A DNA stretch of 64,000 bases from Nitrospirota bacterium (GCA_963818475.1 CAWFSF010000002.1:1-64000); one strand, 5' to 3'. Shown: positions 1 through 64,000, counted from the first letter of the stretch. The notes: generated by a model from the letters alone, not told the origin. A program made the numbers and translations.

Positions 1-504
1 GGGCAACAGCCCGTAAAGAAGCGACCCCAATTATTTTTCTCGTTCGGGTCCTGCGTGGGGAGCCAAACAAGTCAAAAACTGAGCATCCTGCACCCACTTG
101 TTGTCAAGAATTTATAGCACTGTTCTATAATCCGCTTCGAATGTTACCAGCTTCCGCTTACGCGTGATCGCCATCAGCCTCCGCCGCTTTTTTCTAAAAA
201 AGGTAGCTCACTTTTGATACTACCCCAATAATACCCTTAATTTAATCTTGTAAGGCAGTAAAAAACAGTTTATACTTTGGTCGTTTTGTATTTCTGAGCC
301 CCCGTATTGCTGATCCGGGGGCAGGGGCGCAGGATGTTAGGCATTCTTCTTGCCGAACTGGCAACCACCGAAAATTCGTTCTTTCCTAGCCTATGTAGAA
401 ACTCAAGTTTGGGTAATTTTGTTTGGAAGGCTTGACAAAATAAGCGGCTAATGTTTTACTGGATTGAATTAACTGGATCAAATCATGAATATGGGGGGCG
501 AAGG

Positions 505-1227
505 ATGATAAAATTTACGGCACCAATATTTGCTTACGTACTGTTTTTCTTGTTAGCTGTTAACGTGCAGGCCAATTCAGGAAATACCCACGCGGCGTTT
601 ATTCATTCGAAGCCTGCTTACGCTGACTATGAGCTAGCGGTCAACAGCACAGGAGGAGACTGCGCGCGGATAGGCATATGGGATAGCGGGACAAAAACCT
701 GCACCTTACAGATGGACCTCGTTCCTTCGGGCAATATTATAGACAATGGCAACACCATTATTTTGTCGATCAATGGAACCGGTATTGTGCTAGATGGAAA
801 TGGTCATTCCATAACCGGAACACACCGCGAAATGGGTGTTTACGTTGCCGGAAAACAGCATGTGACCGTGAAGAACCTGACTGTTACAGGCTGCGCGTAT
901 GGCTTATTCCTTATAGAGAAAACCACGAACGCAATCATCGAACAGAATATCATCGGGAACAATTATATGGGGATAAGCATTACCACTGACAGCAATAATA
1001 ATACAATATCTCACAATTCGGTGCTCGACAATAGTTTTAGCGGAATTTATCTTGGCTATTATGCTGATGGTAACAAGATAACCGACAATGTCGTTTTACG
1101 CAGCGGCTACGGTATTATGCTATATGGAAACGCTAGCAAAAACACAATAACCAATAACGTAATTGATAAAAGTGTTTTTGTCGGTTTTAACAGTTACGAC
1201 AACATCATCGAAGGAAATACATTTTAG
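505..1227 (+). CDS. Secreted right-handed parallel beta-helix (NosD/CASH-like) protein
   Basis: Signal peptide (MIKFTAP...VNVQA), LDGNGHSITG motif, repeated GI-x-L / N-x-I-x-N-N units; ATG at 505 preferred over 451. Confidence 0.75.
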   Translation: MIKFTAPIFAYVLFFLLAVNVQANSGNTHAAFIHSKPAYADYELAVNSTGGDCARIGIWDSGTKTCTLQMDLVPSGNIIDNGNTIILSINGTGIVLDGNGHSITGTHREMGVYVAGKQHVTVKNLTVTGCAYGLFLIEKTTNAIIEQNIIGNNYMGISITTDSNNNTISHNSVLDNSFSGIYLGYYADGNKITDNVVLRSGYGIMLYGNASKNTITNNVIDKSVFVGFNSYDNIIEGNTF

Positions 1228-1444
1228 AATTGCAGCATTGGAAAAAGAGGTCGTTTTTCAAAAGCGCAAAAGAACACGCATCCTTGTAACCTGACGAGAC
1301 AAGTCACTCTCCGGATGGATTAAGACACGATTAACTATTCTAGCTCAATACATTGGCGTGCCTTATCAAAGGCCAGTTATTATTTACTGCAGGACTACGT
1401 AGCATCGCATAAGAAACATTCGCGTTCTCTGCAAACTGTTCAAG

Positions 1445-1495
1445 ACCTAACAATTTCATTCGAGCCGCCCACGGGCGGCTCAATTCTTTCCTGAA
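1445..1495 (+). other. Degenerate attC-like site
   Basis: ACCTAAC-AATTTCATTCGAGCCGCCC-AC-GGGCGGCTCAATTC resembles the R'' and L boxes of 59-base elements; terminal GTT is missing. Confidence 0.45.
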
Positions 1496-1661
1496 TCTAT
1501 CCTTAATTTAACTCGCTCATTATCATTGGAAACTGGGCACCTCTTTTCATACTGCCATGGTTTTTTGCTGGATTGCCAGCCTCTGCCACGGTCATTTACT
1601 TAATCAATGGAAGACGTCGGATTTGCGACAAGTCGCTAAAAAAGTAAAGCTCACGCCCACC

Positions 1662-1708
1662 TTGACTCGACCTGAAATGTGGCTTATTATAGCTATAGAT
1701 ATCCACAT
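1662..1708 (+). promoter_or_regulatory. Sigma70 promoter with inverted-repeat operator for the TA operon
   Basis: TTGACT-N17-TATTAT (1662-1690); ATGTGG...CCACAT inverted repeat around the -10. Confidence 0.6.
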
Positions 1709-1722
1709 CATACGGAGGGGCG

Positions 1723-1956
1723 ATGAGAACCATTCAAATGACTTTAGATGATGACTTAGTTGCATCAGTCGACCAGGTCGTCAAAAAGCTAAAAACAACC
1801 CGGTCTGCTTTTGCGCGCATGGCATTGAGGAATGCCATCAAACAGGTCAATGTCAACCATCTGGAAAAAAAGCACAAAAAAGGATACGTGCAGCACCCTG
1901 CTGACAAAACGGAATTTAGCGTCTGGGAGTCGGAGCAAGAATGGGGTGATTTATGA
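1723..1956 (+). CDS. Ribbon-helix-helix (CopG/MazE-type) antitoxin
   Basis: MRTIQMTLDDDLVASVD...RSAFARMAL RHH signature, acidic C-terminus, overlaps the toxin start. Confidence 0.85.
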   Translation: MRTIQMTLDDDLVASVDQVVKKLKTTRSAFARMALRNAIKQVNVNHLEKKHKKGYVQHPADKTEFSVWESEQEWGDL

Positions 1957-2264
1957 AGCGGGGTGAGGTGCGATGGTATAAGTTCAAGCATCCCGATAAA
2001 AAGCGCCCAGTGGTTATCTTAACGCGAAATTCAATCCTGGAATATTTGGGGGAAGTTACTATCGCGCCGGTAACTTCAACAATTAGAGATATTCCGAGTG
2101 AAGTGCTTTTGTCCCGCTTAGATGGCATGCATAATGATTGTGCGGTTAATTGTGACCACATACAAACGGTGGCAAAATCGAACGTCGGACCGATGATTAC
2201 CTCCTTGTCAAAAGAAAAGCTCCGCGAGGTTCGTGACGCTATCAACTTTGCATTGAATCTCTAG
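1953..2264 (+). CDS. mazF: PemK/MazF family endoribonuclease toxin
   Basis: MKRGEV...KKRPVVIL...APVTST...DHIQTV motifs. Confidence 0.9.
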   Translation: MKRGEVRWYKFKHPDKKRPVVILTRNSILEYLGEVTIAPVTSTIRDIPSEVLLSRLDGMHNDCAVNCDHIQTVAKSNVGPMITSLSKEKLREVRDAINFALNL

Positions 2265-2415
2265 AACCTATCTCAAAATTAATCATCTATTCAAAGTTCG
2301 TCATACTCGCGAAAGCGGGTATCCAGAAAAGGCCGAAAACACTGGATTCCCGTTTACACGGGAATGACGCAAAAAGACGGACGAAAGCAAAAAACTGATT
2401 TTGAAATAGGTTCTA
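2262..2415. mobile_element. 154-bp MITE-like element with an internal REP-like palindrome pair
   Basis: TIRs TAGAACCTATCTCAAAAT / ATTTTGAAATAGGTTCTA (17/18 match); internal GTCATACTCGCGAAAGCGGGTATCCAG...CTGGATTCCCGTTTACACGGGAATGAC. Confidence 0.75.
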
Positions 2416-2446
2416 ATCTTGTACAGCACACCAGCACCTGCCACGC

Positions 2447-4288
2447 TCATGCATTCTTCTTGAGCAGATCCACAAGCTGCCTGACGGTCGCGAACAGATC
2501 CCCCGCTATCGGATGGACCCTTGGCGCACTCCGCGTCTGGTTCAACTTCATGAGCGGCGCCTCCCTGTCCTTGTTAAAGCAGAGGATCTCCGCGCGCGTG
2601 CCGAGATAGTCGATGTGCTGCGGCGCGCCCGAGATACCGAGGGCGATCATGAGCTTCGGGTTCACGCGCACGCCGGTCTGGCCGATCTGCGCTTCCAGCG
2701 GCTGAAGCTTCAGGTCCTGCGTGACCTTGCGCGTTGCGCCGAAGAACGGGGCCAGACCCATGCCTTCCAGGGTTTCCTTAAGCTCCAGGGCCAGCTTCAT
2801 TCCCGCTTCGTTCCTTATGCCGTAGCCCAGGTCTATGATGACGTCAGCCCCGGTAAGCGTCGGCGCCGCAACAGGAGACAGTGGCATGATCCAGTCGGCA
2901 GAAAGTGCAAGGTCGAGCGTTGCTGCTGAGAACGCGTCTGACAAGGCCGGTACGGGGAACTCCGCTTCTGCTGCGATCGTGGCAAGCAGAGAGCCGTTTT
3001 CGAATAGTTCTTTTCTGATAAGCTTATTGTTGTACGCAGGAGCTGAAAGGACCAGGCCTCCATCCCGCGCTACGATATCCGTCACGCCTGAACAGAGCAG
3101 GAATCGTTTCTCAGCCGTCTCTGACTCGCCAGCCTCATACGCGAAAGTGCTGACCCATTCGGGCCCGGCAAGAATGATCGCTCTGTCCGCGTTCTTCAAC
3201 ACGCTCCGGACAACCGTCCGCTTGCCGACCTTCGACAGCCTTCCCTTCTGCGTATCGACACAGAACGCCTGTTTGCACCCGTTCGCCTTGGCGAGCCCCA
3301 GAAGCTGCGGCCAGGAATCTCTCGGAGCACAGAGGATCGCATGTGATTCCCTCTTCAATAAACTCGCCACATGAGCGCAAGCGCGAAGTACGGCAACATT
3401 CGACCGGGGCTGCTGCGGATCAAGCAACGCCCAGACCGCATCTCCGTGGGACAGCGTCGCCCCTTTTGATACGTCGCCCGCGTAAGCCTGCGCAAGGGAA
3501 GCGCTGGCTGAAGCAGCATAGAGCTTCAGAAACTCGGCAGCGCCTGCGGCATCGGTGATGGTTTTGGTCTCCGCCTGCTTCCCTTCGGGCGATGCGAACC
3601 GGGTCTGCGCCGAATAGAGCTTTGCCGGTTCCATCACGTGTATCTTTGCGAATGCGCTTTCGATCGCCTGCGGCATCGGCATCACTTCCTCACGCGCAAT
3701 GCGGGTAATGCTCACCACAGCCGGCAGCGCAATATGCTCGAGGCCGGTGTTGTCTGTCTTGGCAATGATATGCTCCCTGCGGTAATGGACCCGCTTGAAG
3801 GCCCCGGCGAGATATGCGCCGAGGCTCTGGTCGCCATTCATGCAATCAGCACCAATGATGATAAGGTCGTAGGGATAGAGCGCTTCAAGGCTTTTCACGG
3901 TCTTGATAATGGACTGCGGCCCTGCTGCCGGGTCAAGCGACAGGCGATGCAGGTCATCGGCGCGCGCACCTGCTGCTGTGCGAAGGATCGCTTCATGCTC
4001 CGGGCCTCCGGGCATCAGCACATCCACGATCACGTGAGAACCGCTCTGTTCTTTCAGGTTCAGCACCTGCGTAAGTCCGGACAGATCGCAGGGGTCCGGC
4101 TGCCACACGAGCTCGCGCAAAACCCCGTCGGAGATGCGCGGTATCGGCGCACAATCGGCCACAGGCCTGACGATCGCGAGGATACGGATCCCGGCCAGCA
4201 CGCTGCCGGGGGAGAAAGCTGCCATCGGGGCTTTCCCCAATAGACGGTCCAGTACCGCATCAGCTGCACGCACCTCGGGCATAGTCAA
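2447..4288 (-). CDS. Electron transfer flavoprotein beta+alpha fused region (probable C-terminal part of a giant fusion)
   Basis: ETF-beta-like DLIIIGAD...GDQSLG; ETF-alpha ADVIIDLGYG...GATRKV...QIGQTG...ALGISGAPQH. Confidence 0.8.
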   Translation of the reverse strand: MTMPEVRAADAVLDRLLGKAPMAAFSPGSVLAGIRILAIVRPVADCAPIPRISDGVLRELVWQPDPCDLSGLTQVLNLKEQSGSHVIVDVLMPGGPEHEAILRTAAGARADDLHRLSLDPAAGPQSIIKTVKSLEALYPYDLIIIGADCMNGDQSLGAYLAGAFKRVHYRREHIIAKTDNTGLEHIALPAVVSITRIAREEVMPMPQAIESAFAKIHVMEPAKLYSAQTRFASPEGKQAETKTITDAAGAAEFLKLYAASASASLAQAYAGDVSKGATLSHGDAVWALLDPQQPRSNVAVLRACAHVASLLKRESHAILCAPRDSWPQLLGLAKANGCKQAFCVDTQKGRLSKVGKRTVVRSVLKNADRAIILAGPEWVSTFAYEAGESETAEKRFLLCSGVTDIVARDGGLVLSAPAYNNKLIRKELFENGSLLATIAAEAEFPVPALSDAFSAATLDLALSADWIMPLSPVAAPTLTGADVIIDLGYGIRNEAGMKLALELKETLEGMGLAPFFGATRKVTQDLKLQPLEAQIGQTGVRVNPKLMIALGISGAPQHIDYLGTRAEILCFNKDREAPLMKLNQTRSAPRVHPIAGDLFATVRQLVDLLKKNA

Positions 4289-7200
4289 GGTTCTCTTTCA
4301 CCAGCTCCCATGCTGCAGCAGACTTCCGGTCAAGCTCCGTGAGACGGGACAAAGCGCGTTCAGCTGCCCGTTCGCCTGCTTTCCGCATGGAAGGAACATA
4401 TTCGGGCGATGCAGCTGACAGCGCTTTTTCATGCTCCTTAAGCCATGCCATGCGGTACTGGATGCACTCCAGCTTCAGGATCTCGCCTGCCATTTCAGCG
4501 AGCGGGAACAGGGCCGGCTGGAGCATGGCATCGGCCCAGGCAGTATCGCCTAAAAGCAGAGCGGCCTCCTTTACCTTTATTCGCAGCTTGTTCTTCCAGG
4601 GCAGAAGCGCCAGCGCGCCGGAATCCCCGGGCTCGCCGGAAAGCTCGGGCCAGTCAGCTGCCAAAGCGATCAGGTCCTTGATGATCAGGAAGCGCTGCAC
4701 CTCGTTCGTTCCTTCATAGATCGTGAGAATGCGGCTGTCGCGCCGCGCCTTTTCGAGCAGATATTTCTCGGTCTGGCCGATCGGGCCGAAGGCGCGCTCC
4801 ACAAGCGTAAGAAACTCGTGAATGTCCTCGGAGCAGACAAATTTCGCTATGGCCGATTCCATGCGCACCGACTCGTGCGGCCGGTCGAAGAGGCCGACCA
4901 GATAGTAGGCCAGCGACTCGCTCCCGAACAGCACGGCTGCTGCTTCGCCGAGCAGACGGTCGCGTTCGGAAGAGGCCGGGATGGCCAGAAGGGCCTCCTG
5001 CATGAGCTTGCGCATGAGCGCGCCTGACACGACCGCCAGGCCGCAGCGGCCCACGTTGAGCGTTTCCAAGGCGTTCACCTGGCCGTGGCCTTCGTACCCG
5101 ATCACGGCCTCGCGCGGCACGCGCGCGCTGTCGATCGAGATCTCGTTGGTGGGAGAGCCGCGCTGGCCTGTCTTCTTTTCATCAGCACCGACCTTGAGCC
5201 CCTCGCTATGCCGGTCGACCATGAATCCGGTGACGCCTTCAGGCGTCTGGGCGTACAAACAGAACTGGGTCGCAATGCTGCCGTTGGTGATCCACATCTT
5301 TGCGCCGGTCAGGACATAGAACTCGTAAACCGCTCCACGAGCGGACTTCCGCACCTGGCCGATGTCATGAAACTCGCACCGTTTCCCCTGATAGCTGTAG
5401 TACCGCACACCCTGATCGGTCGCGTAATCGTAGGCATCGTATTTGATCTCAGCGATCCCGTTGTCCGGCGTCCGGTACGCGATCCCCTGGTCAATGAATT
5501 CGATCCTGTCCGCGTCGATCAGATAGCGCACGCTCGCTGCGTCGCTTTCGGTCAGAACAAAGGAGTACCTGCCGTCGGGAAGGGGCTGCAGCTCTGCGGA
5601 CTGCAAGGCTGCCGTTGTCTTGACCCCGCCTGAATCGGAGCCTGCCGTGGGCTCGGTCAGGGCAAAGGCGCTCACGCCGCCGTGGCCCAGATAGCGCAGA
5701 AAGAGCTTATGGCAGCGTTCGCGCCGCGGCAGCTCTTCAAGCGCCGCGTGCACGTCAGGCATCACTTTTTCGAACAGCTCCTTCGCCTGTTTGAGGTTCG
5801 TAATGAAACCGCCGAAATCGCCCCGCTTCCCGGAAATGCCGGCGCCGTAGAAAGCGCGCAGAAAGTGGGCGCCCAGGTACTTGACCACGCGCGTGCGGCG
5901 GATGCGCGTATCCACGAGCTGCATCACCGCCTCATACTCTTTCTTGATCCAGGCCGGGTTGGGACTGCCGAGGGTCGCGACGATCCTTCCGAGCCGCTCT
6001 TTGATCTCGCCGAGCTTCTTCTCGTCCTCTGCCAGCGGAGCCAGCTCTTCATGCACGCGCGGCAGCTCGTCCTGAAGCCCCAGCAGGATCGGCGTGGTGC
6101 CGATGCTCGTGCTCGCCATGATCAGAAGATCGATGGAAGCGTCGCCGAAGCTCCCGGCTGCGGAGTTCAAGATATAGTATTCCGCCTTATGCCACCCGAG
6201 TCCGTGCTCCGTTTGCGGAACGTAGGTGGCGAGCCACTTGTTCTTCTTTACCGCATCAATGACCTCGTCCGGCAAGCGGTGATGCTTCTCGATCGAGCGC
6301 TCGATGCTGAGCCCGTCGAAATCTTTGGAGCTGCAGTTCGTCTTGAACCAGCCCGCTAGCTCCGCCCACCGGGTCCTGAGTGCCCTGTCATGCAGCTGCA
6401 TCTCCGGCACAAAACGAAGCGTCGAGTCCGCTGCGGTGGTAAGAAAGCGGGCTGATCTATGCGGCGCGCCGGGAGCGTTGCAAAAGGATTCATAATCCGG
6501 TTCGAGCTTGATCACTGTTCCTGTCGGCTCGACAGGGAATACCGCCCGGGGAGAGACGCTGCCCTGACCGACTGAGCGCCCGGCTTTTGCCAGGGCCTCT
6601 TCGGCAAGCCCCAGCAGCACTTCGATGAGCGCTGCTGCTGCCTCATTGCTTTTGCCTTTCCTGAGTTCCTGTTCAGAATCAGCCAGCAGAGCGCGCACAC
6701 CGAGCGCGAGGGCCTTTGCCTCTCCAGCAAGCAAGGCATCGGCTTCGGCAGAGAGCGCTTTGCTTTGCTCCATGATGCGGCGCAAGCGCGCAACTGATCC
6801 GGCAAGCGGCTCTCCCTGTATGGCCTTCAGGCTGCCGAGCTCCGGAAGGACGCTCTCCAGGTCCGATGAACCCAGTGCCGCGTTCAGGCCTGCTGCTGCG
6901 CCATAACCCGGCGTCAGGAACCGGTAAAGCGATGAATCGCGATAGGAGCGCGACAGCAGATCGTCCTCGGAATAAGCGAACCCGCCGAACACCTGGCCGG
7001 CATCGTATCCCATGGTCCCGGCTTCAGGACCGAAAGCAAGGGCCGCGAGGGTGGAGCAGAGGGCGTGATAAAGTCCGGAGTCTTGAGTTCGGAGTTCGGG
7101 GTGAGCATGAAGATCGTAAAGCGTTTGGAGGAGTAAACGCCAGGCTTCGGTGCGGGCGATCAGGGCTTTTACCGCGCCGAGCTTTGCGATGCCGTCCCTG

Positions 7201-8018
7201 CCTTCGGTATCCAGCATCTGGCCCGGGAACTGGACCCTGCCGAGGGCGTGCTCCTTCACCCGCTTGCAGAGATAATCGCCTGCTCCGAGCGCAATGGCAA
7301 GATAGAAGCGGCTGTCCGGCGCATGCCCGCTGTCTGGTGCCATGATCGCCTGCTTGCTGATCGAACAATCAAGGGTGATGTCGGCAAGTGCCGCTGCTCT
7401 GAAACCGATCGCCGGCGTCAGCGTGACCGCGACTCCCGGCAGCGAGAGCGGCACAAGATGGCCGCGGCCATGAGCAATGATGAGGAGCGTGCTGCAGGCG
7501 GCGGTCGGGACCAGGCTGAGCGAACCCTGTATCCGGACGCTATCGATGGCCTCCTGAATATCGAGGTGGTCGCCGTGAACCGCAGCGATCCCGGGCGGGA
7601 GCGCGGTCTCCGCCTGTGCCAATGTACTGATGGCAAGGAACTGATGCGCTGCGACCAGCCCGAGAGCCGGGCTTACGCAGGACAGGGCGCGCACGGTCTC
7701 AGCCGGCTGCTCACGATGGTCAGCGATGAACTGCTGCATTTTTTCTTCCCATTCCGCCGGCAGGGGCGCTTCTTCCCATTGCTTTACGATCCTGTCCGGG
7801 AACAGGCTTGATGCCTCCTCATAGATAGTGCGGCCTGGCGCGTTCCGGCCGTTTTCTTGAGGGACGTTCGGAAGCTCCCAGGCAAGTATCCGTTCGTCGA
7901 TCCGTTTCGCAGTATAGAACGCGTGGAAGAACCGGCTCTCGCCAAGACGCGTTTCGAGGTCCTTTCGCTCCTTTTGCACGGCCGCTGCCTGCGCATGCCT
8001 GCTTTCGTTCGCAAGCAT
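4260..8018 (-). CDS. Tandem acyl-CoA dehydrogenase domains (probable middle part of a giant fusion)
   Basis: First domain RVQFPG...QVFGGFAYSED...YRDS; second domain AFALTEPTAGSD, GAKMWITNG, KTGQRGSPT, RILTIYEGTNEVQR. Confidence 0.85.
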   Translation of the reverse strand: MLANESRHAQAAAVQKERKDLETRLGESRFFHAFYTAKRIDERILAWELPNVPQENGRNAPGRTIYEEASSLFPDRIVKQWEEAPLPAEWEEKMQQFIADHREQPAETVRALSCVSPALGLVAAHQFLAISTLAQAETALPPGIAAVHGDHLDIQEAIDSVRIQGSLSLVPTAACSTLLIIAHGRGHLVPLSLPGVAVTLTPAIGFRAAALADITLDCSISKQAIMAPDSGHAPDSRFYLAIALGAGDYLCKRVKEHALGRVQFPGQMLDTEGRDGIAKLGAVKALIARTEAWRLLLQTLYDLHAHPELRTQDSGLYHALCSTLAALAFGPEAGTMGYDAGQVFGGFAYSEDDLLSRSYRDSSLYRFLTPGYGAAAGLNAALGSSDLESVLPELGSLKAIQGEPLAGSVARLRRIMEQSKALSAEADALLAGEAKALALGVRALLADSEQELRKGKSNEAAAALIEVLLGLAEEALAKAGRSVGQGSVSPRAVFPVEPTGTVIKLEPDYESFCNAPGAPHRSARFLTTAADSTLRFVPEMQLHDRALRTRWAELAGWFKTNCSSKDFDGLSIERSIEKHHRLPDEVIDAVKKNKWLATYVPQTEHGLGWHKAEYYILNSAAGSFGDASIDLLIMASTSIGTTPILLGLQDELPRVHEELAPLAEDEKKLGEIKERLGRIVATLGSPNPAWIKKEYEAVMQLVDTRIRRTRVVKYLGAHFLRAFYGAGISGKRGDFGGFITNLKQAKELFEKVMPDVHAALEELPRRERCHKLFLRYLGHGGVSAFALTEPTAGSDSGGVKTTAALQSAELQPLPDGRYSFVLTESDAASVRYLIDADRIEFIDQGIAYRTPDNGIAEIKYDAYDYATDQGVRYYSYQGKRCEFHDIGQVRKSARGAVYEFYVLTGAKMWITNGSIATQFCLYAQTPEGVTGFMVDRHSEGLKVGADEKKTGQRGSPTNEISIDSARVPREAVIGYEGHGQVNALETLNVGRCGLAVVSGALMRKLMQEALLAIPASSERDRLLGEAAAVLFGSESLAYYLVGLFDRPHESVRMESAIAKFVCSEDIHEFLTLVERAFGPIGQTEKYLLEKARRDSRILTIYEGTNEVQRFLIIKDLIALAADWPELSGEPGDSGALALLPWKNKLRIKVKEAALLLGDTAWADAMLQPALFPLAEMAGEILKLECIQYRMAWLKEHEKALSAASPEYVPSMRKAGERAAERALSRLTELDRKSAAAWELVKENLDYARGACS

Positions 8019-8022
8019 GGCT

Positions 8023-10350
8023 TCAAGTTTTTTGAGCTCGCCCCCCAGCCGTTTTCCGAGCGCGGCAGGCCAGGACCGTCTTGAGACATCGGCCGATGCA
8101 GGCAGGCTGGTGACAGCGGTTTGAAAAGCGGCTGACGCGTTCAGCTACACTGCGACCGGCGGAAACAACGCCGTCCCCGGGATACCAGAGCGTTTCTTCG
8201 AAAGACGCTGCACTATGATGCCGGCCTTGAACAACACTCCCGCCAAGAGCATCCAGCAAAAGCGGAAATGCCGCGCTCTCCGGCCGGTAGACCAGCTTGT
8301 GGTCGGTATGGCGCCCCCAGAGCGTTCGCGCCGGTTCAGCCCGCCAGCAGGATTCGCACTTGATGCAGTTCTCATAATTCACCGTCACCCTGCCGCGGCC
8401 GGCAAAAGGCGGCGCATCGTAGCCATAGACGCGCGCCGGGCAGACCCACCAGAGCCCTGCCTGCGACATATCGCCCTGGGCCGCCGTCTTCTCAGGCCAG
8501 AGCGTCCTGATGTGCGATGCTGCTCCGACGCGGTAGGTGTTCGTTGCAAGCTTTGCTTCAAGGGAAAGCGCCGGCCTGATGGAATCGAGGTCGCGCGCTT
8601 TTTTCTGCGACTCGTTGTAAGCCATCACCGGCTCGGCAAGCAGCATCTGCACCGGAGTTTTCAGAACATAAAAACGGAACGCGTCCCAGAGCGCGGTACC
8701 GAGGGCAAGGCAGAACAGCGTCAGACCGAAAGCAGGAAGCATCGCAAGGTCGGTCAGCTTGATGCTCTGCAGCATGATGCGCACTGCCCGCCTGAGCTTT
8801 TTCTTGAAGGGTATCGTGTCGTTGGCGTAGACCTGTTCAAGCGCGGACATAAGCGCGGGAGCAGTTCTTTTGAGCAGGGAGCCGAGGGGCCAGGGAAGTG
8901 ATGCTGCCTCAACCTCCCTGCCATTGATATGCAGCACCACGCGGAGCTTCGGATCAGGCTCCGGGGTCAGCTTCAGGAGGTTCGTGACCCAGAGGCCCGG
9001 GGTGACCGGATTTATCAGAGAAAGCGCAAGGGGCTTTCCGAGCCTGAGGCTGCCGAAGGCGCGCAGGGTATCGATAAAAAGTTCCTTCAGACCGCGATAG
9101 GAGAGGATATGACTCCTGAGGAACCGGCCGGTATCGACAAGACCGCTGCCTGACAGGAAGTGGGCCGAGCCGCAGGCCACGTCCACGGTCCTGCCGAAGA
9201 GCACGCTCGATCGTCCGAAGTAAGCCGGCCAGGCGGAAAGATGCTCTGCATTCGCCCCGTAGACGCTTGCCTGGAGCGGATGGAGATATTCATGTGCAAG
9301 GTTTTTTGCATCAAAGGAACTGCCGCGTTTGAAGATGTTCTTTACCGCACGGCTGAAATAGAGGCCGGTGGCCGAGGCCGGGCCGGTGAAGTTCGGGAAT
9401 GGGAGGTCGATGCCGAGGCCCGCTGAAGCGCCGCCGACCACGAGCCCGTCTTCGACGAGCACCGGGCGCTCGCGCCACCCGCCGCTTCTGATGATCTTCG
9501 TGCCGTATGAGGAAAGTGTGGCGCCTTCAGTAAGCTCCTTGATAAAGGGAAGGCCGCGCATCCATTCGAACAGCCGGTCATGGTCGCCGCGATAGTTGTT
9601 CCGCACATTATCAAGCGGCACGACATATCCGATCGAAAGGCTGTCGCGGTTGGTGTAGAGGAACCCGCCGACATTCAGCTTCGCGGTCCGTCCGCCGATG
9701 GCCGCGTTCCTGAGGAGCAGCTCATAGGCAGCGCCTTCGCCCGGTTTGAGCCTGAAGCGCTGCTCGATCAGTTCAGGCTTGAGCGACAGGACCGCTTTCA
9801 CGCCCTGAAGATAGTGCGGCGCTGCCACGCGTTCAAGCTGCTCCGAGCGCACCAGGTGCGAAGCGTCGCCTTCGGCAAGGAACGTCACCCCTGCGTACAA
9901 CGGCCCGCAGTTCGTTTCCGCACCGATAACGCGGCCTTCTTTTCTGATGAGCGACGTGACCGTGGTGTTCGTAAGAAGGACAGCGCCTTTTTTGCGTGAC
10001 AGGTGGGCGAAGTAGGGATCGTAGACCGGCCGGAGCACGGTGTAGCAGTTCTTGAAAACAGCGGGGTCAGTGAGTTCTACACCGACCACATCAAGGCTGT
10101 TATGGAGCAGCGTTCCGCGGCGATGCACCGGCCGCTCATAGGGGGCTGCTGCCACGGCAGCAGGGCCGAAGCAGTCCTCTTCAGCAAGGTTCTCGGTAAA
10201 ATAGACGCAGCCCGACCAGTTCTCCGCCCCGGCATACACGCCGGCTTCGAGCAGCGCAACGGAGATGCCCGTCCCGGCAAGCGCTCCGGCAGCAGCCACG
10301 CCTGCCGGCCCGGCGCCGATCACGATGACGTCGAACCTGTACTGTTTCAT
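8023..10350 (-). CDS. FixC-like FAD oxidoreductase (ETF:quinone oxidoreductase) fused to a FixX-like ferredoxin (probable N-terminal part of a giant fusion)
   Basis: AGGAG RBS before ATG 10350; DVIVIGAGPAG, GFLYTNRDSLSIG; hydrophobic segment; CPARVY...CIKCESCW. Confidence 0.8.
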   Translation of the reverse strand: MKQYRFDVIVIGAGPAGVAAAGALAGTGISVALLEAGVYAGAENWSGCVYFTENLAEEDCFGPAAVAAAPYERPVHRRGTLLHNSLDVVGVELTDPAVFKNCYTVLRPVYDPYFAHLSRKKGAVLLTNTTVTSLIRKEGRVIGAETNCGPLYAGVTFLAEGDASHLVRSEQLERVAAPHYLQGVKAVLSLKPELIEQRFRLKPGEGAAYELLLRNAAIGGRTAKLNVGGFLYTNRDSLSIGYVVPLDNVRNNYRGDHDRLFEWMRGLPFIKELTEGATLSSYGTKIIRSGGWRERPVLVEDGLVVGGASAGLGIDLPFPNFTGPASATGLYFSRAVKNIFKRGSSFDAKNLAHEYLHPLQASVYGANAEHLSAWPAYFGRSSVLFGRTVDVACGSAHFLSGSGLVDTGRFLRSHILSYRGLKELFIDTLRAFGSLRLGKPLALSLINPVTPGLWVTNLLKLTPEPDPKLRVVLHINGREVEAASLPWPLGSLLKRTAPALMSALEQVYANDTIPFKKKLRRAVRIMLQSIKLTDLAMLPAFGLTLFCLALGTALWDAFRFYVLKTPVQMLLAEPVMAYNESQKKARDLDSIRPALSLEAKLATNTYRVGAASHIRTLWPEKTAAQGDMSQAGLWWVCPARVYGYDAPPFAGRGRVTVNYENCIKCESCWRAEPARTLWGRHTDHKLVYRPESAAFPLLLDALGGSVVQGRHHSAASFEETLWYPGDGVVSAGRSVAERVSRFSNRCHQPACIGRCLKTVLACRARKTAGGRAQKT

Positions 10351-10553
10351 GGTGGCTCCTTTTTGGATATGAGAAAATGCGGCTAGTGAAGTATGAGCGC
10401 GATTGACAGGGTGGCAGATCAAATGGGACAAACAAAGTATAGCAAAATTTTTATTATTTGGATACAATCTATACCATACTGCAAAGGTGCAGAACGCCTC
10501 AGTGGTTTGTGGTTGGTTTTGACACTCCGGTTCAATTAAGAGGTAGTCACGAT

Positions 10554-10787
10554 ATGAAGAACAGCATCGGCATTATTGTGTTGGCACTGACCATACTGGC
10601 GTTCCTCTTTTTCCTCTCCTCCCGCAAAAAAGCGCCGATGCTGCCGGATGACGAGGCACACAGACAGGTGCAGTCGAACTCCCTCTGCCAGACATGCCAT
10701 GCCCCTGGAAAACTGTCGCCCCTTAAGCCTTCCCATCCGCCCAAAGAGCAGTGCCTGTTGTGCCACAGAACAGAAAAAGCCCGATAG
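10554..10787 (+). CDS. Small membrane-anchored diheme cytochrome c
   Basis: N-terminal TM helix; CQTCH and CLLCH, plus two additional His residues. Confidence 0.8.
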   Translation: MKNSIGIIVLALTILAFLFFLSSRKKAPMLPDDEAHRQVQSNSLCQTCHAPGKLSPLKPSHPPKEQCLLCHRTEKAR

Positions 10788-11049
10788 ATCCCCTGCCTAA
10801 AATTATAGAAGCATTTTACCTGCAAACCGCAATTTCCCCGCTCCCGGCGCGTCTTTGCTGATTTTCTTTGACAAGAGAATCCATACGCCTTACTATTCTC
10901 CCAGAGCAGAAGGAGCGCAGCCCGGCTTCCCCTGCACCGCAACAAACTGCCGGGCTTCGTCTTCGTGTCCCTTTTATCGTATTCGCTCGCTCACCCTGTT
11001 CATGCACGGGAAACACGCTCAACGCTGCATTCATAACGGGAGGGATACC

Positions 11050-11628
11050 ATGGAAAGCTACCGCTACCAGCAGTTCCTGTATCTGATCATACCGCTCACC
11101 GTCGGCATCGAGTTCTTTCTGACCGCACAACAGGAGCGCAGGACCCTGAGCAAGGAAACGGCCGTTGCGGTCATGATGGATGTTGGAGGCTACCTCTTCA
11201 CGGCACTGGTCCCGGCGCTGTTCCTGTTCACCATTTTCAGCCTGTCCCGGCACCGCCTGCCGCTCCCTGAGCAGTTCCTGCACCGCATGGACCGCTACGG
11301 GGTCATGTTCTTTTTCCTCGGCTCCTGGTGGCAGATTTTCCTGATCACCGGCCTCCGCGCGCGGCGCGCCGCTGCTGCCGGGAAAGCGATCTTCACCTGC
11401 GTCTGGTGCCCTTATCTCGCGCTGGGCCTCTTCGTTTCCGCCCTGATCCTCTGGACCGCGCCCTTCGGCCTGATGTGGTTCTCGGTCTTCTGGTTCGCGG
11501 CAAGCTACGGGATCCTCTATCTCTTCGACGTATCAGCCCCCAAGGTATCGAAGGTCTTTTTCGTCCTGGCCGGCATCACGTTCGTTTGCGAGAACTTTTT
11601 TTTCGTTATCCTCGACGCCATTATCTGA
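11050..11628 (+). CDS. Hypothetical polytopic membrane protein
   Basis: About six hydrophobic segments; purine-rich RBS before ATG 11050. Confidence 0.65.
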   Translation: MESYRYQQFLYLIIPLTVGIEFFLTAQQERRTLSKETAVAVMMDVGGYLFTALVPALFLFTIFSLSRHRLPLPEQFLHRMDRYGVMFFFLGSWWQIFLITGLRARRAAAAGKAIFTCVWCPYLALGLFVSALILWTAPFGLMWFSVFWFAASYGILYLFDVSAPKVSKVFFVLAGITFVCENFFFVILDAII

Positions 11629-11708
11629 GTTTTTCCCTGGGTCAGGAGAACTGCGCTTTGCCCTTGCCGCAAATCTGCTGCTATCCATGAGAACTGGAGA
11701 GGTGAGCC

Positions 11709-12320
11709 TTGGCGGAAAACAAAAGCCCCGGCAGCGACAAAGCGTGGGAGATCCTTGCGACGCTCGAACCCGTTGCCGTCTGCAGGGCAGCAGCGGCGTC
11801 CTATAACGGGGCGTCAGACGCCTACGCGGTCCAAGCGCTCGGCATGGAAGTCAGCGTTTCTCTGAAACAGCGGACCATCGCCGGCAGCTCTCCGGGAAGC
11901 GACAACCTGCTCCGGCAGCTCGGATACTTTTTCGAGCTCTCGGTCCTCTGGTACCTCGTGAGCGCAAAGGACATTGGCTGCACCGATCAGCTCGTTAATC
12001 TCCGGAGCATTAAAGGCGGCGAGATCTTTACCAAAGGCTCCCATGTGCTGCCGCTCGATCGTGTAGCGATGAAGTATGGAAAGGACCGGGAAGGATTTCT
12101 GAAACGAGGGCTGGAACTCGGCGGGGACGTGATGAGAATCGGCGATGCATCAGTGCAGCTCTTCCCCTTTCCGCGAATACCTGCGGTCATGACGCTCTGG
12201 CTGGAGGATGAGGAGTTCCCGGCCCGGGCCGATTTGCTGTTCGATTCCACCTGCGGCCTGCAGGTCCCGGTCGACATTCTCTGGTCGATCGCCATGATGA
12301 CCGTGCTGGCCATGAAGTGA
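11709..12320 (+). CDS. DUF3786 domain protein
   Basis: GDAS...PFPRIP...LWLEDEEFPARADLLFD motif. Confidence 0.8.
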   Translation: MAENKSPGSDKAWEILATLEPVAVCRAAAASYNGASDAYAVQALGMEVSVSLKQRTIAGSSPGSDNLLRQLGYFFELSVLWYLVSAKDIGCTDQLVNLRSIKGGEIFTKGSHVLPLDRVAMKYGKDREGFLKRGLELGGDVMRIGDASVQLFPFPRIPAVMTLWLEDEEFPARADLLFDSTCGLQVPVDILWSIAMMTVLAMK

Positions 12321-12400
12321 TCACCGGCATCTCTTGAGAACCGCGTCTGCCCGGACCCTGAGCAGGCCGGATGCATGCGGAGCATGGCAGATATGGATCT

Positions 12401-14146
12401 TCAACAGTACAAGGGATCTGCGCAGGTCAGCACCTGCTCGCTTTTGCTGCCGCTCCGGAATATAGTGATGCCCTTCACGCCTTCTTGCCAGGCAAGCAAA
12501 AAGGCTTTCCGAACATCCTCCTTCGTTGACCCGGGCGGGAAGTTGATGGTCTTGGACACGGCATTGTCCGTAAAGCGCTGGAATGCCGCCTGCATGCGGA
12601 CATGCCATTCCGGGGCAATGTCGAAAGCGGTCACGAACAACCGTTTCAGGTCCTGCGGCACGCCGGTCATGCGCTGGAGGGATTCCCCTGCGGTGATCCG
12701 CATAAGGAACTGGTCCGTATAAAAGCCGCGCGCTTTGGCAATCTCGATCAGATACTCATACACCTCGGGCAGAGCGACATCCTCGAGCACGTGGCGGGTG
12801 AACGACAGTGCAAAGAGCGGTTCGATGCCGCTCGAACATCCGGCGATAAGAGAAAGCGTTCCTGTCGGGGCCACCGTTGTCACGGTCGCGTTCCTGAGCC
12901 TCGGCCCCTGCTCCCTGTCGTATCTGCTCCCGGGAAAATTCGGGAATACCCCCCGCTCCCTGGCCAGTTCCTCGGACATTCCCCTGCCGGTCCTTTTGAT
13001 GAACTGCATGAGCTCTTCGCCGGTCCTGATCGCCGCTTCGGAATCGTAAGGGATGCCGAGCCGGATAAGCAGGTCCGCAAAACCCATGACCCCGAGGCCG
13101 ATCTTCCGGTTGCCCTTTGCCATGCCGTCGATCCGGTCGAGCGGGTAACGGCTCATATCGATCACGTTGTCCAGAAAATGCACGGATGTTCGCACGGTCC
13201 GCTCGAGCCTGTCCCAGTCGATCTCGTATCCGCTGCCCGTGCTCCTGAGCATCTTGAGCAGATTGATCGAACCCAGGTTGCAGGGCTCATAGGGCAGCAG
13301 GGGCTGTTCGCCGCAGGGGTTGGTGCTTTCCATCTCGCCGAGCTGCGGCGTGGGGTTGTCGCGATTGATCCGGTCGAGAAAGATGATGCCGGGATCGCCG
13401 GTCTTCCAGGCCATCTCCACGATCCGGTCGAAGACCTCGCGGGCCTTGAGTGTCCGCACCACCAATTTGTTGTGAGGATTGACAAGGTGAAGATCGCCGT
13501 CAACCTCGACAGCGCGCATGAAATCCTCATGCACCGCAACAGAGAGATTGAAGTTCGAAAGCTCCTTATTGTCAATCTTTGCCGTGATGAATTCCAGGAT
13601 ATCGGGATGGTCGACCCTGAGGATGCCCATGTTCGCGCCGCGGCGCATGCCCCCTTGTTTGATCACCTCCGTGGCCATGTTGAAGACCTGCATGAACGAC
13701 ACCGGGCCGCTCGCTGCGCCCCCCGTGGAATGCACAGAATCATTCCGGGGCCGCAGCCTGCTGAACGAAAAACCGGTCCCGCCGCCGCTTTGGTGGATGA
13801 GAGCGGTATTTTTGACGCTCTCGAATATGGACTCGAGCGAGTCCTCGACAGGAAGGACAAAACAGGCGGCGAGCTGCTGAAGGGGCCGGCCTGCGTTCAT
13901 CAGGGTCGGGGAGTTGGGAAGGAATTCAAGGCGCGACAGGATGCCGTAAAAATCGTCTTCGGTCTTCCGCCTCTCGGCATGATCATCGTACAAAAGATCG
14001 GCCTCTGCCACGTTCCCCGCAACCCGCTGGAACAGTTCTTCCGGCGATTCCATGACCCGCCCCTGTTCGTCCTTCTTGAGATAGCGACGGCTAAGAACGG
14101 TCAACGCATTTGCGGTAAGGTGCCCCTTTGTGGACATGACTGCCAT
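12401..14146 (-). CDS. nrdJ: Class II (adenosylcobalamin-dependent) ribonucleotide reductase
   Basis: FLPNSPTLMNAG, GGGTGF, RRGANM, TNPCGEQPL, CNLGS, APTGT, DNAVSKTIN; C-terminal Cys pair. Confidence 0.92.
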   Translation of the reverse strand: MAVMSTKGHLTANALTVLSRRYLKKDEQGRVMESPEELFQRVAGNVAEADLLYDDHAERRKTEDDFYGILSRLEFLPNSPTLMNAGRPLQQLAACFVLPVEDSLESIFESVKNTALIHQSGGGTGFSFSRLRPRNDSVHSTGGAASGPVSFMQVFNMATEVIKQGGMRRGANMGILRVDHPDILEFITAKIDNKELSNFNLSVAVHEDFMRAVEVDGDLHLVNPHNKLVVRTLKAREVFDRIVEMAWKTGDPGIIFLDRINRDNPTPQLGEMESTNPCGEQPLLPYEPCNLGSINLLKMLRSTGSGYEIDWDRLERTVRTSVHFLDNVIDMSRYPLDRIDGMAKGNRKIGLGVMGFADLLIRLGIPYDSEAAIRTGEELMQFIKRTGRGMSEELARERGVFPNFPGSRYDREQGPRLRNATVTTVAPTGTLSLIAGCSSGIEPLFALSFTRHVLEDVALPEVYEYLIEIAKARGFYTDQFLMRITAGESLQRMTGVPQDLKRLFVTAFDIAPEWHVRMQAAFQRFTDNAVSKTINFPPGSTKEDVRKAFLLAWQEGVKGITIFRSGSKSEQVLTCADPLYC

Positions 14147-14230
14147 TTCCCTGCCTCTATGAATATTTTACCACAGGGAAACAGCAGGAGACAGTGAATT
14201 AAACGGGCGACGACAAAAGGCAGGAATATT

Positions 14231-14351
14231 TCTCGCAAAGCTCGCAAAGGACGCCAAGAAAATCCTAAACCACGGACTGCTTTTTGGTTTTTAACCCAGA
14301 AAAGATTTGGACTCTCGGTTTCCTTTGCGCTCTTTGCGAGCTTTGCGAGAG
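14231..14351. repeat. Palindromic intergenic element, family B (CGCAAAG units)
   Basis: TCTCGCAAAGCTCGCAAAGGACGC...CTTTGCGCTCTTTGCGAGCTTTGCGAGA; second copy at 41356. Confidence 0.75.
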
Positions 14352-14430
14352 ACGCCTTGTGCTTCCGGGGTTGTCCGGTTAGGATTATGGGGCTTGATCA
14401 CGACTGATACGTTCAGCAAAACCACCGTAA

Positions 14431-15589
14431 CTACAGCCCCAGCACACCAACATGTTCGAGGACACTCTGCCGGATCCGGGCGGGCGGCTCCGGCTTCACC
14501 AGCTGCTGGCCGTGGTCAAGGGCCGGGACCAGCAGGTCGGTGAACGGCCCGTTGCAGGAGCAGTTGCTCCCGTAGACATCGTTCGGAACGATCTTCCGCT
14601 CGCCGCAGAGGGCGCACATGAGCACCCGCTTGCTTCCCGACCACTTGCCCCTCTTCGCGAGAGGCTTGCCGTCCACTTCGACGATGTCCATGGCGAAGTC
14701 GACCACCGGAGCGTTGCTGATGGTCGTCCCGATGCCGTAGCCCTGGACCACGGGATTCAGGCCGGGAATATCCTGCTCCTTGATGCCGCCGCTCACAAAG
14801 AACTTGACGTGTTTGAACCCCCGGAGATCAAGCTCCCACCGCGTTTCCTCCAGGATGCGGTAAAAGTTTCCGCGCCGCGACCCCGGCGTGTCGAACCGCA
14901 CGGCATAGAGCCGCTCGCCCAGGGCCTGCGCCACGTTCAGGGTCTCGAACTTCTCGTCCTGGAAGGTGTCGATGAGCGCCACGCGCCGGAGCTTTGGCTC
15001 CAGCACCTCGTCGTAGGCCTTGATCGCCTCCACGGTGGAGCCCATGCACAGGATGAGCGCGTGGGGCATGGTGCCCATGGGGTCCTCGCCGATAAGCTCG
15101 CCGGACTTTACCACGGCAACGCCGTCGCACCCGCCGATGAAGGCGTTCCGTTCGATCATGGGCGCGAGGATGGGATGCATCCGCCGCGCGCCGAAGCTCA
15201 TGACCACGCGGTCGCCGGCCAGCTTCTTCATTCTCGCAGCCCTGGTGGCGATGCCCGATGCCTGGCAGAGCAGGCCCAGTATTGCGGTCTCGTACACGCA
15301 GAAATCCTGATACCGTCCCTCGATCTCCAGGACCGGTCTCATAGGGATAAAAGACCGTCCCCTCCTTCATGGCCCTGACCTTGATATTGAGCTGCTTCAG
15401 GAGCGGAAGGGACTCGTCGATGCCCGTGAATACCGCCCATTTCCAGTCTTCCGGCAGGTTCTTGGCAATGACCTCAGCCTTTACCACGGGGTCGATCGCC
15501 CTTGCCTTCAGGATCCTGAGCGCCCGCTCGAAATACACATCCGTGATCTTCCCGTCAAGAATGTCCTTCGGGTCCGCGGTAAAGAACAT
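14431..15589 (-). CDS. pncB: Nicotinate phosphoribosyltransferase (one +1 frameshift near 15337, probably an assembly error)
   Basis: TDVYF N-terminus in one frame; SFGARRMHP, GTMPHA, VRFDTPGSRRG in the next frame. Confidence 0.85.
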
Positions 15590-15637
15590 GGTTACCTCCA
15601 ATTTCGGATTGCGGATTGAAAAAAGCTGAGCAACCTA

Positions 15638-15787
15638 AAAAACCTTTGACACAGATCAAATCGGATAAAAACCGGATAACTGCGGATTTTTCTTTTGGCT
15701 GATCTTTCACTCTTTCATGATTCTTTTTTATCCGCCCTTATCAGCTCTTACCGATTTTTCCGTGTTCATCCGTGTCAAAAGCTTTTC
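15638..15787. repeat. Palindromic intergenic element, family C (CGGATAA units)
   Basis: TTTGACACAGAT...CGGATAAAAACCGGATAA...TATCCG...ATCCGTGTCAAA. Confidence 0.65.
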
Positions 15788-15808
15788 AATCGGTATCCCT
15801 AATTTTTT

Positions 15809-16369
15809 TCACGCCGCTTTCTTCTCCGCGGCGTCCGTACCCGCTTTCACCAGCTTAGCGCCCAGAACGTTCTTCATGATACGAAGCGCAGCGATATGGT
15901 CTTCCTGGTCGATGCCCGCCACCCCGTCCTCCACCACCGTGACCGTTAAGTTGCGCAGGACAATTTCATAGGCCGTGAACAGGATGCAGATATGCGTTAC
16001 GCAGCCCATGAGCCTGATGGAATCTACTTCGAGCTTTTTCAGGATGTCGTCCAGATTCGTGCCGAAGAACGCGGAGTAGTCGCTCTTCCTCACCACCACG
16101 TCTCCCGGCCGGGGCGCAAGCTCGTCAATGATCTCTGCGCCTTTCGTCCCTCTTACGGCATGGGCCGGCCATCCGAACCTGGTGAACTCCTTGTCATCAG
16201 GAGCATGGGCATCGCAGACATAGATCACCGGTCTTCCTTCAGCCCGGGCGCCGTTCACTTCCTGTTGGATGTTCCCAACGATCTTGCGGTTATCCGGGAC
16301 CTCCAGGGGCGCGCCCGGCCGCACAAAATCGTTCAGCATGTCGATGATCAGCAAAGCTTCCTTTTTCAT
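15809..16369 (-). CDS. pncA: Nicotinamidase / isochorismatase-family cysteine hydrolase
   Basis: IIDMLNDF, DAH, WPAHAV, KSDYSAF, GCVTHIC; adjacent to pncB. Confidence 0.8.
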   Translation of the reverse strand: MKKEALLIIDMLNDFVRPGAPLEVPDNRKIVGNIQQEVNGARAEGRPVIYVCDAHAPDDKEFTRFGWPAHAVRGTKGAEIIDELAPRPGDVVVRKSDYSAFFGTNLDDILKKLEVDSIRLMGCVTHICILFTAYEIVLRNLTVTVVEDGVAGIDQEDHIAALRIMKNVLGAKLVKAGTDAAEKKAA

Positions 16370-16636
16370 GCCAATCACCTCCTCTTTGTACTTTCATTAT
16401 AATTGTAACACTTAAGCGATTTTTTGCATAAACAGCGAGGATGGTGTGAGAGGAAAGGGAAAAGTGGCTGGTAGCGGGATAGTCCTGTCAGGGCAGTGTA
16501 AAGGTCCTGTTATTTGTGGAGAGTTAACCGGTCCCTGCCTTGATGCGTCCATATTGCGGTCGAGGCTTTCGTTGTCTATCGTGATGGGGGTCAAAAAATG
16601 ACCCTTCAGGTTGCAAAAATCCTCGTTCTCTTTCAC

Positions 16637-16668
16637 TTGACAATCAGTCAAGAAATGATGTATATATT
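16637..16668 (+). promoter_or_regulatory. Sigma70-like promoter for the ncRNA
   Basis: TTGACA-N18-TATATA with no credible ORF downstream on this strand. Confidence 0.55.
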
Positions 16669-16671
16669 TAC

Positions 16672-16750
16672 TAGAAGCATTCAAAACCCTGCTTAACCGA
16701 AGTCTGACGTTATGCGTCAGATACTCATGTAGGTTAAGTGGGGTTTTCTA
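16672..16750 (+). ncRNA. DUF3800-associated structured RNA candidate
   Basis: 16-bp outer stem AAAACCCUGCUUAACC/GGUUAAGUGGGGUUUU, with G-U pairs only on the + strand, enclosing a UCUGACG/CGUCAGA hairpin; abuts the 3' end of the DUF3800 gene. Confidence 0.65.
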
Positions 16751-17792
16751 TTTTTTTTCGCCCTGTTTTCGTTTGGTTAGATGCGCTTCGTAATCGCTGA
16801 CTTTGGCTCAAATATCCAGTGCAAATATGGCTTTTCCCAACGACCGCTGAGACTTCCGCCAGTACTTGTCGAGACACCAATATTGAAGTTCTTGTGCAGC
16901 TTCCTTACTTCCTGAAGGATTCATTTTATAAAGAGCTTCCTTCGCCCGCGTACGCTTGCCCCGCACACGCATTAATGCGCTCGTATGTGAATGAAGAAAT
17001 TGGTTTCAGTAAATCAGACATGCGGTTCTCAAGCATTAAGCGCAAATGATGATTTTGCGATTTACTTAAGTTAATCGCCACTTATATCGGAACGGTTATT
17101 CTGCTATTTAATTTATGCACTGCGTTTGTGTAATTTCGCAGGATATTTACTAATTATAATTCCCGGTGGCAATTCCTTGTGCTTGTCATTCAGACGGAAT
17201 ACCATAGAGCCCAGAACGATGTCCAGGCATTGAAGCAAAACATGGTCATGGGAATGCACTTCGGTGATGTCTTCGGCGGCAATCCTGATGCGTGCCATAC
17301 GGAATCCCGGATTTTCTCGCAGCCCGACAGAAACCCCTTGAAGCGCGCTACTTTTTCACCGGTGTCCGGGAACGTATCAAAATAAAGCCTCAGCCGCACG
17401 CCAGTTTCCTGGTGTCCTTTATATGGCAAACCAAAAGCATGCTTAATAAATTGGTAGTACAGTAGATAGTATTGAAGTTCTTTTTGTTCTTCTGTTAAGC
17501 CCTGCGGTTGCCTGGCATTATGCCGGAACATAATACGTACTTTTAGCGCACCGGCGGCAATCTCCTCAAAAAAGTGACGGACCATCGCTTGGTATTTCGG
17601 TAAATATCGCTCTGTCACCTGTTTCCCATTTGATCTCGCCGAAAAGATTCAGCTCCTGCTTTGCCACGTTTAATCGCCTTGTAACGCGCTCGTAATGCGA
17701 AGAGCCCACGATCAACCCGAGTAGAAGTTTGAGTAGTACTTTCCCTTTTTCTCGGATTCATCGCAAAATATGATATATTCTTTTTCGTTCAC
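16748..17792 (-). pseudogene. DUF3800 family protein disrupted by several frameshifts and a 188-bp insertion
   Basis: EYIIFCDES N-terminus, GEIKW, LRLYFD, SHDHVLLQCLD, and after the insertion RGKRTRAKEALYK...NFNIGVST...YLHW. Confidence 0.75.
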
Positions 17793-18282
17793 ACTCTATC
17801 CTTTTCCCCTCGCAGATTCCGGTCAACCTAGCGGTTTTCCACAATAGTAGAGATTATTATTTGCAGATGATTATAGTCAGGTTGCTTCCAAAATAGCAAA
17901 ACATTTTTATGTCAATATAGCCTTTATAATCAATATTTTATCCGCTTGGCTAGCGTTTCCGACGATTTAAAAAATTCCGGGTCTTTTTCTTTTACATCAA
18001 AAAACCTGGACTTCTTCAGTCCCGATACAATTGAAATCATTACATTTGTATGGTTTTTTTGCATTACAAGCGTTCAGGTAGCTGGTCCGGTCTTTGGGTT
18101 GTAAGGGAGAGGTGGCAAGTAGGTCGGGTCAATGCAAAAGGGTGTTATTTATGGGAATATCCGGCGCCTGCTTTGATAGTTTGATAGATATTTTTTTTGA
18201 CGATCTGCCCAGCACCCCCCAACCCCTCCCATCGAGGGAGGGGCTATGTCTCCGCTTTGTGAGAAAGGGCTAGTGTGGGTAT

Positions 18283-18792
18283 TTACTGTTGAAAGGCCTT
18301 GTACCGCACTTCTACGATGGTAAAGACCGCATCGCCCTTCGGCCGCTTGACCACGACCTCATCGCCCTCGGCCTTCTTCATCAGCGCCTTTGCCATGGGC
18401 GCGTCCATGCTGATCATTCCCTTCTCGAAGTCGGATTCATCCGGGCCCACGATGCGGTATTCAAAGAGGTTCCCCTCTTCATCTTCGAGCCTGAGCCAGG
18501 CCCCGAAGAACACCCGGCTCTGGTCGGACGGGACGCTGTCCACGACCACGATGTCCTCAAGGCGCTTCTTCAGGAAGTGGATGCGGTTGTCGATCTCGCG
18601 CAGCTGCTTCTTGCGGTAAATGTACTCGGCGTTCTCGGACCGGTCCCCTTCGGCTGCGGCTGCAGCGAGCGCGGCAGTCACCTCGGGGCGCCTGACGCTC
18701 CAGAGCATGCTGAACTCCTCGGTGAGCCGCTTTTTCCCTTCGGGCGTGATGTATTTGGAACTGGCTGGCTGCGGCGGTCGATAGCGTGTCAT
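18283..18792 (-). CDS. greB: Transcription elongation factor GreB
   Basis: YITPEG...RRPEVT...GDRSENAEYIYRKKQLREID. Confidence 0.93.
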   Translation of the reverse strand: MTRYRPPQPASSKYITPEGKKRLTEEFSMLWSVRRPEVTAALAAAAAEGDRSENAEYIYRKKQLREIDNRIHFLKKRLEDIVVVDSVPSDQSRVFFGAWLRLEDEEGNLFEYRIVGPDESDFEKGMISMDAPMAKALMKKAEGDEVVVKRPKGDAVFTIVEVRYKAFQQ

Positions 18793-18813
18793 GATCGTCA
18801 GCAGAAGAATGCG

Positions 18814-20164
18814 CTACTTCCCCTTGCTCATACCCCATTTCTTCCGCTTTTCCCAAAGCGACTTGCGCGTGATCCCGAGCATTCCGGCGATCTGCTGCTC
18901 CGTGTACTCCTTCTGGTTGCGAAGGATAAAGGCCTTGGTGTAGTCCTCGATCGACAGCTTCTGTTCGAAAGCCCCCTGTTCCAGCGTCGCCTCCCTGCGC
19001 AGGCCTCCGGGCAGGTGCTCCGGCCTGATGACCTCGCCGTCAACGATCAGGATGGCCCGCTCGATCACGTTCTGGAGCTCTCGCACGTTCCCGGACCACT
19101 CGTACTGCATCATCAGGTCCATGGCCTCGGGAGAGACCTCCTTGACGTTCCGGCCCAGGTCCTGGGCGTAGTACTGTCAGATAGAAGTTCACCAGCGAGC
19201 GGATGTCCTCCTTCCGCTCCCGGAGCGGCGGGATCTCGAGCGAAATAACGTTGATGCGGTAGTAGAGGTCTTCCCGGAACGCGTTGTTCCTGACCGCCGT
19301 TTTCAGGTCCTTGTTCGTCGCGGTAATGAACCGGATGTCGACCTTGATGCCCTTCGTGCTCCCTACCGGCCGGATGACCTGGTCCTCGAGCACGCGAAGC
19401 AGTTTTGCCTGGAGCGCGAGGCTCATGTCGCCGATCTCGTCGAGGAACACGGTCCCGCCTTCGGCGTCTTCCAGGATGCCCTTCTTGGTCGCCACGGCGC
19501 CGGTGAAGGCGCCGCGCACATGGCCGAAGAGCTCCGTTTCGAGCAGGTTCTCCGGGATGGCGGAGCAGTTGATCGGGACAAAAGGCATATCACGGCGACG
19601 GCTGTTGTGGTGGATCACCCGCGCAAAAAGCTCCTTGCCCGTGCCCGTCTCGCCCAGGAGCAGCACGTTGCTTTTGGCATCAGCGACCTTCTTGACCTCC
19701 TCGATGATGCTTTTGAGCGCGGCGCTCTCGCCGATGACGCTGCTGAAATCGTAGCCCTTCCCGATCTCCCGCTTGAGCAGCACGTTCTCCGCCTGCAGGC
19801 TCTTCTGGCGCAGCGCGTTCCGGACGATCTGCTTGATCTCCTCATGGATGATGGGCTTCATGATGTAGTCGTAGGCCCCTGCCCGGAGCGCCTTGACCGA
19901 CGTATCGAGCGAGGCGTAGGCCGTGACAATGATGACGATCTGGTCCGGGACCTGCTCCCGCACCTTGCCGAGCATCTCGATGCCGTCCATGCCCGGCAGA
20001 ATGATGTCGGAGATGATCACATCGTAGGCTGCCGCAGCGAGCAGCTCCAGCCCCTGCTCGGCAGATTCCGCCGTTTCCACGGCGTAGCCTTCCTTGGTGA
20101 AGATCCGCTTGATCGACTCCCGCAGCGTCTCTTCGTCTTCTACGATCAATATGCTTTTGGACAT
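18814..20164 (-). CDS. Sigma54-dependent NtrC-family response regulator (frameshift near 19175)
   Basis: REC domain, GETGTGKE, GAFTGA, FLDEI, FREDLYYR; WSGNVREL and Fis-type HTH in the second frame. Confidence 0.88.
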
Positions 20165-20177
20165 TTACACTCCCTAC

Positions 20178-20291
20178 CCCGGACAAACCGGAACCAACAC
20201 TTGCCACGAAGACACGAAGGCACGAAGAGATGCCAAAGTCCTTAGTGCTTTTTTTTCAAGACGTTCTTCGTGTCTTCGTGCCTTCGTGGCA
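20178..20291. repeat. Palindromic intergenic element, family A (9-bp CACGAAGRC units)
   Basis: TGCCACGAAGACACGAAGGCACGAAGA...TCTTCGTGTCTTCGTGCCTTCGTGGCA. Confidence 0.8.
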
Positions 20292-20315
20292 TAATATCTT
20301 TAGCGTTTCGTGTCC

Positions 20316-23264
20316 CTACGCTTCTACCGGGATGGTAATAATGAACTTCGTCCCCTTGTCCTTCGCTGAATCGATCTCGATCGTGCCGCCGTGGTCCTTG
20401 ATGATGCTGTAGCAGATCGAAAGGCCCAGGCCGGTCCCCTTGGACGGCCCCTTGGTGCTGAAGAAGGGGTCGAAGACCTTGTCCTTCACCTCGGCCTCGA
20501 TGCCGGTCCCGGTGTCGGCGAAGACCATGCGGACCAGGCCATCCGCCTGTCCAATGGCGATGTCGAGGCTTCCGCCGTCGGGCATGGCGTCGCGGGCGTT
20601 CAGGATCAGGTTCAGGAACACCTGCTGGATCTGGTCCGGGTCGATCCGGAGCGGCGGCGTATCGTGCACATCCGTGCGGATCTCGATCTTTTTGAACTGC
20701 CGGTCGTACCGCACCAGGTTCAGCGTGTTCTCGAGGATCTCCCCGAGGCTCGTCGGCATTTTCTGGCGCGGGTAAAGCCGGGCGAAATCGCCCAGGTTCC
20801 GCACGATCCGCGCGATGCGGTGCACCTGCCCGTTGATCGTCGTCAGGGACTCCCGGACAAAGGGCTTCAGCTCCTCGGTCTGGAGCTCCTGCACCAGCGA
20901 GGATATGGAGGCAAGCGGATTGCCGATCTCGTGGGCCACGCCGGCTGCAAGCCGGCCCACGCTGGCGTGCTTGGTCGCCCGGAACAGCTCCTCTTCGATC
21001 TTTTTCTTTTCGGTGATGTCCTCAAGTACGAGCACGTACCCTTTGTGAGCGCCGGTCAGCTTGCTCAGGTTCCCCTTCAGGATGATCTGGGGCTCAAAGT
21101 TCCTGCGGCAGGTGATCTCTCCTTCATGCACCCGGGGAGAGAAGAGGCGCGGCTCAAGACAGGTGAGCAGATCCTCGGCTTGACTGTTCATGGCATCGGC
21201 TTTTTCCACGCCCGTGATCAGCTCCATCCCGGTGTTCCAGTATTTGACGCGGAGCGACTCGTCGAGCGTTGCCACGCCGAGGGGAAGGCTCTCGATGATG
21301 TTCTCGCTGAATTCCTTGAGCAGGGCAAGCTGCCGGTTCGCCTCGGCCAGCTCCTGCCGCGACAATTGCAGGCTCTGCGAGATCTGGCGGATCGATTTCG
21401 AGACCTGCAGCGCCTCTTCATGCGTCAGGAGCGTCTTGTCCTGGAACACCAGCGCGCTGATCGACGGACCCAGCGCGCCCGACAGGGACCGCTCGGCCTC
21501 CTGCCTCAGTTTGAACAGCCACTCGTTGGACAGCGCCTGACGGTCCACGCCGGCCTTACGGGCAAAGGCATCGATGGCCTCCCGCGCCTCCGCCTCTCCG
21601 AGATACTGCGTCAGCACCTCCTCGATCTCGCCGACATTGAGCTGGCGCTGGTTCTGCGAGAATTGGAGCGGCGAATAGGAATCGACAAAAATGATGGCCT
21701 GGCGGGTCTCGGCATCGGACTGCTTCGTGAAGAGCGACACGCCCACGTAGAACAGCAGGTTCAGCAGCAGGCCCCAGAAGAGCGAATGGCTCCAGCGGTC
21801 GAGGCCTTCGAGGCCGAACAGCGCCGTGGGGTTCAGCATCCGTGATTTGAAGACCATCTCCATGAGGCTGCCCGGCTCCACGATGCCGGCGCGCAGGAAC
21901 GCCGGGATCAGCAGCGTATAGATCCAGATGCCGAACCCCACGATGATGCCGGCGACGGCCCCCTTCTTGTTGCCGCCCTTCCAATAGAGGCCGAGCAGAA
22001 AGGAGGGGGCGAAGATGGTGACCGCCTCAAAGGACTTGAGCCCGATGTCCACGAGGCTGTAATAATCGCCGATGTACACGGCGAAGGTATAGCCGAGGAA
22101 CACGCACCCGAGGATCACGAACCGCTTGATGTTCAGCATCACGACGGAAAAGTTCTTGAACGCCCGCAGGTCCCAGAGCGCGGGAACGACAAAGCTGTTC
22201 ATCACCATCGTGCTGAGCGCCACGGATTCCACGATGATCATGGCGGTCGCGGCCGAAAAACCGCCGATGAACGCGATGAGCGCCAGGAGCGAGTCGGCCG
22301 TGATGCAGCGGGATCGTGAGCACAAAATAGTCCGCCGTGGACGGGATGTCTCCCAGCAGCAGCCCGCCGTACGCGATGGGAAGAACAAAAATATTGATCA
22401 GGAACAGGTAGAGCGGAAAGAGCCACATGGCCTTTTTAATATGGTCCAGCTGAATAGTTCTCTACGACTGCTACGTGAAACTGGCGGGGCAGGAACATGA
22501 TGGCCATCATCGACAGGAAGGTAAGCGAGGTCCATTCAAGGAAGCTCACCGGCGAGGCGTCGCCGATCTTCATGAGCAGCGCGTAGGGCCCCTGCTGGAT
22601 CCTTCCGAAGATGTCGCCGAACCCGTTAAAGAGCCCGTAGGTCACAAAGAGCCCGACACTCATGAACGCAACCAGCTTGATCGCCGATTCGAAGGCAACG
22701 GCAAAGACCAGGCCGCCGTGGCGCTCCGACGCATCGAGCCTGCGCGCTCCGAAGATCACGGCAAAGGTGCCGAGCAGCAGCGAAACGAACCAGCCCTCAA
22801 AATTGGTGCTCTGCGCCTTGCCCGAGAGCAGGGTGAAGGACGTCATGATGGCCTTGAGCTGCAGGCCGAGATAGGGGGTGATCCCGACGACAGCGACGAA
22901 CGTGACCAGGGACCGAGAGGCCCAGGGACTTTCCGTAGCGTGACGAGATGAAATCCGAGATCGTGGTGATCCGGTTCTCTTTGGACAGGTACACGATCTT
23001 CCGGAGCACGATCCACCACAAGGCCGCCATGAGCGTCGGGCCGATATAGATCGTGAGAAAGCTCAGGCCCGAGTTCGCAGCCTTGCCCACGCTGCCGTAG
23101 AAGGTCCAGGAGGTGCAGTACACGGCAAGGGAAAGGGAATAGATATAGGGATTCGAGACCAGGCTCTTCCCCTGCAACTCCTTCCGTTCCGCAAAATAGG
23201 CAACGGAAAAGAGGAGAAGAAGATAGCCGAGAATGATGCTGAGCAGGACCAGGGGCGAGAACAC
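20316..23264 (-). CDS. Sodium:solute symporter (SLC5)-PAS histidine kinase, CbrA/CrbS-like (several frameshifts)
   Basis: YSLSLAVYCTSWTFYGSVG, FLPRQFHVAVVEN, GGFSAATAMIIV, AHEIGNPL, GTGLGL. Confidence 0.85.
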
Positions 23265-23441
23265 TTATTTTCCTCCGTCCTCCCGCTCCGAGAAGTGAGC
23301 AATGATGAAAATGAGCGCGATGAAGATAAACCAGTTGATGAACAAGGAAGTCGCCAGGCTGCCCTTGAAGATGCTCATGACGGGCCAGTTGAAGAACAGG
23401 AACCCGATGACGAATAGAAATATCCAGATATCGCGTTTCAT
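23265..23441 (-). CDS. 58-aa two-TM peptide abutting the kinase start codon
   Basis: MKRDIWIFLFVIGFLFFNWP...REDGGK; TAA lies immediately before the kinase GTG; not in the ORF track. Confidence 0.7.
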   Translation of the reverse strand: MKRDIWIFLFVIGFLFFNWPVMSIFKGSLATSLFINWFIFIALIFIIAHFSEREDGGK

Positions 23442-23724
23442 AGGCGGTTATAGTACCATAATTCATTCTTGATTGCCATATCCGAGACGTGTTTTTGAGG
23501 CATAGCTGCGCTACAAATGCCCCCCTGCCGCGGTATTTCTTAGCGGTGCTGGCGAGAGAGACCGTGCTTATTGATTAACAAAATTAAGGGCGATCAATTG
23601 GAGGACCTTGATTCAAGAACAGACAGAAACAGTTTCTACGGACGTGAAAAGAATTACAGGGAACGAGTTTAGGAGGGAACTACCGGTAATGAAAATGACA
23701 GCGACGTTCGCTGCCCACCCGGGA

Positions 23725-24516
23725 TCACCGGTAGGTCTTTGCAAGCAGGTACACAACGACGCCCGCGCCTGCGAAAAGAAGCATGAGCAGGCCCGAGAAG
23801 TTCTTTCTTGACTGGAGCTCGGCAAAAAGCGAGTCAACCCTGTTCTGGAGCATATCCAGCTGCAGGGCAAAACCGTCCGTTTTTTCCTTAACGAGCGAGA
23901 CATCAACCGTATGGAAAAGCGTGCGAAACTCCGCTTCCGTTCGGAAGAGCATCTTGTCTTCCTCCAGCGTATACATCCCCTGTGAAGAAAGTTTCTTCAA
24001 GGCCTTTTCAATGTCCCGTATTTTCCGCTCAGTTTCGAAAAGGGCCTGTTTCATGATCCTGGCCCGCTCATAGGTGTGGCACTGCGTGCATCGCTGTTCA
24101 TTAATAATGTCGATGTTCGCCCTTTGGATGTTATGCGAGCCGTGACAGGTGACGCAATTCGGCCCCCTGCCCGAGGCCTTAAGCGCTTTCCCGTGGCCGC
24201 TTTCGAGGTAGTTTTTCAGAATGCCGACATGGCACTTGCCGCAGAATCCGGGCACCTCCTGGTACTTGGGCGTGCCGACAAACCCCCGCTCTGGCGACAT
24301 GGCCATTGCCGCGTCCGCGGCGTCGCCGCCGTGGCAATCGTTGCAAGCGACGCCGTTTTGGTAGTGCCAGCTCAGCCGCCACTCTTCCGGGATCTTCCGG
24401 AACGCCGGTTTCATCGCATCGGAGTCGTGGCATTGAATGCAGACCGGCTCTTGATTCGCCGCCTGGACGGAGGAGGCCAGGATGAGGAGAAAGCAGCCGG
24501 CAATCAGGTATCTCAT
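23725..24516 (-). CDS. Pentaheme cytochrome c with C-terminal membrane anchor
   Basis: Signal peptide; CIQCH, CNDCH, CGKCH, CVTCH, CTQCH; ATGA overlap with cytochrome b. Confidence 0.88.
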   Translation of the reverse strand: MRYLIAGCFLLILASSVQAANQEPVCIQCHDSDAMKPAFRKIPEEWRLSWHYQNGVACNDCHGGDAADAAMAMSPERGFVGTPKYQEVPGFCGKCHVGILKNYLESGHGKALKASGRGPNCVTCHGSHNIQRANIDIINEQRCTQCHTYERARIMKQALFETERKIRDIEKALKKLSSQGMYTLEEDKMLFRTEAEFRTLFHTVDVSLVKEKTDGFALQLDMLQNRVDSLFAELQSRKNFSGLLMLLFAGAGVVVYLLAKTYR

Positions 24517-25604
24517 GAATATTTTCCCCATATCGTAAGAATGACCCAGCCCAGGAGCGCGGCCACGAAAGCGCCGAACAGGCCCCGTCTCTTTAAGATG
24601 TTGTCCTCTTTTTTAGCATCAAGAAACGGCCACAGAAGAAACAACGCGACCATGATGCCCTGCAGGCTGATGCCCACAAGCTTATTCGGGACCAGTTTCA
24701 GCATCTGGTAGGGGGCCAGGAAATACCATTCCGGCTTGATGTGCGCCGGCGTCTTGAACGGATCCGCCGGGATGTTCGCGTCTTCCGTCATGAAGAGGGC
24801 CGGTGCGAAAGTGAGGGTTAAAAACATGAGCGCGAAGAAGGCCGAAACCATATAGGCTTCCTTCAGCACAAAGTCGGGAAAGAACGGGTAGCCACCGGGA
24901 TGGTCCTCGTGGTGGAATGAGGTCCACGGTTTTTTCTCTTCTCCCCGGCCGAAGGGCGGAGCGGCTATGCCGATCCTCCTGACGAGAAAGAGGTGCAGGC
25001 TCAGGAAGGCCAGAAGAAGGAGCGGCATGACGACGACGTGCAGGGCGAAGAACCTGCCGAGCGTGATGCCCGACACGCTCTGCCCTCCCTGCAGGCATTT
25101 CACGGTGAGGTCGCCGAAGAAGGGGATTGCCGAAGGGATGTTCGTCACGATCGTCGTTGCCCAGTAAGAAAGCTGGCTCCAGGGCAGAAGGTAACCGCTC
25201 AGGCAGAAGGTCAGGGTGATGAACAGCATACTCGCGCCCGAAAACCAGGTAAGCTCCCGGGGCTTTTTGTAGCTGTTCATGAAGAAAACCGACAGCATGT
25301 GGCTTCCGACGGCGATCACGATGAGATTGCTTCCCACCACATGCATCAGCCTGAACAGCCAGCCGTAGGGCACGTTCGCCATGATGTTCTGGACGCTGCT
25401 GAAAGCATGGTCGGGCTGGGGCACATAGTAGGTGAGGAGGAGAACGCCGGTGAGCACCTGGACGATGAATCCTGCAAGCGCCATCAACCCGAGCGTATGG
25501 AAGATATTGAGGTTGGCCGGGACCAGGTATCCGGTCAAATGCGTTCTGATGAGCTCATTGAGCCCGATCCTGACCTCGATCCAGTTTATTATTTTTTTCA
25601 ACAT
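24513..25604 (-). CDS. petB: Cytochrome b of a Rieske/cytochrome b complex
   Basis: GWLFRLMH, GYLLPW, RFFALH, IKPEWYF. Confidence 0.9.
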   Translation of the reverse strand: MLKKIINWIEVRIGLNELIRTHLTGYLVPANLNIFHTLGLMALAGFIVQVLTGVLLLTYYVPQPDHAFSSVQNIMANVPYGWLFRLMHVVGSNLIVIAVGSHMLSVFFMNSYKKPRELTWFSGASMLFITLTFCLSGYLLPWSQLSYWATTIVTNIPSAIPFFGDLTVKCLQGGQSVSGITLGRFFALHVVVMPLLLLAFLSLHLFLVRRIGIAAPPFGRGEEKKPWTSFHHEDHPGGYPFFPDFVLKEAYMVSAFFALMFLTLTFAPALFMTEDANIPADPFKTPAHIKPEWYFLAPYQMLKLVPNKLVGISLQGIMVALFLLWPFLDAKKEDNILKRRGLFGAFVAALLGWVILTIWGKYS

Positions 25605-25633
25605 AGACCGGCCCCCTGCAACAACAAAAAAAC

Positions 25634-25742
25634 AAACCTTTGCCACGGATCAGGTCCGATAAAGGCTATGATAAGGGCGGATACGTCAAAATCGCGATCA
25701 GGCTTTTTCATAAAAAATCCGCCTTTATCCGTGTCAAAGATT
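25634..25742. repeat. Palindromic element, family C copy
   Basis: CCTTTGCCACGGAT...GGCGGAT...ATCCGCCTTTATCCGTGTCAAAG. Confidence 0.6.
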
Positions 25743-25776
25743 CTACTAGTAACAGATCCATGCTGCGCTGTCTTTC

Positions 25777-26190
25777 CTATCCTATGATGATGGAATCTCC
25801 CTCGACCCTGAACGGGAACTGCTGCAAGGGTTTCGGCGGAGGCCCGGAGATAACGCCGCCCGAGAGGTCGTAGCTCCCGGCGTGGCAGGGGCAGAGCAGT
25901 CTCTTTTTGTCTTTTTGATAATCAACAAGACACCCGAGATGGGTGCAAACCCGGGAAAGAACGACAAACCCCTTGTCCGGCCTGTTGATGACAACACAGG
26001 GAGTATTGTTGAAAACGATTTCCTTCGAGTCGCCGGCCGGAATATCAGCTTTGCTCAAGACGAGCGTCTTCGCACCTGACTCCCCGGCAGGGGGCGAAAA
26101 ATATTTGAAAAAAGGATACAGGAAAGAGACGAAGGTCGTCAGACCAAGGAGTGCAAGTATTTTCTGTAAGAATTCGCGTCGGTTTGTCAT
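25777..26190 (-). CDS. Rieske 2Fe-2S protein
   Basis: Tat motif NRREFL; CTHLGC and CPCH. Confidence 0.92.
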   Translation of the reverse strand: MTNRREFLQKILALLGLTTFVSFLYPFFKYFSPPAGESGAKTLVLSKADIPAGDSKEIVFNNTPCVVINRPDKGFVVLSRVCTHLGCLVDYQKDKKRLLCPCHAGSYDLSGGVISGPPPKPLQQFPFRVEGDSIIIG

Positions 26191-26435
26191 AGCGGTTGTT
26201 CATCTGCAGCCAGGCGTCACGCTGATAACGCGAACTATATCAGTGTAGTACGTGTTTGTCAAACAGGGGTAAACAAAGCCGGAATATTTCCTTCGTAGCT
26301 TGACTATTAGCTCGACTCGGGTAAACTTTATAATATCGGGCCCTGTCGAGACGATCATCGGTTTCCCTTAGTAATAGAGAACGCACAGAACCGTGCTCAC
26401 GATGAGGAACAAGTTTTGAAGAAAGGCGATAAAAG

Positions 26436-26951
26436 GTGAAAATATCATGGCTTATTGCCGGGCTGGCAGCAGCTGTGGCCGTTCTCGTCGCCGGCCTGGC
26501 GTTCATGTACTATCTTCCGCTCGATCTTCGGGACCGCTCTCCGGTCCAGCCGATCGCCTTCAGCCATAAAAAGCATGCCGGCGACAACGGCATTCCCTGC
26601 CTCTTCTGTCATCGATCAGCGAAAAAATCTGCGATCGCCGGCATCCCCGCAGTGGCAGACTGCCGCGCCTGTCATCTATTCATCGCCCGGGACGCTCAGG
26701 AGATCAAGAAGCTGACGGAGTACTGGGACAAACGACAGCCGGTCCCCTGGGTCAGGGTCTACGGCGTCCCTGACCACGTCTATTTCCCGCACATGATGCA
26801 CCTGCGCGCGGGGCTCGTCTGCGCCACTTGCCATGGCGAGGTTGCGGCTATGGAACGGATCACCCGGGCAGCCAAAATAAAGATGGGCTGGTGCCTGAAC
26901 TGTCACAAGCAGAAAAAGGCCAGCATCGATTGCTGGACCTGTCACAAATGA
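26436..26951 (+). CDS. actA: Alternative complex III pentaheme cytochrome c subunit (ActA-like)
   Basis: QPIAFSHKKHAG, five CxxCH motifs, VPDHVYFPH, MGWC. Confidence 0.82.
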   Translation: MKISWLIAGLAAAVAVLVAGLAFMYYLPLDLRDRSPVQPIAFSHKKHAGDNGIPCLFCHRSAKKSAIAGIPAVADCRACHLFIARDAQEIKKLTEYWDKRQPVPWVRVYGVPDHVYFPHMMHLRAGLVCATCHGEVAAMERITRAAKIKMGWCLNCHKQKKASIDCWTCHK

Positions 26952-26967
26952 GGCAAACTACATGGGG

Positions 26968-27099
26968 CAAAATACAAATTACAAATCACAAATTGCAAAT
27001 AAGCATCAAACTCCAGATCCGAAACACTAAACGGTTTGGAATTTGACGATTGTTTGATGGAAATTTATTTGTTATTTGATGCTTGTGATCTCGTGCTTG
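26968..27099. repeat. Heptamer-periodic imperfect palindrome, family D
   Basis: CAAAATA CAAATTA CAAATCA CAAATTG CAAATAA...TTATTTG ATGCTTG. Confidence 0.65.
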
Positions 27100-27110
27100 C
27101 AGGAGAGAAA

Positions 27111-29312
27111 ATGAATCGCCGAACCTTTTTACAACTAAGCGGACTGACGGCTGCGGGCGCCGCGCTTGCAGGCTGCAAATCCGCAAACGAGAAGCTGATC
27201 CCCTACCTCATTCCCCCTGACGAGGGGGTGACTCCCGGCAGAGCGAACTATTACGCCAGTTCCTGCCGGTTCTGTCCCGCCGGATGCGGCATCCTGGTCC
27301 GGGTGTCCGAAGGCCGGGCAAAAAAAATCGAGGGCAACCCCGAACATCCGGTCAACAGGGGAAAGCTTTGCGCCCGGGGACAGGCTGTTCTCCAGGAGCT
27401 TTACCATCCCGACCGTGTGCCGCAGCCGCTGAAGCGCACCGGGCCGCGCGGCTCGGGAGAGTTTACGAAGATCTCCTGGGAAGAAGGGCTGGACCTGCTC
27501 ACGAGCAAGCTCAAGGGCCTCAGGCAGGAAAAGGCCGCTGACCGTCTGGCCCTGCTTACGCCGGAGCTTCGGGGCACGCTGTCGGAGCTGACGACACGTT
27601 TCATGCGTTCCTTCGGATCGCCCAATCATCTCTCCTATGAACTGCTTGGCCCTGACTGGCTTCGCGAAGCCAACCGCAAAAATTTCGGCCAACCCGGCCT
27701 GCCCTATTACGATGTAGCTGAGACCCGCTACCTGCTCAGCTTCGGCGCCGATTTCGTGGAAAGCCACCTGTCTCCCGTCCAGTACGGCAATGCCTTCGGC
27801 CGGATGCGCCAGGACCGGGACACGGTCCGCGGCCATTTCACCTACGTCGGCGGCCGGATGTCATTGACCGCTGCCTCGGCCGATCGCTGGATGCCTGCTC
27901 GCCCCGGAAGCGAAGGGGTCCTGGCCCTGGGTATGGCCCGGCTGATCCTGTCTGAGTCCCTGTACGACAAAGCTGCCGTTGCAGCGAACGGGCTGAGTGC
28001 GGAAAAGCTATTGCGGGGGCTCACGGCCTACGATCTTCCCCGCGTGGCGGAAGAGACCGGTCTGGCGCAAAAGGCCATTGCCGAGGTGGCCCGGGAGTTC
28101 GCTGCGACCCGTCCTTCGCTGGCCATGGCCGGAGAGGCGATTGGCCTTCCAGAGCAACGGCCGGGAATCGGTCCGCGCTGTCCAACTGTTGAACGTGCTG
28201 GCGGGGAATCTGAACCGGCCCGGCGGGGTCTACCCTGACAGCGGGTCCCCGGACGGCCCGACAAACTCTTTTGACGAACTTCTCTCGCTTGTTAAAAAAA
28301 TGCGCGGTAGGTCAGATTCAGATGGCCCTGATCCACGGCGATCCGGTCCACACCATTCCCCCGGCAACCGGCTTTCAGGAGGCGCTCTCCAAGGTCCCGT
28401 TCATCGTGAGTTTCTCCTCGCTGCTTGATGACACCGCGATGCAGGCCGACCTGATCCTGCCGGACCATGCTGCTCTGGAGAGCTGGGGGGACGTGATTCC
28501 GCTGGCCGGGACCCGGGATGAAGCGATCGGGCTGATGCAGCCGGTGGTCACACCGGTGTTCGACACGCGCCAGTTCCCCGAGGTGCTGATGACAACAGCC
28601 CATGAACTGGGCGGGGAAATGAAGGCGGCGTTTCCCTATGAATCTTATCTTGATATGCTGAAGGCTGAGATGAAAAAGCATGTTGGTCTTGCGAGTGGGA
28701 AGGATTTTGAAGCAGCGTGGGTCGACCTTCTCCGGAAGGGCGGACTTTTCAAATCGACCGTTCACCAGGGAAAGAATTATCGCTGGAAAGCAGGCACGAC
28801 CCTGCCGGAACCAGCCAAGCCCCGATTCTGCCGGAAATGAAAAGGAATTCCCGCTGCATCTTTCGGTATATCCCTCTACGGCCTTTTATGACGGCCGGGG
28901 CGCTCCGCTTCCCTGGCTGCAGCAGCTCCCTGACCCCATGACCACGGTGGTCTGGGACAGCTGGATCGAGATCAACCCCAGGACCGCTGCTGAACTTGGA
29001 ATCAACTTCGGCGATCTGGTCGAGGTAACCTCCCCCCGGGGCTCGCTGCGTGTGCCGGCGGTGATCTACCCCGGCATCCGGCCCGACATGGTGGCGATTC
29101 CCCTGGGACAGGGACATCGGGAGATGGGACGCTATGCCAAGGGAAGGGGAGTGAACCCGCTCCAGCTTTTGGCGCTGACAACGGAAGGAACGAAGCCTCT
29201 GCCGGCCTGGAATGCAACACGGGTGCGGGTGAGCCGGATCTCGGAAAAGGGGGAACTGGTGACCGCAGGCCATCCGGAGGGAAGCTACCGGAGCGATCTG
29301 ATCGAGATCTAA
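27111..29312 (+). CDS. actB: Molybdopterin-oxidoreductase-like subunit ActB1 (frameshifts near 28140, 28308 and 28830)
   Basis: Tat/lipoprotein signal RRTFL...LAGC; CRFCPAGC...KIEGNPEHP...LCARGQ; ADLILP...LESWGD; WLQQLPDPMT. Confidence 0.8.
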
Positions 29313-29330
29313 CGACGGAAACAAATATCA

Positions 29331-29430
29331 GCCACGAAGACGCGAAGACACAAAGGAGGTCTCAGGAAATTAGGCAAGTTGAAAATCTTTCGCAGTATTG
29401 ATTTCCTTCGTGTCTTCGTGTCTTTGTGGC
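29331..29430. repeat. Palindromic element, family A copy
   Basis: GCCACGAAGACGCGAAGACACAAAG...CTTCGTGTCTTCGTGTCTTTGTGGC. Confidence 0.8.
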
Positions 29431-29468
29431 AATATTGGGTTTTGTGCAGGCATGAGGATTTAACGCAT

Positions 29469-30190
29469 ATGGAAAAAATGACGAGCCCGTACAAATGGGG
29501 AATGGTGGTGGACCTCGACCGCTGCACCGGCTGCGGCGCCTGCGTGGTCGCGTGCCAGGCGGAGAACAACGTGGCGATCTGCGAAAAGAAGGAGATCGCC
29601 GAAGGCCGCAACATGCACTGGCTGCGGATCGAACGCTTCTGGGTGGGGGAGTACCCCGACGTTCGGGTGCGCTTCCTGCCGGTGCTGTGCCAGCACTGCC
29701 ACGACGCGCCCTGCGAGCCGGTCTGCCCGGTCTATGCCAGCTACCACAATCCCGGACGGTCTGAACGGCCAGGTCTACAACCGCTGCGTCGGCACCCGTT
29801 ACTGCGGCAACAACTGCCCCTATGCCGTGCGGGTCTTCAACTTTTACGATCATGAGCACTCCTGGCCGCCGCCGCTCAACAATCAGCTCAGCCCGGACAT
29901 CACCGTGCGGAGCCGCGGGGTGATGGAAAAGTGCTCCTTCTGCATCCAGCGAATCCGCCGGGCCAAGGAAGAGGCCAAGACTGAAGGACGAACCGATCCG
30001 CGACGGAGAAGTGCAGACGGCCTGCGCCCAGACCTGCCCGGCCGACGCCCTGGTCTTCGGCAACATGGCAGACCCGGAGAGCCGGGTCGCCCGCCTGTCC
30101 CGCAGTCCCCGGCGCTTCCGGCTGCTTGAGGATCTGGGCACTCATCCTTCGATCTATTATCTCAAGGGAGGAGGACGCGAACATGTCTGA
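29469..30190 (+). CDS. 4Fe-4S ferredoxin subunit ActB2/NrfC-like (two frameshifts)
   Basis: [50 protein letters not shown]. Confidence 0.85.
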
Positions 30191-31588
30191 GCCATCGGCC
30201 GGTTCGGAGTCGGGAGTTCGGAGCTCGGAGGGTGCCGCCAAAAGCGCCGGGCAAATGAACGACGAGATGCTCTCCTCGATGCGCGCCGCCGACCTGGCGG
30301 TGGTACCTGCTCGCCTTCGTTCTCGGGGCGGTGGTGGCCTGGGGCCTGGCGGCCTTCACCTATCAGGTGATGACCGGCATGAGCGTGACCGGCAAGAACC
30401 GTCCGGTCATGTGGGGTTTTTACATCACCAGCTTCGTCTTCTGGGTCGGCCTCTCCCATTCCGGGACCATGGTCTCGGCGATCCTGCGCCTCTCCCAGGC
30501 CAACTGGCGGCGGCCGATCCTGCGCGCCGCCGAGGCGATGACGGTTTTCAGCATCACCGTGGCCGGCCTCTTTCCGATCATTCATCTGGGCCGCAACTGG
30601 GTCGTCCACTACTTTCTTCCCTATCCCAATCAGCGGGGGCTCTGGCCCAATTTCCGCTCCGCGCTGCTGTGGGACGTGACAGCGATCACGACCTATCATC
30701 ATCGGAAGCACGCTCTTTCTCTACCTGGGGATGCTTCCCGACCTGGCTGTGGCACGCGACCGGGCGAGCGGCTGGCGCAAAAAGGTCTACGCAGTGCTGG
30801 CCATGGGGTGGCGCGGCAGCGCGCACGAGTGGGTCAGTATACCACAAGGCCTCGACGCTGATGGCGGCCCTGATCATCCCGGTGGCAGTGTCGGTGCACT
30901 CCATCGTGGCCTGGGATTTCGCCGTCACCGTGGTCCCCGGCTGGCACAGCACCATCTTCCCCCCCTATTTCGTCATCGGCGCCATCACCTCCGGAGTGGC
31001 AGCCGTCATCACCCTGATGATCATCATCCGCCGGGCCTTCCACCTGGAGGACTACCTGACCCCGCTGCACTTCGACAACATGGGGAAGCTCCTCCTGGTC
31101 ATCTGCCTGCTCTGGTCCTACGCCTATTTCGTCGAGGTCAAGATCACCTGGTACGCTCATGAGCCGATCGAGTGGGAGGTCTTCAGCTTCATGGCGGACA
31201 AGTACACCCTCCTTCTGCTCCTGATGCTCTTCGGCAACTCGGTGCTGCCGATCACGGTCCTCTGTTTCAAAAAGCTGCGGCGCAATATCGGGCGTCATGC
31301 TGGTGGTCTCGCTCCTGATCAACGTCTGCATGTTCATCGAGCGCTACCTGATCATCGTGCCGTCGCTCTCCCACAAGAACATGCCCTTCGCCTGGGGCAC
31401 GCTACTTCCCCTCGTGGGTGGAGATCTCCATCACCGCTGCCGCCTTTGCCGGCTTCGCCCTGCTCTATACGCTTTTCGCCAAGTTCTTCCCGATCGTGGC
31501 GGTGACCGACGTGCGGGAGCTCGAGGCCCGTAAGGCCGATGTCCCGCTCGGCCGCGCCAAGGTGCCGGTAGTAGCGGGGGAGGAGTAA
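30183..31588 (+). CDS. actC: NrfD/PsrC-family membrane subunit ActC (several frameshifts)
   Basis: WGFYITSFVFWVGLSHSGT, HLGR, SALLWD, SVHSIVAWDF, GWHSTIFPPYF, ERYLI. Confidence 0.85.
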
Positions 31589-31636
31589 GCGATCGAGGAT
31601 TTCGGATTGCATGATAACGAGAAAGGAGTAGACTGG

Positions 31637-32146
31637 ATGGAAACGCTGGGAATATTCAAGGATATCGAGACCGCGGGCAGGGCAGTGGAGAGCCTGGTCA
31701 AGGCGGGCTTTGCCGAAGCAGAGATCACCTCGCTGACCTCCGTTCCCTATCCCGACGGCGTGCTGGTGAAGACCGATGACCGCACCTGGTTCCGCTGGTT
31801 TGCTTTGGCAGGCGGCATCGTCGGCGCTGTCGCCGGTTTTCTTCTTGCCGTCGGCACCGCGTGGGTCTACCCGGTGCAGACCGGCGACAAACCGATCATC
31901 ACCTTTTACCCGACCGGCATTATCACCTTCGAGCTCGCCATGCTCTTTGCCATCATCGGCACGATAGCGGGAATGTTCCTTGAGATGAGGCTCCCGCCCC
32001 GGGGGACGCACTCCTATGACCCGGCCATCAGCGAGGGGTATATCGGCATCAGCGTCGCCGCGTCCTCCGAAAGAGAGCGCAGCCGGGCGGAGGAGATCAT
32101 GAAGCAAGCCGGCGCCCTGCGGACCACTGCGGAGGAGATGCTGTGA
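31637..32146 (+). CDS. actD: ActD / DUF3341 family membrane subunit
   Basis: Two TM segments, GDKP, ITFELAML. Confidence 0.75.
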   Translation: METLGIFKDIETAGRAVESLVKAGFAEAEITSLTSVPYPDGVLVKTDDRTWFRWFALAGGIVGAVAGFLLAVGTAWVYPVQTGDKPIITFYPTGIITFELAMLFAIIGTIAGMFLEMRLPPRGTHSYDPAISEGYIGISVAASSERERSRAEEIMKQAGALRTTAEEML

Positions 32147-32154
32147 CAGAGCAT

Positions 32155-32278
32155 TTAAGCTCCAAATTCCAAGCATCAAATTACAAATAAGCTCCAATGA
32201 CCAAATACGAAATTCCAGACGTTTTGGCCATTGGGTCTTGAAATTTGAATATTATTTGAAATTTGTTATTTGGAATTT
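32155..32278. repeat. Heptamer-periodic imperfect palindrome, family D copy
   Basis: TAAGCTC CAAATTC CAAGCAT CAAATTA CAAATAA...GAAATTT GTTATTT GGAATTT. Confidence 0.65.
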
Positions 32279-32334
32279 ATCCCGGCGCCGGGCGAGGCCT
32301 CGTGGAAGATGCGATTGAGGATGGAGATATGGTT

Positions 32335-32790
32335 ATGAAACGCATTTCACAATTCGTTATTCTGGCTGCCACACCATTGTTGATGGCTGCGATCTGGATG
32401 GATGAGCAGCAAACCTACAAACCATACAAAACGCCGGTCCTTTCTCCGCCCGTGGACGCCGTGCCCATATCCGGCAAGGAACTTGTCTCCCGGGACGCTG
32501 AGCTTAAAAATCCGTTCTCCGCGACCGCAGCAGCGCTGGCGCAGGGAAAAGCGCTTTTCGACACCAATTGCGCCATGTGCCACGGCCAAACCTCGGCAGA
32601 ACGCGGTCTCGTCGGCAAAAAACTCGTTCCGCCCCCGCCTGGCCTCGACCGCGATATGGTGAAAGGCCTGAGCGACGCCACTATCTTCAAGGCCATTACC
32701 TTCGGTTTCGGCCGGATGCCCGCCTTTAAGGACAAACTCACGCTCGAGGAGCGCTGGAGTCTGACCAATTTCCTGCGGACCCGCAACTGA
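32335..32790 (+). CDS. actE: Monoheme cytochrome c, ActE-like
   Basis: CAMCH, GFGRMP, ERW. Confidence 0.78.
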   Translation: MKRISQFVILAATPLLMAAIWMDEQQTYKPYKTPVLSPPVDAVPISGKELVSRDAELKNPFSATAAALAQGKALFDTNCAMCHGQTSAERGLVGKKLVPPPPGLDRDMVKGLSDATIFKAITFGFGRMPAFKDKLTLEERWSLTNFLRTRN

Positions 32791-32840
32791 GCACACTCAT
32801 ACGCTGCATGCTCTGCAACGACGGCAAAACAGCGGTCCGA

Positions 32841-33149
32841 TCAGGGATGGCACTTATTGCAGTTGCCCTTCACATCAAAGGCCCGCTGCCCGTTGTGGCA
32901 GAATCCGCACGACTGGCCTTTCTGCATCGCAGCCATCGTCACGTCCTTGCGCTGCGCCGTCGTGGTGTAGATGCGGTAATGGCAATCCCCGCATTTCAGT
33001 TTGTGTTTCGTAACGTGCACCTCGTGGCTGAAGGTAACATTAGACGCGCCTATGAGCAGAAACGTGATATCCCCGCCTCCGACCTTGCCCCAGGCTGTTG
33101 GTGCGAAGACCGTAATAAGAACAACCAATCCCCCCAGAAACTTGTTCAT
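32841..33149 (-). CDS. Periplasmic c7-type triheme cytochrome
   Basis: Signal peptide; FSHEVH, CGDCH, CGFCH, CNKCH. Confidence 0.85.
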   Translation of the reverse strand: MNKFLGGLVVLITVFAPTAWGKVGGGDITFLLIGASNVTFSHEVHVTKHKLKCGDCHYRIYTTTAQRKDVTMAAMQKGQSCGFCHNGQRAFDVKGNCNKCHP

Positions 33150-33425
33150 CCTCGTTCCCTCGGCTCTCTTGTGTGGACTGAACTCCGTGCGATGGCAGTT
33201 TTACGCAGGCCCATTATAGCAAATGCGCAAATCCACACACAACAGAAAACTGTTTTTTTATGCCGCCGCACTATAATTTTGGATGCAGAAGGTGTGCTAT
33301 CCAGCGCTTGAGAAGAGAGGTGCCGAGAAGGACGATTCAGGAGAGACAGCCCCTTTCGGAACTGTTAACAAGGCCCCAGTGGAGGAAGGAAAGACATGGT
33401 CATGACATGACAAGCTGTCCGGCTA

Positions 33426-33614
33426 TCATGGCTGCTCGATGACCATGCGGTTCTTGACGAGCGACACCTCGCGCACTTCGCCGCGCACTGTCTTTTCTTC
33501 GCCGAAAAGATTCCGTATCGTTACGAAGCCGTTCTCCGCGCGCACCTGGTTCACCGCTTCGAGAAGCAGTTCTTCCTGCCCCTTGGTTTTTACATACGCC
33601 TTCAGATCACACAT
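33426..33614 (-). CDS. cooT: CooT family nickel-binding protein
   Basis: MC start, LFGE motif, 62 aa. Confidence 0.8.
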   Translation of the reverse strand: MCDLKAYVKTKGQEELLLEAVNQVRAENGFVTIRNLFGEEKTVRGEVREVSLVKNRMVIEQP

Positions 33615-33726
33615 GATCGCTTCTCCTTCGAAACTCTGCGTAGCTTATACGGTTTAATAATACCCTCACTCGATGTAAAAACGCAATGTCGAATTCCGCA
33701 TCACGCGGTCGTGCAGTGAGTCCCGA

Positions 33727-34698
33727 TCACCATGGCGTTCTCCACGTAAGGTTCAGGATAAAGTCCGGCGCTCCGCTGGTATTCAGGTCTTCAGTGAGCG
33801 ATAGTTCGACGCTCCTCCCCCTCGCTGCATAGTACCGGCCGCCGAGCACCAGCAGCATCGCCGTGCGGTCGATCTTTGAGATGTCCGTCCTGGGGTAGGG
33901 AGAGGTCTGGACACTCACCTGGCCGATGAGACTGAGGGAAGGCCAGGCGAGCACCTCCATTCCCGTGCCCGCATATCCGAAGTTCCTGAGCCCGATGGTC
34001 TGGTATCCCTTGAGGTCTCCCGGGAACACAGCCCCGAGGTTCGCGTACCATGCTGCATCCTGCCCCAGGCGCTTGTCCATGAGCAGCGACATGCCGGCGT
34101 CCACGCTCCCGTTTCCGTAGCCGACCTTTGCGTCGCCGGTCGGCAGCTCCACGGAGCCCATGACGCTCACCACGAGATCATCTGCCAGGAGCTGCTTCTT
34201 GACAACCACCCGCAGATCGCCGATGCCGGCTTTGTCGTTGTCGCCCATAACGACCGGCATCCCGTTCCGCCTGACCTCGTAAAGAAAGGCATTGTCCGGC
34301 CTGGTGTCCCTGTTGTAGTCTGGGAATCCAAAGGCACGGTGGTACCAGGCCAGCGGACGGTCGAGGAACCCGGCTGTTGCCCGCAGGAACGGCAGATCAA
34401 CACCAAGTTCTATCCCGCCCGGGACCGTCCGGCGATACCGGACATTGAGCTCCGTCAGCTCGATGTCGAGGTGGGCGGACCACGCCGACGAATCTGCCAT
34501 CACAAAAACACTCGAATGGGAAAGGCTCAGGGAGAAGGAATCGGCTGGAGCCGCAGGTTCAAGATAGGGCTGGTCTGCAGCTATGAAGATGGGAAACTGG
34601 TTCCTCACCTGGAGCGGACCAGCAAGCTCAGCTGCGGCAGCAGTGCCCACAGAGAGCAACAGCGCGGCGAGGCAAAATGTAATGCATCCTTTCGTCAT
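33727..34698 (-). CDS. DUF3187-like exported / outer-membrane protein
   Basis: Signal peptide, GPLQVRNQFP, GFLD...WYH..FG, GIGD, LPTG. Confidence 0.7.
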   Translation of the reverse strand: MTKGCITFCLAALLLSVGTAAAAELAGPLQVRNQFPIFIAADQPYLEPAAPADSFSLSLSHSSVFVMADSSAWSAHLDIELTELNVRYRRTVPGGIELGVDLPFLRATAGFLDRPLAWYHRAFGFPDYNRDTRPDNAFLYEVRRNGMPVVMGDNDKAGIGDLRVVVKKQLLADDLVVSVMGSVELPTGDAKVGYGNGSVDAGMSLLMDKRLGQDAAWYANLGAVFPGDLKGYQTIGLRNFGYAGTGMEVLAWPSLSLIGQVSVQTSPYPRTDISKIDRTAMLLVLGGRYYAARGRSVELSLTEDLNTSGAPDFILNLTWRTPW

Positions 34699-34764
34699 AC
34701 GCTACTGTAGCATAGGGAGAAGCGGAAATAAAGCCGGAAGAGGAGCGGGCCGGGCATAGCATGG

Positions 34765-35610
34765 TTACTGAAGCAGCACATAATCGGCATCCCTGGTCGT
34801 TACGCTCTGCTGGTCTATCTGCCCGGGCAGGTAGGGCAGTATGGTGCGGATGGATAATTTCGATTCCAGGTTTACCTGCTCGGCGACCCCCCGCTTCCAC
34901 GCATGCCCGATGCCGGCAAGGACCACCAGAGTCCGGTCCGGATGTATCTTCCGATAGGTGATAAGATGCCAGGCCATGGACTTGTCCCTGACCATCTGCG
35001 CCTCACAGAAGTTCAGGAAGATCCGACCGCTGTGTGCATGCTGTGCATAGGCCTCCCTGATCAGGTCCATATATTTATCATCCACCCTGCAGCTGATGCC
35101 CGGCGGCAGCGACTTCTTCTCCGCCGCCGACAGAGAGGCGAACCCCTGCCTCGCAACCTTTGCTGCTACGCCGTCAGGAACATTGAGCCCGACAAGCGGA
35201 AGCTCATGCTCACGAACGTAAAGAAAAATATCCTGATACAGGAACCAGGGCATACCCCAATTCTCCTGGTAGGCCGGCAGGAACCGGTCCAGGGAGAGGC
35301 TCCCGCTGGTCCAGCCATCCAGAGTGTCCTGACTGTCGGCACTGAACATCTCAAGCCCCACCGCCATGGGGGTATCTGCCTCGTGGATGGCCTTGATAAC
35401 CTCAAGCTGGTAGCGGTGATGTTTGTTCACATTGTGGATCTCTCCCACAAAAACGATGTCCGCGTTCTTCACGTCATCGATCATGCGTTGGAAGGGTATG
35501 ACGGCTCCGTCCTTGACGCGCAGGACCAGGTCGGCGCCGAAGACGACCGTTGGAAAAAAGCCCGTTACCATCAGACACAGGAGCAATAGGACAGCGCGCA
35601 TGCTCATCAT
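34765..35610 (-). CDS. ChaN family (heme/iron uptake-related) protein
   Basis: VFVGEIH, GLEMF, AQMVRDKSMA, LAGIGH. Confidence 0.8.
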   Translation of the reverse strand: MMSMRAVLLLLCLMVTGFFPTVVFGADLVLRVKDGAVIPFQRMIDDVKNADIVFVGEIHNVNKHHRYQLEVIKAIHEADTPMAVGLEMFSADSQDTLDGWTSGSLSLDRFLPAYQENWGMPWFLYQDIFLYVREHELPLVGLNVPDGVAAKVARQGFASLSAAEKKSLPPGISCRVDDKYMDLIREAYAQHAHSGRIFLNFCEAQMVRDKSMAWHLITYRKIHPDRTLVVLAGIGHAWKRGVAEQVNLESKLSIRTILPYLPGQIDQQSVTTRDADYVLLQ

Positions 35611-35844
35611 GGCAGACCTCCCTCTTATCTTAGTGTAGCAGGCCTGCCAACCGGCCGGCAGAAACGGCGATAGGGGGAGCTTCGCCTTCTGCCGGCTATT
35701 TTCGTTAAACGCAAAATACAGGAATCCTTTTGTTGCAACACGTCGTCCGGGTTCAGGATACATGCGGCGTCCTCTTTCGTCATGAGGTATAATTGAGCAG
35801 GTATACTGCAGTTTTATGATCTGCGTTCTTTCAGGAGGTGCGGG

Positions 35845-37470
35845 ATGAAACGGCTATTATTCGCAGCAGCTGTGCTGATCATGCTGGTCCCGGCGCCGGC
35901 GTTCTCCGAAGATTCCGATGATCTGGGGCGCGTGCGCCTGAGCCTTATCAACGGTGATGTCCAGGTGCTGATCAGGGACAGCACAGACTGGACGGACGCC
36001 GCGATCAACGTACCCCTTGGCGAAGGCGACCGTCTCTGGGTACCCGCGGAGGGCAGGGCCGAGGTCCAGATCCGCGGCGGGGTCTTTGTCCGTGCCGGGG
36101 ACCAGAGTTCCCTCGACATCCTGACCATGGGAGACAGCGGAGCCCAGTTCTACCTGGACCGCGGACACCTCTACCTGTACAACTTTCGCGGGGGCATCAG
36201 GTCGGTCCAGATAGACACGCCCTTTTCGTCGATCAGGAGCGAGGACAACTCCATCCTGATGATCGATGCGGCCGAGGACGATGTGGTCGAGGTCTCGGTC
36301 CTGAAGGGCTCTGCCTCGGTTGAGAACCGGACCGGCGCCACGCGCGTCACCGCCGGAAACACGCTGACGGTCCGGGGCGAGATCAATGCGGAACTCGCGC
36401 CGATCGGCGCACCCGATGACTGGGAGCGCTGGAACCGGGAGCGGGACAGCCGCGTGGCCGCCTGGGGCGAAAGCGCCCGCTACCTGCCTGACGAGCTTCA
36501 CGAATACGCTTCTGACTTTGACGGCAATGGACGGTGGTACTACACATCCGAGTATGGCTACGTCTGGACCCCCCTCGTGACCGCTGCATCCTGGGCGCCC
36601 TACACCTATGGCAGCTGGGTCTGGATCCGCGGGAACTACGTCTGGGTCGATTACCACCCCTGGGGCTGGGCGCCGTGCCATTACGGACGCTGGACCTTTA
36701 TTGCGAGCTTCGGCTGGAGTTGGATACCGCCGCCCTTCGGCGCCGTCTACTGGGGGCCGGGGTACGTCGGGTGGATCTTTACGCCGACCTACGTTGCCTG
36801 GGTGCCGCTGGCGCCGGGTGAGATATATTATGGATACGGAAATTACGGCCCCCACAGCGTGAATCTTAGAACAGTGAACATCAACACCGTTGTGGTCAAT
36901 CGGACCTATGTCAATGCCCGCGTCAGGAACTCCGTGACCGTGGTGCAACGGGACTCTTTCGGTACAGGCCGCCGTGCGCCCCTGCAGGTCCGTGAAAATC
37001 CGTTCCGTGATGAAGGAACGCGCCGCCAGGAGGAAGGCAGGGAGTTCGTGCCTCCGCAAAAGAGGCCGGAGAGGCCCATTGTGCTCGTTCCGCGGGAGAT
37101 GCGCGAACAGATACGTCAGCAGCCTGCGCAGCAGCGCGGACAGCGGGATCGCCGCGAACGCCAGGTCGTGAAACCGTCAACACCGCCGCAGCCGTCCATC
37201 AGGACCGAACGGCCTGCGTCGCAACTTCCGCCCGAGCGGGTGCGAAAAACAAGCCCGGAAACGCTCAAGAGCGAACGGCCCATGGCACGGGACCGCAACA
37301 CCTCGGTATTCAGGCCTGCAGCGCCGAAAGACCTGCCGGTAACGCAGATGAAGGAACCGCGCAAGATCATCAGAAAACAGGACCTGCAGGACGATCAGAA
37401 GCAGAAGAGCAAGGGTGAACAGCGGAGGAACCAGGGCGAACAGCGGAGGGACAGAAGTCGGATCCGGTAA
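35845..37470 (+). CDS. FecR-like / DUF6600 exported protein with low-complexity charged tail
   Basis: Signal peptide; GDRLW; YGYVW.P, PWGWAP.HYGRW, WVPLAPGE. Confidence 0.75.
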   Translation: MKRLLFAAAVLIMLVPAPAFSEDSDDLGRVRLSLINGDVQVLIRDSTDWTDAAINVPLGEGDRLWVPAEGRAEVQIRGGVFVRAGDQSSLDILTMGDSGAQFYLDRGHLYLYNFRGGIRSVQIDTPFSSIRSEDNSILMIDAAEDDVVEVSVLKGSASVENRTGATRVTAGNTLTVRGEINAELAPIGAPDDWERWNRERDSRVAAWGESARYLPDELHEYASDFDGNGRWYYTSEYGYVWTPLVTAASWAPYTYGSWVWIRGNYVWVDYHPWGWAPCHYGRWTFIASFGWSWIPPPFGAVYWGPGYVGWIFTPTYVAWVPLAPGEIYYGYGNYGPHSVNLRTVNINTVVVNRTYVNARVRNSVTVVQRDSFGTGRRAPLQVRENPFRDEGTRRQEEGREFVPPQKRPERPIVLVPREMREQIRQQPAQQRGQRDRRERQVVKPSTPPQPSIRTERPASQLPPERVRKTSPETLKSERPMARDRNTSVFRPAAPKDLPVTQMKEPRKIIRKQDLQDDQKQKSKGEQRRNQGEQRRDRSRIR

Positions 37471-37613
37471 GCCGGGCAGGACAGGTGTTTGGTATAGATA
37501 GAGACCACTTACCTGCCGTTTATCCACAAAAAGCATTTGGACGGGTCAAAAGCGGATGAACACCGGATAAAAAAAAACGATAAATAAAGAAACTTTACGA
37601 AGGAGGAAAATAA

Positions 37614-37647
37614 CATGGCCTTGAGCAGGTAAAGGCTCAAGGCCATG
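37614..37647. terminator. 13-bp perfect hairpin between convergent genes
   Basis: CATGGCCTTGAGC-N8-GCTCAAGGCCATG; no U tract. Confidence 0.4.
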
Positions 37648-37695
37648 ATCGTGGTCTACAACATGCGCTGGAGTGCGGCACAGCGAACGCCTTTG

Positions 37696-37953
37696 TTACA
37701 AGATGACCTCTTCTGATGCTTCGTCATGCAGCTCATTCCGCAGCAACACTCGATTGATCCAAACGGTCTTCACCAGCAGGCCCAGCACCAGGCACAGACC
37801 CAGGCCGTTCATAAAAGTGAGCAATTGCAGAACAATATAGTCCCAGGAGCTGTTGATCGGAATGTACTGGGGGTTCAATACGAGCATGCCGATGCAGAAA
37901 AAAACAGCCACGGCAAGAAACTTCAATATTTCCATGATGTTTTGTATTTTCAT
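37696..37953 (-). CDS. Small hypothetical membrane protein
   Basis: Two hydrophobic segments. Confidence 0.5.
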   Translation of the reverse strand: MKIQNIMEILKFLAVAVFFCIGMLVLNPQYIPINSSWDYIVLQLLTFMNGLGLCLVLGLLVKTVWINRVLLRNELHDEASEEVIL

Positions 37954-38033
37954 AGTAAGATATTACCTGAAAATACCCGTACTGTAAATACCCCGGTCAG
38001 GGTAATTTAAGGGTACTGCATGCACTCTTCCGT

Positions 38034-38480
38034 TCACCCCGCCTTCAGCTCCGACGTGCAGAATGCGCAGCGCGTTGCCCTGAGCGGCACGTTCGACAGA
38101 CAATAGGGGCATTCCCTGGTTGCCGGGGCCGCAGGGGCCGGCGCCTCCTCCTGCCGCTTGAGCCGCGCAACAGCTCTGATAAGCAGAAAGATCACAAAGG
38201 CAACGATCACGAAATCCACCACTGCATTCAGGAAAACGCCGTAGTTGATGGTGGCCGCGCCGGCAGCTTTTGCCTCGGCAAGCGCGCGGTAGGGAACACC
38301 TGACAAGTTAATGAAAAGATTGCTGAAATCCACGCTCCCTACTATGAGCCCTATGGGCGGCATCAAAATATCGCTCACCAGCAGGGACACTATCTTGCCG
38401 AATGCCGCACCGATGATGACCGCCACTGCCAGGTCGAGTACATTGCCGCGCATAACAAAATCCTTGAAATCCTTAAGCAT
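38034..38480 (-). CDS. mscL: Large-conductance mechanosensitive channel with C-terminal CxxC...CxxC extension
   Basis: [28 protein letters not shown]. Confidence 0.92.
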
Positions 38481-38584
38481 AAGGCTTCCTCCTCTTAGGA
38501 TACGACCCTGACGGATGCCCAGGAGTCGGTTTGACTCACTGCTTAAGCATAGCATAACCGCTGCCCGCCTATGGATCCTCAGAG

Positions 38585-40108
38585 TTATGCACGCTGCCAC
38601 GTGAGCCACGCTGTGAAAAGTTTTTTCACGAACGGCGTGAGCCGTCTGCGGTTGTACAGATCGGCCAGCTTTTTAACCGCCTCAGCCTGCGTGGGATAGG
38701 GATGGATCGTCCTCCCGATAGCCGAGAGGCCGAGCCCGGCGGTGATCGCCAAAGAGAGTTCATTGATCATCTCACCGGCATGGTGCGCCACGATCGTGGC
38801 GCCGAGGACCTTGTCGGTCCCCTTCCTCAGGTGCACACGCGCAAATCCCTCTGTTTCGTTGTCCAGAAGCGCGCGGTCCAGATCAGCAAAGGGAACAGTC
38901 AGCGTCAGCACAGGAATGCCCAGGTCTTCGGCGTCTTTTTCATACATGCCGACATGGGCTACCTCAGGATCGGTATAGGTGCACCAGGGAACGACCAGCG
39001 ATGAGGTCTTCTGCCTTCCCTTGAACAGTGCGTTGGCGATCAGGATGCGCGCCATCGCATCGGCCGTATGCGTGAACTTGTAGGGGGAGCAGATGTCGCC
39101 GGCCGCATACACACGCGGGTTCGAGGTCTGGAGCATATCGTTCACGATAACTCCCCTGCGCAGATCATAGGCAACACCCGCTGCTTCGAGGTTCAGCCCC
39201 GCGACGTTCGGCGCCCTGCCCACGCCGACCAGTATCTCGTCCACAGCGAGCTCCCGGATCGCGCCCTGCTGCTCCACGAAAATGACCTTGTCAGCGCCCC
39301 TTTTTTCCACCTTCAGGATATTCGCGTTCAGAACAAGCTCCACGTTGTCGCGCAACATTGACTGCTGCACGATCTCTGCGGCATCGGCATCCTCCCGCGA
39401 GAGCAGGCGGTCGGCAATCTCGACGACCGTTACGTCGCTTCCCATGCGCGCGAACGCCTGGGAGAGCTCGCAGCCGATAGGGCCGCCGCCGATCACCAGA
39501 AGCCTTGCCGGGGCCTCCGTAAGCCAGAAGACGTTCTCATTGGTCAGGTAGCCTGTTTCCTCGATGCCGGGAATGGGGGGGGCTGCCGCCCGCTCTCCGG
39601 TGCAGATCGCGGCCTTCTTGAAAGTGAGGACCCTGCCATCGACCTCGATGCGGTCCCGCCCGGCGAACTTCCCGCTGCCGAGAAAGACGTCGATGCCGAG
39701 CTCTTTGCTGAACCGCTGGGCGGAATCCTGGGAACTGATCCCGGCCCTGACGCTCCGCATCCGCTCCATGGCAGCTCCAAAGTCGATCGACACCGGGCCG
39801 CAGTGAATGCCGAAAACTCCTGCAGCCTTCACGGCATGGGCTGCACGGCCGGCCCTTACCAGTCCTTTGGACGGAACGCAGCCCGTGTTCAGGCAATCGC
39901 CGCCCATGAGGTGCTGTTCGATGAGCGCCACCTTCGCTCCCAGGCCTGCTGCACCCGCTGCGCACACCAGCCCTGCCGTGCCTGCGCCGAGGACCACGAG
40001 GTTGTAGCATTCAGCCGGTTCGGGATTTTTCCAGCCCGCCGGATGGACGTTATTGAGGAGGGTAGTGTTATACTCGTCCTGCGGCAGAATCAGGGGCTTT
40101 TGTTCCAT
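38585..40108 (-). CDS. Pyridine nucleotide-disulfide oxidoreductase (mercuric reductase/dihydrolipoamide dehydrogenase-like)
   Basis: [30 protein letters not shown]. Confidence 0.85.
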
Positions 40109-40125
40109 GAGAGATCCTTTTATCA

Positions 40126-40255
40126 ACCCGGACGGCCGGAACCAATATTTGCCACGAAGGCACGAAGACACAAAGAACATCGTGAAAATTTGCGATTCAA
40201 TCAGCCACGAAAAATACTCAGGCATCTCTTCGTGCCTTCGTGTCTTCGTGGCAAA
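40126..40255. repeat. Palindromic element, family A copy
   Basis: CCGGAACCAATATTTGCCACGAAGGCACGAAGACAC...CTTCGTGCCTTCGTGTCTTCGTGGCAAA. Confidence 0.8.
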
Positions 40256-40283
40256 ACACTCTTGCCGTTTTGAAAAGGATTTA

Positions 40284-41292
40284 CTACGCTTCTCTGCTCC
40301 TCTTCGCTGCATGCGCTGCGGCTCCCAGGAGCGCAGCCTGATCGTTCATGATGACCTTCACCGGGATGCGCGTAACGATCGGCGACAGCCTGCCCTTGTT
40401 CGTGAAGGCCTTCATGAACGTTCCGTCCCTGAGCTTCCAGCTGATCTTCGGCGCTATGCCGCCGCCGATGAACACCCCGCCTGTGGCCATGACCTGCAGC
40501 GCCAGGTTCCCTGCCGCTGCGCCGTAAATGGAGACGAACAGATCAAGCGTTGCTTCACAGAGTTTGCTTTTTCCGAGCCGCGCGGTTTCCGTGATCGCAG
40601 CAGCCGGGTCATCCTGCTCCATCTGCTGGGACAGCCAGGCCGGCTCTTTGCCATATTTTCCCGGTGTCGCGCAGGAACCGGTAGATGCTGAACAGGCCTG
40701 AGCCGGACAGGATCCGCTCATAGCTCACGTGGCCGTATTGTTCGAACAAATACCTCAGAAGCCCCAGCTCCAGGCGGTTCTTCGGCCCGAAATCGACATG
40801 GCCGCCTTCCGACGGCGAAGGGATATGGCGCGCGCCGTCCCAGAACAGGATCGCCGATCCGAGTCCGGTCCCTGCCGACAGGAGCGCCCGGTTGCCTTCG
40901 GCACGCCTGCCCCGGTTCAGGGTCATGAAATCCTTCGGCTGCATGACCTCAATGCCGTGGGCGTTGGCAACCAGATCATTCACCAGTGAAACAATGCGGA
41001 TGGAGAGGAACTTCTTAAGAGACCGCTCGGAGATCTTCCAGGGAAGGTTGGTGGCTACGGCCGTGCCGGAAACAACAGGCCCGGCCACACCGAAGGTCGC
41101 AGCGGACAGGCGCTCCTGCCCGGGAAGAAATTCTTCTATGACGCTTTCGAGATCGTCGAAATTCCTGCTCGGATAAGCCTGTGACAAGAGAAGGCGGCTG
41201 CCGGATCCGTCAACGAGGAAAAGGCCAAGCCGCGTTTTTGTGCCGCCCACATCACCGGCAAGGACCACTCGTGATCGTGACGTTTTTTTCAT
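40284..41292 (-). CDS. glk: Glucokinase (frameshift near 40665)
   Basis: LAGDVGGTKT, GVAGPV, GTGLG, SEGGH, GGVFIGGGIAPK. Confidence 0.88.
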
Positions 41293-41355
41293 TGTACCTC
41301 GCATAGTAAGTACATGGTATGAACGTAATCAAATTATAGTCAAAAAAAGCAGAAA

Positions 41356-41489
41356 TTTCTCGCAAAGGTCGCAAAGGACGTCAGAAAATCAAGAACCAAG
41401 GCTTACCGTTCTAAAACCCAAAAAGATTTCGACTCAGGTGCCTCTGCGGGTAGCTAGTGTGGCCCGTGCAGCAGCTATTGCGAGAGACG
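41356..41489. repeat. Palindromic element, family B copy
   Basis: TTTCTCGCAAAGGTCGCAAAGGACG...AACCCAAAAAGATTTCGACTC...TTGCGAGAGACG. Confidence 0.7.
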
Positions 41490-41524
41490 ACCTTTCGCTT
41501 CTGCCTTGCAGTTCCGTTTTTCGA

Positions 41525-41544
41525 AGCAGGCCGACCGGCCCGCT
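41525..41544 (-). promoter_or_regulatory. Candidate bacterial SECIS element
   Basis: AGCGGGCC-GGUC-GGCCUGCU hairpin starting 16 nt after an in-frame UGA. Confidence 0.65.
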
Positions 41545-42507
41545 AGGACGCAGCGCCCACTCACGTGGACCCCTGGCCGGCAGTGCAGCCAAAGCAGTGG
41601 TCGTCCACGCTTATGTTCCTGCGGCTCAGGGTCGAAAAATCGAATGCATGGATATGCTGCGGCACATCGGAAGCCACTGGAATTCCGAGCACCTGGTTGA
41701 AGTCGCAGTCATAGATCCTGCCGTCCCAGCCCACGCTCACCAGCGACCGGCACATGATCTTGTCAAGGGTTGCGGGATTGAACGCTGAAGCAAGCATGTC
41801 CAGATAGGCTCCGATCTTTCCGCTTTTGACCAGAGCATCGCTGAACCTGCCGACCGGCATATTGGTAAAAGCGAAGAGGCGGTTGAATACGATGCCGTAC
41901 CGTGCTTTCAGTTCCCTTTTGTAATCCGCCTCGAGGCTGCTCTGCGGAGGGGCGAGAAAGGGTCCTGCGGGATTATAGACCAGGCTCAGGGACAGTTTGC
42001 CCGTTTCGTCTCCATACCCCAGGCTGTTGAGCCTGCGGAGCGCGTCGATGCTCTTTTGGTACACACCGTTGCCCCGTATGGCATTGACGTTCTGCTTCGA
42101 GGTAGCACGGGAGGGATGCGATCAGCTCCACCTCATGGTCCCGGTAAAATTCGGGGAAGCCTTCCCATCCCGCTCTCAAAGAATACCGTAAGATTGGTGC
42201 GGGCAATGACCCTTTTTCCCATTTTTCTGGCACTGCTGACGAGCAAGGGGAACAGCGGGTTCAACTCCGGCGCTCCGCCGGTGATGTCCAGCGTTTCGAT
42301 GGAGCTGTTCTTCAGCACCTGCAGGACCGCATCCATCGTTTCCTTGCCCATGGACTCGATGCGGGAAGGCCCGGCGGATACATGGCAATGGTTGCATGCC
42401 ATGTTGCACTGGTAGCCCATATTGACCTGTAGAACCGTTATGTCCCTGGCCATTAGTGGTTCGGTCCTGACGGATTGCACCCTATCAAGGAATCTGTTTT
42501 TCATCAT
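41543..42507 (-). CDS. arsS: ArsS-family radical SAM (seleno)protein with DUF3641 (two frameshifts; UGA at 41561-41563 probably Sec)
   Basis: CNMACNHCH, DITGGAPE, ASLPCY, YDCDFNQ, HCFGCTAGQGST-UGA-VGAAS. Confidence 0.85.
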
Positions 42508-42529
42508 ATGAAACACCTGAATTCTGCAG

Positions 42530-42583
42530 AAAGAACGCGGAGTTCACACGCAGCGTAGCGGTCGGCGTTCCGGGTCGTTAATA
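42530..42583 (-). other. attC site
   Basis: TATTAAC...ACGCCGACCGCTACGCTGCGTGTGAACTCCGC-GTTCTTT; highly similar to the attC at 50989. Confidence 0.65.
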
Positions 42584-42587
42584 CTTT

Positions 42588-42872
42588 TTATGCGGCCCTT
42601 TTTAGACTGATACGCATACCTGCCTTTGTCGCAAGAGCGATAAGCATTTCCAAACTGAACTTCTCCCATTTGCCTCTTGTAAGATCAGAGATGCGGGACT
42701 GACTAACACCAAGAATTTCAGCCGCTTTGGCTTGCGTCAGCTTTTTGTTCTTGATGAACTTCCGAAGATCACCCATGATCTCAGAACGCATCTGAAGAAT
42801 TGCGGCGTCCTCAGGGGAAAAACCAAGATCAAGAAATACGTTGCCGGAAGATTTAACAATTGGTTCTTTCAT
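42588..42872 (-). CDS. XRE/HigA-type antitoxin
   Basis: SSGNVFLDLGF...LTQAKAAEILGVSQSRISDL. Confidence 0.88.
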   Translation of the reverse strand: MKEPIVKSSGNVFLDLGFSPEDAAILQMRSEIMGDLRKFIKNKKLTQAKAAEILGVSQSRISDLTRGKWEKFSLEMLIALATKAGMRISLKRAA

Positions 42873-42873
42873 A

Positions 42874-43200
42874 CTACTTCCCTCCAATTTGCTTGAATCG
42901 CTTGCGAGCTAATTCAATGTCGTTTTGATTCGTTTTTTGGCTCTTCTTTTGAAACGAATGGAGGACATATACCGCGTCCTCGAATTTCGCCACATAAATA
43001 ATGCGCCATTCTCCCAGGACATGGATTCGGATTTCCTTAACGCCGCGTCCTATACTGGGCATAGCTTTCCAATCGTTCGGGTCAAGTCCGTTTTGAACGG
43101 AATATAATTCAAAGCCCGCCGTTTTGCGAGCTTCGTCCGGGAAGTTTCGGAGATCGTCCAAGCTTGAGCCTATGAAGTTCAGCGGTTTAACCGGTCTCGT
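42874..43200 (-). CDS. RelE/HigB (Gp49-like) toxin with no canonical start codon
   Basis: KPLNFIGSSLDDLRNFP...GVKEIRI...YVLHSFQKK; homologous-looking frame extends upstream of the TTG call to ACG 43200. Confidence 0.8.
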   Translation of the reverse strand, partial: TRPVKPLNFIGSSLDDLRNFPDEARKTAGFELYSVQNGLDPNDWKAMPSIGRGVKEIRIHVLGEWRIIYVAKFEDAVYVLHSFQKKSQKTNQNDIELARKRFKQIGGK

Positions 43201-43260
43201 TATTGTATTATATAAGTTTTTATATATTAATCAAGCATTATTTGGGGAGGGACATAAGCT

Positions 43261-43325
43261 GTCGGGTAGAGTGCAGCGCAACCCAACGGCTCTTGTCGGG
43301 TTTCGCGTTGCTCTACACGACCTAC
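43261..43325. repeat. REP doublet (GTAG type)
   Basis: GTCGGGTAGAGTGCAGCGCAACCCAAC...GTCGGGTTTCGCGTTGCTCTACACGACCTAC. Confidence 0.7.
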
Positions 43326-43821
43326 CAACGGATACACAAGTGACTTGCCTCTAACTGATTCAAGCCAGTTCATCCGGCTGACCGCTTCGCTGCGAAATCA
43401 GGTGATCAATTTTCACCGTATAATTTGACATTTTTCCTTGCTATTCATTTCCTCAGCGAGGACATAAAATACCAAGTTATGTTATGCCACTGGAAGGTAA
43501 ACGACTCGGTGTCTTTTAACGCTCTACCGGCATTGAAATATGCTACAGTGTCGTATCGATTTATGGCAATATCACCAGCCGGTGCACTTTTCGAGGCAGC
43601 TATGACGCCGACTCCGGTTAAATAGCAATAATGCCAATGAGAAACTCATTAGAAACCTATCGGCTGATTTCAGTGATATCATGTCCGACTACCTACTTAT
43701 ATCAATTATTCAAAGATCGCCGCCGCGCTGCTGCTATACTACACTCACTCTCGGCTTAACAATCAATGTCGTCCTTCTCAGGACTAGTATTGTGGATCAA
43801 ATTTCTTCTACGCTCATGGCT

Positions 43822-45723
43822 TTACAACGACTGACTATCGTCTGAAGACACCTTCAGTACTGCTGCAATCGATGCGCTAAGGTCCTTGAGGAGGAACGGC
43901 TTGGCCACCACACCTGCGAACCCGTATTGCGCGTAGTCGGCCATGACGGGGTCATTGGCATAACCGCTGGACACAATTGCTCTGACGCCGGGATCAATCT
44001 CCCGCAGCCTGGCAATCGCTTCCTTTCCACCCATGCCGCCGCGTACGGTCAGATCCAGGATCACTGCGTCGAATGGGTTGTTGCTCTGTATTGACTCTTG
44101 ATAACGCTCCACGGCCTTTGCCCCGTCCTCGACAAGTGTCACTCCGTACCCTAGCCGCCGGAGCATCATTCCCACGGTTTCCCGCACACTTTGCTCGTCG
44201 TCCATGACGAGGATCGTGCCGCGTCCCTCCCTGATCCGCCCTTCGCCGGCCTTTGCTTCCGCACAGAGCGTACTGTTGCTGGCAGGTAAATAGACGGTGA
44301 AGGTTGTGCCGGCTCCAGGCATGGATTCCACCGTGACGTGACCGTCATGCTTCGTGATGATTGAGTAGGTGACCGCGAGGCCCAGGCCGCTCCCTTTCTG
44401 CTTCGTGGTGTAATAGGGATCAAAGACCTTTCCGATGTATTCCTTGGGGATGCCGATCCCGCAGTCATGTACGGACAGCCGGATGTATTTGCCAGGCTTC
44501 AGCGTGGGAATTTCATGGTGCGCCACATCGACGTTCTCCGCCCGCACCGTGATTGTGCCGCCCGCAGGCATGGCCTGGTCGGCATTTATCACCAGATTGT
44601 TAACCACCTGGGCTATCTGTCCCGCGTCCGCCTCTGCCAGCCAGAGATCATGGGGCAGCTCGATGGCGCACGTTACGCGGCTTCCATGCAAAGAGAACTC
44701 TGTCGCCTCTCGGATCACCGGACCGATGTCAACGGTCTTCCTGATTGGGTCGCCTCCCCGGGAAAAGGTCAGCAACTGCTGGGTAAGGCCCTGCGCGCGG
44801 AGTGAAGCCTTTTCAGCAGTCTGCAACTGCCGGTGCGTGTGGCTCGCCGGTTCCACGTCGAGCACCGCCATCGATATATTTCCCAGGATCGTAACCAACA
44901 GATTGTTGAAATCGTGGGCGATGCCGCCGGCAAGGATGCCCAGGGACTCCAGCTTCTGCGCCCGGATCAGATTTTCCTCCATGTTCTTCCGGTCGGTGAT
45001 GTCGCGGGAGTTGACGATGATGATGACCGTATCGTCGTCCGCAGTAAGGCTCTTCCCGACGGCTTCGAGATGCCGCCAGGAACCGTCCTTGTGACGGAAT
45101 CGGAATTCGGCGGCATCATTCCGTCCCGGCTCCTTTACTGCGTCGCTGAAGGCCTTGAAGGTGGCAGCGCTATCAGCGGGGTGGATGTAGTCGAACACGT
45201 TTATGCCGATCAATTCTTCCGGCAGGTACCCCAGAAGCTTTTCGACAGAGGGACTTTCGTACCGTATCGTTCCATCGCTGTTGAGAACCGTGATGATGTC
45301 AAGGCCGTTCTCGATGAGCGATCTGAAATGCTTTGCCGTCCTGGTGACCTCTTGTTCGGCCCGCTGTCGTTCAGCCATCTCCTGCCGCAATCGGTCATTG
45401 GAGAACTCGAGTTCTTTCGAGCGCTCCAGCACAATCTGCTCTGCAAGTTTACGATTCGATATTTCTTGCTGCAGCTGTTCGTTGGTTTTTATCAGTTCCG
45501 ACGTTTGTTTTATAAAATAAATAACAATGGGTGCAACGACTAATGGCACAAACAACGCATCGATCGCTCCTATTATCAATAGCTCAGAGGATACTTTGCC
45601 AAACCAGAAGAAGCTCTGGATGGTATTCAATACGGCGGTAAATAGTTCAGAGAAAACCACCGAGATCCAGACAAAATGCCAGGGATTGATCCGATACCTC
45701 TTGGGAGGAGCTGTGTTGGTCAT
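43822..45723 (-). CDS. Membrane PAS hybrid sensor histidine kinase with receiver domain
   Basis: Two TM segments, PAS (IHPAD), AHDFNN, NADQAM, GSGLGL, REC domain. Confidence 0.9.
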   Translation of the reverse strand: MTNTAPPKRYRINPWHFVWISVVFSELFTAVLNTIQSFFWFGKVSSELLIIGAIDALFVPLVVAPIVIYFIKQTSELIKTNEQLQQEISNRKLAEQIVLERSKELEFSNDRLRQEMAERQRAEQEVTRTAKHFRSLIENGLDIITVLNSDGTIRYESPSVEKLLGYLPEELIGINVFDYIHPADSAATFKAFSDAVKEPGRNDAAEFRFRHKDGSWRHLEAVGKSLTADDDTVIIIVNSRDITDRKNMEENLIRAQKLESLGILAGGIAHDFNNLLVTILGNISMAVLDVEPASHTHRQLQTAEKASLRAQGLTQQLLTFSRGGDPIRKTVDIGPVIREATEFSLHGSRVTCAIELPHDLWLAEADAGQIAQVVNNLVINADQAMPAGGTITVRAENVDVAHHEIPTLKPGKYIRLSVHDCGIGIPKEYIGKVFDPYYTTKQKGSGLGLAVTYSIITKHDGHVTVESMPGAGTTFTVYLPASNSTLCAEAKAGEGRIREGRGTILVMDDEQSVRETVGMMLRRLGYGVTLVEDGAKAVERYQESIQSNNPFDAVILDLTVRGGMGGKEAIARLREIDPGVRAIVSSGYANDPVMADYAQYGFAGVVAKPFLLKDLSASIAAVLKVSSDDSQSL

Positions 45724-45759
45724 TGTTGAATTCTCCTGAATAGTGTTGTATACATTTTT

Positions 45760-45805
45760 CCGTATCGATGAGTTGAGCGGCTCGGCTTTACATGATTGGT
45801 TAGCA
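45760..45805 (-). other. Degenerate attC remnant
   Basis: TGCTAACCAATC...GCCGCTCAACTCATC-GATACGG, 10 nt after the PhzF stop. Confidence 0.4.
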
Positions 45806-45815
45806 TAGGATTCTA

Positions 45816-46715
45816 TTATGATAAGATATATTCTCCCTGGATTCGCACGATTGCACCGCCTCCGAACAGCACCCGCATTTTTCCATGTTCATCATTCCGG
45901 GTGATCAGCTTAACAATGTTCGGGCTGACGAACTCTCCGTTCTGCTCCACGGTCATCGATTTCCCATCCCACTTGGAGTTTTTCAAAAGATAATAGCCGA
46001 AGGCGGCGTTCCCCGAACCCGTTGCGGGGTCTTCAAGGTAGCCAAAGGTCGGCGCAAATACTCTCGTCCGGAACCGGTTCGGTTTATGAGCGTCACTTCA
46101 TCGGTAAAGACCGTAATGATGTCTATGGAATTTTTCCGGCAGTATGATTTCAACTCGTCCAGCTGGGGGGACAACGACAGTATGGTGTCCAGCTTCTTTA
46201 GGGGGACGATCAATGTTTCCAGCCCCGCATTGACGACTGAGACGGGATAGTGGTCGCTTATTTCATTGGGCTCGATTTTTACGGCCTCGGCAAAGCGGTT
46301 TTTGTCGATCGCGGCTGGTGCAAATACCGGATCAGGGGCAGTGATGAACACGGCATTGTCGTTTGGTATCCTGTTCACGACCTCCAGCCGCCCTTTGTTG
46401 GTTACGATAGAAATGGCCTCTTTAGTCGTCAGCCTGCTATTACTCTGGATAAGGTCGTACATGATGGCAATTGTTGCGTGACCGCAGAACTCGACTTCGC
46501 GTTCAGATGAAAAGTAACGAAGACCGTAAGTATCGTCGTCAATTTGGCCAAAGATAGCCGACTTCGCTTACAAATCCCTTCAATTCGCGGGCAATTCTTT
46601 GCATCTCCTGACCGGAGATATCGTTTTGGGTGCTCAAGTATATAATGCCGGCGGGATTGCCTGATGACGTCGCTGTGGCGAAGGCGTCGATTTTTTTAAA
46701 CGGGTATTGTTTCAT
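45816..46715 (-). CDS. PhzF-family epimerase/isomerase (frameshifted)
   Basis: KIDAF...GNPAG, LRYFSSEREVEFCGHATIA, NAGL, C-terminal FGGGAIVRIQG. Confidence 0.75.
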
Positions 46716-46828
46716 GACCTATCCTAGGTGTCATTTCGTCCAAGGACACTCCGGACACTACGTTCCCAATCTTTCCCTGTCTCGGGCTTACCTTGACGCA
46801 AGGACCGGCTGGTTGAAATCATCATTGG

Positions 46829-47137
46829 CTAGGCGTGTTGTAGCGTCAAAACCCGGACTTCTTTCGCAAGGCGCACATCGAGTTTGTCTTTTTCCACTTC
46901 AAGGTCATAGCGCGACTGAAGGTTGAGCCAGAATCGTTCAGAAAGGCTAAAATATCGGGACAGTCTCAGCGCGGTATCAGCGGAAATTGAACGCTTGCCC
47001 TGAACAATTTCATTGATACGGCGAGGCGGTACGCTGATGTCCTTTGATAGCTTGTACTGGCTGATTCCCATAGGTTCCAGAAAGTCTTCGAGGAGTATTT
47101 CTCCGGGATGAATGGGCGGCATTTTTTTCGTTTTCAT
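46829..47137 (-). CDS. higA: HigA antitoxin
   Basis: PIHPGEILLEDFL...RRINEIV.GKRSISADTALRL...FWLNLQ. Confidence 0.92.
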   Translation of the reverse strand: MKTKKMPPIHPGEILLEDFLEPMGISQYKLSKDISVPPRRINEIVQGKRSISADTALRLSRYFSLSERFWLNLQSRYDLEVEKDKLDVRLAKEVRVLTLQHA

Positions 47138-47146
47138 AATTAGCTC

Positions 47147-47428
47147 CTAATGGTAGTCGGTTATCTCAACATCGTAGGCATCCCCTTGATGCCATCGAAA
47201 ACATATTCTCCATTGATCGTTGATGCGGATGCTATGTTGCGTATGACGGTTGCCGGAAAGCTTCTCCAGCCGATTGCCGGGAGGCACTCTCAAATCCTCT
47301 AGAAGATCCGCGGCATCCAGATACATCAGTTTTTTCAGGGCGACGCGGCGAATTTCCGACGGAAATTTTGATGCATACTGTCTGTTGAACAGCTTTTCGG
47401 TATCTTTGCCGTGAAAGCTTTTTATCAT
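47147..47428 (-). CDS. higB: HigB toxin
   Basis: MIKSF...PPGNRLEKLSG...SIRINDQWRICF...DYH. Confidence 0.92.
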   Translation of the reverse strand: MIKSFHGKDTEKLFNRQYASKFPSEIRRVALKKLMYLDAADLLEDLRVPPGNRLEKLSGNRHTQHSIRINDQWRICFRWHQGDAYDVEITDYH

Positions 47429-47433
47429 TGTTA

Positions 47434-47463
47434 ATAGTAACGCATGGCGTTAATAGTTGTCAA
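47434..47463 (-). promoter_or_regulatory. higBA promoter and operator, probably leaderless mRNA
   Basis: TTGACA-N18-TACTAT, 5 nt before ATG; TAACG...CGTTA palindrome in the spacer. Confidence 0.65.
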
Positions 47464-47567
47464 GTGATATTGTGGCCAGGCTGGCAGCGTAAAATGAGGG
47501 CGAGGCAATTATAATGGCGCGCCCATTCGACATGCGAGTTGGATTACGCATGTTCCGAGGGGTTTCA

Positions 47568-47891
47568 ATGGGTCAATGGGGTCAAGTGTATAGGTGATGT
47601 TGAACTTCCGCATGAATTCTGTAAGATTCCCAAGAGGTGTTTCGACCAGGAGGAGAAAATGGTTGTTCATAAGGACGTAGGTATGGAGTTTGACCGTATA
47701 GATATTCAAAGATTGAGTGAGTATCTGGAGAAAGCGCGCGCGATCGGCGTCATCCTTGGAAATCACCTGTCGTTCGTTTCCGCGACAAGTGACGTGGTAG
47801 ACTGCATCAGGGTATTGAATTCTAAGAGGCCTGGCCATGGGCAAGGATAGAACAATAACTTAATTGTCAATAATGAAGATTTGATCCCAAT
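47568..47891 (-). pseudogene. Truncated REP-associated tyrosine transposase (RAYT / Y1 HUH) remnant
   Basis: MARPLRI...YHVTCRGN...YVLMNNHFLLL (second His lost); homology stops at GGGGTCAA repeats. Confidence 0.8.
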
Positions 47892-47903
47892 AGGTTCGTT
47901 GCA

Positions 47904-48611
47904 CTAGTGGTCTGCTGGTTTGTCTTTATTCATTTTCAGTCTCTCTTCTCTCTTTGCTCGAGACAATTTAACTTTTTCTGGCATGACAAACATATACTCG
48001 ATAAACTTTGAAATAAAATCGTGTGCTTCAATAACGTCATCAGCAGTAACTTCTTTCAAATTGTCCTTGTCTGGATGAGCCCCCCAATTACCCAATATTC
48101 TAATTTGATGTGCCCAATCTTTAATATCATTTGGCAAACTATTTAGAGAATCTATTTGCTTAATTAAATCTAGTTTGTGATCTGCTCCAAGAATTACCAA
48201 AGAACTCTGCAGTGCTCTTCGGAACATGGAGCAACTTGCTCTATTGGCCTGTATAGACTCACATTTCAAGGCTTCTTGATAATCCGATAGCACTTGATTT
48301 GGAATAAGTTCTTTTTCTTCACTACTTAATTCATCATCGAAGGATACGGGATATTTTTCTCCCCAGCCTTGCGCGGTTAAGTTTTCATCACTGGAATATG
48401 GATTTTGCTCAAAGTAATATGTTTTTAGGAGAAGCTTCTTGCATGGTTTACATCTAAAAATTACATAAAATTCTACATCTCTATTTCTGAAGGAGTGATA
48501 AGCGCTCCACTGTTTTTCAATATGTGCTTTAGAACCACAGTGAGGGCAGATATCAATTAAGTCTTTAACGTAACCATCAATTAAGGTGCCTGCATCTTTA
48601 ATGTTCATCAT
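47904..48611 (-). CDS. Zinc-finger + DUF4145 (HEPN-like) protein, cassette gene
   Basis: CPHC...CKPC; DYQEA...MFRRALQ; RILGNWGAH. Confidence 0.8.
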   Translation of the reverse strand: MMNIKDAGTLIDGYVKDLIDICPHCGSKAHIEKQWSAYHSFRNRDVEFYVIFRCKPCKKLLLKTYYFEQNPYSSDENLTAQGWGEKYPVSFDDELSSEEKELIPNQVLSDYQEALKCESIQANRASCSMFRRALQSSLVILGADHKLDLIKQIDSLNSLPNDIKDWAHQIRILGNWGAHPDKDNLKEVTADDVIEAHDFISKFIEYMFVMPEKVKLSRAKREERLKMNKDKPADH

Positions 48612-48660
48612 TGCCCCCTACAGATCTCATCGCAATTATTTTCCTCAATTGGTTTTTCGC

Positions 48661-48720
48661 GACTAACACGCGGGTGAGACGCGCATTTATTGTGCGTCGG
48701 ACTCGACCCGCACGTTGGAA
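48661..48720 (-). other. attC site (60 bp)
   Basis: TTCCAAC-GTGCGGGTCGAGTCCGACGCAC...GCGCGTCTCACCCGCGT-GTTAGTC. Confidence 0.75.
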
Positions 48721-48758
48721 CTTGGTCCGGACATTTAATTCAGGTAAAATAAATGTGT

Positions 48759-50021
48759 TTATCTTTGGGTTATATACTTATTCATAAATGAAATTAATAT
48801 TGCGGATGAAAAAATAATGCCGATAGCAGCCTCAATTATAACGAGAAGTTGTTTGATGAATATATAATTGCCACTTACAAAGCCATCTAGTAAATCCGAA
48901 TATCCGACTGTATAGAAGGTAATCCCAGAAAAATATACGGAGTTAGCCAACTCGTGAAAGACCGTATTTATAATATTCGGGTTTAACAAGTCCGAGAAAC
49001 TGAGCAGAGCAGAGTTGGCGTGACTTATCATATAAAAAACAATGCCAAAAAATATTACTGATAATATTGAAGAGAATATCACCCTGGATGGTTTATAAAA
49101 AAATCCAAAGGCAAATAGCACGGTCCATATTATGGGGTTGTATTTCTTGTTTCTATAAAAGAAATAATTGAGATCAGACAGAACATAATTATCTATAGAA
49201 GCATGAATTGACTTCTTGAGTAATAAGTAAAAGTTCAACAAATATTGTCTGCAGCGTTCTTGATGATCGCTAATTGAATCACGACAGACCTTTATGTTGT
49301 GCTTTAGAACTCTTTCATATTCTTTTCGCGTTTTATAATTATCTGGGATTTCGTTACCTGCGAGCTGTTTCTCGTATTCATTCATTTGGCTTGTCCAATT
49401 TTCAAGTAAACTTTTATCGTAAAAATTATTAACACGAATCTTGTTCAGTTTTTTATGATATGCCAATATTGAAGTGATATCGATATTGATTTTTTCGATT
49501 TGCAAGTGTTCATATTTTAACACTGACAAGAAGTTGTCTGTAATTTCGAGGTTCTTGATTTTGGTGCCATCAAAACCGACTTCAAGTATTTCAGACCCGA
49601 AGAAAGATAGCTCACCTATGCCGACATCTCGTATATAAATCGATTCAATCACGCAACAATCTACGTTTATGCTTTTGAAGTCAGCCAGTCTGTTAATGTT
49701 TATATTTTGATTGGCAACGGTCTTGTAGATGAAAACTTCAATGTCTTTCAATGTATTATTTGAATCAGGATTTATAATTAGTGCCCCATTAAAAAGACAA
49801 TTTTTGATCGTTATTTTAGTTGCGTGTGGAATACTAATTTTAAGAGTCTTATGAAATATCAAATTCTCAAGTAGGAATTCAGGGGCCGTTGAGGTTAAAT
49901 TAATTTCTTCGCCAAAATCGGTCCCCATAGTGGGAGTATATTCTTTCCGAGAATCGACGTATTTCTGCTCGATTATTTTATCGATAAACTTAAACTTCTT
50001 CATGTATTCCACCACATTCAT
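48759..50021 (-). CDS. AT-rich cassette gene: repeat-like N-terminus plus C-terminal two-TM ion channel domain
   Basis: YFSGITFYTVGYSD pore motif flanked by TM helices. Confidence 0.7.
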   Translation of the reverse strand: MNVVEYMKKFKFIDKIIEQKYVDSRKEYTPTMGTDFGEEINLTSTAPEFLLENLIFHKTLKISIPHATKITIKNCLFNGALIINPDSNNTLKDIEVFIYKTVANQNININRLADFKSINVDCCVIESIYIRDVGIGELSFFGSEILEVGFDGTKIKNLEITDNFLSVLKYEHLQIEKINIDITSILAYHKKLNKIRVNNFYDKSLLENWTSQMNEYEKQLAGNEIPDNYKTRKEYERVLKHNIKVCRDSISDHQERCRQYLLNFYLLLKKSIHASIDNYVLSDLNYFFYRNKKYNPIIWTVLFAFGFFYKPSRVIFSSILSVIFFGIVFYMISHANSALLSFSDLLNPNIINTVFHELANSVYFSGITFYTVGYSDLLDGFVSGNYIFIKQLLVIIEAAIGIIFSSAILISFMNKYITQR

Positions 50022-50046
50022 AACCCTTGCCAAAGGCTTCTTGCGA

Positions 50047-50105
50047 AACAAACGTAGAAGTCAGCCGGAGCGAGCGTAGCAATCGGCTGGATTGGCTTGT
50101 TACGC
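50047..50105 (-). other. attC site (59 bp)
   Basis: GCGTAAC-AAGCCAATCCAGCCGATTGCTACGCTCGCTCCGGCTGACTTCTAC-GTT. Confidence 0.75.
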
Positions 50106-50112
50106 AGCATTT

Positions 50113-50970
50113 TCATTCGACAGATGTCTTTTCCTGGGATTTCTCCTTACTAGCATGTTGACTATACCATTCCCATGTAGGCCGATAAAGTTCTTTGTGA
50201 TAGGTTATAGATTTTTGTCCGTTAGGCAGGATTTTTTCAGTAAAATCTGGTGGGATCACAAATAAATCCTCATGCCATCTAGATTGAATTAATAAACTAA
50301 GCATGACTACAATACAAGCAAATACAAAAACCCCGACAGCGATTGGGCTCGGTGGTATAGTCCAAAGCGATAAAAGTGGCTTATAGCGCAGCGATGCAAT
50401 ACCAATAGCAAGGAAACTGACTGCAAGAACGCAGATTGAAACCAGTTGCGCCCAAGCTAATGACTCTCCAGCTCCAGCTGCAGCAGAGTGATATCTCCGG
50501 CGGTTTCGTAATGTGATAAAAAAGAATGATAAGATCATCGTTCCAACGAACAAAAAAATAAAAAATAGTAGAAATACGCTCGCCGCTGCCAATATTATAT
50601 AAATAACAGTATCAACCGATCTACTAAGTCCACTAGCTGCTAAGATCAGAATGGTGAACCGCACCAGATAAATTGACATTTTGAAATCTGTCTGGGCATA
50701 TCCCCATCTGCGAACCTCGACAGACTGCATTTTGAACTCCAGAACAAATCGTACGGTACTGTATCCGATAACACATGCTAAGATGAGTGGTATTGAAGCT
50801 CTGGACAGATCAATGGTTCCAAAATACCCTATGCTTAGAGACTTAAGATCAAACTGAGCGGCCGACCAAGCAAGGGCAATTGCACAAAAAAATGAATTCA
50901 TCCGCCTGGCTGCGCGATACCCTTCGCTTAATTGAAATTGAAAAGGTGGACTTTTTATATCGGTGTTCAT
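50113..50970 (-). CDS. Hypothetical multi-TM protein, cassette gene
   Basis: About six hydrophobic segments; flanked by attC sites. Confidence 0.75.
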   Translation of the reverse strand: MNTDIKSPPFQFQLSEGYRAARRMNSFFCAIALAWSAAQFDLKSLSIGYFGTIDLSRASIPLILACVIGYSTVRFVLEFKMQSVEVRRWGYAQTDFKMSIYLVRFTILILAASGLSRSVDTVIYIILAAASVFLLFFIFLFVGTMILSFFFITLRNRRRYHSAAAGAGESLAWAQLVSICVLAVSFLAIGIASLRYKPLLSLWTIPPSPIAVGVFVFACIVVMLSLLIQSRWHEDLFVIPPDFTEKILPNGQKSITYHKELYRPTWEWYSQHASKEKSQEKTSVE

Positions 50971-50988
50971 CGTTTATTTCCTATCACC

Positions 50989-51044
50989 GCATAACGCGGA
51001 GTTCACACGCCGCGAAACGGTCGGCGTGGAACGATTCGTTAGCC
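50989..51044 (-). other. attC site (56 bp)
   Basis: GGCTAAC-GAATCGTTCCACGCCGACCGTTTCGCGGCGTGTGAACTCCGC-GTTATGC, directly after a TGA stop. Confidence 0.8.
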
Positions 51045-51045
51045 G

Positions 51046-51672
51046 TCACCAAATTGAGAATTCCGGTGTTTTAAGTTTTTGAGCGCGGCATATTGCTGTC
51101 AATGCCTCGACAAGTTTTGCGTAATCATCTTTTGAAGATATTTGGGCAAACCTTGAACGGAACATGATTCTTTCGTCCTCCCTTAGATAAGGGCTCGCAA
51201 TAGCTAAAAGTTGATTAAAGTGTGTTATTGCGCGATTCTCATATGCAACCTGATTTGCCTGTACTGCTGAAAACACAAGGAGGAAAACAACCAAAATAAG
51301 AACTGGACGACCTAGAACCTTAAGTGTTCGATTCACCTCTGGATTCTGAGTTCCGCCCTTTGAACTATTCAATCTTTTTTGAGCAGAAAATACGCCGGTC
51401 ATCGCACCAAGGATAAAGATGGGCAAAAGACCAAAAATTACGCTGTAGAGTCTCAGGCTTGGATCTTCTCGAAAACCAAACGCAATGTCCGCATAGAGTG
51501 AGTTTTTGAATTTTTCAATTCCAAGGGTTGCGATGTTCAGTCCAAAATTGCTCACTACCTTGAGCATCGGCTTAAGCAACCACTCCCAGGCACCGGATCC
51601 CAAAGCTCCGAGGACAACTGTTAATAGAGCGTAGCGAGCTGTCTTCCAAGACAATAAATTACGGATTCCCAT
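51046..51672 (-). CDS. Hypothetical membrane protein, first cassette gene
   Basis: GGAGG RBS; about three TM segments; followed by attC. Confidence 0.75.
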   Translation of the reverse strand: MGIRNLLSWKTARYALLTVVLGALGSGAWEWLLKPMLKVVSNFGLNIATLGIEKFKNSLYADIAFGFREDPSLRLYSVIFGLLPIFILGAMTGVFSAQKRLNSSKGGTQNPEVNRTLKVLGRPVLILVVFLLVFSAVQANQVAYENRAITHFNQLLAIASPYLREDERIMFRSRFAQISSKDDYAKLVEALTAICRAQKLKTPEFSIW

Positions 51673-51778
51673 GGAATTTCCTCCTGAAGCTTGACTTGAA
51701 ACTGATTCGTAACGGAGTAGTTTGGATTCGGGCTTCTTTGTAATGCAAGCTCATCACCTGTATGCCATAAATTAACCA

Positions 51779-51883
51779 GTTATTGACTATAAGCAACCTG
51801 GTTTATGATACCATAAACAAGTTTATGCTATCATAAACCGGTTATTGCTATCATAAACTTTTGAGGTTTATGCTATGATAAAC
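51779..51883. repeat. Tandem array of 18-bp palindromes GTTTATG-N4-CATAAAC
   Basis: Copies at 51801, 51821, 51841 and 51866, plus a degenerate copy at 51779. Confidence 0.85.
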
Positions 51884-52075
51884 CTTTCCAACTCGGCGCC
51901 TTGATTTCACCGAACTGAACATACCAGCCACGGGTCGACTATACCACAAGCTGCAGACTACGAAAAGGAATTCTCAGCAGTTATTGAAAACACGCACCAC
52001 GATTGCCGCATACAATAGTTTACGACAAGAGGAGAGGATAAAAGCGAGTGGGGTTTTCAAGTGAAGACTGTATGC

Positions 52076-52831
52076 TCAGACAATGATCCTTTTTCTCATG
52101 AGCCGGAACGGGAACGGCGCGAGCACCAGCGCCATGACGACGATCCAGCCGGCGCTCCCGAGCGCAGCGGAGAGCGAACCGGCGGACAGGGCCCGGCAGA
52201 CGTTCACCAGATGGTAGAGCGGCGTGAAGACGGCGAGGTCTGAAACGATGCGCGGCATGGCATCGAGGGGGAAGAAGATCCCCGAGAAGAGAAAGAGCGG
52301 CGTCATGAAGAGCGTGTAGAAGTAGCTGAAGGAATCGATGCCCGGCACCTTTGCCGCGAACATGACCGAGAGCTCCGCGAAGATCAGGCCGCCGAGAAAG
52401 ACGAAGGGCAGCGCCAGAAGGATGAGCCAGGACTGTACGAGCCCGAAGAGCGCGATCACGATCATGATCGTGGCGCCGAAGATCACGCTCTTGGTCGCGC
52501 CCCAGATGAGCTCGCCGGCTATGAGGTCGTCGAGGTTCACCGGCGTTGCCAGGATCGCGTCAAAGGTCTTCTGGAAGGTCATGCGGATATAGGTGCCGTA
52601 GGTGCATTCGTACACCGCGGCAAAGACCGACGACGAGGCAACGATGCCCGGCGCGATGAACTGAATGTAGGGCTGGCCGTTGATGTTCTGCACGAACGTG
52701 CCGAGGCCGAACCCCATGGCCACGAGGTAGAGCGCGGGCTCGGCAAAGTTCAGGGCAAAGCTCGTCTTGTACAGCTTGGTGTACACGGTCCAGTGCCGCT
52801 GCCAGACCCTGAATGCCCGTTTAATCTGCAA
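52076..52831 (-). CDS. ABC-2 type permease (NodJ-like)
   Basis: EP.LYL.AMG.GLG, QKTFDAILATP, FLFSGIFFP. Confidence 0.88.
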   Translation of the reverse strand: MQIKRAFRVWQRHWTVYTKLYKTSFALNFAEPALYLVAMGFGLGTFVQNINGQPYIQFIAPGIVASSSVFAAVYECTYGTYIRMTFQKTFDAILATPVNLDDLIAGELIWGATKSVIFGATIMIVIALFGLVQSWLILLALPFVFLGGLIFAELSVMFAAKVPGIDSFSYFYTLFMTPLFLFSGIFFPLDAMPRIVSDLAVFTPLYHLVNVCRALSAGSLSAALGSAGWIVVMALVLAPFPFRLMRKRIIV

Positions 52832-53552
52832 GGCTCCTCCCGGTCAGCTTCAGGTACACTTTCTCAAGGTTGCCGCCGTGCTCCGCCGTGAGCCGCGCCG
52901 GGGAATCGATGACCACGATCCTGCCGCTGTCCATGATCGCCACGCGGTCGCAGAGCTGTTCCGCCTCTTCCATGTAATGGGTCGTGAGCAGCAGCGTCGT
53001 GTTCTTCGCCTTGAGGTGGTTCAGCTTGTCCCAGACCGCGCGCCGGCTGTGCGGGTCCAGGCCGGTGGTGGGCTCGTCGAGGATGAGGATGTCGGGGTCG
53101 TTCACCAGGGAGCGCGCGAGCAGGAGGCGGTGCTTCATGCCGCCCGAGAGCTGGTCGATCTTTACATCGGCCTTGTCCCGGAGTTCCACGAAGTCGAGCA
53201 GCACGCGGGCAAGCCGTGTTGAATCTTTTTTGGGGATATCGAAGTACCGGGCATAGACCATGAGGTTCTCGATCACCGAGAGATCGGGGTCGAGGTTGTT
53301 GTCCTGCGGCATGACGCCGAGGCGGGCCTTGATCGCGCCGGGCTCTCCGGTCACGTCCATGCCGAAGACCGTCACCTTCCCGCTGGTGGGCGGCATGAAG
53401 CAAGAGATGATGCGCATCACCGTGGTCTTGCCCGCGCCGTTGGGCCCCAGAAAGCCGAAACATTCGCCTTCGGCAATGGAAACGTCGATGCCGTTCACTG
53501 CACGGAGGCCGTTGTAATCCTTGATCAGATTGTGGGCGACAACAATGTCCAT
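52821..53552 (-). CDS. ABC transporter ATP-binding protein (NodI-like)
   Basis: GPNGAGKT, LSGGM, ILDEPTTGLD, TTHYMEEA. Confidence 0.9.
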   Translation of the reverse strand: MDIVVAHNLIKDYNGLRAVNGIDVSIAEGECFGFLGPNGAGKTTVMRIISCFMPPTSGKVTVFGMDVTGEPGAIKARLGVMPQDNNLDPDLSVIENLMVYARYFDIPKKDSTRLARVLLDFVELRDKADVKIDQLSGGMKHRLLLARSLVNDPDILILDEPTTGLDPHSRRAVWDKLNHLKAKNTTLLLTTHYMEEAEQLCDRVAIMDSGRIVVIDSPARLTAEHGGNLEKVYLKLTGRSLAD

Positions 53553-53556
53553 GCTA

Positions 53557-53594
53557 CGTCCTAACTCCTGACTCCGAGCTCCTAACTCCGAACT
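53557..53594. repeat. Heptamer tandem repeat (ACTCCGA consensus)
   Basis: CGTCCTA ACTCCTG ACTCCGA GCTCCTA ACTCCGA. Confidence 0.7.
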
Positions 53595-53832
53595 ACTGCT
53601 CCTTCAGCGCCTCCAGGGACTGCAGGACCCGTTCCACTTTTTCACGGATATGCATGCGCCTGCTGTGGAGATGCTCCAGGTCCTGCGACGATCGCCTGGC
53701 CTGAGCGAGCTCATTCTCCAGTTCGCGCACGCGTTTTTTGAGCCCCTTGTTCTCGCTTACCAGCGCCTGTACCCGCTGCTCCACGATCGCAAAATCGGCT
53801 TCGATCCTCTTTACTGCATCGTCATCCTGCAT
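53593..53832 (-). CDS. Small coiled-coil protein, ZapB-like
   Basis: MQDDDAVKRIE...LEALKEQ; heptad pattern. Confidence 0.6.
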   Translation of the reverse strand: MQDDDAVKRIEADFAIVEQRVQALVSENKGLKKRVRELENELAQARRSSQDLEHLHSRRMHIREKVERVLQSLEALKEQ

Positions 53833-53876
53833 AGGCAACTCCGCAATGGTGGCCGCGCGCTTCCGAGCGAATGCGG

Positions 53877-56252
53877 CTACCGTCCCCCGATGACCGGGCT
53901 CTCGACCGGCCCATCCTGCACCACTGGCAGCGACCTGGCAACCGGGACCGTCTTGCCGTAGATACGCTTGTATTCGGCGTAGTTCCTGAGCACTTTTTTG
54001 ACATATCCCCGCGTTTCTGAGAAGGGGATCGATTCGACGAACACATCGCGCTCCATGTTTGCCGAGCCGTTCCGACCCATCCAGGACGTTACCGCCTCGG
54101 GCCCGGCATTGTACGCCGCCGCCACAAAGAGCGGATCGCTCTTGAACCGCTTCATCAGGTGGCCGATATACCATGTTCCGACGTTGATGGCCATGTCCGG
54201 CTCAAAGAGCCGCGACCGGTCGAAGCCCGGTACGCCGGCGTTCCGCGCGATCCACTCCCCGGTTTGCGGCATGACCTGCATCACGCCGCGGGCGCCGGCC
54301 GGCGAGAGCGCAGCTGCGTGGAACTGGCTCTCTTCGCGAATGATGGCGGCAATGAAATACGGGTCCTGCCCATACTTTTTTGAATAGCTTGCGATGCTGT
54401 CCCAATATCCCTGGGGATAGGCGAGCACCCAGAGGTCCGCAGGCGTCTCCTGCGTCCGACCGTCGAGATAGGGCTGGTAGTTCCGGAGCACGAGGGTCAG
54501 TGAGCGGTAGTAATCGCCGAGATCGAAAAAGGCCTTGCTCAGCCCGATGAGCGCACCGCGTTTATGCGGCAGCCGTTCCTGCAGGCTCCACAGCTCCTGG
54601 GCAGCCTCTTTCCTCATGTCCAGGTGCATGAGCTCAAGTGTTTTTTTGAAGCTCGGCTCGGCTGCCAGCAGCTGCCTGGTCTCGTCGGTCCAGACCGGCG
54701 GCCCGTCTTCCGTGTCATAGGCAGTGAGCGGGTCCTCGGGGCAGGTTTCTGCACCGCAGTCCGGAACAGCGTCAACAGAAATGTCCGTGGGTGCGGACCC
54801 ATGAGGGGACTTGAGAGCGGCCAGGCGCTCGGCCGCCAGGTATCCATAATAGGTATAGGGGCCTTTTTGGAGCACCCGTTTGTAGAATACAGCGGCACGT
54901 GCAGGATCATCGCGTTTCTCTGCTGTTTTACCCTGCCAGTAGCGGGCCTGATGCACCAGGAAGGATTGGGGATATCTGCTGACCAGCTTCTGCAGGGTCT
55001 GTTCGGTTTTTTTAAATTCTCCTGCCCCGTAGTACGCCCAGGCATTCCACCAGATCGCACTGTCGGCAAACTTGCTCCTGGGATACTCCGACGCCAGCCT
55101 CCCGTAGAATTTGAGCGCCATTTTGACATCGTTCGCTTCACGGTAGATGTTCCCGATATAGAAGAGCGCGTCGTCGGCCCATTCGCACGCGGGGTAGGAG
55201 CTCATGATCTTCTGGAACGTCCTGATCCCTTTCTCGCGTTCGCCCAGCTTGCTGTAGGACCTGCCGAGCCAGTGCAGTGCCTCTGCCGTCTGCTCCTGCG
55301 CGGGATAGTCCTTCACCAGCTGCTCGAGAACGGCCGCGGACTCTCCCCGCTTGCCGAGATTGAACAGGGCGATGCCCATCCTGAGCAGGATGTCGGGCCG
55401 GTTCGGCGGATTCGGCTCCCGCTCCAGCAGCAGCCTGAAGGTCTGCACGGTCTTGTCATGCTGATTCGTAAGGGAGAAGTTCTTTCCACGCTCGGAGAGC
55501 TCCCCAAGAGTATAGTCGGCGATAGCAACACCGTCTGCACTGAGGTCTGCCAGCGCTTTTGCCGCATCATGGTCGGCAGCCGTGCCGGGATAGGAGACCG
55601 ATACCGCACGAAAGGCGCGCGCAGCCTCATCGGCTCTGGCATCGGCGAGCAGCGCCCGGCCGAGCCCCACGCCGCTGTCAGGAGCGAACTCCGATCGGGG
55701 ATGGTCTTTAAGGAAGCTTTCAAAGGCTTCGATTGCAGGCAGCGGAGCGGAAGACGCGAGCAGGGCACGGGCGCGCTGATAGGCCGCACGCTCTGCCAGG
55801 GAGCTCTCGGGGTACCGCTCCACGACCTGCTGATACAGTGCAGCGGCTTGCGTGTAGCGAGCTTTGGAGAACTGGTGGTCGGCCAGGATCGCGACGGCAT
55901 AGTCGGCAAGGTCAGGATACTCGGTTTGTATGCGCAGCATGGCCGCATTTGCGTCGCCTTCCCGGTCCAGCTTGATGAGTGCCTGCTCTGCAAGGAACAG
56001 CGAGCGCTGATGCCATGCCGTGGCCGGGTACAGCTCCTGCACCTGTCGGCAAACTATGAGAACAGCTTCAAAATTGCCGGCTTTGTAGAGGTCCAGCGCG
56101 GTCCGCAGCCCCTGCCCTGCATCGGTCAGGGTTTGTGGTGAATAGGCCCCCCGCTGCTGCTCGACTGTTTCCGGAGGGGCGGTCATTGTCGGGATACAGG
56201 CCGTCAGGAGGGAGATCAGGACTATTGAGAGATTTTTTTTTGAAAAAGGCAT
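53877..56252 (-). CDS. slt: TPR-containing soluble lytic transglycosylase lipoprotein
   Basis: LTAC lipobox, TPR repeats, IIREESQF, GVMQVM, AAYNAG, ETRGYV. Confidence 0.88.
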   Translation of the reverse strand: MPFSKKNLSIVLISLLTACIPTMTAPPETVEQQRGAYSPQTLTDAGQGLRTALDLYKAGNFEAVLIVCRQVQELYPATAWHQRSLFLAEQALIKLDREGDANAAMLRIQTEYPDLADYAVAILADHQFSKARYTQAAALYQQVVERYPESSLAERAAYQRARALLASSAPLPAIEAFESFLKDHPRSEFAPDSGVGLGRALLADARADEAARAFRAVSVSYPGTAADHDAAKALADLSADGVAIADYTLGELSERGKNFSLTNQHDKTVQTFRLLLEREPNPPNRPDILLRMGIALFNLGKRGESAAVLEQLVKDYPAQEQTAEALHWLGRSYSKLGEREKGIRTFQKIMSSYPACEWADDALFYIGNIYREANDVKMALKFYGRLASEYPRSKFADSAIWWNAWAYYGAGEFKKTEQTLQKLVSRYPQSFLVHQARYWQGKTAEKRDDPARAAVFYKRVLQKGPYTYYGYLAAERLAALKSPHGSAPTDISVDAVPDCGAETCPEDPLTAYDTEDGPPVWTDETRQLLAAEPSFKKTLELMHLDMRKEAAQELWSLQERLPHKRGALIGLSKAFFDLGDYYRSLTLVLRNYQPYLDGRTQETPADLWVLAYPQGYWDSIASYSKKYGQDPYFIAAIIREESQFHAAALSPAGARGVMQVMPQTGEWIARNAGVPGFDRSRLFEPDMAINVGTWYIGHLMKRFKSDPLFVAAAYNAGPEAVTSWMGRNGSANMERDVFVESIPFSETRGYVKKVLRNYAEYKRIYGKTVPVARSLPVVQDGPVESPVIGGR

Positions 56253-56398
56253 TTGTATTCCTGACAGGAATTTTCCATAACGTACGGGGTCACGACTGCT
56301 TTATATAATATAGGGTGGAGTCTGGCATGTCAATAGAAGTTGTCGGCCAGTTCAGGAAACAGTGGCAGCAGGAGAGAACAGCGATGTGCAATGAAGGT

Positions 56399-56427
56399 GT
56401 AGGGGCAGGTTTAAAACCTGCCCGTGC
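56399..56427 (+). repeat. Single REP (GTAG type)
   Basis: GTAGGGGCAGGTTTAAAACCTGCCC. Confidence 0.6.
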
Positions 56428-56478
56428 AATTTCAAAAAAGGGAAAGAAGTGTGTGCTAATAGACAGCAAGGGATCGTG

Positions 56479-56511
56479 AAAAAAAGGGCGGGGATCGCTC
56501 CCCGCCTGTTT
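56479..56511 (-). terminator. Rho-independent terminator
   Basis: GGCGGGGA-GCGA-TCCCCGCC followed by a 7-T run on the - strand. Confidence 0.75.
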
Positions 56512-56581
56512 CGTTAAAGGTATGTTACTTAATTTGATGATTCTGCTTCTCGTTGCCAGTAGCGCTGAATCACCAGCCGGA

Positions 56582-58724
56582 TCACTGGATCGTGCCGGTG
56601 GTGGCGACGGAGGAAGGGCCGCTTCCCGCCGCGGCCGGGGCAGCCGTCATCGGGGTGAGCGCACCGACGGCGCCGATGGTGAACTGGTAGACGCCGGCGC
56701 TGCCGGTCGCATAGGCATATCTGCCGGAAAGATCGACGGTAACGGAGTTCGTTCCGTTTCCGGTGCTGAACGGTGAACCGGCAACTGCAGTGAGCGTCCC
56801 GGCGCTGGTGTCAATTGCCTGGGCCGATACCTGGTTCATGACATCGAATGGCGTCATGTACAGATAGCGCCCGGCCGGATCGAGCGCCAGGGCGTCAGGG
56901 GCGCTCGGCGCGCCAAAGCACAGCCCGCCCGGGTCTGCATCGGCGCGCGTAAGCAATCCCGTTGCGGTATTGATACCGAACACCCAGGTCGTTCCGCAGG
57001 CCGTCGCGGCATACACAAAACGGCCGGTCGGATCCGCGGCGATCGAAACGGGGCGGGCATTGGTAACGCTCAGACCCTGAATTGAGGCCAGTGCTCCGGT
57101 CGCGGGATCGATCGAGAAGGCAGTGATGGTGTCATTGAGCAGGTTGGTGACGTACACGAACCGGCCTGAAGGGTCGACATCAAGGGAGCTTGAGCCGTTT
57201 CCGGCCCCGAAGGGCGAACCGGCGATCGCCGTGAGCGCGCCGGTCAAGGCGTTGACCGTGTAGGCCGAAACGCTGCCGAAACTCGGCCACCCGTAGTTTG
57301 ACACGTACACGAATCGTCCCGACGGATCGATGCTCACCGCCGTCGGCGACGTGCCGGCCGCGAACGGCGAGCCGCCGGCCGGAGTGAGGGCGCGGGTGAC
57401 CGGGTCGATGGTGTATGCCGAAACATTGTTGGAATTGTAATTGGCGACGTAGGCGAACTTGCCCGAGGGATCGACGATAACGGAATGCGGTGACGTTCCC
57501 GTTGCGACCGTGGCGAGCGTCATCGGGGTAAGCGCACCGCTTGTTCCGATGGTGTATTGCGATACGGAGTTGGAGCCGGCGTTGGCCACATACGCCGCCT
57601 TCGGCGTGTATTTGACGGCGCTGCTGCCCGCGGCTATGCTGATCGACATAGGACCGGAGCGGGCAGCTATGGTCCCTGCCGCAGTCAAGGCGCCTGAGGC
57701 CGGATCGATGGTATAGACCAATACCGTGCAGGAGCCGTAATTCGTTACATAGGCATATTTGCCCGTCGGGTCTACAGTGACGGAACGAGGAGAGGTCCCC
57801 GCCGCAACGGTGCCTGCGGGAACCAATGCCCCGGTGGTCTGATCGATCGTGTACCGGGAGACATCGTCGGAACCGGAGTTTGCCGTATAGGCGAACTTGC
57901 CTGAAGGGTCAACGGCTATGGAATAAGGCGTTGTCCCCGCGGTCACCGTCCCTGCGGAAAGTCAATTCCCCGGTGGTTGGATCGATGGAATACATCGAGA
58001 TGCTGTCGGAGCCCTCATTCGCCACATAGGCAAATTTACCTGAAGGGCCCACGACGACCGACTTCGGATTAGTTTCAGCGGCCGCAGAACCAGCAGGAGT
58101 CAGCTCCCCGGTAGTCTGATCGATCGTATATGCCGAAACACTGCTGGAAAAGTAATTTGCCGCGTAGGCGAACTTGCCGGTGGGGTCCACGGCGAACGAC
58201 TTTGGATTCAGCTCGGTGGAAACCGCTGTCCCTGCAGTCAGGGCGCCGGTGGTCTGGTCGATAGTATAGACCGACACATCGAAGGAGGCCTCATTTGCCA
58301 CATACGCGAACCTGCCGGTCGGGTCCACGGTCACGTAGTAAGGCCACGTCCCCGCGGTAACGGTTGCGCCTGAGGTCAAAGCACCGGTGGCCTGGTTGAT
58401 GGCATAGACCGATACGTTGTTGGAGCCGTAGTTTGCCGCATAGGCGAACCTGCCTTTCGGGTCAACGGTTACGGAGAGCGGCTGCGTCCCTGCGCTCACG
58501 TATCCGTTGTGCCTCATTTGACCGGTCGCACCGTTGATGGTATAGAGGGAGATCGTGCCGTCACCAACGTTCGCCACATAGGCAAAGCGCGGGTACACGT
58601 GCGCTGAACTCCCCCCGCCCTCACTTCCGCCTCCTCCTCCGCAGTTGACCAGCGAGAACGAAGCCATCAGAGCAAGTGCTGCGACTGCAAAAAAGCTGAA
58701 CCTCATGGTGCGAGTACTATTCAT
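56582..58724 (-). CDS. Lactonase-like double beta-propeller lipoprotein (frameshift near 57955)
   Basis: LVNC-GGGGG lipobox; many VDPSGKFAYVAN...YTID..TGALT repeats. Confidence 0.85.
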
Positions 58725-58902
58725 GTGAACCTCCTTGAAAGGTATGACGTTCTATTGATGCCATGACCCAACCGCCATGGTCCGGCTTTACTGATAACGG
58801 TTGGCCCAAATATTGTTCCGCGTGAAATCGTACTGAGCCAACATCACCCCCTGGCGTAGCCCCTCCCCCTCCCCCGCCTCCGCCGCACGCGGAACTCCGG
58901 GC

Positions 58903-61053
58903 TCACTGGATCGTGCCGGTGGTAGTGATGGAGATAGGCCCGGTTCCTGCCGGCATGGTGCCGATCTCAGTCAGGGCGCCGGATGTGGCATTGATGGTAT
59001 AGACCGAAACGTCGCTGGAGCCAAGATTCGCCACGTAGGCGAACTTGCCCGAGGGATCGACGGTGATGGACCGCGGCTGATCCCCGGCTGTCACGGTGGC
59101 AAAACTGGTCAGGGCTCCGGTCGTGGCGTGGATGCTGAATGCCGAGACGTTGCCGCCGCCGTTCGCGACGTAGGCGAACCTGCCCGAGGGTTCAACAATG
59201 ATGGACCGGGGATCCGTGCCGGCCGCTGCTGCAGAGGCATTGATGAGAGCGCCCGTTGTGTTTATGACATAGGACGAAACGCCGTTGGCGTGCGCCACGT
59301 AAACGAACCTGCCCGAGGGATCGACGGTGATGCAGGTCGGATTGGGGCCGGTGGTAAGTTCCCCGCCCACGGGAGTCAGGGCGCCGGTGCCGGTATTGAT
59401 GGAATAGATGGAAACACTGCCGGAACCGATATTGAACTGGTAGGAATTTGCCACATAGGCGAACCTGCCTGAAGGATCGACGGCAACAGATATCGGGTCG
59501 ATTCCCGCCGGCGCCGAACCGGTCCAGGTCAAAGCACCGGTCCCGGCGTCGATGGCATGGATCGAGACGTTGTAGGCGGCCTGGTTCGCCACGTAGGCGA
59601 ACCTGCCCGAAGGCTCGACAACGATGGAGGCGGGATTGCTCCCGACCCCGGCGGCTGCGCTGCCCCGGGTAAGCGCTCCGGTCGCGCCGTCTATGGTATA
59701 GGGCGCGACGTTCTGGGTGGGGGTTTCGATCAGGATCTCATGGGTGGTGTAGGCGAACTTGCCAAAAGGATCGACGGCAACGGACGTGGGGAGGTTTATC
59801 GTCGTCGTGGTACCGGCAGTGGCGAGGGCGCCTGTTGCGGCGTGAATGGTGTACGCCGACACGCTGCTGGAACCGTAATTTGCCACGTAGGCGAACTTCG
59901 GCGCGTAGGTCACGGCTGCCGTACCTTTGCTCATGGCCATGGCTGCGCAGCCTTTGCGGGCCGCGACCGTGGACGGGGTGTTCAAGCCGGCGGGGGTGAT
60001 GGGAAAGATCGAAACAGTATTAGAGCCCTGGTTCGTCACATAGAGGAACTTGCCTGAAGGGTCGATGGTGACGGATGAAGGGTTGATGCCGGCTGCTATG
60101 GTTCCCATGCCGGTCAGAGCGCCCGTCCCGGGGTCGATGCTGTATTGTGACACGTTCGCGGTGTTGTAGTTCGCCACGTACACGAACTTGCCCGAAGGAT
60201 CGACAGTGACAGCGATGGGAAAGTCTCCCATTGATGCAAAGGGACTGCCTGCCACAGGGCTCAAGGCGCCGGTGGTGGCATTGACGGAATAGGCAAGGAT
60301 ACTGCCGAAGTTGAGGGTAGCGGCCACATAGACGAACTTGCCCGAGGGGTCGACGGCGACGGACCGCATCGCAAACCCGGTCGCCACGGTCCCGGCGCTC
60401 GTGAGCGCACCTGTTGCCGGGTTAATGGTGAATGCAGAGATCTCCCCGCCGTTCGTTGCCACGAAAGCGAACTTGCCGGAGGCGGCTACGGTGACGGAGA
60501 GGGGCTGGGCTCCTGTGGTGAAATTCTGGATGCCCGCCGTTCCGCTGTCGGCATCGATCTGCGTGAGCGCTCCTGTCGCGGCATCGATGGTGTAGGCGGA
60601 GACACTGGCGGAGCCGAAATTAGCCACGTAGGCGAACTTGCCTGCAGGGTCCATGGTGACGGAGTAGGGACTGGTCCCCGCCGTCACCGTCCCGGCACTG
60701 GTGAGCGCGCCCGTCGAGGCGTTGATGGTGTAGCACGAGACGGTGGTGGAGCCGTAATTCGCCACATAAGCGAACTTGCCGGAAGGGTCGACAATGACCG
60801 ATTGGGGGCCGGCGCCGGTCATTGCATAGCCATTGTGCCTCAGCTTGCCGTTGGCCGCGTTCACTGTGTAGATCGAGATCGTATTGTCCCCGCTATTGGC
60901 CACATAGGCAAAGCGCGGGACGTTGCTGGCCGGCGGCGCAGCGGATGTACCGCCTCCCCCGCCGCAGCCAGTGAGCGCGGCAAGAGCGAAGAGGATGAAG
61001 AGTGTGGATACTCTGGTTTTGTCTTTCAATGAATTATTCTCCTTGGTTAGCAC
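58903..61053 (-). CDS. Lactonase-like double beta-propeller lipoprotein (paralog)
   Basis: LTGC-GGGGG lipobox; same repeats; same TTGTIQ C-terminus. Confidence 0.88.
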   Translation of the reverse strand: MLTKENNSLKDKTRVSTLFILFALAALTGCGGGGGTSAAPPASNVPRFAYVANSGDNTISIYTVNAANGKLRHNGYAMTGAGPQSVIVDPSGKFAYVANYGSTTVSCYTINASTGALTSAGTVTAGTSPYSVTMDPAGKFAYVANFGSASVSAYTIDAATGALTQIDADSGTAGIQNFTTGAQPLSVTVAASGKFAFVATNGGEISAFTINPATGALTSAGTVATGFAMRSVAVDPSGKFVYVAATLNFGSILAYSVNATTGALSPVAGSPFASMGDFPIAVTVDPSGKFVYVANYNTANVSQYSIDPGTGALTGMGTIAAGINPSSVTIDPSGKFLYVTNQGSNTVSIFPITPAGLNTPSTVAARKGCAAMAMSKGTAAVTYAPKFAYVANYGSSSVSAYTIHAATGALATAGTTTTINLPTSVAVDPFGKFAYTTHEILIETPTQNVAPYTIDGATGALTRGSAAAGVGSNPASIVVEPSGRFAYVANQAAYNVSIHAIDAGTGALTWTGSAPAGIDPISVAVDPSGRFAYVANSYQFNIGSGSVSIYSINTGTGALTPVGGELTTGPNPTCITVDPSGRFVYVAHANGVSSYVINTTGALINASAAAAGTDPRSIIVEPSGRFAYVANGGGNVSAFSIHATTGALTSFATVTAGDQPRSITVDPSGKFAYVANLGSSDVSVYTINATSGALTEIGTMPAGTGPISITTTGTIQ

Positions 61054-61082
61054 ATATAAAACGACAGGTACTTACAACGCCG

Positions 61083-63657
61083 TTATGGAAGAACAGCGTT
61101 AAAGAATTCATTGTTCCCCGTATTCGCCAAAGGCGTCGATCCTGTGCCATCGGCATTGACGATGTAGAGATTGGCGTTGCCGTTGTTCTGGTTGCGGATC
61201 AGTACCTTGTCATTCGATGTGGTGGCGACGAGGAACGGTCCCCCGGGAAGAAGGTTCGTGCCCGTACCGTCGGTGTTGACGGCGTACAGAGTGGTCGAAA
61301 CGCCGTTCTCTTTGCTGTAGATCAGCCGTCCGCTCGGCGTTATTCCGATGTAGAATTCCTGGTAAGTTGGGGAATTAGCCAGCACCACGGTTCCCGTGCC
61401 GTCTGCATTTACAGCATACAGATCGCAGAGGCCGTCAATACTCCCGCAACTGGTATAGATGATCCGGCCATCGGGAGCGACGCCGCCGAAGTAGTCATCA
61501 TTGGTTGTGCTCGAGGTCAGAGAAACCAGATTCGTGCCGTCGGCATTGACGATGAAGAGGTCAAACTGCGTTGCGCCAGCGCCGTTGCGCGGCACCTCCC
61601 GTGAAAAGATCACCTTTCCCGTGGCCGTGCTGCCCATATATTGCTCATAGTTCGTGGAAGTAGCCAGCGATACAAGGCCGCTGCCGCTGGTGCCGTAGAG
61701 GTCGCGCTGACCATCGACACGTCTGTTGATGATCACCTGTCCCGTGCTGGTGATACTGGTGGTGCCGCCGATGCTGTATTCGTCGGGCGCGCTGTTGATG
61801 GCCAGGGGAGTGCCAGGACCGCCTGTTTGAGCAACACTGTAAAATCCGCCGGTGCCGAAGCCGGTGGCTATCTCGAGAATGAGCTGACCCGCTGGTGTTT
61901 CTCCGTGAAAACCCGTGTAGTAGGACGGTTCTGTCGCCAGGCCCACCTTGCCGCTTCCATCGGCATTGACAAGGTAGTAGTCGTTGGTGCCGTCTGATTG
62001 CACTTCGCTGTAGATGACCTTGCCGCTCGCGGTCAGGGCTACAAAATCCTCATGCTTTGCGGAATTTGCCAGGACCTGCGTGTTCGTACCGTCGGCATTC
62101 ACGGACCACAGATCGCGTCCTGTAGACTCACCGTCCCGGCGGTAGATCACGCGGCCGGAAACGGTTATAGCGCTGAAGCTCTCGTCGTAGGTGGTGGTGG
62201 CGAGACTCTGCAGGTCGGTGCCGCCGGAGTTGACGCTGTAGAGATCGAGCTGGCCGCCGGTTGCTCGTTGATACACGACACGTCCGCCCGGCGCCACAGC
62301 GGCGAACATCTCGTTATCAGCGGTTTGAGCCAGGGGGACCTCTCCGGTGCCGTCCTCCTTGACCAGGTAGAGATCGTCCTTGCCGGATTGGATGCCGAAA
62401 CCGAGGGTGAACACGATGTTCAGGAGCGCTGAAGTCGGGTTCACGGTCAGGAGCGCGGGATCACTGGTGGCACTGTTCTCACTGTTGGTGGCCACGGCAT
62501 GGAACTGCTGCCCGTCGTAGGACAGGGTCGCACTGCTCACGATCAGCGTATTGCTGGTAGCACTGACGATATTGCTCCAGGTGAGACCGTCGTTCGTGCT
62601 CAGCTGCCATTGCACGGTCGGTGTGGGCGTGCCCGTGAAGGCCACCGTGAACTGGGCGTTCTGCCCTTCGGTGATGGTCACATCGGTCGGCTGCAAGGTG
62701 AAGACGGGTGCGACGGCACCGCTGGTGACCGTCAAGGTCGCCGCGTTGCTGGTGACCGTGCTCACCGTGTTGGTCGCCACGACGCGGAACTGCCGCCCGT
62801 TATTGGGCAAGCCTGCACCGATGACATTGAAGGTGGTGCCCGTCTCGCCGACGATGTCACTCCAACTGCCGCCGCTGTCGGTGCTCAGCTGCCACTGCAG
62901 CGTCGGCGCAGGCGTACCGGTGACGGCCACGGTGAACTGGGTGCTTTGGCCTGCGGTGATGCTGACGCTCGACCGGCTGAGTGGTGAATACAGGCGCTGC
63001 CTGCGCGGCGTTGACGGTCAGCGTTGCAGGATTGCTGGTGATGCTGCCGGTGATGTTGCTGACGAGGACCTGAAATTGGTGGCCATTGTTGCTTAGCGGT
63101 ACCGCCGACAGATTCGACGGTGGCACCGGTTGCCGCGGGAACATTCGGTAAAGCTGCCGCCGCCATCGGTGCTGCGCTGCCACTGGTAGCTGAGCGACGT
63201 GCCGGCTCGCTGTCACCGAGAAGCCGGCGTCTTGTCCTTCGGTGATGGTCTGGTTTGCAGGATGCACACTGATGCCGGGAGCGACTGGCGCTGCAAATAC
63301 GGTCAGCGTAACCGCTGAGCTGGTGACACTGTTGCCCGCGCCCGCGACAACGACACGATACCGGGTCCCGCTGTCGGCGAGTATTGTTATTGCTGTCGAG
63401 TAGCCGGCCGAGGTTGCGCCGGCTATATCCGAAAAGGTGCTGCCGCTGTCGGTGCTGATCTGCCATTGATACCCGGTTGCGTTGCTGGCCGCTACGGTAA
63501 AGGTGGCTGTCGTGCCGGAGACCACACTTTGATCCGTAGGTTGTGTGGTGATGGCCGCAGAAGGTTGGCCTGGTGAGCTGCTGCCACCGCCGCAGGCGGT
63601 GAGCATGGCAAGGACGATCAGGATGGCGACCACGTATATTCCAGGTTTGCTATTCAT
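61083..63657 (-). CDS. Lipoprotein with four Ig-like domains and a TolB-like beta-propeller (frameshifts near 63205, 63140 and 62975)
   Basis: LTAC-GGG; repeated QP...FTV...QWQ.S.D.G; repeated DLY.VNADG. Confidence 0.8.
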
Positions 63658-63719
63658 AATTCTCCTTTGGTTACAAATGGCGACTATTCAAATCTCGCAC
63701 GAAAGTTTTCCTTCACGTG

Positions 63720-64000
63720 CTAAGGGAATATTTTGCTGAGGCCGCTCCCCGCGCCTGCATTCAGATCGAACACCCGCACCGTTCCCGCTGCCGTACCGTT
63801 GCTCTTCCAGAGCTCATTGCCGCTGCTGCCGTCATCGGCAAGGAAGTATAGCGTGCCGTTGAAGCCGGTGAGATTGGACACGTTACCGCCGAAACCTGCG
63901 GTTGAGTTGATATCCTTGACCAGCACCGTACCCGCCGCTGTGCCGTCGCTCTTCCACAGCTCCTGCCCGCTGACGTCATCGTAAGCAGAGAAGAAAAGCG
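63720..64000 (-). CDS. ELWxxDGT repeat protein, C-terminal fragment
   Basis: GQELWKSDGTAAGTVLVKDI and GNELWKSNGTAAGT; runs off the window end. Confidence 0.85.
   Translation of the reverse strand, partial: LFFSAYDDVSGQELWKSDGTAAGTVLVKDINSTAGFGGNVSNLTGFNGTLYFLADDGSSGNELWKSNGTAAGTVRVFDLNAGAGSGLSKIFP

Follow-up and report, generated by a model that had tools for sequence, protein, structure and literature searches.

The acyl-CoA dehydrogenase (ACAD), the electron-shuttle flavoprotein (ETF) and the membrane quinone reductase are usually four or five separate proteins. In the window analysed here (64,000 nt of a Nitrospirota bacterium assembly), three minus-strand reading frames (10350-8023, 8144-4260 and 4297-2447, with a +1 shift from one to the next) instead encode domains of all these kinds in succession, which raises the question of whether they belong to a single gene and, if so, what its product does. 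An earlier note on this DNA had described these frames and had read them as one polypeptide; the frames and offsets are as described, and the internal ATG 8018 has no ribosome-binding site comparable to the AGGAG of ATG 10350. Six intact homologs cover the window as three consecutive, overlapping alignment blocks, as in P0004, where blocks 1-742, 724-2036 and 2032-2645 show 81-87% identity.

The FixC-FixX-ACAD'-ACAD-EtfB-EtfA fusion in one chain is conserved (Table 1), and intact full-length homologs bear out both the single polypeptide and its domain order. All six core modules occur in order in one chain in 116 of the 120 best long homologs, a listing that took in only proteins of at least 2,266 residues and is blind to split forms. 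Intact homologs are mostly 2.6-3.0k residues long, and the match lies in a single frame at 61 of 67 fetched loci (29 complete). In a search of 1.84 billion representatives with ACAD', every strong match over the full length among the best 150 of 732 was either a giant protein or looked like a fragment; in that same set, 31 of the 34 matches of at least 2,200 residues carried FixC, FixX, ACAD', ACAD and EtfA domain II, and ordinary ACADs (~350 residues) first appeared at E ~1e-15. No convincing stand-alone ACAD' gene was seen among these best 150 of 732, where fragments are not fully separable from real short genes. An apparent natural split between the ACAD halves in one genome fell on a scaffold gap of Ns and was rejected. 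A plasmid search at E 1e-30 gave no match, and the ESM Atlas returned ordinary ACAD clusters only. We found no published description of the fusion in literature coverage that leaves out most subscription journals; for the homologs, current annotation goes no further than 'acyl-CoA dehydrogenase family' or 'ETF-quinone oxidoreductase'.

Table 1. Features of the locus in transcription order (positions counted from the first letter of the window).
Feature	Position	Strand	Basis or remark
Ribosome-binding site AGGAG	10356..10360	-	5 nt 5' of ATG 10350, from sequence
Whole gene	2447..10350	-	~2,633 codons (~2,630 residues) with the two extra bases discounted
FixC/EtfC-like FAD and quinone-reductase domain, residues 1-436	9043..10350	-	Profiles and L003 model
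Insertion, ~residues 437-600, amphipathic and hydrophobic helix	8551..9042	-	Hydropathy, model; probable monotopic membrane anchor
Hydrophobic helix	~8686-8748	-	Inside the 437-600 insertion
FixX / ETF-QO iron-sulfur domain, CPA and CxxCxxC, one predicted [4Fe-4S]	8281..8550	-	
Helical linker, three long helices, contains break 1	7820..8280	-	L003 model
Extra base 1 (+1), probable assembly error	8146..8146	-	Missing in L001-L003 and in 4/4 runs
ACAD', non-catalytic half keeping partner-side FAD motifs RxQF, GQxxGG	6858..7817	-	Profile, fold, motifs
Helical connector between ACAD halves	6537..6857	-	Model secondary structure
Catalytic ACAD with LTEPxAGSD, KMWITNG, IYEGT (Glu codon 4715-4713)	4650..6536	-	Pfam, motifs, fold
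VLCAD/FadE-type C-terminal helical extension	4287..4649	-	3owa, 8ca1, 8phf alignments reach model residue 1177
Extra base 2 (+1), somewhere inside, probable assembly error	4283..4285	-	DNA alignment and runs of relatives
EtfB-like domain III, nucleotide site poorly conserved	3518..4192	-	ETF beta profiles, alignment
EtfA N-terminal domain I	2888..3448	-	ETF alpha profiles, 6fah_A E 2e-27
EtfA domain II, electron-transfer FAD site (GxxRK, QIGQ[TS]G, SGAPQH)	2456..2866	-	PF00766 E 2e-17
Terminator-like hairpin 3' of gene	2346..2365	-	Weak: 1 seen against 0.6 expected by chance

At the quinone-reductase end, profile searches matched NF007450 (E 3e-45) and FixC NF007542 (E 7e-38), both scoring under the curated cut-offs, and the model of the close relative L003 aligned with 7koe_C at Z 38.3 (rmsd 2.2, 419 aligned). 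The FixC-FixX part missed the cut-offs of the ETF-QO family HMMs, PF05187 matching weakly at residues 636-673 (18 against a cut-off of 24 bits) and PF21162 scoring 17.1 against 27.7 bits. Four cysteines are present in the FixX part of 151 of 159 sequences, and five in the other eight. Given a rigid alignment of model residues 1-690 with 2gmh_A 31-583 (Z 31.3, rmsd 3.4, 480 aligned), the FAD domain and the single-[4Fe-4S] domain are predicted to pack as one rigid, ETF-QO-like unit. In the model, the insertion between them is folded into two helices (515-528 and 534-561), and a 19-residue hydropathy of at least 1.6 is kept in 153 of 159 sequences. This agrees with the proposal that the hydrophobic segment anchors the protein, but not with a single transmembrane helix, which we rejected on topology because the flanking domains pack together as in ETF-QO. 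Since FixC-FixX folds like ETF-QO, we read the helix as a one-sided anchor, and it is this conserved helix that suggests that quinone would be reduced at a monotopic membrane site. The linker after FixX comprises helices 725-746, 754-780 and 784-822 in the L003 model.

The second ACAD is the predicted catalytic half, as had been claimed: EG[TA]N and KMWITN are both invariant (159/159), and the Pfam N, M and C domains are present (PF02771 at 22.7 bits, just under its cut-off of 22.9, PF02770 and PF00441). It aligns with Bacillus FadE 3owa at Z 31.0 (rmsd 3.1, 491 aligned) and carries a helical insertion of ~125 residues and a beta insertion of ~95 residues. The first ACAD (ACAD') matches the ACAD 2dvl by profile (E 1.4e-10) and 1r2j by fold (Z 27.7, rmsd 2.7, 296 aligned), while a single-sequence search against the PDB gave nothing significant; YEGT and KxWIT occur in 0/159 and an LTEP-like match in 3/159. 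The suggestion that this half is degenerate holds insofar as it is non-catalytic, but it is not merely degenerate, as it keeps exactly the partner-side FAD motifs lost by the catalytic ACAD (RxQF and QxxGG, each 0/159 in the latter), with the complementary FAD motifs of the two halves near-invariant across the 159 sequences. The assignment of RxQF and QxxGG as the partner-side motifs of homo-oligomeric ACADs comes from alignments of PDB ACADs. In the predicted structure, the two halves come together as a single rigid unit (pLDDT 88.4, pTM 0.88). Going by the motifs and this single-chain model, they probably form one active site jointly, as in the alpha2beta2 ChsE enzymes. In the latter (ChsE4-ChsE5 and ChsE1-ChsE2), one half carries the isoalloxazine site and catalytic Glu and the non-catalytic partner keeps only ADP-ribose-side FAD contacts (PMC11153573, excerpt), a split that the motif census also finds here. 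However, ChsE pairs are heterotetramers encoded by two adjacent genes, whereas here both halves are fused in one chain and the active half belongs to the VLCAD/Bacillus FadE type, is extended at its C terminus and has its Glu in the MCAD position; judged by sequence, the pair may work like an alpha2beta2 heteromeric ACAD without being a member of that class.

The EtfB part matches ETF beta chains by profile (e.g., 1o94_C, E 3e-23), and its AMP site is divergent in the alignment. EtfA domain II (PF00766, 63.4 against a cut-off of 27 bits) holds the electron-transfer FAD site, as in canonical ETFs, with QIGQ[TS]G in 153/159 and SGAPQH in 151/159, the remainder being mostly truncated sequences. 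The motif that marks bifurcating EtfB was found in 0/159 in a test at the sequence level, and the nucleotide-binding segment of EtfB is among the least conserved; the ETF thus looks non-bifurcating. The canonical chain of ACAD, EtfAB and ETF-QO (VLCAD 8ca1/2uxw, ETF 1efv, ETF-QO 2gmh) shares the three stages and their folds, the single-cluster Fe-S domain packed on a flavin domain and a non-bifurcating ETF. In contrast, the giant protein holds all stages in one 2,300-3,000-residue chain, its quinone reductase is nearer FixC than ETF-QO in sequence, its ETF serves one dehydrogenase, and its host probably uses menaquinone.

We propose, with a probability of roughly three in four, that the gene encodes a membrane-attached acyl-CoA:menaquinone oxidoreductase, predicted to carry out the first step of beta-oxidation and to pass the electrons on to the quinone pool, all in one chain; it probably belongs to beta-oxidation, its activity, substrate and direction being what we infer. 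From the motifs and folds, ACAD' and ACAD would pair as a pseudo-dimer that holds a single FAD and a single catalytic Glu, and the ACAD would oxidise acyl-CoA to enoyl-CoA. The FAD of the tethered EtfA domain II would accept single electrons in turn and swing to the lone [4Fe-4S], and the FixC FAD would then reduce menaquinone at the membrane surface, with the hydrophobic helix serving as the enzyme's one-sided anchor. We predict three FAD and one [4Fe-4S] as cofactors, and neither bifurcation nor proton pumping would be involved. The genomic data suggest that the protein would provide the FadE step for FadD-FadI-FadJ and replace separate FadE, EtfAB and EtfD-type proteins. The parts and chemistry are all familiar. 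ETF contacts with the dehydrogenase and the quinone reductase are transient only, so the full relay is difficult to study; a natural chain with donor, shuttle and acceptor at 1:1:1 would let the whole path be followed by cryo-EM and kinetics in one molecule and, if the proposal is true, would naturally capture the ETF in both of its docking states within a single particle. It may also offer a one-gene module for coupling acyl-CoA chemistry to a respiratory chain or electrode.

The genes fadD-(fadI)-fadJ lie directly upstream at 4 of 67 loci (fadD-fadI-fadJ at L031 and L057, fadD-fadJ at L025 and L026, the latter two near-identical to each other), and neighbours at most loci are unrelated. Among 64 genomes of the host family, many of them incomplete, in which co-occurrence follows genera so that the counts are not independent, FadJ is found in 40/45 carriers and 4/19 non-carriers, a separate FadE in 4/45 and 12/19, and an EtfD-like gene in 6/45 and 15/19, respectively, with the giant gene present in 36 of the 37 FadJ genomes without FadE. 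Five carriers have no FadJ match, and one of the four carriers with FadE has a truncated giant-gene copy only (G200). EtfD-type and giant-gene solutions thus largely alternate in the family, and in many uncultured Nitrospirota, where fadD-fadI-fadJ is present and a long-chain FadE is missing, the protein appears to fill the FadE gap. The source genome has fadD-fadI-fadJ without a neighbouring ACAD; it also encodes two other ACADs, each adjoining ETF genes, and an EtfD-like gene, so other routes exist there. FadE, EtfAB and EtfD/EMO occur as an operon in genome G005; that system has the proposed role in common with the giant protein, carrying beta-oxidation electrons to menaquinone, but the quinone end of Mycobacterium EtfD, a membrane domain that works with Fe-S clusters and heme b, is not homologous (PMC13083937, excerpt).

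The same architecture and chemistry might be dedicated to a specialised substrate, such as a branched, aromatic or dicarboxylic acyl-CoA, some other acyl-CoA or an acyl-ACP, instead of serving general beta-oxidation. Steroid side chains are substrates of alpha2beta2-type ACADs (PMC11153573, excerpt), the two large insertions in the catalytic ACAD are conserved, and fad neighbours are missing at most loci. We nevertheless consider this unlikely, given that the best fold matches are long-chain FadE/VLCAD, that a long-chain ligase, thiolase and FadJ adjoin the gene where such neighbours occur, and that the gene alternates with Bacillus-type FadE.

The acyl-CoA/enoyl-CoA couple has a potential of about -10 mV. 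With menaquinone at -74 mV (PMC10734219, excerpt), transfer from acyl-CoA is slightly uphill, and the giant protein has no heme redox loop to drive it, which counts against our proposal and slightly favours reverse operation in vivo, as a menaquinol:enoyl-CoA reductase acting as an electron sink or in lipid tailoring. The fadD-fadI-fadJ linkage and the alternation with an EtfD-type gene, which serves oxidation (PMC13083937, excerpt), make such reversal quite improbable, and high-potential sinks of the host can hold menaquinone oxidised; the source genome contains futalosine-pathway menaquinone genes and matches to heme-copper and bd oxidases and NrfA. For the oxidative direction, we offer tentatively, and with somewhat more doubt than belief, the bolder claim that this widespread 290-kDa chain, with its one-site ACAD pseudo-dimer and tethered ETF arm, represents a third distinct bacterial coupling of beta-oxidation to respiration, in which tethering permits the uphill step without the EtfD/EMO heme loop.

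Both breaks are almost certainly errors of sequencing or assembly, matching the error pattern of this assembly. Compared with all three close relatives (L001-L003), the DNA alignment shows one extra base at ~8146 and one at 4283-4285, and bases 8146 and 4285 are missing from relatives' short-read contigs in 4/4 runs; these contigs are mostly 90-95% alike to the window and thus from another strain than the source, so that the breaks are compared with relatives only. For the first junction, which the earlier note had placed at 8023-8147, the extra base lies at the upstream edge of that overlap, a small correction. Frame changes affect 51 of 114 compared genes of the assembly (54 of 69 changes being +1), and across 191,567 aligned bases clean one-base insertions outnumber deletions by 120 to 16. 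At about one +1 per 1.6-2 kb genome-wide, 4-5 would be expected in 7.9 kb. No sequence motif behind the insertions was found, 37 of the 120 extending a homopolymer. That the family is real but the source copy is a true pseudogene or subject to programmed frameshifting gains something from the use of relatives' runs (the best shared 9% of the words) and from broken copies elsewhere (an in-frame stop in L006, an internal gap in G200), but is very unlikely against this +1 bias, an identity to relatives held across all three parts and the lack of either offset in those relatives. The split of the nearby pncB, also reported earlier, was seen again, and FadJ and dsrA are split elsewhere in the genome.

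An electron-bifurcating, FixABCX-like machine coupling NADH, acyl-CoA and ferredoxin is the least probable reading of all, even with Thermotoga EtfC 7koe_C closest to the FixC domain and bifurcating complexes among the top ETF profile matches, given the EtfB counts above and a four-Cys FixX in 151/159 where FixABCX has two clusters (PMC13761266, excerpt). The FixABCX-type modules recognised earlier (FixC, FixX, EtfB and EtfA) are present, but because FixX has four cysteines, for a single cluster, and the ETF has no bifurcating signature, the module would work like ETF/ETF-QO and not like FixABCX. Thermotoga 7koe and the Azotobacter complex (PMC13761266, excerpt) share the FixC fold (TM 0.87 on target) beside a FixX-like domain and an ETF; the giant protein differs in its one cluster, its lack of a conserved bifurcating-FAD site, a fused ACAD instead of NADH as donor, and the extra ~160-residue insertion with the hydrophobic helix. 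Sulfolobus acidocaldarius also has EtfB and EtfA fused in that order; unlike the giant protein, this one is a stand-alone bifurcating ETF with neither ACAD nor quinone reductase (PMC12042025).

In the window, the giant gene is read as three minus-strand frames, each shifted one base relative to the preceding one, just as the earlier note had described (see table). The host assembly totals 4.66 Mb on 7 contigs, and its closest relatives here are Nitrospirota MAGs (11/11 loci). DNA comparison with three homologous loci (L001, L002 and L003) places one extra base in the window at ~8146 and another at 4283-4285; both are missing from these loci and from relatives' short-read contigs (4/4 runs), in keeping with the proposal that the breaks are +1 errors. 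When genes of the host assembly are compared with 20 regions of a genome from the same genus, 51 of 114 show frame changes, 54 of the 69 changes being +1, and at the DNA level (a count that took in L002 and L003) 120 clean one-base insertions compare with 16 deletions in 191,567 aligned bases. FadJ and dsrA of the host are split in like manner. A stretch of 7.9 kb should carry four to five such events; the giant gene has two. The reads compared come from relatives of the host strain, whose own copy is very unlikely to be a true pseudogene; both breaks are almost certainly assembly errors, and we have very little doubt that the giant gene is one intact gene. Systematic one-base insertions break ~45% of the longer genes in this assembly, making other 'split gene' findings from it suspect.

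Features of the giant-gene locus and of related loci
Feature	Position	Strand	Observation
Frame 1	10350-8023	-	FixC-like match NF007450, E 3e-45, below cut-off
Frame 1, residues 636-673	within 10350-8023	-	Weak ETF-QO Fe-S match
Frame 2	8144-4260	-	ACAD N, middle and C domains at residues 616-1157
Frame 3	4297-2447	-	ETF alpha FAD domain at residues 481-562
Two-gene pair	1720-2264	+	Presumably ribbon-helix-helix antitoxin and PemK/MazF-type toxin
Small ORF	10485-10787	+	N-terminal hydrophobic segment, two CxxCH motifs
Small membrane protein gene	11051-11628	+	Near giant gene, divergent
Class II ribonucleotide reductase-like ORF, split pncB, pncA-like ORF	12401-16393	-	Labels from sequence
Host fadD-fadI-fadJ	C6:2144549-2149989		No adjoining ACAD
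Host ACAD, etfB-etfA (L070)	G000:C6:362628-369332		Inside fatty-acid synthesis cluster
Host ACAD, AMP-ligases, acyl-carrier-like ORF, EtfD-like gene, etfB-etfA	G000:C6:106047-125812		Surface-polysaccharide-type locus
Reduced giant gene (L069)	G200:C2:133903-136191		Residues 1-496 and 2428-2641 only

The fusion of the FixC to EtfA modules in one chain is real. A search limited to proteins of 2,266-5,000 aa returned 297 matches, the best 120 of which were examined. The best 95 share 41-86% identity over 97-100% of the middle frame and are nearly all ~2,600-2,750 aa long, while matches 96-120 are mostly 2,800-3,030 aa (36-41% identity). Using module profiles built from the giant homologs themselves, we found FixC, FixX, ACAD' (the first acyl-CoA dehydrogenase half), ACAD, EtfB and EtfA domain II, in this order, in 116 of the 120 listed homologs, bearing out the single fused polypeptide that had been claimed; the other four each lack one or two modules at the ends. 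Further searches with no restriction on length, which addressed the earlier call for full-length single-ORF homologs, gave a match in one frame at 61 of 67 loci, complete at 29. Five of the six exceptions are overlapping-frame breaks (L001, L038, L040, L058 and L067), and the sixth (L006) has an in-frame stop inside EtfB. The sources are labelled Nitrospirota, Nitrospiria, Leptospirillia and Acidobacteriota, among others. In a search of 301 genomes from the phylum, 44 of 63 other host-family genomes and 7/7 genomes of one other family gave strong matches (E < 1e-100), and the rest gave none. Three shortened relatives (P0231, P0269 and P0246; 1,409-1,713 aa) still have FixC and a divergent FixX, but their catalytic ACAD core is gone and they show no EtfA domain II match; they could be paralogs in decay or a derived form with a regulatory role. 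The cut-down giant gene of another Nitrospirota genome, G200, which also has FadE, FadN-type and EtfD-like genes, possibly reflects decay after replacement, or misassembly.

The N-terminal unit was modelled on residues 1-849 of the intact homolog at L003, 84% identical to the window (pLDDT 87.3, pTM 0.88). Residues 2-436 match Thermotoga EtfC (7koe_C; Z 38.3, rmsd 2.2), and residues 1-690 superpose as one rigid body on porcine ETF-QO (2gmh_A 31-583; Z 31.3, rmsd 3.4, 480 residues). Across 159 sequences, each over 2,300 aa (proteins and loci mixed, some duplicates included), four Cys are present in the Fe-S domain of 151 and five in that of 8. This fits a predicted single cluster, as in ETF-QO, in contrast to FixX, described with two (PMC13761266). 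The helix between the FixC and Fe-S domains varies in sequence and is conserved in property (hydropathy of at least 1.6 in 153/159). The helix is thus a probable membrane anchor, as proposed; since the flanking domains pack together in the model, it would hold the protein from one side and not cross the membrane as a single span.

Residues encoded from 7817 to 4287 also model as a single unit (pLDDT 88.4, pTM 0.88), in which residues 1-320 (ACAD') adopt an ACAD fold (1r2j, Z 27.7) and residues 452-1177 resemble long-chain FadE/VLCAD right through the C-terminal extension (3owa, Z 31.0; 8ca1, Z 27.1). The second ACAD retains LTEPxAGSD, KMWITN and EG[TA]N, and so keeps the catalytic Glu, as had been noted, with RxQF and QxxGG found in 0/159. 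The first half had been called degenerate, which is only partly so: YEGT and KxWIT occur in 0/159 and an LTEP-like match in 3, but RxQF, GQxxGG and YRD are retained and line up with their counterparts in solved ACADs. The FAD motifs of the two halves are complementary sets. In ACADs, RxQF and QxxGG bind the FAD of the partner subunit, and the two halves together would form one FAD site and one active site per chain. FAD binding is described as shared out in the same way in ChsE4-ChsE5 and ChsE1-ChsE2: there, contact with the ADP-ribose of FAD falls to the beta subunit (PMC11153573).

The C-terminal 610-residue profile matches ETF beta chains, then alpha chains. Strong conservation is confined to alpha domain II, the beta nucleotide site is freely variable, and a bifurcating EtfB motif occurs in 0/159 sequences. 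Canonical ETFs carry one FAD and AMP, and bifurcating ETFs a second FAD (PMC13761266); a stand-alone fused EtfB-EtfA is already known (PMC12042025).

Most giant-gene loci have unrelated neighbors. At L031 and L057, a long-chain acyl-CoA ligase, thiolase and FadJ-like protein are encoded immediately upstream of the giant gene; at L025 and L026, which are near-identical, a ligase and FadJ precede it, and at L045 FadJ lies 5.5 kb upstream. Among 64 host-family genomes (45 carriers, 19 non-carriers), FadJ is found in 40/45 versus 4/19, Bacillus-type FadE in 4/45 versus 12/19, a FadN-type enzyme in 4/45 versus 11/19 and an EtfD-like gene in 6/45 versus 15/19, counts that follow genera and come from incomplete genomes. 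The giant gene is present in 36 of 37 family genomes with FadJ but without FadE; four non-carriers of one genus lack FadJ, FadE, FadN-type and EtfD-like genes alike. In the non-carrier G005, one operon holds a FadN-type enzyme, thiolase, FadE, EtfD-like, EtfB and EtfA. Counting against a role in beta-oxidation, other clusters of the host genome hold two further ACADs, each adjoining ETF genes, and an EtfD-like gene. We put the probability that the giant protein is a beta-oxidation acyl-CoA:menaquinone oxidoreductase at roughly three in four. At six related loci (L015-L019 and L022), the giant gene is followed a short way downstream by a gene for a 4HBT-type thioesterase. The host's L070 cluster is flanked by fabH-like and, on the other side, fabD-fabG-acpP-fabF-like genes (labels from sequence), and an ACAD of its size is present in most family genomes.

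The host genome carries futalosine-pathway genes and gives matches for heme-copper oxidases, cytochrome bd and NrfA, so that menaquinone is probably the acceptor and can stay oxidized. The genome also holds dsrA alongside O2 and nitrite respiration genes. The acyl-CoA couple lies at ~-10 mV. With menaquinone at -74 mV (PMC10734219), the electron step is slightly uphill, and the giant protein is without the heme b and Fe-S wire described for EtfD (PMC13083937); we thus only infer the direction in vivo, acyl-CoA oxidation.

No published description of this fusion was found in the literature covered, which takes in few subscription journals; the accessible part of PMC7382037 does not mention it, and none of the 60 PDB chains listed spans more than one module, in agreement with the claim that no characterized protein is known to have this architecture. 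With the giant protein, the familiar ACAD-ETF-ETF-QO relay gains a new and widespread single-chain form; the original observation is confirmed and its interpretation supported, with refinements. Directly divergent from the giant-gene start, the small ORF with two CxxCH motifs encodes a probable diheme cytochrome c, and homologs of the neighboring small membrane protein gene occur in 10 of 68 compared regions.
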